This document shows, one piece after another, positions 1 to 35,112 of a stretch of 35,112 nucleotides of DNA. The position numbers were made by a program, and so were the translations under genes. This DNA is from a virus. Taxonomy: Duplodnaviria; Caudoviricetes. The number at the start of each line of letters is the position of its first letter. The first letter of the stretch is position 1. The stretch lies in IMG/VR virus record IMGVR_UViG_3300044608_000441, positions 1 through 35,112 of that record. One strand, given 5' to 3'. The notes below the pieces were generated by a model. That model was not told where the DNA came from. It saw only the letters and a list, made by a program, of their open reading frames with translations, and did not search any database.

Positions 1-1
1 T

Positions 2-1930
2 AGTAGCACCGCTTACTGCTGGGGCGCTCCATTTGATGCCACTTGTTTGCGTAGAATCTGCAGTGAGAACATATGTATCAGTTCCAACTGCTAATCTTCC
101 TATTGTATCACTTGCAGTTCCTACGAGTAAGTCACCCTTTGCATCTATAGTAGATACTGTTAATGCATTGGCAACACTAAATGGTGTCCAAGATAGAACC
201 TCTACAATATCTCCTGCAGTAAGGGCTGAGATACCAGTAATGCTTGAACCATTAGATGCTGTGTAATCATCGCCTCTTGCTAGTAACACACCGTTTAGGT
301 ATACCTGCTCATAACCTGCAGTATAAGAAAGAGTTACTGAGTTATTATCTGCACCATTAAGTGTGGTCTCACCACCTGCTGCAGTCTTACTCCAACGACT
401 AGATGATACTGCTGATGTAATTCCACCCCAAGCAGAACCTGACCATACTTGCATAGCATTAGATACTGTGTTCCAATATAGAGCACCAGCAACTAAAGCA
501 TTACCATCATTATCTAGAGATGGGGCAGTTGCTTTAGCACCTAGGTATCTATCATCAAATGAATCATATGAGGCTGCAGCAGCAGTAGCACTTGCAGCAG
601 CAGCAGCAGCATCGGCTGCAACAGATGGTGCAAAGGAATCTACATAAGCCTTTGTAGCAGCGTGTAAATTTTGAGTAGGAGCACCTGAAAGAGTTAAGGC
701 TCCAGTCATTGTAGAGCCAGCCTTTAGCACTACTGTATCTGAGAAGTTGGCTGTGTCATTAAGAGCAGCAGCAATTTCATTAAGAGTATCTAATGTGCTA
801 GGAGCGCCATCAATAAGGTTAGCAATAGATGTATCTACGTAAGCCTTAGTTGATGCATCTGTATTAGATGTAGGTGTGGCAAGGTTGGTAATCTTTTGGC
901 TGTTTAAAGATACTGAGCCAGTAGGTGCAGCCATCTGGTCAAGACGGTTAGTGCGAACCTGTGTATCAAAGTCAGAGATAGTTGATGCTGTCTGGCTACC
1001 AGTATGGTTAGCACGAGCAAATGGGTCAGCAGTTAATTTGGCTGCAGTAATAGTACCATCAGCAATATCTGCAGCAACGATAGTTCCGTTGACTATATCA
1101 GATGATGTAATAGTTCCTGTAAGGTTTAACTTGCTGTATGAGATAGCAGCAGATGCGCTAATGTCAGCATTTGTAATAGTTCCATCTGCAATCATTGTGC
1201 TAGTTACTGTGCCAGTATCGGCTGCAGTAATTGCGGTTCCTGAAATCTTAGTAGCATCAATAGCAGCGGATGCATTAATGTCTGCGTTAACAATTGTGCC
1301 ATTGGCAATCATTGTTGAGGTAACAGTTCCAGTATCAGTTGTATATACACCGTTAGTTACTGAGCCTGCTGAACCTGATACGTTACCAGTTACGTTACCT
1401 GTCAGGTTACCTGTAAAGGTACCTGCAATAGCACCAGTACCAGTAATGGTTGGGCTAGTTAAAGTCTTGTTAGTTAATGTTTGAGTTCCAGTAAGAGTTA
1501 CTGCTCCAGTAATTGTATTACTTGCAGTATCAATTGTCTTATTGGTAAGAGTCTGTGTATCAGTTGTTCCCACTACGGAACCCGCTAGACCGTGTACTCC
1601 AGAGGCTGCTTCAATGTGTAGGTTGGCTTCACGGTAATCTCTACCAATTGCCATATGTCGTACTTGAGCACCAGCAGAGTGGGCTACTCCAGATGAACCA
1701 TCTCTACCACGAACAATAGTAAGTGTGTTGGTTGAGACAGCCGATACATCTACAATTTCTTCAAGGGCTGTATCAGGGTCAATCACCACCGTAAAAATTT
1801 CACCAGCGGAGATTGTAACTCCACCTAGTAAGGATGTTCCCGATACCACAGTTGCTGTAGTAGCAGAGTTAGTTAACGCTCCAGATAATGTGGTCTGTTG
1901 TGAGCGTGATGAGTATTTGCGTGTTGTCAT
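2..1930 (-). CDS. Tail fibre / tail protein, partial (runs off left edge)
   Basis: Not in the ORF track because it has no stop in the window. ATG at 1930 gives [20 protein letters not shown]..., open to the edge. Thr/Ala/Ser/Gly-rich with fibre-type motifs (TQTLTNKT x2, [44 protein letters not shown]). Directly follows the adaptor gene. Confidence 0.85.
1142..1336 (-). repeat. Intragenic 26-codon duplication in tail fibre
   Basis: [26 protein letters not shown] (1259-1336) versus [26 protein letters not shown] (1142-1219). Confidence 0.8.
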
Positions 1931-1938
1931 TTATTTAC

Positions 1939-2856
1939 CTATCGGCTGTAGTGGACTCGAATTGGATACAGAGTTTGTTGTCTCTGAGTTTCCTCGTTGA
2001 GGCGTTGGGTATATAGGGCGTATAGTTGTTTTGTTGCAGTTTGTGAAGCACCATAAGGACGTTTGCTATCTGTCTCATCTGCCTGTGGGCTAACCTGTGC
2101 AGCACGTGCTGGGTCAAGGTAAGTAAGCAAACGATAAGAAGCGCCAAGAACAATTACATCTTTGCAGGATTCTGGCAAACCAGTTTGTGTTGAGAAGTCT
2201 TGAGCATTGGTTGTAAAAGGAACTGGGTCTGTAGAATATACAACTTTAACAGTTCTACCTGGAGTAATATAATCTCCAATGGTTACTGTCTGAGCAGCAT
2301 TACCAAATACGGTAGATGCTTTAGAATCCCAAGACCAGCGACGAACAGGAAGCCACTCTTGAGATGGACCAACTGATTGCCACATAATTGTAAGAATGTT
2401 CTGGATATTTAAATCATCAAAGTCATAGGTTGTTTGAGCGGCATTGAATGTAAAGGTAGTTACTTTAGCAGCATAGATAGTAGAGCCAGCAGCATTAATA
2501 GTATCGTTAATAGCCTTCTTAATTACATAACGTGGAAATGTAGGTGAGATAGTAACCTTAGTATCTGCTGTGTGTGTAGCAGCAGTAGTACCTAGATAAC
2601 CACGACCATATGGAGATACAGTTGCTGTGTTAGCAACACGGTCAAATGAATCTACCCATAACAACTCTTCATCAATCTCAACTACACCTTTACCAAGGTT
2701 TTCAGTAGAGCCTAAAGATAATACAGTAGGAGATGTAGATGGTGATGTTAGAGTAGTTACTGCACTAGTTAAGTGAGTTGCTCTATCTTGTTGGTAAGTA
2801 TAACCTGCAAGGTTAATCTGAACCTCATTGATTAAGTCTGTTAATGTAGTTGTCAA
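1939..2856 (-). CDS. Putative head-tail adaptor / tail tubular protein A-like virion protein (305 aa)
   Basis: Position between head genes and tail fibre. N-terminal helix TLTDLINEV, C-terminal LPESCKDVIVLGASYRLL...LYALYTQRL typical of podovirus adaptors. Function inferred. Confidence 0.55.
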   Translation of the reverse strand: MTTTLTDLINEVQINLAGYTYQQDRATHLTSAVTTLTSPSTSPTVLSLGSTENLGKGVVEIDEELLWVDSFDRVANTATVSPYGRGYLGTTAATHTADTKVTISPTFPRYVIKKAINDTINAAGSTIYAAKVTTFTFNAAQTTYDFDDLNIQNILTIMWQSVGPSQEWLPVRRWSWDSKASTVFGNAAQTVTIGDYITPGRTVKVVYSTDPVPFTTNAQDFSTQTGLPESCKDVIVLGASYRLLTYLDPARAAQVSPQADETDSKRPYGASQTATKQLYALYTQRLNEETQRQQTLYPIRVHYSR

Positions 2857-3128
2857 GAGGCTATGCTCCTTAATGCGTCAATTGCTGATTTGCCAGTAGT
2901 TCCAGCAAGTTCATTACAGATACCATTTAAATCTTTATAAGCAGAAGGTGCTCTACCAGCACTTGCCTTTTTATTTAAGGCTCCAATTATTCCAAGCCCT
3001 GATGTACTAGCCCATTTATTAGCAGCACCTTGTTCATCAAGAAATACTGTTATTGCTGGGTAAGTTCCACCATTGGCTAGGCGATTTAATTCAGCACATA
3101 GAGTGCTACCTGCGGTACCTGTTGGCAT
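2853..3128 (-). CDS. Hypothetical structural-region protein (91 aa)
   Basis: Coupled to neighbours (4-nt overlap). Internal repeat LCAELNRLA / ICNELA. Confidence 0.7.
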   Translation of the reverse strand: MPTGTAGSTLCAELNRLANGGTYPAITVFLDEQGAANKWASTSGLGIIGALNKKASAGRAPSAYKDLNGICNELAGTTGKSAIDALRSIAS

Positions 3129-3136
3129 TGTTTATC

Positions 3137-3877
3137 CTATCTAGGTGTAATGATTTTCTTATCAGGGGTGATAAGTTTTGACTTAGGCTCTTCCTTAGGT
3201 TTACCAAAGAATGCGTTGTAATAATGTTCATCAAATGAGAACCGCTTCATATGTGGGGCTAATGCACCAGTATGAGCATATAGTGGAATCTCTGCTTTAT
3301 CGCATAGGGCAAAGAAGAATATATCTTCACCTATAAACTTAGTTCCTCTACCCATTTCCATAAAAATTTGTCCGTCTTGGGATACTTCACGAACCTTTGG
3401 CACGATACTGCGGTGCATTAATACAAATCCCATACCCGCCGCATCAACCTTAATTAGTTGATTTACTGGCATTGGGTGAACTCTGGTTAATCCAAATCCA
3501 CCCTCATCTCCAACTATAAAGTTAAAGATTGTAGGCATTGGAATCATTAAAGGTTCTTCTGGATTATCTGTAGTAAAATATATTCCAGTAATAATTGGAC
3601 GCTTTTCAGCATCCTTGTTATCCCATAATAATCTAAACTTCTCTGGACTAATTACTACATCTGAGTCTACCCATAGTAGCCATTCGTAATCAGTCTTATC
3701 AAACCAGTAATCAAATACTGTCTGTCTTTGTCTAGCAATCTGGTTGCCCTGACTTCGTAGTGATGTTGCAAACTCTACACCAGACTTTAACATTACATCT
3801 GTTACGCCTTGCATAAACTTGCCATCAACCATACCGTTGTCACACCATACAACTGCTACTGAATCTTTTTTACTCAT
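3137..3877 (-). CDS. GT-A fold (GT2-like) glycosyltransferase
   Basis: IARQRQ...WLLWVDSDVV (DxD motif), VDAAGMGFVLMHRS, GEDIFF, and a terminal H motif (APHMK). Confidence 0.8.
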   Translation of the reverse strand: MSKKDSVAVVWCDNGMVDGKFMQGVTDVMLKSGVEFATSLRSQGNQIARQRQTVFDYWFDKTDYEWLLWVDSDVVISPEKFRLLWDNKDAEKRPIITGIYFTTDNPEEPLMIPMPTIFNFIVGDEGGFGLTRVHPMPVNQLIKVDAAGMGFVLMHRSIVPKVREVSQDGQIFMEMGRGTKFIGEDIFFFALCDKAEIPLYAHTGALAPHMKRFSFDEHYYNAFFGKPKEEPKSKLITPDKKIITPR

Positions 3878-3891
3878 AGTCCCCTATGCCC

Positions 3892-4053
3892 CTATTTCTT
3901 TTTACGTGATACTGCTGCGTTGTCTACTAAGTTTGGATAAGGTCTACCTGCAGCCTTAGCCCTAGCCTTAGCAGCACTCTTCTGTGCTGGTGTTAATTTC
4001 TTAGAAGTCTTCTTAGGATTCTTCTTGTCCCAAAATGCTGTTTTCTTTTTCAC
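3892..4053 (-). CDS. Small basic protein (53 aa)
   Basis: Own translation: GTG 4053, MKKKTAFWDKKNPKKTSKKLTPAQKSAAKARAKAAGRPYPNLVDNAAVSRKKK, TAG 3892-3894. GTGA overlap with the upstream gene. Confidence 0.8.
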   Translation of the reverse strand: MKKKTAFWDKKNPKKTSKKLTPAQKSAAKARAKAAGRPYPNLVDNAAVSRKKK

Positions 4054-4307
4054 CATTTCACCTTATCCGCCCAATATGCTGCAGACATTTTGCCTTTAGC
4101 AATGTTAGCCCTATGACGTGCTTTGAAAGATTTCTGTCTAGCAGTTGGTTTCTTATCACCTGTTACGCCTTGTTGTCCAAAGCGAATAGTCTTAACTTGG
4201 TCACCTGACTTAGCCACTACTACGTGTGACTTAGTTGGATGATTAGGAGTGCGTTTTGGTTTATTAAAACCAGATACTCCTGCTCTCTTTAATCTTGAAT
4301 CCTTCAC
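4050..4307 (-). CDS. Small basic phage protein (85 aa)
   Basis: K/R-rich; KTIRFGQQG...RQKSFKARH...SAAYWADKVKW. Coupled overlaps on both sides. Confidence 0.8.
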   Translation of the reverse strand: MKDSRLKRAGVSGFNKPKRTPNHPTKSHVVVAKSGDQVKTIRFGQQGVTGDKKPTARQKSFKARHRANIAKGKMSAAYWADKVKW

Positions 4308-4447
4308 TTGTTCCCCTTAATTGTTTCTTTTGTCTTAGGGTCAAGGCGGACCTTTTCAGTTCCGTCCTTTCGGAGAATAACAATTACACCGTCTCGCATA
4401 ATTGATTTATTCCAACCGTCGTGACGCTTGCGTTGACCCGATGACAT
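4304..4447 (-). CDS. Small basic protein (47 aa)
   Basis: Own translation MSSGQRKRHDGWNKSIMRDGVIVILRKDGTEKVRLDPKTKETIKGNK. Fills the gap exactly with TAATG and GTGA overlaps. Confidence 0.75.
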   Translation of the reverse strand: MSSGQRKRHDGWNKSIMRDGVIVILRKDGTEKVRLDPKTKETIKGNK

Positions 4448-4605
4448 TACTTTTTCTTCTTTGACATTCCAGCCTGAGATAGGGCAATAGCAACTGCCTG
4501 CTTCTTAGACTTTACCATTTTCTTTGACTTACCAATGTTAAGAGTTCCAGCCTTATACTCTTTCATAACTTTGGAAATCTTTTTCTTTGTTGCTGTTTTT
4601 TTCAT
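4447..4605 (-). CDS. Small Lys-rich protein, DUF6496-like (52 aa)
   Basis: Own translation MKKTATKKKISKVMKEYKAGTLNIGKSKKMVKSKKQAVAIALSQAGMSKKKK. KVMxEyKxGxL...KQAvAIALS pattern. Confidence 0.75.
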   Translation of the reverse strand: MKKTATKKKISKVMKEYKAGTLNIGKSKKMVKSKKQAVAIALSQAGMSKKKK

Positions 4606-4607
4606 TA

Positions 4608-4793
4608 TTATCTTGTCCCTAATCTACGGGCAATACGAGTTTCAGGTATATACATTCCTGGGTATTTTTTCTCAATTGCTTTTTTAGCCTCAGCATTAGC
4701 CTTAGCCATACCTGTATCAGATATTGACTTTTGGTATGCATCAACTGCTGCCTTACCTCTTAATACAGTAGGCTTTGGTTTAGGGGTAGCCAT
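4608..4793 (-). CDS. Small basic protein (61 aa)
   Basis: ORF track; tightly packed in the operon. Confidence 0.7.
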   Translation of the reverse strand: MATPKPKPTVLRGKAAVDAYQKSISDTGMAKANAEAKKAIEKKYPGMYIPETRIARRLGTR

Positions 4794-4794
4794 A

Positions 4795-4914
4795 TTACTT
4801 CTTCTTACCCATTTTCTTCATAACCATCTTCTTGGCTGACTTCTTGGCTGCTTTCTTAGCCATAGCCTTACCTTTTGCTGTGTATGGGAATTTCTTTCCG
4901 TCTACGTTTGGCAT
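4795..4914 (-). CDS. Very Lys-rich microprotein (39 aa)
   Basis: Own translation MPNVDGKKFPYTAKGKAMAKKAAKKSAKKMVMKKMGKKK. TAATG overlap with the upstream gene. Confidence 0.75.
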   Translation of the reverse strand: MPNVDGKKFPYTAKGKAMAKKAAKKSAKKMVMKKMGKKK

Positions 4915-5222
4915 TATATTTGTCCTATCTCTTTCATTACGGCTGCGGCTTTTGGGGTTATATCTCTAGTCTTAGGCATAGTGTCCGCATCATACGCTTT
5001 ACCTAACACTTCTGAAGCCCTATGCGCTTCTTGTACGTGACGCATAGTTGTTCCTGCTGGTTGTATTCCTTGTGCTCTTGCATCTCTATAAGCCTGCAAT
5101 TCAGATGTCCACTTCTTATCTGAAATATCCCTTTTAGCATCTCCAGAGTTCATCTGAAGTCCTAAACCTTTACATCCAAAACATCCATCAATTGCAACTG
5201 GATGATGTTCCCAGTGTTTCAT
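4914..5222 (-). CDS. Hypothetical protein (102 aa), N-terminal His/CxxC
   Basis: HWEHH...CFGCK; GGGG-type RBS upstream. Confidence 0.75.
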   Translation of the reverse strand: MKHWEHHPVAIDGCFGCKGLGLQMNSGDAKRDISDKKWTSELQAYRDARAQGIQPAGTTMRHVQEAHRASEVLGKAYDADTMPKTRDITPKAAAVMKEIGQI

Positions 5223-5230
5223 ATGTCCCC

Positions 5231-5500
5231 TTATGCTGCTGTGAAGTTTGCTTCTGTTACTCCTATGCCACCAGCGATTAGTGCTGCTTTGGTAGCATCA
5301 TTAACTATATGTTTATGACCACCAATGTAAAACTCTTGATATGTTTCCACACTTGGGTCTAGTGGGTAGCGACTGATTCTATATGAACCATTCTGTTTTA
5401 CCACAGAAACACCAACATTCCTTTTATAGAAGTAGAACAAGCGGTGTTTACCCGATGGTCCCTCTTGTACATTAGGTGTTGTAAATATAAAATCTGCCAT
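5231..5500 (-). CDS. Hypothetical virion-region protein (89 aa)
   Basis: AAGGAG RBS; first gene after the capsid gene. Confidence 0.75.
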   Translation of the reverse strand: MADFIFTTPNVQEGPSGKHRLFYFYKRNVGVSVVKQNGSYRISRYPLDPSVETYQEFYIGGHKHIVNDATKAALIAGGIGVTEANFTAA

Positions 5501-5524
5501 TGTTCTCCTTAATGAACTTACTCC

Positions 5525-5552
5525 GTAGCAGGAATATTTCTACTCCTGCCAC
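5525..5552 (-). terminator. Stem-loop after major capsid gene (terminator or mRNA stabiliser)
   Basis: Minus-strand RNA GUGGCAGGAGUA-GAAA-UAUUCCUGCUAC: 12 bp with two G-U pairs and a GNRA loop. No U-tract. Confidence 0.6.
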
Positions 5553-5564
5553 AGCGTCAATCAA

Positions 5565-6521
5565 CTAAGCGATTGATGAACCTGATTCGATTCTGAATAG
5601 TGCCTCTTCACGGTAGCGAGCAAATCCTAATACGCCGTACCAACCCATTGGGCGGTGACGCATCAAGCGGTCAACTACTGGTCCGATAACTACGTGTGGC
5701 TCTTCGGCAACTGCCTCAGCCAACGCTTGCTGTCCACAAACGATTGTGCGGTACACCTTTGCAGATGAAGCACCATCAGTTGCGTTGTACAAACGTGCGG
5801 ACTCTACGAAGTATGCACCTTCGTAAGTTCCGATTTCTCCTGCCCAAATGCGGTCTTGTGAAGAACCGTATTGGTTAGGAAGTAGCCATCCTGCTGAACC
5901 TGTCTCTGCACGAAGGTCGTGTGAAACCTCTGGGTGAATACCAGTCCAGTATAGTGAACCCTTGCGACCAACGGCTTTGTTAGCACGTAGTTTAGCAACG
6001 GCTCTGCGTAGGTTAGCAGATGAAATTGTAGCAGCAGCAGTTACTGTTGCTGTTGAAGTTGCAGTTGAACCTGAGTAGATTACGTTTGAACCGCCACGCA
6101 ATGTTGTCATTGCTACGGAGTCAATAGAATCTGCAAGGTTGAATGCAATAATGTTTGCGATTGCTGGGTCTACATCAGCAAGGCTGAATAGTTCCAACGC
6201 ACGAGTTACCAATACTGAGTTACCGTACTCTGCAAGAGTAATGGTTACTGAGGTTGGTGTTGACATTGCTACTGAATCGACATCATCGTTTTCAGTTAAA
6301 GCAGTTGTCGCTGTTGATAGGTCAACGTAACGTTGTAGAACAACTGTTGAACCTGGGATTGCTTGACGTGCTGGACGCTTATCTGCTACAGAACGAATTA
6401 GGGGTTCTGAACGGAGGGCGAATTCAAGAAGACGGTCATACGCCTTCTGAACTAAACCAGCAGCACCAGCGGTACCTCCAAGAGAGGAACTACCTGTAGT
6501 AGTATAGTTTACTGTTGCCAT
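5565..6521 (-). CDS. Major capsid protein (N4-gp56-like, HK97 fold)
   Basis: 318 aa after the scaffold gene; strong GGAGGTG RBS. Motifs VTITLAEYGN, IHPEVSHDLR, GEIGTYEGAYFVES, DRLMRHRPMGWYG. Confidence 0.9.
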   Translation of the reverse strand: MATVNYTTTGSSSLGGTAGAAGLVQKAYDRLLEFALRSEPLIRSVADKRPARQAIPGSTVVLQRYVDLSTATTALTENDDVDSVAMSTPTSVTITLAEYGNSVLVTRALELFSLADVDPAIANIIAFNLADSIDSVAMTTLRGGSNVIYSGSTATSTATVTAAATISSANLRRAVAKLRANKAVGRKGSLYWTGIHPEVSHDLRAETGSAGWLLPNQYGSSQDRIWAGEIGTYEGAYFVESARLYNATDGASSAKVYRTIVCGQQALAEAVAEEPHVVIGPVVDRLMRHRPMGWYGVLGFARYREEALFRIESGSSIA

Positions 6522-6553
6522 TGTTTGTCACCTCCAAGTGACTATGAACGGAA

Positions 6554-7030
6554 TTATTGTGAGCGAAGTACATCCAATAATGCATCCATCGAATCTGCAT
6601 TATCAATGCGAAGATTTAAGTCTTCTGCTCGGTCTGGGGTCATAGCATTTTGAGTGATTACATCTTGCTGCCTTAAGGCTGCTTTATCTGTCTCACTTAC
6701 TTTAGGCTCCTCAGTAGCAACTGTAATTCCGAATAAATCAGCGTTATCGTCAAGCCAGTTATTAACTGTCTCTTCATTAACATCCTCTAAATCCTTAAGA
6801 ACCAGTCTTGCTGCTTTAAGGTTGACACCCTTTTTTTCTAGGACTTCTTTGACTGTACGCTCACGCTGCACCTTGGATAATCCCTCAAGTTGCTCAGTGA
6901 GTTCTTTGATACGCTTCTCATCATTGCGCTTGGCTTTTCGTAACTTTTTAAGTAAGTCACTTCCATCCAGTTGCACATTGTTGTCGGTATCTAGGTCGTC
7001 TTCGTCTTCATCCCAGTAGTTGTTGCTCAT
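6554..7030 (-). CDS. Capsid scaffolding protein
   Basis: Acidic N-terminus then coiled coil, immediately upstream of the capsid gene. Start reassigned to ATG 7030 (MSNNYWDEDE) with GAAGGGTGG upstream. Confidence 0.75.
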   Translation of the reverse strand: MSNNYWDEDEDDLDTDNNVQLDGSDLLKKLRKAKRNDEKRIKELTEQLEGLSKVQRERTVKEVLEKKGVNLKAARLVLKDLEDVNEETVNNWLDDNADLFGITVATEEPKVSETDKAALRQQDVITQNAMTPDRAEDLNLRIDNADSMDALLDVLRSQ

Positions 7031-7143
7031 AGCAACCCACCCTTCTATTCGTTGTAGTCGCAAGCCTCAGATTCTGGTCGGGGAACCAGCCTGGCTCTTG
7101 CTATCGGTCTAGTACGCTATGTGAGGCCGATAGATTCACATAG
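7022..7143 (-). promoter_or_regulatory. Structured 5' leader of scaffold gene (H-type pseudoknot + hairpins)
   Basis: Stem 7117-7124/7136-7143; its loop (7127-7133) is complementary to 7101-7107. Second stem 7060-7101. Start codon lies in the loop of GTTGCT-ATG-AGCAAC. Confidence 0.55.
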
Positions 7144-7155
7144 GATTCTATTTGT

Positions 7156-8421
7156 TTAAATCATACCTCTGGCTTGAGAAGCAAATGACCTACTACCTGC
7201 TACTCCAGAACGTCTGGAAAATCTTGCTCCTTCACGTTCTGCTAAATCTGCAAGTCTTTGAAGTTCAATAGCATTCTGGTCAAATGTTGCTGACACTGCT
7301 TGCTCTGTTGTGTAAGCCTGTGTTGGGGTTATGCCAGTTTCAAATGATGTTAACCTTTGGGCCTCTGGTAATATTTGCGCTACTCTTCCGAATTGTGGAC
7401 CTGCAGTTTGGAATGTCTGACCCTTAGAAACCAAGTCAGATGCTAGTGCTTCACTTACTTCAATTCCCTGCATACCACCCGCAGCAATTACTCCAGCCTT
7501 CTTGACCGTACGCTCTAATTGCTTTACACCCTCTGGGCCAGTTAATAATGCTTGAGCAAGTTGCGCCCTAGTTGCTGTTGGCAATGTCTTCGCTATCTGT
7601 TGTTTAACTGGGGCTGGTGCATTATCAATTAAATCAAATACATCAGTAATAATTTCAACGCTCTCATCTACTGATTTACCAGTAGCCATAACTGTATTTA
7701 AAAATGTTTCATTTGCTAAGTCACCCAATGCTGAGCGACGAAGAATGTCACCTAGTCTTTGTTGGGACTTTATATACTCTGCAATAGTTGGAACATCAAT
7801 CGCTTCACCCTTAGCACGACGTTCTTGCAGTTTAAATATACCACTGAATCGGTTTGTAAACTCTGGTATAGATTTTTCTTGTTGTGCTTGATATAGTGAA
7901 AGATTAATTGCATCCTGTATGGTTGCTCCATCTTTATAGAATCCAGAAACTAATCTATATAGTTCAGATACATAAGGCTTAGATGCCTCTTCTTTACCCA
8001 TAAGCAATGATAGAGTATTAATAAAAAAGTCTCTGGCGAGTACTGGGCCAGTAACTGTTGGAGTAAGGGTATTACTTACTGGAGTTACTTGTGTGTTAGG
8101 TTGAGTTACTGTTGACGTTTTTGGTTTTGCTACATTAGTGTTTGGGTCATAATCATACCCAAGGGTTTCATATTGAGTTGTAACCTGCTCCGTTAATTTG
8201 TCGGTAGAAGCAAAAGCCTTTTCAAATGCCGCTCTAACCTTAGGGTCTTTAATTTCAGATAACTGTGAACGCATTCCCTCGTAAGTAGGTTTAGATGTAT
8301 CAGCGACTGGATTGGTAATGTTTCTTACAACATCAACTGGACTTGGTTGTGCGTTTAGTGCTGCAAGTTGACGCTCTAAATCTTTCGCTAACTTGTCTGC
8401 CTCTGTTTGTTTCCTGGCCAT
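7156..8421 (-). CDS. Putative internal virion (ejection) protein (421 aa)
   Basis: Helical Ala/Gln-rich protein between portal and scaffold genes. Function from context only. Confidence 0.5.
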   Translation of the reverse strand: MARKQTEADKLAKDLERQLAALNAQPSPVDVVRNITNPVADTSKPTYEGMRSQLSEIKDPKVRAAFEKAFASTDKLTEQVTTQYETLGYDYDPNTNVAKPKTSTVTQPNTQVTPVSNTLTPTVTGPVLARDFFINTLSLLMGKEEASKPYVSELYRLVSGFYKDGATIQDAINLSLYQAQQEKSIPEFTNRFSGIFKLQERRAKGEAIDVPTIAEYIKSQQRLGDILRRSALGDLANETFLNTVMATGKSVDESVEIITDVFDLIDNAPAPVKQQIAKTLPTATRAQLAQALLTGPEGVKQLERTVKKAGVIAAGGMQGIEVSEALASDLVSKGQTFQTAGPQFGRVAQILPEAQRLTSFETGITPTQAYTTEQAVSATFDQNAIELQRLADLAEREGARFSRRSGVAGSRSFASQARGMI

Positions 8422-9287
8422 TATACTCCAAATCCAAGTGCTCTACCAAGTTCATTTGCTGCGTCTATAGCATTATTGATTTCTGCTCTGGTCTTATCTC
8501 TATTTGGGTGCTTAAGTGCAGCACGGGTTGCATCACCTACAGATACTGGTGGCACCTTGCCGATGACGCCATCTGGTCTAATCAACTTATCAATAAATGG
8601 GTCATTTAAATTAAGAGTATCAATATCAACTTCCCAGGCATCTGCAATTGCTCTTAATACTGGATTAACTAAATCTCTTACAGTTGCCCCAGGTGTCGTC
8701 TTGAGACGTTCTGCATATTGTGGATATTCAGCAGCAGCCCTGGCTGCTAATTGAGTCTTATAATCGTTTGCGCTAATCTTGCCACTAGCAATTTGCTTAG
8801 CAGCCTCTTGAATTTCTACCTCAGATACAGTACTTAAGTTAAATCCTCTAGCAATATTACGAGCCTCAGTAAGTGCATTTAGGGATTTGGCTCCAAGAGT
8901 AGCCTCATCTTTAAAGTTTATCTTTGACCAGATAAAATCTCTAGTAAAAGACTTTGGGTCAAAGAAAGATGGATACTTAGTGGTGACAATATTTCTAACG
9001 GTTGCAGCAATGTCTTCAGTTTTGCCAGACGGAGTAGTATCTTTAGCCTCACGGACAACGGTGTCTAATTGTTCGTTAGCCTTTTTGTTATAGGCTGCAA
9101 CAAATGCCGCTATATCTTCTTTACTAAATTGACCAGTAAACTGAACATCTTCAGCAATGCTTTGAAGCAATTGTTTGGCTGCTGTAGGGGTAAGTTTAAT
9201 GGCTTCCCTAGATATACTTTTTCCAGTGTCACCTTGTTTTGATTGTGCAACTAAAGCATTTAACGCTGCCTCTTGTTCTGGGGTCAT
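8421..9287 (-). CDS. Putative internal virion protein (288 aa)
   Basis: Coupled to both neighbours; helical composition. Confidence 0.5.
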   Translation of the reverse strand: MTPEQEAALNALVAQSKQGDTGKSISREAIKLTPTAAKQLLQSIAEDVQFTGQFSKEDIAAFVAAYNKKANEQLDTVVREAKDTTPSGKTEDIAATVRNIVTTKYPSFFDPKSFTRDFIWSKINFKDEATLGAKSLNALTEARNIARGFNLSTVSEVEIQEAAKQIASGKISANDYKTQLAARAAAEYPQYAERLKTTPGATVRDLVNPVLRAIADAWEVDIDTLNLNDPFIDKLIRPDGVIGKVPPVSVGDATRAALKHPNRDKTRAEINNAIDAANELGRALGFGV

Positions 9288-12200
9288 TGGCTTCCGTCTT
9301 TCTTGGTGGCATCTTTCATAGTATCCTCTTCAAAGTAACGATTAATTAAAAGTTGCACTTTTGGGTGCCAAGTTTTTGAAATATTATCAATATACTCTAT
9401 ATAATTATTTTTTAATATAGACTTATTTGGACTACCATATGGCAATCCCTGATAAGCAGATACAACAGTATTTCTTATCTCCATAAAAGTAGATATATCT
9501 TCCCATACTTTTGTCTTTCCGTATTTTTCCATCCAGGCTTCATTGTTTACAATTTCATTTAAGCCATAAGCATAACGGAAAGATTTGTCTCCACGTACCG
9601 CATCATTATACTCTGTCCACCAGTCTTCACTTTGACTTCTAATGTATTCTCTTGCGTAAGTTCTTCTAGCCTCCAGCAAATCTGGATAGGAACGTAAAGA
9701 TTTATTTTCTTTGCGGTTAGCAGCAACTTCTTTAAGTTTATCTGTAACCTCATTATATAAACCCCAAGCACGGTTTACTTGTCTTTTTTGTTCCTCTTGC
9801 TTAGGATTTAACTTCAAGTTATTTAATAAACTACCATCTGGAAGTTTTGTCTCTGGGTCATTTAATATTCTATATACAGATAGATTAAATTCTTCTTTAT
9901 TCATATCTACATCAAGGCCAAGCAGGCCAACTAGTTCTGAATTTTGACTGGCAAGTTTTTCGGCTAAGCCAGTTGAGTCCTCAAATATGCGCTTATAGGA
10001 TTCGTAATTGGGTTGAATATAAGACCTAGCACTTGAACCCTTAAACGTAACTCTATCTAATGGAAAGTTTGCGCCCATCTTAGCCGTAAATTCAGTGCCA
10101 GCAAGTTCACGGGCGGTACTCTCATTGTTAGCAATCATTCTATATTTGTTAACTAATAAGTCATAAGCATCTTCATATATAGCCATTGGGTTGGTATCAA
10201 CTTTGGCAGGTGCGCCGAAAACAGATGCAAATGACCAACCTGCTCTAACTGCAAAGTTTTTTCTAGTATCACGATAAACAGTTTCAGCGCCAGGATATTT
10301 CATAATCTTTAATTCATCTAATGTTCTGTAATAGTTATGAACATCTTTCCAAGAGTTCAAGAAATCTTGATTACCTTCAGGTCCGTTTAAATAAAACCAA
10401 GCATCTTTTGCCCAACGTGGAATAAATGAAGATGTCCAATCGGTTTGTGGGCCATATGGAAATAAAACATCATAATTAGAGCCCAACCAGGACTTCATTA
10501 AGTCTTCCATATCTGGTTTACGCTTATAAATTTCTGATACCGCTATATTAGAAAATATAGATGGAGATGGATAGTTAAGTAAGAATCCAATAGAACGAGC
10601 ATTTAATCTAATGCCCTTATCGCCAAAGAATCCCATTTCCTTGGTTCCTGGTACTACTAAGTGTGTAGCCTTCATTGGGTCATCAGTAGGATTGCCGTAC
10701 TGGTCTACACCAAATGACCTAAATGCTGCTTGATAGTTATATAGAAATTGACCTACACGTTCTGGATTCTTTAATGCAAATCGTCCATAACGATAAAAAG
10801 CATTAAGAGAAGCAGTAGGAAAAGCAGTTGCTACACGAGCAGCATACAGTGCTCTATTCTGTCTGCGAATTGTATAAAATGTTTTTTCATTGGCTTCCAG
10901 GGCATCACGAGTTGCTGCTGCACGTAAAGAATTTATTCTGTCAAAGTCTGTGGTTCCATCTTTTTTTACAAAAGACATACCCTGCTCTGCTAATTGATTA
11001 GCCCGCTTGGCCAAAGCATCCGCAAAGAACATATCAGCGGTAGCAAAACGAACTGGATTTTCTGGTCTAGTTAAATAACCAAATATTTTTGAAGCCCCAC
11101 GACTAATTGCTCCTTCAATTTTATTTAAGTTACTGTATCCAAATTCAGATGCTGTATGAACATTAAATTCTAAAGGATGAATTGGGCTAAGTCTATTTAG
11201 TTCGTTACCTAAAATTTTAGCCAATTCAGCAGAGTTAACCTCTTTAGATAAAGCAAGTGCTTGTGCTTCAATATTAGGTAAATACCTATTTACTAAGCCA
11301 ACTCTATCACGTACTGTTTCTACTATAAAAGATGGATTAACTTCTCCAAATTGCTGGAAATAAGTCTTGCCCTCAGAGGTAAGCCCCCAGTCAATTAATT
11401 CTTTTTCGGTAGCCCTAGCAAATATTTTATCTATTAATTTATCTCCACGAAGTCCACGATTAACAAAGTATGCTAATTCTTCAAAGTATAGTGGGTCATT
11501 TACAAAAGTAACGGTAGACGGTCCACGCCTTAAAATTAAATTGGAATGAACGCCAAGCCCAACCTCGCCAAGATAACCTGCGGACATTGTTCTTGAGTTA
11601 GAAAATTCTGGAGTAAAAGAAGAACCAAATTGATTTTTACTAAATAATGAATCAAATGGAATCCATTGTCCAGCAATCATTCTATATTGTTTTGGTTTTC
11701 CATAACGACGCTCTTTATAGGCAGCATCTTTTAAATATACATCAGCCTGTGCTGTACGTGCCTCGCCAAGTGAGCCGTAAATATCATCAATCTCTTTATA
11801 TTGCCTAGCAATTTCCTTATTAGCAGCCAAAATTTCTTTAGAGTCTGGAGTAAGAGTATGTATGGAACCTTTAGCCTTAGTAATAGCAGATTTAGCATTA
11901 GCAATTTGGGCGCCATACTTGGCAGTTCCTTCAGGTAAAGATTCTAAAAATTGCACCCTACGTTCTAAAGAGGCAATAGTGGGAACCTTGGACATTTTAG
12001 CAAATGGCCTAACTGCATCACGCAGTTCAAACTCAATATCATCAACTAATTTAGATGCAGCCTTTAAGTCAGCCAAAATTAAAGGTCGATTATCTTTAAG
12101 AGTTTTAGGAGATAATTTAACCGCATATTTTTCTGGTTCTAAATATAATGCTGCGTGGGCAGTTAAATTGTCAAGTAAGTTTACTGCTTCATTTAATTGA

Positions 12201-14353
12201 TTTGTTAAATCATTAACTGCCTTATCAACCGCTTTGAATTCTTTTTTATTTAAAACCTTATTTGCTGTACCTAAGACTCTTTGTTTGTTGTTAAACAAGA
12301 AGTTTTTGCTCATAGTGGGAACGCCATCTATAACAGCCTTGTTTCCAAATGCCATCATAGAACTAAGTGATGGTTCAAATAAAGAGTTTTTTGGAATATA
12401 GGTTAAGCGACCAAGTGCGCCTATAGTCCAATATTTATTAAATGTTTCATAAAAAAACTTAATTGCATCGTTAGTTTGGTCTAATGCTTTTTTAGATTTG
12501 CTTTTTTGTATAGCGGTATTAAGTTCTCTCTCAATTATGCCCCAAGGAACCATACGTCGACTTTCAATTAATTGACGTTGAGTTTGTGGGTTAACAAGAA
12601 TGCGTTCGCTTTGTGCATCCATTCCGTAACCTTTTTGGGCTATAGAATTGGTTGCACCAAATATTTGATTTTTTATTTCTGTAGTAAAAGATTTTATTGC
12701 ACCAGCGTCAGAAAAGCCTTTTGTGTAACCAATGATTAAACCCATTTGGTCGTCTAATTTATCAAGGATATTATTACGCTCTATATTTGTTTTTGCATTA
12801 ACAAACTCGGATTTGATTTGAGTCCTATACTCACCAGCACTTATTGAATCCCTGGGTGTAATTTTTATTAAATTTGAACCATTGCGGAATAAATCAATAT
12901 CATCAAACCAAGCATCAATTTCTTTTAATCCATCAAGTGGACGAGCGCCCGAATAGGTAACAAATCCCAGAGGTTTTTCGGTGCCAACAAATCTAACAAT
13001 TTTTGTAATAGGACCATTTAAAGAACGACCAAGAATTCTTTCTTCAATTCCGCCCATTTTGGTAAAATCTCTAGTTATGGAGGCGGTTTTTAAATCTTGG
13101 AATTTCTCACGAGTTTTAATAAATGTGCCTCTACCAACAATTGGCTCCATTGGTACATAGTCTCTTCCAAACATAGTTGGAGTACCAGTTTTGGAGTCAA
13201 GCAAGGCATCTTTAATAAATTGATATTCAGGCACTTTGGCGATTGCATCATCAAATGCTGCATTTAAGCGAGTCCAAGCCTCATCTGAAAACTCTAATGG
13301 CTTGCCTTCTTCAATTCTTCTTGCACGAAATACAGAGTTCATATCTGCAATTTCATAAAGGTCTGCAGGAACATTTTTAGATAATCTATCTAATGCTGGC
13401 AGGTATCCCTTGTCGGCAAGAATTAAATCTTTAACTGTATTTGGGTCTGTTGCTCTTTGGATGGGACCATAAAGATTAATGTTATTTGTATATTTATTAA
13501 GTATTGTGGATACTTCTTCTATATCTGAAGTACTTGCTAACTTATTAATATCATTTCCAATTGTGGTTTGACGACCAGATGCTGCGCTACTTTGGGTATA
13601 TAGAATGCCATCGTCAATGTCTTTTTCAATCTTACTAAAGTTATTTGCCTTGGTTGTTAAACCAGCCTTGCGAGCACCCAAGTAGCCACTTTTAGCAGCG
13701 AGGCCAAATGCACCGCTAATCGCTAAATTGGATACTGCAAAATCTACTGTTCCAGTAAAATATTTACCAACTGTATTATCAACAAATGCTCTTTGAATAT
13801 CATCATCATTCCACAAATTAATTTCGTCTAAATTAATTCCGCCCTTATCAAATACAAGATTGGTAATTTCTTTGATTGGATTTAGGTCTGATTTAGTTAA
13901 TGCTTGTCCAAGGCTAACTTCTTCAGAGCGGTTATAAGCCTCTGTAATATCTGATAATTGAAATCCTTTAGTAAATTCATCTGAATACAAAGGTGAATCA
14001 AGGTCCGTGAGTAATGCTGCGGAGGCAATTGGTCGGGTAATATATGGAGATATAACTTCGTCGTGAAGTTTTACTCCAGCCTGTAATACTAAGTCATTGC
14101 TGGTTGCCTGGTTCTTTACTGAATACTTTAAATTTTCTTTAACAATTGCTTGCGCTTCTTTTTCTAAACCCAGAGCACTTAATTGTCTACTAGTTCCAAT
14201 ATCAACACCAGCGGAAATGGCAATGTTTGAAATAGCCTGAGAAGGTGAGGCTAGGTTACCAGTAAATGTACCTATAAAAGTTTCAGGAATCTTGGCAATT
14301 GCACCACCAACAGGTTTGGCGATATTGTCTAGGAAACTACTCCATAATGACAT
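9284..14353 (-). CDS. Large putative internal virion / DNA-ejection protein (1689 aa)
   Basis: AAGGAG RBS. Very long helical protein in the head operon. No tape-measure periodicity or polymerase motif recognised. Confidence 0.6.
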   Translation of the reverse strand: MSLWSSFLDNIAKPVGGAIAKIPETFIGTFTGNLASPSQAISNIAISAGVDIGTSRQLSALGLEKEAQAIVKENLKYSVKNQATSNDLVLQAGVKLHDEVISPYITRPIASAALLTDLDSPLYSDEFTKGFQLSDITEAYNRSEEVSLGQALTKSDLNPIKEITNLVFDKGGINLDEINLWNDDDIQRAFVDNTVGKYFTGTVDFAVSNLAISGAFGLAAKSGYLGARKAGLTTKANNFSKIEKDIDDGILYTQSSAASGRQTTIGNDINKLASTSDIEEVSTILNKYTNNINLYGPIQRATDPNTVKDLILADKGYLPALDRLSKNVPADLYEIADMNSVFRARRIEEGKPLEFSDEAWTRLNAAFDDAIAKVPEYQFIKDALLDSKTGTPTMFGRDYVPMEPIVGRGTFIKTREKFQDLKTASITRDFTKMGGIEERILGRSLNGPITKIVRFVGTEKPLGFVTYSGARPLDGLKEIDAWFDDIDLFRNGSNLIKITPRDSISAGEYRTQIKSEFVNAKTNIERNNILDKLDDQMGLIIGYTKGFSDAGAIKSFTTEIKNQIFGATNSIAQKGYGMDAQSERILVNPQTQRQLIESRRMVPWGIIERELNTAIQKSKSKKALDQTNDAIKFFYETFNKYWTIGALGRLTYIPKNSLFEPSLSSMMAFGNKAVIDGVPTMSKNFLFNNKQRVLGTANKVLNKKEFKAVDKAVNDLTNQLNEAVNLLDNLTAHAALYLEPEKYAVKLSPKTLKDNRPLILADLKAASKLVDDIEFELRDAVRPFAKMSKVPTIASLERRVQFLESLPEGTAKYGAQIANAKSAITKAKGSIHTLTPDSKEILAANKEIARQYKEIDDIYGSLGEARTAQADVYLKDAAYKERRYGKPKQYRMIAGQWIPFDSLFSKNQFGSSFTPEFSNSRTMSAGYLGEVGLGVHSNLILRRGPSTVTFVNDPLYFEELAYFVNRGLRGDKLIDKIFARATEKELIDWGLTSEGKTYFQQFGEVNPSFIVETVRDRVGLVNRYLPNIEAQALALSKEVNSAELAKILGNELNRLSPIHPLEFNVHTASEFGYSNLNKIEGAISRGASKIFGYLTRPENPVRFATADMFFADALAKRANQLAEQGMSFVKKDGTTDFDRINSLRAAATRDALEANEKTFYTIRRQNRALYAARVATAFPTASLNAFYRYGRFALKNPERVGQFLYNYQAAFRSFGVDQYGNPTDDPMKATHLVVPGTKEMGFFGDKGIRLNARSIGFLLNYPSPSIFSNIAVSEIYKRKPDMEDLMKSWLGSNYDVLFPYGPQTDWTSSFIPRWAKDAWFYLNGPEGNQDFLNSWKDVHNYYRTLDELKIMKYPGAETVYRDTRKNFAVRAGWSFASVFGAPAKVDTNPMAIYEDAYDLLVNKYRMIANNESTARELAGTEFTAKMGANFPLDRVTFKGSSARSYIQPNYESYKRIFEDSTGLAEKLASQNSELVGLLGLDVDMNKEEFNLSVYRILNDPETKLPDGSLLNNLKLNPKQEEQKRQVNRAWGLYNEVTDKLKEVAANRKENKSLRSYPDLLEARRTYAREYIRSQSEDWWTEYNDAVRGDKSFRYAYGLNEIVNNEAWMEKYGKTKVWEDISTFMEIRNTVVSAYQGLPYGSPNKSILKNNYIEYIDNISKTWHPKVQLLINRYFEEDTMKDATKKDGSQ

Positions 14354-14362
14354 TATATCTCC

Positions 14363-14557
14363 TTAAATTCTTTTACGTTTAGGGGTGCTACCTTGAGGTT
14401 GTTCTTGCGTGATTGCTTCTATAAAAGCATCTCTATCATCTACTGAGTCCCAAGGGATTAATGATAGTTTAACTATTATTCCTAGATTTTGATAACCTAA
14501 AGAATTTGCAAATTTATCTACATTGTCAAAAATACTACCAGAAATAAATGCACTCAT
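14363..14557 (-). CDS. Hypothetical protein (64 aa)
   Basis: ATGA overlap with the upstream gene. Confidence 0.7.
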   Translation of the reverse strand: MSAFISGSIFDNVDKFANSLGYQNLGIIVKLSLIPWDSVDDRDAFIEAITQEQPQGSTPKRKRI

Positions 14558-15012
14558 TGCATCTCTTTGATAATATAATTCAAAAATTGTTTATATGAAT
14601 CTGGTGCGTCAGGGTCTTGACCAGCAGCAAGAAGTGATGGACCATATTTGTTTATGATTGCTTTGTTTTCAATTAATCTTTCATCATTGCGAAGCGAGGC
14701 TGGTAATACACTTTCTCCTGCGCCACGTCCAAAGTTTACGCCAGCGGATTGTGGCTCCATTGGTCGTTGAGTATCATCTAATAAAGTTCTGATAGCACCC
14801 ATATCAAGTGCTGGTGTTCCTTCTGCTTTTGCCAATTTTGCTCCACCTTGTTGCGCCATAGTTTCTACTCCAGTAGAACCTAAACTTTTCATATCTGGTA
14901 TATACATATTTGGTTGACCATCTTTAGAGCCTGCGCCACCATTTGCCGACACACCAAATTTATTTTGTGGAGAGTCTGGTCGGTTACCGCCACTGTTTTC
15001 GTTGCCAGCCAC
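14554..15012 (-). CDS. Hypothetical Gly-rich virion-region protein (152 aa)
   Basis: GGAGG RBS before the GTG start. Confidence 0.75.
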   Translation of the reverse strand: MAGNENSGGNRPDSPQNKFGVSANGGAGSKDGQPNMYIPDMKSLGSTGVETMAQQGGAKLAKAEGTPALDMGAIRTLLDDTQRPMEPQSAGVNFGRGAGESVLPASLRNDERLIENKAIINKYGPSLLAAGQDPDAPDSYKQFLNYIIKEMQ

Positions 15013-15020
15013 TGTGCCTC

Positions 15021-15563
15021 CTACTTAATTTTCTTTGGTTGCTCTTTTGATATATAAGGGCCTGCAGTAAATGCAGTTAATTTAGATGCAATCTCCATTG
15101 CCTCGTAAGCGTCGGCTCCCGCATATATTGCACCCAATGCATATGCTGCTCCCGAACCTGCAGCGTATACTCCATCTGCAGATTTACTTATAGATAACTC
15201 TTGGTCAACATCAAATATCTCGCCACCAACAGCCATTATAAATTGAAATCTAGTTTCTTTTGTATCTTCATCAAAATTGTAGCCATTATCTGTCATACAT
15301 TTACGAAGAGATGGCATTGCCTTTGTAATCATAAAACGATAAAGGTCTTCTCTGTCTTGCTTTGTAGGAACTGGTGACTCCCAAATATGTTGCGCTATAT
15401 CACAGGCTAATGTTTCACCAGAACCTGCAATTAAAAACGAACCATTCTCGGTAATTTTTTTAACTTCAGGATGAGAATAAATTTTACCATCAGCATCAGT
15501 TGTCTGACTATCAGCAACTAAAAAACATTTATCCTTGTGCTCTATTCCAATTATAGTTGTCAT
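15021..15563 (-). CDS. Ntn-hydrolase, proteasome beta / HslV-like threonine protease
   Basis: M-T-T-IIG N-terminal nucleophile, ADSQTT, KKI (catalytic Lys region), IAGSG, and YAAGSGAAYALGA (GSG motif). Confidence 0.85.
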   Translation of the reverse strand: MTTIIGIEHKDKCFLVADSQTTDADGKIYSHPEVKKITENGSFLIAGSGETLACDIAQHIWESPVPTKQDREDLYRFMITKAMPSLRKCMTDNGYNFDEDTKETRFQFIMAVGGEIFDVDQELSISKSADGVYAAGSGAAYALGAIYAGADAYEAMEIASKLTAFTAGPYISKEQPKKIK

Positions 15564-15577
15564 TGTCCCCCACCTAG

Positions 15578-17347
15578 TTAACCTCTGGTTACGACTCTTG
15601 CGCCTGCTTTACCAGATGCGGTAAGGCTTGAAAGAATTGTTTGAATATCTGGTGCTTCTTCCTGTGGTGGAAGAGCGCCTCCTACTGGCGAGGCTTCGGG
15701 AGCAGGGGACGTTTGCTCAACCATCTGTGCCTGACCAGCAGGAGGAACCTGTGGTTGTGCAGGAGCAGGTGCTGGTGCAAATACCTCAGCAATTGCTTCC
15801 TCTATTGTCGTCCCTTTTTGTCTTAGTTTAATTACGTTTGCAATCTTCTTTACAATGTCACTTGGGTCTTGACCCTGTGCTGCCATACCAGGAATTGCTT
15901 GGCTGTATGCTTGAATTGAAGATAACAACGATTGACGCATATTTTCAATTTCAATCTTCTCTTGTTCTTGTCCAACGTTAACAGAGAATGGCATTTCACG
16001 CATAGCCATATCCTTAGAGATAAGTCCGCCACCTAGTGCTTGTAGCATAAAGATTAATCCCTGGGCAGGATTTAAACCTGCAAGCATTCCATATCGAACA
16101 TCGGCTGAGTAGTCGCCCTTGATGTCTTTTGATGGTTCGTAGGTAATCTCATATGGAGAGCCAGAATCTACGCCACGTATAGTTTTGGAGCCAGGGAATA
16201 CTTTTTCGTCCACCTCAAAACAGATACTGATTACTTCACGAAGGGCTGATGCAAAAATTGCTTGTGCTGATTTAATCTGTGTATCAAATGCACCCATCAA
16301 AGCCTGTACGCCCTGACCAGTTACAATTGAAGCATCAATGTTTCCTGTACGAGATTCAGGATAACGTGAGCCTACACGAAGTTCTTGATTTAATATTGTT
16401 TGTTCTGTGAATGCACCTTGTGGAAGAGTAAGTTCTACACGACGTACACCCGCTGGATTGGCTGTGCGGATAATCGCATCGCCACCAAGTTGTAATTCAT
16501 TTACATCGCTAGGAAGTACGATTGGAGACTGCACAGATTTCTCTGCTGCTTCCATTGCAAGCATAGCAAAACGATTACGAAGCAGTTGAATACCAAGTAC
16601 ATCATCAAACTGTCCACGAATATCATCGTCAACGTTTGGGCGCTTAGCAACTACAATCATTAATTTACCAATTGGGTTATTGGCTTTTGATAAAACTAAG
16701 TTATCACGACGTGGTATATAAATAACTGATTGGTCTTTATCGTAATAACGTATAATCTCAATCAATCCATTTAGGTCTTGGTCATAGCCCATAGGTCCAA
16801 GCAGTTGACGCTCATACTCTGGGAACTGTGCACACAATTCACCTAATGTTAGAGAATATAACTTAGCAAATGCAATGCAGCGCCCATAGCGGTCAAATTC
16901 GGGATAAGCCATCCTAGAGTTTTCTATGCGGATGCGAGGCATTTGGTTTTCTTCGTCGAGTTCAATTACGAACACAGCGAAACCATAAGTTATATATCTA
17001 TCTGCTCCTGAGTACATTTGTACCGCAAGGTCAGAATGGTTAAAATAATTAGAAGCGACACGAGTGCGCTTATCAGCAAAAGCACGGGCACGGTCAGAAA
17101 CAGAATTCGCCGCAGAACAGTTGACTGCAGGCAGAGGTGCCATAACCTCGGAAAGGTCCCTAGCAACAATATCAATAAAATTTGCAACGACATTTACATC
17201 TACGCCCTCTGGAAAAAAATCAGGATAAACGTCGGCAATTTTGCCTTGACGTACAGCAAGTACATCTCCAGCACGAGCATCACGCTCTGATGCACGATAC
17301 TTGAGTGATTCAACTCGTGCAGCGATTTGTCTAATGTCTAAAGCCAT
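15578..17347 (-). CDS. Portal protein
   Basis: 589 aa directly after the terminase gene. VANFIDIVARD, YITYGFAVF and a Pro/Gln/Ala-rich C-terminal tail, as in podovirus portals. Confidence 0.8.
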   Translation of the reverse strand: MALDIRQIAARVESLKYRASERDARAGDVLAVRQGKIADVYPDFFPEGVDVNVVANFIDIVARDLSEVMAPLPAVNCSAANSVSDRARAFADKRTRVASNYFNHSDLAVQMYSGADRYITYGFAVFVIELDEENQMPRIRIENSRMAYPEFDRYGRCIAFAKLYSLTLGELCAQFPEYERQLLGPMGYDQDLNGLIEIIRYYDKDQSVIYIPRRDNLVLSKANNPIGKLMIVVAKRPNVDDDIRGQFDDVLGIQLLRNRFAMLAMEAAEKSVQSPIVLPSDVNELQLGGDAIIRTANPAGVRRVELTLPQGAFTEQTILNQELRVGSRYPESRTGNIDASIVTGQGVQALMGAFDTQIKSAQAIFASALREVISICFEVDEKVFPGSKTIRGVDSGSPYEITYEPSKDIKGDYSADVRYGMLAGLNPAQGLIFMLQALGGGLISKDMAMREMPFSVNVGQEQEKIEIENMRQSLLSSIQAYSQAIPGMAAQGQDPSDIVKKIANVIKLRQKGTTIEEAIAEVFAPAPAPAQPQVPPAGQAQMVEQTSPAPEASPVGGALPPQEEAPDIQTILSSLTASGKAGARVVTRG

Positions 17348-17354
17348 TTATTTC

Positions 17355-19223
17355 CTAACTGTATGTTTCAGCCCATTGTTCTGCGAAGGCTTCATTTAAG
17401 TCGATTGAGTGTCTTTGTTGTCTTTGTGCTTTAGTTGCCCAACGATTATTAGCGAACTTAGAAGCGGTTGAAGTTTGTTGCATTAATTCTCTTACCTTGA
17501 TAATAGCAAACCACAAAGCCATTACGGTATCTGTAGGGTTTCTAGTATCTGGCTTCCAAGTAATTAATTGTTGAACTAATGTCTTAAGACCTTCTGAGCC
17601 TTCATTAGAAGGAAGTTCAATAACATTGTTATCTTGAAACCGTGAGTCACGGGTATTACCAAACAGCATAGCCATAGAGGCCACACCGAAAGATGCGTCC
17701 CATTTATTCTTACCAGTAAAGTGTGAGTTGAGTTGGCAACCGTATTGGCCTAGCCAGTTTCTCAAATCATCATCTAAGGCGTAAGCCTTCTGGTGTGCGT
17801 TGATTTCAATTCTTATCTCTTGGGGTTTGTACTTGATAACCCACTCTTCGATAAGGTCTCTGATTCTTTGTGGAGTAGTGTCGGTCATATTGACACAATC
17901 CAAAATATAAATTTTTCCGTCAGTGCGATTGTAAGTAATTACTACCGCTCCTGTGGCTCCTGCCATCGCTGGGTCGAGGCCAATAACTGTATATGCAGAT
18001 TCAATATGCTTCGGATGTCCTGGGACTCCAGGCTTGAGAGGTCCTCGTTTTCGCATTCCATTAACGCTACCTGCGACACAGGTCGGCGAAAATATGGAGT
18101 TCTCAACAACATCTTCTTGCTGATATACCATCGCCCAAACGGACGGGGTAACTTCTGAGCGCCTTGTGAATAAGGCTGGTCCATCCCACTTTGCATATAA
18201 TCCATCTTCGCCTGGCTCGTCAATTTCAATTTCTGGTCTATCGGTTTTTGGCCAAAGCGTTTTCCAATTTTCTGGCTCTTCGTCAAACTCTAAAACTGCA
18301 GGACAAGCAAAGTAGGTAAATGGAGATTTACCACCTGTCCATTGCGAACCGTCCCGTAGCATCTTGTATAAATCAATTGGGGCAACACGGGTTCCTACAA
18401 TGAGTAACTTGCCGTGTCGTCCCAAACGGGTGATGACTTCTTTTTGAAGCCATTCAATTTGCTTCTCCCACTCGTGGGCATTTGCATTCATCACCACATC
18501 GTCTAAAACGATTAAGTCGGCACGAGCACCGTAAATCTGAGAACCGATACCTAGGGCCTGCACCGTAGGGTCCTTCTCGCCAGAGTCACGTCCTGTGCCT
18601 AGATAAATCATATCTGCTGACCATTGGGTAGCGTCAGACTTGTATCCACCATTAGGACCAAATGCGGTATGCAACTTGGTAAAGTTTGGGTGGGTCAACC
18701 TGTCCTTGATTTGTCCCAAAAATTTTCGAGCCATACTCTGAGTTTTAGAAACTATAATAACCCGTGAGTTAGGATTGGTTACGATTTTCCAAGTTACATA
18801 ATTTGAGGTTATGGTTGTGGACTTGGCGTGCTCAGGTGGCACATTGATTAGGATGCGCTTGTCTGAGGCTTTCTCGTAAACCATCGAGGGGTGAATCCAA
18901 GATGGGTCCTTACCCTCTATCAACTCAATCCAATTTTTCTGGTGAGGGAATATCTGGGTATCTAAGAACTGACTACAGAAATCTTCGTAGGTGATGTCCT
19001 TTAGGTTGGCTAGGTCGGCCTTAAAGCCTTTACCTGCCAGACGGGCTTTGTCAGATGCTTCCTTAAACTCAGGGTCCTGCATCGACCATTGGCGGAAGGT
19101 GACATCGTTTCGTCCTACCGCTGACATAGCGTTGGTAATTGTGGAGCCTTGTTCCAATAGGGCTAGAACCTTCTTCTGAGCCTCGCCCTTTGGGATATTT
19201 TGTACCCCTGGTTTTCTGCCCAT
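17355..19223 (-). CDS. terL: Terminase large subunit with N-terminal HTH-like extension
   Basis: FPHQ adenine-binding motif, Walker A VPPEHAKST, Walker B LIVLDD, coupling motif VGTR, nuclease IGLDPA and DTVMA. Confidence 0.92.
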   Translation of the reverse strand: MGRKPGVQNIPKGEAQKKVLALLEQGSTITNAMSAVGRNDVTFRQWSMQDPEFKEASDKARLAGKGFKADLANLKDITYEDFCSQFLDTQIFPHQKNWIELIEGKDPSWIHPSMVYEKASDKRILINVPPEHAKSTTITSNYVTWKIVTNPNSRVIIVSKTQSMARKFLGQIKDRLTHPNFTKLHTAFGPNGGYKSDATQWSADMIYLGTGRDSGEKDPTVQALGIGSQIYGARADLIVLDDVVMNANAHEWEKQIEWLQKEVITRLGRHGKLLIVGTRVAPIDLYKMLRDGSQWTGGKSPFTYFACPAVLEFDEEPENWKTLWPKTDRPEIEIDEPGEDGLYAKWDGPALFTRRSEVTPSVWAMVYQQEDVVENSIFSPTCVAGSVNGMRKRGPLKPGVPGHPKHIESAYTVIGLDPAMAGATGAVVITYNRTDGKIYILDCVNMTDTTPQRIRDLIEEWVIKYKPQEIRIEINAHQKAYALDDDLRNWLGQYGCQLNSHFTGKNKWDASFGVASMAMLFGNTRDSRFQDNNVIELPSNEGSEGLKTLVQQLITWKPDTRNPTDTVMALWFAIIKVRELMQQTSTASKFANNRWATKAQRQQRHSIDLNEAFAEQWAETYS

Positions 19224-19289
19224 TTGGTTGCCCTCTGTGTCCCTTTTAAATCGGTATAATAACGGTCCCTAAAAACGGTAGACCTCTGC

Positions 19290-19520
19290 TATATATTATA
19301 TTATTATTATATATATTAGGAGTTGCCGTAGAGCAAACGGAGGCAACTCCGTTAAGATAATATATATTATCTTTACATATATAGATAACCTGTTTTTTTC
19401 TTAAAACCGAACAGATAATCCTAATAATTTTTTATAATGTCCGAATTATACATATATTAGGGCGAATATAACAGAAAAATTTAGGGTAAGTATATATATA
19501 TTATAGTAAGCAAATTAAAT
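19290..19520. other. AT-rich island with GC inverted repeat upstream of late operon (candidate origin/pac/promoter region)
   Basis: TATA-rich tracts flank the inverted repeat GGAGTTGCC-N14-GGCAACTCC (19319-19350). Confidence 0.5.
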
Positions 19521-19848
19521 AACCCTAGGGTCAAATGGCAAACCTAACGGTTTGGAAAAAGTCTAACCCTTTAGTTGAGGTTTAGGGTTATCTTTTTTGT
19601 CTTAAGACTTAATAAAAGGATTTTCTAAGGGCTTAAAAATAAATTCCTTGGATTGATTTAAGGCTGGACTATCCCCCCTTCCAATTCGGCGGGGTTATTA
19701 ATTGTCGACAAATTGACATTATCTCTCAGATAATTCTCAGGTAGAATTCACCTGCAATTCACCTACACAATTACACAATTGGTCAATTGTAGGATATGCT
19801 GAGGTTATTAAGAGGGAAATTCCTTCTTAAGACGGGAGAAGAAAGAAA

Positions 19849-20541
19849 ATGAAAACCGCAACAAAAACCGCACCAAAAGCAAAAACCGCTGGAGATATTT
19901 TCCAAGCACCAAAAACCGAAAACCTTTCGGTGATTGTAAAAGCACTTGAAGAGGCTCACGCCTTAATCCAAAAAGAAACCGACGCACCCCGTGCCGTGAT
20001 TTCCATTGGACGCTCTTCAAAAGTTCACGGCTCCTTTACACCTTGGACACCTTGGGGAACTAATGAAAAAGACGGCGAAAAGTTTCACGAAATCTTTATC
20101 TCTGCCTCATCTTTTGATAGGGGAGCCGAGGCGATTTTGGGAACTCTTTTACACGAAACCGCTCACTCTTTAGATTTGAAAGCGGGAAGAAATGGCGTCA
20201 GCCAAGAGGGCTATCACAACAAAACTTTCAAGAATACTGCTGAAAGTCTTGGCCTAGAAATTGAGCAGGCCAAGCGTATCGGTTGGAGCACCACAAAAGT
20301 GCCTGCTTCTTGTATCAAAAGATGGGAGGAGGCTTTCGGAATTATTGCCGAGGCTTTAAAGTTAGTTGCGGTCAATGATAGCGAAAAGCCAAAAGGCCGA
20401 AATAAGAATAATAAAGTTGCGGTCTGCCAATGCGGTGAGAAAATCCGCTTAAGTCTTAAGACATACAATCTCACCCGCCCAGTTTGCCAAAACTGTGAGA
20501 GTGAATTCGTCCTAGAAACCGAAGAAGGAGGCGACGAATAG
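19849..20541 (+). CDS. SprT-like zinc metalloprotease with C-terminal Zn ribbon
   Basis: TLLHETAH (HExxH), YHNKTFK, C-terminal CQCG...CQNC. Confidence 0.8.
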   Translation: MKTATKTAPKAKTAGDIFQAPKTENLSVIVKALEEAHALIQKETDAPRAVISIGRSSKVHGSFTPWTPWGTNEKDGEKFHEIFISASSFDRGAEAILGTLLHETAHSLDLKAGRNGVSQEGYHNKTFKNTAESLGLEIEQAKRIGWSTTKVPASCIKRWEEAFGIIAEALKLVAVNDSEKPKGRNKNNKVAVCQCGEKIRLSLKTYNLTRPVCQNCESEFVLETEEGGDE

Positions 20542-20563
20542 CCCAGCAGGGTAATTGACAACA

Positions 20564-20650
20564 GCCCGCCAAGGTGGAAAAATCTGAGGGTGCAAATCCC
20601 CAGACGGGCACAAGGTTAGGGAGAAATTCTCCCCGACTTAAGACAGGAGA
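20564..20650 (+). ncRNA. Intergenic structured element copy 1 (T-loop three-way junction + hairpin + motif + RBS)
   Basis: GCCCG/CGGGC closing stem, CCA/TGG arm, TCTG-A-GGG[TGCAAAT]CCC-CAGA arm. Then GGGAGA-AAT-TCTCCC, GACTTAAGAC, AGGAGA. Confidence 0.55.
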
Positions 20651-20656
20651 AAAGAA

Positions 20657-20926
20657 ATGGCAACAAAATATAAGCACAGCGTCGAGATAGTTCACGAAGG
20701 GCACAGTGGAGTGATGGAGTTTACTTTCACAGCCGACGAAAACACCGACCCTTCAAAAATCTTCGACCAATTTATCACTGAGTTAAGTATCATTGTGCAC
20801 GACGTCGAAGAGTTAGAGTTTGAAGATTGCGACGGGTGCAGTGATGAATTTGACGTGGAGGAATTAATAGAAGACGAAAACGCAGGGCTTAAGTTCTGCA
20901 AATTTTGCAGAGAGGAAAACAAATAA
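20657..20926 (+). CDS. Acidic hypothetical protein with CxxC...CxxC (89 aa)
   Basis: AGGAGA RBS; CDGC and CKFC. Confidence 0.8.
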   Translation: MATKYKHSVEIVHEGHSGVMEFTFTADENTDPSKIFDQFITELSIIVHDVEELEFEDCDGCSDEFDVEELIEDENAGLKFCKFCREENK

Positions 20927-20942
20927 CGTCTTAAGACATAAA

Positions 20943-21036
20943 GCCCCTCACCCTTAATCAGAGGGCGCAGGTTCACGACCTAGCGGGGCACGGGTTGGAG
21001 GGAAATTCCTTCCGACTTAAGACAGAACGACAGGAG
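20943..21036 (+). ncRNA. Intergenic structured element copy 2
   Basis: GCCCC/GGGGC closing stem, CCCT/AGGG arm, GC-AGG[TTCACGA]CCT-A-GC arm. Then GGAGGGA-AAT-TCCTTCC, GACTTAAGAC, GACAGGAGA. Confidence 0.55.
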
Positions 21037-21041
21037 AAAAA

Positions 21042-21287
21042 ATGCTGGTAAGAATAGCAACGACGAACGACGCAAGCGGAAACCCTAGACGGGGCTGGTT
21101 AAGACTAACCGCAGGCGGTCAGGTTATAGGCTGGACAGAAGAGGGCTACCTTGGACGTGGTGCCATTGATGGATACGACGACGGCGAGAGCCCTACAATT
21201 TACGTTAAGCCCTCAGAGTATAAGCGTTTCAAAAAATGGGGCGAAACAATTCAAGAGAACTTTACAAAGGAGGAGTTAAATGTCTAA
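21042..21287 (+). CDS. Hypothetical early protein (81 aa)
   Basis: AGGAGA RBS; NDASGNPRRGW motif. Confidence 0.8.
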   Translation: MLVRIATTNDASGNPRRGWLRLTAGGQVIGWTEEGYLGRGAIDGYDDGESPTIYVKPSEYKRFKKWGETIQENFTKEELNV

Positions 21288-21423
21288 CGACTTAAGACAT
21301 AAAAGCAAGTGTCAAGAATGCAACAAAAAGAAAAATCTTTTTGATGTGGTAAAAAATGGGCAAGAAATAAAAGCCTGCTCCGATTGCATAACGGAACAAT
21401 TGTTAACAGGCTGGAGCAGATAA
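21280..21423 (+). CDS. Zn-ribbon microprotein (47 aa)
   Basis: Own translation MSNDLRHKSKCQECNKKKNLFDVVKNGQEIKACSDCITEQLLTGWSR; AGGAGG RBS. Confidence 0.75.
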   Translation: MSNDLRHKSKCQECNKKKNLFDVVKNGQEIKACSDCITEQLLTGWSR

Positions 21424-21424
21424 A

Positions 21425-21589
21425 ATGAACAGAGGGCACAGGTATTATCAGATTAGAAAGGTGGTGCGCCTCGTATTCTGGGGCGCATTACTGGCTGGCG
21501 TCTATTATATAGCGACCCATTTAAATTGGGTAGGAGATGGATACTGCTGGGGAACTATGGATAAATGCTACTTAGGAGATGATAAATGA
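21425..21589 (+). CDS. Small membrane protein (54 aa)
   Basis: Own translation MNRGHRYYQIRKVVRLVFWGALLAGVYYIATHLNWVGDGYCWGTMDKCYLGDDK; one hydrophobic helix. Confidence 0.7.
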   Translation: MNRGHRYYQIRKVVRLVFWGALLAGVYYIATHLNWVGDGYCWGTMDKCYLGDDK

Positions 21590-21684
21590 ATGACGTCTTA
21601 AGACATAAAGATAAAGAAATAGAATTAGTTGTTTGTGGTGATTGTCTTTATCCAATTAATATTTGTAAGGGTTGTGCGTCTTAA
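21586..21684 (+). CDS. Cys-rich microprotein (32 aa)
   Basis: Own translation MNDVLRHKDKEIELVVCGDCLYPINICKGCAS; AGGAG RBS and ATGA overlap. Confidence 0.6.
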   Translation: MNDVLRHKDKEIELVVCGDCLYPINICKGCAS

Positions 21685-21715
21685 GACGTGAGGCAAACAA
21701 CACAAACGAGTTGGC

Positions 21716-21743
21716 TTGACACAGTTCACCATTGTGTTATCGT
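21716..21743 (+). promoter_or_regulatory. Housekeeping-sigma-type promoter
   Basis: TTGACA (21716-21721), 16 nt spacer, TG-n-TATCGT extended -10, in an intergenic gap before 21771. Confidence 0.6.
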
Positions 21744-21770
21744 TCTACTAAGCAATAGACAGGAGAAAAA

Positions 21771-22148
21771 ATGGATACAGGCTCGACGCTAACAGTAAGC
21801 AAATCGTTTACAGTTGGCGAATTATGGGAAGCGGTATGGGGTTGCGACGGTGCTGGTATGTATTACTGGTGCAGGAAACTACGCAAACCAAACTACCAAG
21901 GCATAGACCTATGGAAAAGAGTGGACGGCAAGATTACGCCAAACCCTCAACCCGTAAGAGTTTATGACAGCATAGAAGAGAAGTCTTATGTGGTTGAGAT
22001 TGACGACTTAAGACGTGGTTATGAATTGGCAATCAAGGCAGGGCAAACCCACTGCGGTGGTTATCCACTGGATACAGAGGATTATGACGCTTGCTTTGGG
22101 GATTTCATTGTGCAATATGCAATTTTTGGCAAGTTAATTTACGGTTAA
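21771..22148 (+). CDS. Hypothetical early protein (125 aa)
   Basis: GACAGGAGA RBS; C-terminal DACFGDFIVQYAIFGKLIYG. Confidence 0.8.
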   Translation: MDTGSTLTVSKSFTVGELWEAVWGCDGAGMYYWCRKLRKPNYQGIDLWKRVDGKITPNPQPVRVYDSIEEKSYVVEIDDLRRGYELAIKAGQTHCGGYPLDTEDYDACFGDFIVQYAIFGKLIYG

Positions 22149-22174
22149 TTACTACTTAAGACAGGAGAAATATA

Positions 22175-22534
22175 ATGGGAGCAAGAACAAACTTTCACTT
22201 CAAGCAAGGGGATAATTACTTAACTCTTTATTCCCACTGGGGTGGAGATAGTAAAATGCAAGACTTAGCCTATGCAATTTCTATGGCTGAGCCAAGATGG
22301 GACGACATTGGATACGCTACTAGAATTATGGTTAGTGTATTAATCGGCGATAGTTGGACAAGTGAAACTGGCTATGGACTACACGCTGACGCAATCGGTG
22401 GTGAAGAAAGTTATGAACACACCATCATTGACCTAGATAATAAAGTTGTGATAGTTGATGGGCAACCTAAACCTTTCAAGGACTTTATCTCTTATCACTC
22501 AAATACATTTCACGTTGGTGAGATGGTTAACTAA
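22175..22534 (+). CDS. Hypothetical early protein (119 aa)
   Basis: CTTAAGACAGGAGA upstream; MGARTNF...LYSHWGG. Confidence 0.8.
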   Translation: MGARTNFHFKQGDNYLTLYSHWGGDSKMQDLAYAISMAEPRWDDIGYATRIMVSVLIGDSWTSETGYGLHADAIGGEESYEHTIIDLDNKVVIVDGQPKPFKDFISYHSNTFHVGEMVN

Positions 22535-22558
22535 CGACTTAAGACAGGAGAAAACAAA

Positions 22559-22840
22559 ATGAATGCAACGAAAGATATAAAAATAACTGGAGTAAGACAC
22601 GAAGAAACTGCGTGGAAAAGATATATTTATTTTAAATATGAAAACACAGAATACAGTGTTTTATTATTTTGGGACGAGTTTAATGGTTATGAACTATACT
22701 GGAAAGATGAAGATAGTGCTATTATAAATTCTCGCAAAACCCCTGAGTGGGCGGTTGAATGGAACGAAGATGGGCACGATTTTATGACACTAGAGCACTA
22801 CTTAGATGAGTTAACCTACAAAGAGCAGGAGACAAAGTAA
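22559..22840 (+). CDS. Hypothetical acidic/aromatic early protein (93 aa)
   Basis: GACTTAAGACAGGAGA upstream. Confidence 0.8.
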   Translation: MNATKDIKITGVRHEETAWKRYIYFKYENTEYSVLLFWDEFNGYELYWKDEDSAIINSRKTPEWAVEWNEDGHDFMTLEHYLDELTYKEQETK

Positions 22841-23062
22841 ATGGGAGCAAGTCCTAAATGGAAAGTGTATGACGCAAGTAATCAATACGTAGCAAGTGTA
22901 AGAGATACAGAGGGCGCAAGTCTTTTGATGAGCCTATACGGAACTGGTGCAACAATTCGACTAGACCATAGAAGAATTGTGTGGACTGAAGGGGCAGATG
23001 GAAACGCCTCAGAAAGTTATGACCAAACAGCAATCAAAATCCAAGAACGATTGATGTCTTAA
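22841..23062 (+). CDS. Hypothetical protein (73 aa)
   Basis: AGGAG RBS; its stop codon is the TAA of a GTCTTAAGAC motif. Confidence 0.75.
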   Translation: MGASPKWKVYDASNQYVASVRDTEGASLLMSLYGTGATIRLDHRRIVWTEGADGNASESYDQTAIKIQERLMS

Positions 23063-23076
23063 GACAGGAGAATGAA

Positions 23077-23175
23077 ATGGATATGGAGCAAGAGATTGAG
23101 GGCTTGGATTTATTTCAAAGCCTAGTAGTATTAGCAGAACGGTTAGTCGAACTGACAGGAGAAAAAAATGACTAA
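23077..23175 (+). CDS. Microprotein (32 aa)
   Basis: Own translation MDMEQEIEGLDLFQSLVVLAERLVELTGEKND, after GTCTTAAGACAGGAGA. Confidence 0.6.
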   Translation: MDMEQEIEGLDLFQSLVVLAERLVELTGEKND

Positions 23176-23311
23176 AGATATATGCCAATTCTGTGGTTGG
23201 GAAATAGTAAATCCTGACTGGTATAACCAATACAACAGCAAACCATTATGCGACGATTGTAATATGGATATGATGTTGGAAAGACAAAAAGAATTGGAGA
23301 ACAGCAAGTGA
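23168..23311 (+). CDS. Zn-ribbon microprotein (47 aa)
   Basis: Own translation MTKDICQFCGWEIVNPDWYNQYNSKPLCDDCNMDMMLERQKELENSK; GACAGGAGA RBS. Confidence 0.75.
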   Translation: MTKDICQFCGWEIVNPDWYNQYNSKPLCDDCNMDMMLERQKELENSK

Positions 23312-23496
23312 GCGATTATAAAGACTATGAGGTAAGGGTCAGTTATGATGGCGGTATTTATGTCTCTGCTTTAAATCAAGAAGAGGCAATAGAAATAGCC
23401 AAGAATATTATGCTAGAGGAAACTAATCCTGATATGGCTAAGTATCTAACCTATGAGGTAGAGCAAACCATACTAAAGCAGGTGCAAAATGCCTGA
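23308..23496 (+). CDS. Hypothetical protein (62 aa)
   Basis: GTGA overlap; VSALNQEEAIEIA motif. Confidence 0.75.
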   Translation: MSDYKDYEVRVSYDGGIYVSALNQEEAIEIAKNIMLEETNPDMAKYLTYEVEQTILKQVQNA

Positions 23497-23653
23497 ACCA
23501 CGCTACTTAATGGGAGATAATTACGCCTTAAGTGGAATAGAGTTAGACATAGTTAAATGTAAAGAGTGCAAGTGTGAGTATGATTATAGCGAGTATCATT
23601 CCTACACCTGCTCAGACTGCGAAGATAAAATGATTGCGAGGTTAAAGAAGTGA
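23489..23653 (+). CDS. Zn-ribbon microprotein (54 aa)
   Basis: Own translation MPEPRYLMGDNYALSGIELDIVKCKECKCEYDYSEYHSYTCSDCEDKMIARLKK. Confidence 0.7.
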   Translation: MPEPRYLMGDNYALSGIELDIVKCKECKCEYDYSEYHSYTCSDCEDKMIARLKK

Positions 23654-23877
23654 AACAATTCTCTGTGATTTACAATGTCAAAGGCACTAAGATTGTTGAC
23701 ATATATCTACCCGACGGTATCGAATTGCCTGAAAATTGGCAGAGCCTTACCGTTGAAGAGCAAGATGAATTCCTGTATACTAACCAATCTCATTCTGTCT
23801 TAAGAACAGAAGACCTAGACTATGGCAAAGTCTTTGAGATATGGGAGAATAAAGATGTTTTAAGGTTGGTTAAATGA
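23650..23877 (+). CDS. Hypothetical protein (75 aa)
   Basis: Coupled overlaps at both ends. Confidence 0.75.
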   Translation: MKQFSVIYNVKGTKIVDIYLPDGIELPENWQSLTVEEQDEFLYTNQSHSVLRTEDLDYGKVFEIWENKDVLRLVK

Positions 23878-24116
23878 GCCTAGACATAGGCTTGTTGCCA
23901 CCTGACTGGACTAAGAAAGCCTTGTGTGCTGAGGTTGACCCAGTAATTTTCTTTCCTGAAGCGGGTGAGAAAACTGCGGACGCAAAAAGAATATGCAGGG
24001 CTTGTGATGTTAAGACCCAATGCCTTGAATATTCCATAACCAACAACGAAAGGTTTGGCATATGGGGCGGACTAACGGAGTTCGACAGACGAAGGCTCAG
24101 AAGAGAAGCAAGTTAA
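23874..24116 (+). CDS. whiB: WhiB-family Fe-S transcription factor
   Basis: W...ALC...DP..FFP...AKRICRAC.V...CLEY...FGIWGGLT..R: four Cys plus the GIWGG turn. Confidence 0.95.
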   Translation: MSLDIGLLPPDWTKKALCAEVDPVIFFPEAGEKTADAKRICRACDVKTQCLEYSITNNERFGIWGGLTEFDRRRLRREAS

Positions 24117-24520
24117 TAAGAAAACGGGTGGTGGCTACGGCCTTGTTAGTCATCACCCTAATCTTTTTCCCTATACAAAAACTAACAGCACCACACAAAT
24201 CCCCCACTCCTGAGCCTACAAAGGCTACAATGGAGCAGAAGAAGGCTAACAAAGCCTTGGCTAAAAAGATTGCTTGGGTTGGATATGGGTGGAAAGATAA
24301 AGAGTGGGCTTGTCTTGATAAGATATTTTATAAGGAGGCAAAATATGACCACCTTGCAAAGAACCAATTGGGTTCAAGTGCATATGGAATTGGTCAACGT
24401 CTTAAGGAGAAAAGTAAAGACCCTATGACACAGTTGCTACACACTTATAAATATATCCAGCATAGGTATAAAACTCCCTGCTCTGCTTGGCGGTTTCATA
24501 TTAAGAATAATTATTACTGA
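24062..24520 (+). CDS. Membrane-anchored lytic transglycosylase (lysozyme-like fold); true start probably further downstream
   Basis: Hydrophobic VVATALLVITLIFFPI segment; EWACLDKIFYKEAKYD (catalytic Glu position), SSAYGIGQRL, YIQHRYKTPCSAW. Confidence 0.75.
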   Translation: MGRTNGVRQTKAQKRSKLIRKRVVATALLVITLIFFPIQKLTAPHKSPTPEPTKATMEQKKANKALAKKIAWVGYGWKDKEWACLDKIFYKEAKYDHLAKNQLGSSAYGIGQRLKEKSKDPMTQLLHTYKYIQHRYKTPCSAWRFHIKNNYY

Positions 24521-24696
24521 TGTTTGACTTAAGAGGCGAACCAGCATTTGTATGTATCTGTGGGTCAAAGATGTGGAACCTAAAGGTAATGTGGGACACC
24601 GAGACTAGGCAGGTGGGAATGTATTTGTTAGACCAAGTATGTGATGAATGCGGGGCGATAGCCACCGCTCCGACAGAGATAGATGGGTGTGAGTAA
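24520..24696 (+). CDS. Zn-binding hypothetical protein (58 aa)
   Basis: Own translation MFDLRGEPAFVCICGSKMWNLKVMWDTETRQVGMYLLDQVCDECGAIATAPTEIDGCE; TGATG/TAATG overlaps. Confidence 0.75.
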   Translation: MFDLRGEPAFVCICGSKMWNLKVMWDTETRQVGMYLLDQVCDECGAIATAPTEIDGCE

Positions 24697-24872
24697 TGCC
24701 AACTTATGAATATAGATGTAATCAATGTCAAGCACTTTATGTCTTAAGTAGAAGTGTAGATGAACGAAGCCACGAAGTTAAATGTGTATGTGGTGATGTA
24801 GCAGAAAGAGTTTTCAACTCTGTCTCTGTTCAATTCAAGGGCACAGGTTTCTATAAGACGGATAACAAATGA
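24696..24872 (+). CDS. FmdB-family zinc ribbon protein (58 aa)
   Basis: Own translation MPTYEYRCNQC...CVCG...RVF...VQFKGTGFYKTDNK; MPxYEYxC and FKGxGFYxTD signatures. Confidence 0.85.
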   Translation: MPTYEYRCNQCQALYVLSRSVDERSHEVKCVCGDVAERVFNSVSVQFKGTGFYKTDNK

Positions 24873-24877
24873 AAGAC

Positions 24878-25564
24878 CTACTCAGTTTTGCTTTCAGTTT
24901 TAGCAGGTTGTTCTTCGCCGTCACTATGATTTTCATTATGCTTTTCTAGGTCAACATCATTGTAAGGTTTAAATCCACCAAGCCTACGAATTAATCTATT
25001 AAGTGCACGACGTTGTCTCATACGTGCAGTATCTTCTGAGCCTAATTCAAGAGTATCGGCAATCAACTTATATTCCAATGACTCTGCGTGTCTTAAGAAT
25101 AAAATCTTTCTATCTTCCTTAGATAGTTTCCAATAAGCATAATCAATCTCTATCATCATAGCCATAAGATTGCCACCTTCAGCAGGAGCAGAGGTTCCTT
25201 TGACACCACCTAAATCTAATTTATGTCCAACATTTATCTCACCCCTTAAGACAGAAGGCAACAGAGCCTCGACCAAACCAGCCTCATAGTAGTATAAATC
25301 ACTGGTTTCGTAGCCACTTGTGTTGGCTTTCCACTCCTGACAATAGTCTAAAGCGTGGTTGCGAAGAGAGCGATAGATTAAATTCTTTGCATCTTTGTCG
25401 CCAATCTTTTCCCACTCTTCTACCTTGTTGGGGTGTTCATAGAACCATTGGTATAAAGATTGTTTAATATCTTTTAGTTCAACCATCTGAAATTTCTTGT
25501 GATACTCAGAAGCAACAGCGTCTATCACATAATTCCATTCTTTAATTTTATTCCAATCCATCAC
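24878..25564 (-). CDS. Phage sigma-70/ECF-like RNA polymerase sigma factor
   Basis: Region-2-like ELKDIKQSLYQW...LIYRSLRNHALDY. Region-4 HTH LSKEDRKILFLRH..LEYKLIADTL...TARMRQRRALNRL. Confidence 0.8.
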   Translation of the reverse strand: MMDWNKIKEWNYVIDAVASEYHKKFQMVELKDIKQSLYQWFYEHPNKVEEWEKIGDKDAKNLIYRSLRNHALDYCQEWKANTSGYETSDLYYYEAGLVEALLPSVLRGEINVGHKLDLGGVKGTSAPAEGGNLMAMMIEIDYAYWKLSKEDRKILFLRHAESLEYKLIADTLELGSEDTARMRQRRALNRLIRRLGGFKPYNDVDLEKHNENHSDGEEQPAKTESKTE

Positions 25565-25950
25565 GATAATTTTATGCCTAACTCTAGTGGTAAAAAAGTA
25601 ACTAACTTTGTCGTCTTTGATTTATCTTGAAACTCAGTGGTAGTAGGTAACCATTTCTCAACCCATTCTAAATCTTTAACTACTGTCTTAAGCGGAAAAG
25701 ACCAGACACCAAGAGGCGTTGAGTTTATATACCAAGGTGTATAACCAAGAACATCTGCGGTCAAGACTAGAAAATCAAACTTCTTTCTTTCCAGTAGCAG
25801 AGTATCATAGTGAGTATTCCTAGACTTAAGTTCAATAAACATTTTATAATGACCGCTTGTGCAATCAAAACCATCATACTCTTTACTAGATTTTTCTAAG
25901 TCAGAGTAATGACCAGCCTTCAGCCAATCAAATAATTCCTGTTCTTTCAT
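25561..25950 (-). CDS. PD-(D/E)xK nuclease-like protein
   Basis: E...FDC...FIELKSR motif. Confidence 0.65.
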   Translation of the reverse strand: MKEQELFDWLKAGHYSDLEKSSKEYDGFDCTSGHYKMFIELKSRNTHYDTLLLERKKFDFLVLTADVLGYTPWYINSTPLGVWSFPLKTVVKDLEWVEKWLPTTTEFQDKSKTTKLVTFLPLELGIKLS

Positions 25951-26333
25951 TCTTTGCTATCCCATTGGCGTCTTAAGACTAAGAGAGCAATGATGGAGTA
26001 GTTAGCCATATCTTTGAACGAGTCTTCAAGGGACTCGTGTTGTGGGTTTCTACTGTTGTCAACAAGGTTATTAATCCTTGCAAGTTTATCGTGCATACGT
26101 ACTCGCAATCCATTGATAGGTCCACCAGGTGACTCGCTGATATTCTTCGGGCCGTAATCAAGGTGCTTGCTGAGGAGCAGTTCTTCGAGTTCATTAAAGG
26201 TATCCTCTACATCTTTCTTGAATTGTTTGTTAAGAGCAGGGGAATCTTTAGTGTTAACAACAAGGTGTTTTGGTAAATCTCCTTCGAGTAAATTTGGAAA
26301 CCTTGTTTTTCCAAGTGGGTTATAATCTGCCAT
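25947..26333 (-). CDS. Nucleotide-modification-associated domain 1 (Nmad1/DUF1599-like) protein
   Basis: LLSKHLDYG...RMHDKLARINNL...ESLEDSFKDMANYSIIAL. Confidence 0.75.
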   Translation of the reverse strand: MADYNPLGKTRFPNLLEGDLPKHLVVNTKDSPALNKQFKKDVEDTFNELEELLLSKHLDYGPKNISESPGGPINGLRVRMHDKLARINNLVDNSRNPQHESLEDSFKDMANYSIIALLVLRRQWDSKE

Positions 26334-26339
26334 ATCTCT

Positions 26340-26711
26340 TCACTCTCCGCTTTCATTGGTAGGTTTTTCCTCTTCTAATAATGTCTTAAGACTATCATCA
26401 AAATCTTTTAATGCTGACTTAACCACCATTTCTTCTATCAATTCTTCGATTGGTTCATAGCCATTCTCTGAAGCAAACAAAGTTACATAGGTTGACTGGG
26501 TAATTAACTTGACTTGTTCAGGACTATTGGCGTTGTTATAAATAAATCTAAGCATCGAACCAAGCATCAATCTATATCCGCTAGGTAGTACTAGGTATGG
26601 GTCAAACTCTTCGTCGTCCTCTAGCAAGTGGTCAACCAATTCAAAGGAACTTTCAAAGACCTGACCACATTCCTTACAAGTATTATGAGGTGGCTGGTCT
26701 TCTAGGTTCAT
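26340..26711 (-). CDS. Hypothetical protein with N-terminal C2H2-like Zn finger
   Basis: CKECGQVF....L..H. Confidence 0.7.
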   Translation of the reverse strand: MNLEDQPPHNTCKECGQVFESSFELVDHLLEDDEEFDPYLVLPSGYRLMLGSMLRFIYNNANSPEQVKLITQSTYVTLFASENGYEPIEELIEEMVVKSALKDFDDSLKTLLEEEKPTNESGE

Positions 26712-27328
26712 TTATTATTTATCTTATTGTGAAAATAACTGGCACCTTCTTGTACAAACATTGAGTTAACGTCGTGCCCATCAGGTAATTGAACAATAGT
26801 AACTGGTAATTCACGAGCAAGACTACGAGCAAACTCAGTTCCTGGTTGGTCTCCGTCTGCAAAAACAAATACTCTTTCAAAATCTGCTAACAATCTTGTG
26901 TAATGTTTCTTCCAACTATTAGCACCAGGAACACCAATGCAGGGTATGCCTATACACATAGACATAGTGATGGTGTCTAGTTCTCCTTCACATACTCCTA
27001 TAAAGTTTGTTGCTTTTTCAATATCAAGTACGTTGTACATTCTAGTTTCAGCACCAGTTAAACCCATATACTTAGGTTCAATAGCAGGATGAAGAGCCCG
27101 AAAACGCAAATCGACAACGCCAGTCTTGGTAATATACGGTATGGATAGTCTTCCTTTGTATGCTTCGTGTCCAACTTCAGGTTCCTCTACTACGCCTAAT
27201 TGCGCCAGCCGTGCTATTTCCACTGGAATTCCCCTGTTTTTTAGGTAGTCTTCCGCCTGATAAATGTTTGCCCCGTAACTTTCCGTCGCCTTCCCCAGTA
27301 ATTCTTTCTGCAATATGCTTTGCTTCAC
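26708..27328 (-). CDS. DNA primase, TOPRIM catalytic part
   Basis: YLKNRGI, RLSIPY, PKY, VCEGELD, FADGDQPG, DVNS. Confidence 0.9.
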   Translation of the reverse strand: MKQSILQKELLGKATESYGANIYQAEDYLKNRGIPVEIARLAQLGVVEEPEVGHEAYKGRLSIPYITKTGVVDLRFRALHPAIEPKYMGLTGAETRMYNVLDIEKATNFIGVCEGELDTITMSMCIGIPCIGVPGANSWKKHYTRLLADFERVFVFADGDQPGTEFARSLARELPVTIVQLPDGHDVNSMFVQEGASYFHNKINNK

Positions 27329-27557
27329 GTATGTTTACCCCTTCTTGCTTACTAATGATTTGCAAACTGTTACCCTGCATTCCGCAGGCGAAACAGATGA
27401 ATATATTATTGTTGAGATTAGCACTTCCCGACTGGTGAGTGTCGGAGTGGAATGGGCACTTGAGATTAACTTGCCCGTAAGTTTGTCGTATGTGTGCTCC
27501 GTAGTGTGTAAGTACTTCTCTGATACTTGGTAGGTCGTTATCATTTTTTATCACCAT
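27177..27557 (-). CDS. DNA primase, CHC2 zinc-binding part
   Basis: CPFHSDTHQS...FICFACGMQGN. Probable start ATG 27557. Overlaps the TOPRIM ORF by 152 nt. Confidence 0.85.
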   Translation of the reverse strand: MVIKNDNDLPSIREVLTHYGAHIRQTYGQVNLKCPFHSDTHQSGSANLNNNIFICFACGMQGNSLQIISKQEGVNIREAKHIAERITGEGDGKLRGKHLSGGRLPKKQGNSSGNSTAGAIRRSRGT

Positions 27558-27888
27558 ACCCTGCCTCTCTAAGCAGATTAACTGCATCTTCAAGTCTTAA
27601 GACTACAACCCAATCTTTAATTTTCTGTTCCCCCTGTCCGTTAAGTCTTAGGCAAACTAACCCAAGAATTCCATTCTTTGCACGTTCCTTTAATTGTGCA
27701 ATAGCACTAGATGGATTAAACCCAGTTCGTGCTTTTACTTCCCAATCAACACCAATACAACCAGTTATATCAGAGCCACTACGTCCTGCCCCCGTGCTTT
27801 CGGCATACGGAAATCCATTCTCCGCTAAGTACATAGCCAAAACTTTTTGACTACGATAACCTCTATGCTTACGGGATTGTGATGGCAC
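27541..27888 (-). CDS. Holliday junction resolvase-like PD-(D/E)xK protein
   Basis: SRKHRGYRSQ..LA.YL...G...GSDI....WEVKAR. Confidence 0.7.
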   Translation of the reverse strand: MPSQSRKHRGYRSQKVLAMYLAENGFPYAESTGAGRSGSDITGCIGVDWEVKARTGFNPSSAIAQLKERAKNGILGLVCLRLNGQGEQKIKDWVVVLRLEDAVNLLREAGYGDKK

Positions 27889-28082
27889 TAGTATGCACTC
27901 TTGTCCTTCTTTAGAATTCTAATAGCCCAATCTAATCCTTGATTAAGACCATCACCCCACTCATCTGTAGGTTTAATCTTTGCTTGTTCAATCTTATTAA
28001 TAAAGTTTTGTATCTCTGCATTAACTTCAAGCAATACAAGTTGTCGTATCTCTTGAGTCATATCATCTTCTTCTTGTATCAT
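27888..28082 (-). CDS. Hypothetical protein (64 aa)
   Basis: Start reassigned to ATG 28082 (AAGGAG upstream); GLNQGLDWAIRIL. Confidence 0.7.
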   Translation of the reverse strand: MIQEEDDMTQEIRQLVLLEVNAEIQNFINKIEQAKIKPTDEWGDGLNQGLDWAIRILKKDKSAY

Positions 28083-28083
28083 A

Positions 28084-28563
28084 CTACTCCTTGAACTCAG
28101 TGATTGGCACTCGCCAGCCATTAATATAGGAATCATACCATTCGTCCTTCATATACTGGGTAGGCGCAACGTATCCATATACCTCAACTTTTGAGTAGTA
28201 ATCTGTATCTAATACCTTCGCCCCAAAAATCAATTTGTCTAAATCCTTTTCCCAAAAAGGAATAGATGTTTGTGTCCGCACTGACCTTACCTCAAACCTA
28301 TCTCCAACATCGGGCAAGGATTGACGTCTAGTATGTAGGCCATTGGGGTACCAAGGGACATTCCAAGATGCGTTGTATTGCTTTGCTACTGCCCATTCAC
28401 AAACATTAGCCCGCACATTAGATAACAATTCGTGTTCCAGTTTTCCATCTGCTTTGCCTTGGGCATAGTTAGGTTTGTCAATCGAGCCAAACTTTGTAAG
28501 CCAACGCTCAGTAGCCAACATAGTGCACACACGTACTTCTTCCTGACTTAAGTCAACAATCAT
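28084..28563 (-). CDS. Hypothetical protein, possible degenerate PD-(D/E)xK fold (159 aa)
   Basis: CEWAVAK...PDVG..FEVRS; TAATG overlap with the helicase gene. Confidence 0.65.
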   Translation of the reverse strand: MIVDLSQEEVRVCTMLATERWLTKFGSIDKPNYAQGKADGKLEHELLSNVRANVCEWAVAKQYNASWNVPWYPNGLHTRRQSLPDVGDRFEVRSVRTQTSIPFWEKDLDKLIFGAKVLDTDYYSKVEVYGYVAPTQYMKDEWYDSYINGWRVPITEFKE

Positions 28564-29345
28564 TATATGTTCTCTGGTATATCATCCATAAACATATACT
28601 CAGGATTAAAGGCTAACCACGTCAGTAAATTAGCGTTAGCGTCTGCTCTGCCGTATCTATTTTTGACAGGAGCAACAGCCATAGAAGTACCAACAACACC
28701 CAAAGTACAGATGAGAGCAGGTAGTTGTGCCACCTTTCCTTGAAGGGCGGAACGTGGCTGACAAGGGTCACCACTAACAGCCTCAGAAGTATGATGTAAA
28801 ATAATGACAGCAGCATTAGTTGCACGAGCAAGATACTTTAACTCCTTCATAATCGCTCTCATTGAAGCGAACTCTTCGCCCCCATCAGTTGCAATATCCA
28901 TTAAGTTATCTACAAAGATAGCAACTGGAGGACAACCCCATAGTTCTTCAAAGGCTTGAACCTCTTCATCAATATCTTGTAGTGATGGACTAGATTCAAA
29001 CGACCACACAATGTGTGAACCTTTAGCAAGTGTTGCCTTAGTCCACCCATAATCTGTATTCATTAAACCTTCTACATCAGTTTGATTCTTACCTGAAATC
29101 ATTGAGGCAAGACGCATAGCCATAGTATGAGCATTGGTATCTGCTGATATATATAGGCTTGGTACTTTCATCTTTAATGCTAAGGCTAAAGCCAGTGTTG
29201 ACTTACCGACACCAGGGGTACCAGCAAGCATAGATACTTCTGCTCTACGTAAAATAATTTTATTACTATCAAATGCTCTGAACACAGAAGGTAGTGGTTC
29301 ACCACCAATATCTGTTCTACCTACAGCACGAACAAGGGTTCGCAT
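28563..29345 (-). CDS. DnaB-like/RecA-fold helicase (AAA_25)
   Basis: Walker A GTPGVGKS, LYISAD, Walker B IFVDNL, IILHH, VKNRYG arginine finger. Confidence 0.9.
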   Translation of the reverse strand: MRTLVRAVGRTDIGGEPLPSVFRAFDSNKIILRRAEVSMLAGTPGVGKSTLALALALKMKVPSLYISADTNAHTMAMRLASMISGKNQTDVEGLMNTDYGWTKATLAKGSHIVWSFESSPSLQDIDEEVQAFEELWGCPPVAIFVDNLMDIATDGGEEFASMRAIMKELKYLARATNAAVIILHHTSEAVSGDPCQPRSALQGKVAQLPALICTLGVVGTSMAVAPVKNRYGRADANANLLTWLAFNPEYMFMDDIPENI

Positions 29346-29365
29346 TAATCTCTCCTATCTAGTAA

Positions 29366-29416
29366 TGGTAAGGAGACTCTAAACCGTCTCCCCATAAATT
29401 GAGAATCCCCTTACCA
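29366..29416 (-). promoter_or_regulatory. Long RNA stem-loop upstream of helicase RBS
   Basis: UGGUAAGGGGAUUCU...AGAGUCUCCUUACCA, 15 bp with two G-U pairs on the minus strand. Confidence 0.6.
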
Positions 29417-29438
29417 ATATTTTAAAGTTCGGCTTGAA

Positions 29439-29816
29439 TTAGCCGTTTACTGGGGTGCACTGGTCCGCTCCCTGTGGTTGTGGGCAGACCCACATCTTGT
29501 ACGGTTTTCCGTTTTTCTTGCTGATACCACTCAAGAATTTCCGACTTCCGTGTACGCAAGTAGGCGACGCTTCCGATGTCGGGGCGATTGATGAGGTAAC
29601 TGCGGGCGTAATGCCTACTGTTGAACCAGTGGTCCCCAAAGGGGCTGCAGTGTAAGCACCTGCCAATAACTTTCCAGTTGCTGCAATCTGTGTAGCATAA
29701 TCGCTAACACCTTCAAGCAGTACTGATAGTTCGTCAGATGTATTAGCACGAACATTAATTAAATCTCCATTAGGAGACTTGTAGGAAACCTGTAGTTTCC
29801 AATCTTCGATTGCCAT
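29439..29816 (-). CDS. Hypothetical replication-region protein with C-terminal Cys/His Zn motif (125 aa)
   Basis: Start ATG 29816 (TAATG overlap); CVHG...GKPYKMWVCP...QC. Confidence 0.75.
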   Translation of the reverse strand: MAIEDWKLQVSYKSPNGDLINVRANTSDELSVLLEGVSDYATQIAATGKLLAGAYTAAPLGTTGSTVGITPAVTSSIAPTSEASPTCVHGSRKFLSGISKKNGKPYKMWVCPQPQGADQCTPVNG

Positions 29817-30412
29817 TATTTGCCTTTCGTAAATTGGCAGTGTTCTGTGAGTCCACAGAAACTGCACGATTGTAGGTTTGGTAAGAATATACCTGCCTTC
29901 CTAGCCTTATCGAATCCATCGACAAAGTATTCCAGCATATCTTTTGTATATCTACTAAGGTCAATCATCTCTCCTGTCCCCGACTCACGAGACATCCAGT
30001 AGTTACCTAGATTGACTTCAACACCAAGCATCATCTCTACACCAACTTTATAAAAGCCAAGTTGTAAATCAGATATTGGTTTACGTGAGGATGTTTTCAA
30101 GTCGACAATCACAAGTTGTCCGTTAACTTCAAATATCCTATCAATAAACATCTTCACTGGCACGTCAGCAATGATGGGATTTAACTCCAACTCGATAGCA
30201 CGGATACCCTGTGGGGTGGTCCATATCTTCCAGTCTTTATTATTTTTGCGCCAAGAGATGTAGTTGTCTACCCACTTGGAACCCTGTGTATTCCACCAAA
30301 CAGCATCTTCCTTGTTTGGGTTAGCAATAGTTGAACGCCCAGCAACACGAGCAGTACTTAAATCAATATCCTTGGTTTCAGTTTCCCAAGCCTTAACCCA
30401 TAACTCATTCAT
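29816..30412 (-). CDS. Cas4/RecB-like PD-(D/E)xK exonuclease, C-terminal part
   Basis: IELEL...FIDRI...IVDLKT...QLGFY...CSFC...C. Confidence 0.85.
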   Translation of the reverse strand: MNELWVKAWETETKDIDLSTARVAGRSTIANPNKEDAVWWNTQGSKWVDNYISWRKNNKDWKIWTTPQGIRAIELELNPIIADVPVKMFIDRIFEVNGQLVIVDLKTSSRKPISDLQLGFYKVGVEMMLGVEVNLGNYWMSRESGTGEMIDLSRYTKDMLEYFVDGFDKARKAGIFLPNLQSCSFCGLTEHCQFTKGK

Positions 30413-30593
30413 TTTCTAGGTCGTATAATTCTGTTGCTAAGTGAAATGCTCGTCCACCAGCAGACCAAATGCTAGGTTCTTCAGGTACTTGTAATAATCT
30501 TCCTAGGTAATACTGATAACCACAAGTTAAGTAAGTTGTAAATGCTGAGTAAGATACGTGAGCAGGTAATTCATAATCATTAAGTTTAATCAT
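30405..30593 (-). CDS. Cas4/RecB-like exonuclease, N-terminal part
   Basis: HVSYSAFTTYLTCGYQYYL...GRAFHLATE is the canonical N-terminus of this family. Confidence 0.8.
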   Translation of the reverse strand: MIKLNDYELPAHVSYSAFTTYLTCGYQYYLGRLLQVPEEPSIWSAGGRAFHLATELYDLENE

Positions 30594-30714
30594 CAAGACC
30601 TAATTTATCGTACAGATAATCTACTTCTTCTTTTAACTCTTTAATGTTTTGACTAAGAAGATATATTGAATCAGATAATTCTTCTATAAGTTCATTTACT
30701 TTTTTATTAAACAT
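30586..30714 (-). CDS. Coiled-coil microprotein (42 aa), first gene of replication operon
   Basis: Own translation MFNKKVNELIEELSDSIYLLSQNIKELKEEVDYLYDKLGLDD; CTAAGACAGGAG upstream. Confidence 0.7.
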   Translation of the reverse strand: MFNKKVNELIEELSDSIYLLSQNIKELKEEVDYLYDKLGLDD

Positions 30715-30788
30715 TCTTACTCCTGTCTTAGTTAGATTAGGTAGTCACAAGCGGAGGACAGGAGAGTACTCGACACATATGACTACCC

Positions 30789-30893
30789 AATATTATTATA
30801 TATTAGGTAATATTATATATTATAATTATATATTATATAAGGGGCTCCGCCCCTATATTATATTAATTATATTATATTAATAAGATAATTATA
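30789..30893. other. AT-rich island with central GC hairpin
   Basis: Nearly pure A/T flanking GGGGC-TCC-GCCCC (30841-30853). Confidence 0.55.
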
Positions 30894-30930
30894 CACACAA
30901 CCCTGACTTATGGAAGCCACACGACACGCC
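30888..30930 (-). promoter_or_regulatory. Candidate promoter for replication operon
   Basis: TATAAT at 30893-30888, poor -35, GGCGTGTCG (GACAC on the opposite strand) further upstream. Confidence 0.4.
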
Positions 30931-30940
30931 AAGAAATGAC

Positions 30941-30984
30941 AAAAAGACCCTCAAGATATAGGGATTACCTATACCTCAAGGGTC
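30941..30984 (-). terminator. Intrinsic terminator after lysis genes
   Basis: GACCCUUGAGGUAUAGG-UAAUC-CCUAUAUCUUGAGGGUC-UUUUU: 17-bp stem with three G-U pairs and a U-tract. Confidence 0.8.
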
Positions 30985-31025
30985 AAATGGTCTATAAAGG
31001 GCCTTTAAAGCCCGATTAAGGGTAT

Positions 31026-31238
31026 TTAATTAGAACCTATGCCGTACTCTTTTTCAGTCTTATCAGCCCATTTAGCCAATGGAGCAGCCAATGCGCCAAT
31101 TAGGATTGCTTGCTCTGGAGCAAGGTCGGCAGCAAGGGCTAAGCCCATTGTGATTGCTGATGCAATTACTGCACGGATGTAAGATTTAAAAGCAGCCTTT
31201 GTCTTAGGGTCTTTTAACTTAGCAACTAAGTCTTTCAT
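31026..31238 (-). CDS. Holin-like membrane protein (70 aa)
   Basis: Start ATG 31238 (GAAGGAG RBS, ATGA overlap with the endolysin gene). Two hydrophobic segments; SYIRA...KWAD...YG. Confidence 0.7.
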   Translation of the reverse strand: MKDLVAKLKDPKTKAAFKSYIRAVIASAITMGLALAADLAPEQAILIGALAAPLAKWADKTEKEYGIGSN

Positions 31239-31684
31239 TTGTTCTCCTTCTTTGGCAATGGCTTGACTGAAGCCTTTACCTTGTTGAGTGTTGTTACCTT
31301 TCCCAGCCAAGGAAACCAAGGTGACGTATCGTTACCGCAGTTATCTTTGATGGAAATATGTAAGTGTTTATTATGTGGATTTGAACCAGTATATCTGGCT
31401 TCGCCATTTTTGACTGACCAAATCTTACCTTGAAATATTAAATACTTAACTCTTGGGTCTGACTTTAACTTTTCATATATCTCAAAGCAATCAATACCAC
31501 CATCGATATCGTGAGTTAAGTCTACTGCATACCCAGTATTATGGTCTGAGTTAGGACTCTGTTTTAGGTGAGCAGCAGATGGAAGCAGACCATCGCTGGC
31601 TTTCTTGCGATTCGGTCTTAACGCCGTCGCTTGGCGCAACACAGCAATTGCAGCAGGCGTGGCTCTCTTGGCTACAGTTGTCAT
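31235..31684 (-). CDS. Endolysin, Zn peptidase (M15/Hedgehog-DD-peptidase-like)
   Basis: SDHNTGYAVD (H-x6-D) and NPHNKHLHIS (HxH); adjacent to the holin gene. Confidence 0.75.
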   Translation of the reverse strand: MTTVAKRATPAAIAVLRQATALRPNRKKASDGLLPSAAHLKQSPNSDHNTGYAVDLTHDIDGGIDCFEIYEKLKSDPRVKYLIFQGKIWSVKNGEARYTGSNPHNKHLHISIKDNCGNDTSPWFPWLGKVTTLNKVKASVKPLPKKENK

Positions 31685-31824
31685 ATTGACATCCATCCTT
31701 CATATTTTGCATCTGGATTATCTTTAAGCCATTGTTCTCTTAATAGGTTTTGATTAGGCCAACAAATATCAGTTGGGTCACAGCCACAGCCTTGACAGTT
31801 GTTGTCTATTTCTTTCTTATCCAT
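31681..31824 (-). CDS. Cys-rich microprotein (47 aa)
   Basis: Own translation MDKKEIDNNCQGCGCDPTDICWPNQNLLREQWLKDNPDAKYEGWMSI; fills the gap, ATGA overlap. Confidence 0.6.
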   Translation of the reverse strand: MDKKEIDNNCQGCGCDPTDICWPNQNLLREQWLKDNPDAKYEGWMSI

Positions 31825-32384
31825 ACTTGCCATCCCATACGTAATATTTCAATATCATCTTTATGTTTTGCTAGCCACGCATCTATTGCTGGCTTAGGGT
31901 TCTTATCTGTACCATCTGGATGGTCCCACTCATAGTCATCAAATGCCATAATGCCACCAGACTTAAGCAAGTCCCAAGATAAGTCTGCATCTAAAGTAAC
32001 TGACTCTGGTAGATGGTCACCATCAATATAGATAAAGTCATACTTAACCTCACGGTTATTCTTTAACCAGTCTCCGCTAAATGCTTTATGTGCTTGAACC
32101 TTTTTACCGTGTGGTTCTATCTGCTCTTTGTAGGCTTGTTGTATATCATTCCAGTCATAAATTGATTCGTGTTGCAAATTACCACACCAAGGGTCTATGT
32201 CCACAAGTAACGATGTTGGGTCTGTAAGAATATTTTCTAATAGCCAAGCAGATGCGTTGCCAGTAAAGACACCTATCTGTAGGAACTTAAGATTCTTTTT
32301 GCCCTTAAACTCTGCTAGTCCTGATTCAAAGTCTTGGACTGTTGCATTGTCATAAAACCACTTTGGAAAGTTATCTGCTTTCAC
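31806..32384 (-). CDS. Class I SAM-dependent methyltransferase (Methyltransf_24-like)
   Basis: LQIGVFTGNAS, DIDPW, YDFIYIDGDH, LLKSGGIMAFDDY. Confidence 0.85.
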   Translation of the reverse strand: MKADNFPKWFYDNATVQDFESGLAEFKGKKNLKFLQIGVFTGNASAWLLENILTDPTSLLVDIDPWCGNLQHESIYDWNDIQQAYKEQIEPHGKKVQAHKAFSGDWLKNNREVKYDFIYIDGDHLPESVTLDADLSWDLLKSGGIMAFDDYEWDHPDGTDKNPKPAIDAWLAKHKDDIEILRMGWQVWIRKK

Positions 32385-32626
32385 TTATTCTTTTTTTCAG
32401 CAAGTGACCTTTCATAGGCTCTTTGTCGCCATAGGTCCGCATCTCGTTTGGCTTCTATCTTTCTTTGTTTTGACGCTTCTGATTCTTGAGGCTTAATAGT
32501 TCTAGGCTTTATGTTACCACTGCCAGTATACATTCCACCTTGAGGCTTGTAAACTATACCAACATTTTCTCCACCAGGGTTATATATGCCGCCACTTGTT
32601 CTTGGTTTTGGTCTTCCTATTGCCAT
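32381..32626 (-). CDS. Hypothetical basic protein (81 aa)
   Basis: GGGAG RBS; GTGA overlap. Confidence 0.7.
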   Translation of the reverse strand: MAIGRPKPRTSGGIYNPGGENVGIVYKPQGGMYTGSGNIKPRTIKPQESEASKQRKIEAKRDADLWRQRAYERSLAEKKNK

Positions 32627-32644
32627 CTTATTTCTCCCTTGTTT

Positions 32645-32848
32645 TTACTTAGCGATTATTTGTTTCATTAACTCTGTTAAAAATTCTACTTTTTCCTCTA
32701 ACCTATTGACCTGGTCTTTTACACTTGAGCCACCGTTGGGGCGAAGTTCAGACAGATAGTATTTAACTAAGTGTCTTACTGTTATTGCCAACGTTCCTAC
32801 TAATGTAGTTATGGCAACTGCCAGTCCAGCCCATTCATTCGGTGTCAT
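32645..32848 (-). CDS. Small membrane protein with coiled coil (67 aa)
   Basis: N-terminal TM helix then ELRPNGGSSVKDQVNRLE, a pattern typical of actinophage lysis-region proteins. Confidence 0.7.
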   Translation of the reverse strand: MTPNEWAGLAVAITTLVGTLAITVRHLVKYYLSELRPNGGSSVKDQVNRLEEKVEFLTELMKQIIAK

Positions 32849-35049
32849 TATACTGTCCTAATCGTAATCTCAATTACGCCTCCGAATCCATCAAATCTTT
32901 TATCTGGTGGAGTCATACGTGTGAATGAGATTTGCTCAATAACTACCTGACGACTTTCGCCAGTAGTAAGGTCCTGCCAGGTGACAACATCGCCACCTTC
33001 TTCTACACCTTCAAGTAATTGTAATCTTGCTAGTGCCTTACCTTCATAGCCAGATACTACATTGTATCTATCTGTTTCAATATCAAAGCAGTAAACAGGG
33101 AATCTCATAATTCTTTGGCGAGGTGTAGCAATAGTAGCCTTGGCTTGATAGCCCTTAAATATAGGACCTGCGCTAGTAGTTGTAGCATCACGATTAAGAA
33201 TAAATTTGTAGGCTACATACTCTTGTGCTGTATCAGGATTAGATGTACCTACTTCAACTGCAGTTACTCCTGCTTCGTAGGTGATATGGTCATACTCAAC
33301 ACCATCTTTATCTACAGTCTCAAGGACTAATGAACCTTTAGTAAAGTCTCCACGAGCAAGTAAACGCTTAAAGTTTTTAGGTTCTAATGTTCCATAGCGA
33401 ATGTAACCGCTAGTGATAAAGCCAGTAGATGTTAGTGTTGCACTTGCTTCAATGTTAATGCTACCTACTTTGTTAACCTTACCAACAGGTGATACGGCAG
33501 TAGATGCTACGTTAGATGCAGTCTTAGCATAGGTAAATGTTGTAGTGGTTGGTACGCCAGTAACTGTGTACTGACCATTGAATGTAGAGTCAACGCCTTC
33601 TACCCATACAGAATCATCAACGGCTAGGCCGTGTGCTGCAGATGTAGTCAAGGTTGCTACGTTAGTTGTGAGTGCTTTGTTGTTTATTGAACCAGCATTA
33701 ACTGCTGTGGTAGCAAATACTAATCGGTCTGTTGTACCAGCAAATGCACAGGTTACTGTGCTATATCCAGATGTACCACTTACATATAAGTCATTAGCGT
33801 AAGCAAAGCGTAGAGTCTCTATCTCATTACCAAGGTCAATACGGATAACTCCTGCTGCTCCGTCTACACCAGTTGCACACCAGATGAATCTGTCTCGTGC
33901 AGCAAAGTCATAGCAAGGCTGAGTGGTTTCCACAATAAGTGGACCATAGTTAATGGAGCCGTCTTGGTCTGAGACAACTGCTGCACGGATTCCTTTGTTA
34001 GTACCTATCATCATATAACCTAGGTAGTAAAAAATCTTATGGATAATCTCTCCAACTGGCATCTCTGCTGCAGTAATAGCAGTAGTAAGAGTTGGCATAA
34101 CACCAGAGGTATTAAGAGTAAATTTAAATATGCTTGACTGGGTGCCACTATAACCTGCTATGTAGATGGCTGGACCAGAAGCGGTAATGCTTGAGAATAC
34201 AATATCAGTATCACTGTGTGTATATACAGGGCTTGGAAGGGTAGACGCAGATGAAGATATTTCATATATCTTATTGTTAATACCCATAACAATGCGGTCT
34301 TTAACATATTCCATAACAGCAGTATTTACAGTAATACCGTTGTCGCTAATCATAAGAGTATCACCAGCGCCAGATACTCCAGTTAACAACTTTTTATATA
34401 TACGCAATCTTGGAGTACCGCTAGCAACAATATTGGTAATCCAAAAGGCATTAGTACCATCATCACATATAGCATTAACTGCATAATCAGTTCCTGCTGC
34501 ATAATCTAAGAAATGTGTAACAGTTCCATCTTCTGCAATCTTATCTACATCATACTCATCCCATAGTAAGACACCATTAGTTCCACCGTACTCAATAGAA
34601 CGAGCAATCTGAAATGGTTTACCGTTAGTCTGAATTGCACCAGTTGTATAGTGTGTAGTAGCGGTGTCTTTAAGTAAGGTTACTTGTCCCTTAGTCCAAA
34701 CATTAACACCCTTGCTATCTGTAAATCTATAGTCAACAGTCTCACCAGCAGATGGGTCATAGAACTTTATACCTGAACCAGAGTGGAATGATGATTGAGA
34801 ACGTAACCACCAGCCAGTAAGTGATTGCTCACCTGGCTCTTTACCATTATCAAACTGGTCTTTCTTGTAAGGTGCAGTCTGTCTAATGTAAGGACGTGCA
34901 TCATTTATGGCATAGAAGAATGGTTGTCCACCAACTGCTACATCATAAGAGTCAGATGTATTCTGCCAGTATTGACTTGTAGATACGATACCAACATCAA
35001 CAGCAATTGCTTGATTGGCACGACCTTCGGTTATATCACGACCAGCCAC
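32848..35049 (-). CDS. Tail protein (tail tubular B / nozzle-like, beta-rich; 733 aa)
   Basis: AAGGAG RBS, GTG start. Repeated short beta-strand pattern consistent with a beta-propeller. Size and position fit a podovirus nozzle. Confidence 0.65.
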   Translation of the reverse strand: MAGRDITEGRANQAIAVDVGIVSTSQYWQNTSDSYDVAVGGQPFFYAINDARPYIRQTAPYKKDQFDNGKEPGEQSLTGWWLRSQSSFHSGSGIKFYDPSAGETVDYRFTDSKGVNVWTKGQVTLLKDTATTHYTTGAIQTNGKPFQIARSIEYGGTNGVLLWDEYDVDKIAEDGTVTHFLDYAAGTDYAVNAICDDGTNAFWITNIVASGTPRLRIYKKLLTGVSGAGDTLMISDNGITVNTAVMEYVKDRIVMGINNKIYEISSSASTLPSPVYTHSDTDIVFSSITASGPAIYIAGYSGTQSSIFKFTLNTSGVMPTLTTAITAAEMPVGEIIHKIFYYLGYMMIGTNKGIRAAVVSDQDGSINYGPLIVETTQPCYDFAARDRFIWCATGVDGAAGVIRIDLGNEIETLRFAYANDLYVSGTSGYSTVTCAFAGTTDRLVFATTAVNAGSINNKALTTNVATLTTSAAHGLAVDDSVWVEGVDSTFNGQYTVTGVPTTTTFTYAKTASNVASTAVSPVGKVNKVGSINIEASATLTSTGFITSGYIRYGTLEPKNFKRLLARGDFTKGSLVLETVDKDGVEYDHITYEAGVTAVEVGTSNPDTAQEYVAYKFILNRDATTTSAGPIFKGYQAKATIATPRQRIMRFPVYCFDIETDRYNVVSGYEGKALARLQLLEGVEEGGDVVTWQDLTTGESRQVVIEQISFTRMTPPDKRFDGFGGVIEITIRTV

Positions 35050-35112
35050 AGTGCTCCTTAATTAAGAAAGTTTTTAAATTATATTATTGAGTTTGTTTAT
35101 GAACTATCTTTT

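Follow-up and report, generated by a model that had tools for sequence, protein, structure and literature searches.

A dense array of 18-bp palindromes that accompanies an SprT-like protease gene in the early arm of a freshwater phage

The locus, its sites and the first early gene

The phage is a member of a freshwater family infecting Ca. Planktophila. The window, i.e. the whole stretch of 35,112 bases that was analysed, is the entire record G000 and covers about 88% of a genome of about 40 kb, as judged by complete relatives, with about 4-5 kb unseen. Restriction pressure on this family is strong. AGCT, CATG, CCGG and GATC are absent from the window, and five further restriction words are missing from one part of it, see Table 1. 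This purged stretch lends indirect support to the first-pass annotation, which had described the arm as the first-entering DNA. A search for DnaB in genome contigs returned two phage contigs, lying in unrelated MAGs.

The early arm contains a dense array of a palindromic word, with about one site per 300 bases or roughly one per gene, at ribosome binding sites (RBSs) as well as within genes and on both strands. The recount gives 23 places with CTTAAGAC on one or both strands, ten of them GTCTTAAGAC and five GACTTAAGAC, and all except one fall within the 8005 bases of the arm (chance 1.3e-13). These figures agree with the first-pass annotation, as does its estimate of one or two sites by chance: second-order Markov simulations of the window (n=200) contain on average 1.8 sites (maximum 6) and 0.065 perfect 10-mers (maximum 1). 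Twelve of the 22 arm sites are intragenic. As 1000 synonymous-codon shuffles of the arm coding sequences give only 0.66 sites (maximum 4), these in-gene copies are under selection; in the annotated genes outside the arm one site is seen versus 0.50 expected. The confinement is not due to the missing part of the genome, because the density falls off likewise in 13 near-complete genomes with the SprT gene (SprT+), from a peak of 3.3 per kb, located 1-2 kb past the SprT start, to no more than about 0.3 per kb at distances above 11 kb. In all 31 arms examined, the sites are spaced more evenly than expected at random (p <=0.05 in 22), with a median gap of 313 bases.

Table 1. Positions of the sites, genes and candidate promoters in the window
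Feature	Position	Strand	Basis or remark
Outlying site in the terminase gene (GLKTL)	17581..17590		Also retained in SprT- relatives
Stretch without GTAC, GANTC, GCNGC, CCNGG, GGNCC	19265..25079		11 per kb elsewhere; likely first-entering DNA
First site of the arm	19595..19612		About 375 bases from terminase start; same position in many SprT+ relatives
Array of 22 palindromic sites, core GWCTTAAGWC	19599..27603	none	Sequence count, profile
Starts of the 10-bp core, first 11	19599, 19824, 20453, 20635, 20928, 21014, 21289, 21595, 21678, 22005, 22153
Starts of the 10-bp core, last 11	22536, 23056, 23797, 24399, 24741, 25090, 25243, 25685, 25970, 26383, 27594
Site directly 5' of the SprT gene RBS; likely autoregulatory operator	19820..19837		Sequence, promoter overlap in relatives
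Zinc metalloprotease of the SprT-like type (230 aa), encoded first in the early arm; likely site reader	19849..20541	+	Pfam, PHROG, fold, co-variation
HExxH active-site motif (H102-E103-T-A-H106)	20152..20166	+	Invariant in alignment
C-terminal tail, GRNKN + CxC...R-L-S...CxxC zinc ribbon; predicted DNA-reading part	20395..20508	+	Tail conservation; tail type tracks word
Sigma-70-like promoter candidate (TTGACA-17-AAAAAT)	20555..20583	+	Consensus match only; leader holds site 20635
Sigma-70-like promoter candidate	21716..21743	+	Sites 21595 and 21678 upstream
Variant site GACTTAAGTC	28545..28554		Profile score 16.7; past the range first annotated

A profile built from SprT+ arms gives the full motif TT-n-Y-GWCTTAAGWC-R-n-AA, an 18-bp palindrome that is longer and more tolerant than first described, and adds three weaker sites (23525, 24526 and 28545). 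The flanks are conserved beyond the CTTAAG hexamer, and both halves of the motif are enriched in genes of either strand. The symmetric profile, the occurrence in genes of either strand, the in-gene selection and the promoter overlap in relatives described below support a two-fold symmetric binder, as in the earlier proposal of sites for a dimeric protein.

The product of the first early gene matches the Pfam family SprT-like (PF10263) with an E-value of 5e-4, below the curated cut-off, and phrog_6361. In fold comparisons, SPRTN and Wss1, two proteases of DNA-protein crosslinks, rank highest, with SPRTN (6mdx) at the top (Z 9.4, rmsd 3.4, 103 aligned); the match covers the protease domain only, and weak matches include IrrE/PprI (Z 5.3). 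H102, E103, H106 and H123 are invariant in the alignment, i.e. the HExxH motif and the third ligand of a zincin fold are present, and HE.AH is found in 90 of 90 homologue rows, so that none of the homologues examined has lost the protease site. In the tail, an R, an N, four C, an R and an S are invariant across 58 tails. The tail alone has no fold match above Z 2.9, known DNA-binding domains included, which counts against the repressor role proposed below. No fusion to a known DNA-binding domain was found among 30 proteins with the tail, and in the Atlas the tail has only leads below 0.9, PF17283 being a 0.75 lead on 15% of members.

Distribution of the array and the protease gene

Among relatives, the array follows the SprT gene. 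With the profile built from SprT+ arms, 9-29 hits are found in 33 of 33 SprT+ arms, compared with 0-7 in 34 of 34 arms without the gene (SprT-). SprT is the sole family with this 33/33 versus 0/34 split in the arms and the sole one with a 23/23 versus 0/17 split in the larger records; no second co-varying gene family was found in either comparison. There is no SprT remnant in the 34 SprT- arms and no substitute palindrome in the 14 SprT- arms examined. When 38 arms were found by sigma or primase alone, the five with SprT had 14-18 exact sites and the 33 without it had at most five, while 20 arms found by SprT alone comprise 18 with 9-18 sites and two with variant arrays. The ten genes common to both classes hold 144 sites in SprT+ genomes (7.9 expected) versus 6 in SprT- genomes (1.8 expected). 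The codon positions of the sites differ by lineage (nine columns are occupied in the transglycosylase and five in sigma), and in the DnaB tree the SprT/array state changes 8 times, with at least 4 changes forced by starred branches. The earlier view that the partner of the sites is unknown is thus overtaken by a gene that was absent from its candidates, as the SprT-like protease tracks the array. The candidates that it did list (WhiB, sigma, 26340-26711, 25561-25950 and the zinc microproteins) are present also in array-less relatives.

Some sites are independent of SprT and count against an SprT reader. The terminase site is kept in 10 of 15 SprT- genomes (2.3 expected), and a site precedes dnaB in 5 of 17. 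The complete SprT- genome G004 has 12 sites genome-wide, and the SprT- arm L034 has 7 profile hits. The variant arrays of L414 and L418 follow TTAA avoidance; the idea that they are driven by the tail was rejected, L419 having nearly the L418 tail together with canonical sites.

The correspondence extends to distant homologues (28-46% identity). With tail classes defined after the data were seen, 23 of 24 loci with R/G-N/D-K/R/H-N tails have at least three hits of the word (172 hits versus 3.2 expected), compared with 0 of 50 distant homologues with other tails. The same word and the same tail are found together in phages of 39-70% G+C and of a different virion type; three such phages have siphovirus-type head genes, two of them with a tape measure, and 59-68% G+C. 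In the distant phages the sites are few and located on promoters. GTTTAAAC occurs at most once per locus among the distant-homologue loci.

In one starred clade (n=10), seven N-tail proteins go with TTAA-centred sites, an RRT tail with GACGTACGTC and a TAQ tail with GATGTACATC, and the word of each tail sits upstream of its own protease gene. Several other-tail homologues have other palindromes on their own promoters. SSNNG tails pair with CACGTACGTG and phiAsp2-type tails with TGACACTT...GTCA; other repressors or back-to-back promoters may be the source of the TGAC-N8-GTCA words. It counts against the tail-to-word match that the N-tail proteins are largely one clade (4 changes, 2 forced), and L627, with an RRN tail and only one intermediate site, is an exception. 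Among nine distant plasmid or phage loci examined, L494, L497 and L499 show no clear repeated palindrome.

Where the first early promoter could be located, it is overlapped by a site in all 11 SprT+ arms but in none of the 19 SprT- arms; only 11 of the 33 SprT+ arms yielded such a promoter, the window not being one of these. The sites of the window itself lie in leaders or upstream of candidate promoters, and around the candidate at 20555..20583 the promoter total of the region is no higher than in shuffles.

A proposed repressor and other explanations

The protease is the likely binder of the sites, because the word travels with its gene across many phages and changes with the zinc-binding tail. 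The 23 palindromes are real, selected sites accompanying the SprT-like protease gene, and we suggest, with moderate confidence, that the zinc-ribbon tail lets the protease, probably in dimeric form, bind them and repress its own promoter as well as early and middle genes. In the best reading of the sequence data, the sites would be operators and stoperator-like roadblocks, and the protease an autoregulated repressor. The arm would enter first and an unrepressed promoter would transcribe the protease gene first, as suggested by the gene order, the purge of restriction words and the record of the cultured relative FlowerPower, which ends between the terminase and the early genes. The accumulating protein would then occupy the operator on the first promoter, where the overlap is seen in relatives, and the dispersed sites could act as elongation roadblocks like stoperators. 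Early and replication genes would thus be shut down at a set time, and co-infecting kin would be silenced. The substrate of the protease could be the protein itself, by self-cleavage, or host proteins at the sites. Among the 55 window proteins (Pfam/PHROGs) and 48 further ORFs of two complete relatives (Pfam), we found no integrase or partition gene, no repressor with an HTH and a Stoperator domain, and no match to a ribbon-helix-helix family, small proteins of the latter type being often missed. That neither an integrase nor a partition gene was found in this lytic-looking phage counts against the need for a repressor.

The same reader could have another job, i.e. the sites would dock the active protease about every 300 bases on the first-entering DNA, where it would cut host proteins loading there (silencers, restriction or crosslinked enzymes), and autoregulation would be a side effect. 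This would fit the intact active site, the crosslink proteases as top fold matches, the even spacing and the drop in site density with distance from the SprT gene. However, one site per small gene already yields even spacing, the distant phages have their few sites on promoters, and the sites are densest where the restriction words have been purged, which suggests unprotected DNA; the purge is present also in the SprT- genomes G002 and G030. We consider docking as the main function unlikely. ImmA and IrrE cut a separate XRE repressor, while in LexA and CI an HTH is combined with a serine peptidase. In these systems, as proposed here, a protease is coupled to a regulon with palindromic operators, but neither type of architecture was found here. 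It appears quite improbable that the sites are read by a host repressor or a core phage one and that SprT is an anti-repressor protease in the manner of ImmA/IrrE: there is no second co-varying family, and one host factor would not explain that the word follows the tail across such a range of G+C and virion types. The weak IrrE/PprI match and the sites persisting in SprT- genomes speak for it, and a very small or fast-evolving repressor could evade BLAST clustering.

About a quarter of the arm CTTAAG sites (138 of 536) share their right half with the RBS word of the family, GACAGGAG, which counts against the repressor reading. The sites could then be a by-product of this word, which would enhance translation, and of conserved peptides (e.g. 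LKT, VLR), and the SprT-independent dnaB and terminase sites point the same way. For the array, this is largely refuted and we regard it as extremely unlikely, since 398 of the 536 sites do not abut the RBS word, the codon shuffles exclude a peptide effect, and GACAGGAG is common in SprT- arms, there without the left half; the dnaB site may have this origin. The idea of the first-pass annotation of modification or decoy sites around the AflII core is not supported. The CTTAAG core, the many sites at gene junctions and the restriction pressure on the family would suit restriction, methylation or decoy sites, or crossover points for the swapping of gene cassettes. A TTAA methyltransferase is reported from Chloroflexi rather than lake Actinobacteria in the available part of PMC6329791. 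The relative G056 has no TTAA in 27 kb and keeps the array as GACATAAGAC, GTCGTAAGAC and GTCTTAGGAC; together with the conserved flanks, this shows that the array does not depend on the hexamer as a type II restriction or methylation site would. The many intragenic sites also speak against such roles, which are very improbable and explain neither why sites overlap promoters nor why they go with one protein tail.

Comparison with known systems

The comparisons below follow the available parts of the cited papers. In the temperate Cluster A phages (TipsytheTRex, L5), a monomeric protein with an HTH and a Stoperator domain reads an asymmetric 13-mer, and the 26 sites of TipsytheTRex are thought to block initiation at promoters and elongation in genes (PMC9283540). 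The phage described here resembles them in having two dozen dispersed sites, on promoters (here in relatives) and in genes, one phage protein (here predicted) and a specificity that varies among relatives. It differs in its 18-bp palindrome, in the likely reader, a zincin protease with a zinc ribbon encoded by the first early gene, and in that no integrase was found. Plasmid p576 has the autoregulated Reg576, with four promoters and establishment genes (PMC6294495). As in our proposal, the first genes of the entering DNA are expressed briefly before an autoregulated repressor shuts several promoters; unlike here, Reg576 is a ribbon-helix-helix protein without a protease, and the abstract reports no intragenic array.

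SPRTN and Wss1 (6mdx, 5xbn) share with our protein an HExxH zincin fold followed by a zinc-binding part and basic residues, which contact DNA in SPRTN and Wss1, and their DNA-dependent self-cleavage is a precedent (PMC9240642). SPRTN reads DNA structure (ends, junctions) and not sequence, which counts against the repressor reading. Unlike the proposed reader, these proteases are activated by DNA structure, and the available text of PMC9240642 does not describe sequence-specific binding or repression.

Phages and plasmids commonly carry SprT-like genes, which, in the sections available of PMC12363180 and PMC7824862, are annotated only as proteases or crosslink-repair enzymes. In the literature searched, we found neither a description of this word in a phage nor one of sequence-specific binding by an SprT-like protein; subscription papers or supplements could contain such a description. 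It can tentatively be speculated, from sequence comparisons, that phage and plasmid SprT-like proteases form a so far unrecognised family whose members bind specific DNA sequences and follow a readable code, in which a few residues before the zinc ribbon would pick the palindrome (RNKN: GTCTTAAGAC; RRT: GACGTACGTC; TAQ: GATGTACATC; SSNNG: CACGTACGTG). Repression and switching would then reside in one polypeptide, which, as a metalloprotease equivalent of LexA and CI, would keep the whole early and middle genome silent during a carrier state and, on a DNA signal, cut itself or site-bound proteins. Such proteins could also read the ESAS of Cluster K phages. This generalisation seems to us possible rather than probable. 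If SprT-like proteins do read sequence, a regulatory role would fall to a widespread family, a gene-control circuit would become known for phages that infect the most abundant freshwater bacteria, and the tail-to-word table would provide a small recognition code, open to direct tests, for a protease that carries an address.

The SAS/ESAS of Cluster K are inverted repeats on promoters of non-structural genes, with a consensus that varies by subcluster and a reader that is given as unknown in the available parts of PMC3203893 and PMC11373665. They are paired 17-bp repeats and intergenic only, whereas the sites described here are single palindromes and mostly away from the RBS word. The link of the SprT protein to these repeats is a lead only, because there is no mycobacteriophage among the 11 phage records matching the protease. 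In Adephagia, gene 75, which is annotated as SprT-like, lies behind one promoter of the ESAS type (PMC3203893, PMC11373665).

Palindromic sites in the early arm

The array of palindromic sites is real. The first-pass annotation had counted 23 of them, ten perfect and five of the form GACTTAAGAC, with all but one in the early arm; these counts hold, against 1.8 sites expected by chance, and the codon-preserving shuffle it had proposed gives 0.66 arm sites in coding sequence, where 12 are found. Symmetry was tested on every in-gene CTTAAG, with flanks not chosen beforehand. Both half-flanks are enriched whichever strand the gene is on, and the symmetrised profile is TT-n-Y-GWCTTAAGWC-R-n-AA. This suggests that the sites are read on duplex DNA by a protein with two-fold symmetry, rather than acting as an RNA signal.

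The median gap between sites is 313 bases, and in each of the 31 arms tested the sites are spaced more regularly than random placement would give. Site density is highest 1-2 kb past the gene of a SprT-like zinc protease (SprT) and has faded by 11 kb, spanning the leftward replication genes; late genes hold few sites.

Features of the window
Feature	Position	Remark
Site array	19599-27603	22 of the 23 sites
SprT gene	19849-20541 (+)	230 aa; a site just before its ribosome-binding site
Small-gene arm	from 19849	rightward; back to back with terminase
Candidate promoter	20555	a site in the leader behind it
Candidate promoter	21716	a site upstream of it
Leader inverted repeats (GAGGGAAATTCCTTC, GGGAGAAATTCTCCC)	19812-19826; 20619-20633; 20998-21012	G-T and compensatory changes; each directly 5' of a site and a ribosome-binding word
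Restriction-word purge	19265-25079	zero GTAC, GANTC, GCNGC, CCNGG, GGNCC; 11 per kb elsewhere in the window
TATATATTAT-rich intergenic stretch	19280-19510	at the terminase-arm junction, likely near genome ends
TATATATTAT-rich intergenic stretch	30790-30890	before the replication operon
Stem-loop before dnaB	29350-29430	GGGGAAG-type loop, conserved in relatives; ACTTAAGACAGGAG follows in many, with or without SprT, and is absent here
PD-(D/E)XK exonuclease	29816-30596	split into overlapping ORFs 30405-30596 and 29816-30412, matching different parts of the same families

Co-variation with a SprT-like protease gene

A search of relatives for a co-varying gene, as suggested earlier, shows that SprT tracks the array. 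Queries with sigma, SprT and primase, with the word itself and with alignments of SprT yielded 143 terminase-to-sigma arms from relatives, or 67 once copies were removed. A SprT homologue is present in 33 (SprT+); in the other 34 (SprT-) no remnant was found, even as a fragment. Matches to the profile, which was trained on 31 of the 33 SprT+ arms, number 9-29 in every SprT+ arm and 0-7 in every SprT- arm. Since some loci were retrieved through the word, the arms were also split by search route. Among the 38 found by sigma or primase, five SprT+ arms have 14-18 exact sites and 33 SprT- arms at most 5. Of the 20 found by SprT, 18 have 9-18 exact sites; the other two, with 0 and 2, have arrays of variant sites, for example GACATAAGAC, GTCGTAAGAC and GACTTACGAC. 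One record with a variant array (G056) lacks TTAA across 27 kb. The site is therefore retained even where the AflII core cannot be used.

All ORFs of 42 larger records were clustered, two without the arm being excluded from the count. SprT occurs in 23/23 versus 0/17 records and the runner-up family in 21 versus 7, a shadow frame over the SprT gene being set aside. No second gene family shares the pattern of SprT, by which the classes themselves are defined. SprT leads the ORFs in 23 of the 33 SprT+ arms; in 32 it is one of the first four. Its state changes 8 times on the DnaB tree and a quick primase tree (shuffled mean 12.8), with at least 4 and 2 changes forced, respectively. Three records at only 44% terminase identity likewise pair gene and array. 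Ten genes common to both classes contain 144 sites versus 7.9 expected in SprT+ genomes, and 6 versus 1.8 in SprT- genomes. In SprT+ genomes this is about one site per gene, with codons that differ between lineages. Since the genomes are related and recombine, none of the counts in these comparisons can be taken as a tally of independent events. A family of ~60-aa early proteins (L410:736), found in 18/34 SprT- versus 1/33 SprT+ arms, is a possible alternative lead gene.

The SprT-like protein as putative reader

The AlphaFold2 model of SprT (mean pLDDT 84.7) is closest to SPRTN (Z 9.4); next come minigluzincins and Wss1 (Z 7.4-7.7), and a Foldseek search gives weak agreement (E 0.02). After the protease part come a variable linker, GRNKN and a CxC...RLS...CxxC zinc ribbon, for which no fold match was found.

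Distant homologues were collected with a profile of this tail, and new loci then fetched with two alignments of them. We kept loci of at least 5 kb with SprT <50% identical to that of the window, one per tail, and counted those with a readable tail. Of 24 loci with (R/G/K)-(N/D)-(K/R/H)-N before CxC (N tail), a class defined post hoc after a first look at the distant loci, 23 have at least three profile matches (172 versus 3.2 expected), compared with 0 of 50 with another tail. N-tail proteins are largely one clade in a tree of the protease part; three of their loci (L649, L665, L674) encode head proteins of siphovirus type and are far richer in G+C. In one supported clade of ten, seven have TTAA-centred sites, while an RRT tail (L637) goes with GACGTACGTC, a TAQ tail (L677) with GATGTACATC and an RRN tail (L627) with a single intermediate site; most of these sites lie immediately 5' of the protease gene. 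Elsewhere, CACGTACGTG accompanies the tails found in L622, L629 and a Brachybacterium plasmid, and TGACACTT...GTCA those of phiAsp2 and five uncultured phages, on the protease gene's own promoter where inspected. Such tail-linked changes of word would fit a reader that recognises its site through the tail, and would not be expected from one host factor alone.

A TTGAC-type first promoter was detected in 11/33 SprT+ and 19/34 SprT- arms. In all 11 SprT+ arms, which do not include the window, this promoter is overlapped by a site (scores 9.0-14.5); in none of the 19 SprT- arms is it (best 2.4). We suggest that SprT is probably the reader of the sites, and favour, with less confidence, a reader that is also a repressor. 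SprT would be the first gene made, its product would then feed back on its own promoter, and at further sites it would form roadblocks through early and middle genes. HExxH is intact in 90/90 homologues. That a docked protease clears host proteins is nevertheless unlikely, and it is still more doubtful that a separate repressor binds the sites and is cut by SprT; all remaining explanations together are about as improbable. Evidence against SprT as reader comes from sites in SprT- genomes, in terminase (10/15) and before dnaB (5/17), and from one such genome, G004, with 12 in all and none in its arm; such sites could be left over from exchange of arms, or be by-products. About a quarter of arm sites also share sequence with the ribosome-binding word. 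Neither the window nor 48 extra ORFs (at least 70 aa, not common to the window) from two complete SprT+ genomes revealed an integrase or partition gene, so nothing supports a role in lysogeny.

In mode of action, the proposed system would resemble the repressor-stoperator system of Cluster A mycobacteriophages (PMC9283540) and plasmid establishment regulons (PMC6294495). However, it belongs to neither class, because its site is palindromic and its likely reader a zincin protease. A literature search found no account pairing a SprT-like protease with such an array. Adephagia (Cluster K) gene 75 (L561:3344-3805), which is SprT-like and lies behind an ESAS promoter, is a lead for the ESAS reader.

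Host and genome layout

The window, which spans its whole record, encodes terminase, portal, capsid, SU10-type adaptor, WhiB, sigma-like protein, primase, DnaB, RusA and exonuclease (PHROGs, Pfam); complete relatives are 38-40 kb. Its sigma-like protein shares ~61% identity with its counterparts in OX376640 and OX376641, and ~29% with those of Streptomyces phage FlowerPower and kin. The former two records belong to phages E7 and F5, for which Ca. Planktophila served as isolation host (PMC10202952), so a Nanopelagicales host is likely.

The early arm is presumably the first DNA into the cell, as the FlowerPower record ends at the terminase/early-arm junction and the arm is purged of restriction words. 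G001 has a similar extra purge, as do the SprT- genomes G002 and G030, and others have a weaker one. AGCT, CATG, CCGG, GATC and CGCG are absent from all of 1-35112, the first four being avoided by most relatives too. The TTAA-free arm loci of G056 (L482, L483) tolerate AGCT and CCGG, and this phage apparently faces a different host restriction set. In G009 (L121, L122), arm proteins are mostly 78-98% identical to those of the window and terminase, portal and capsid just 44-49%, which marks it as an apparent whole-arm recombinant.
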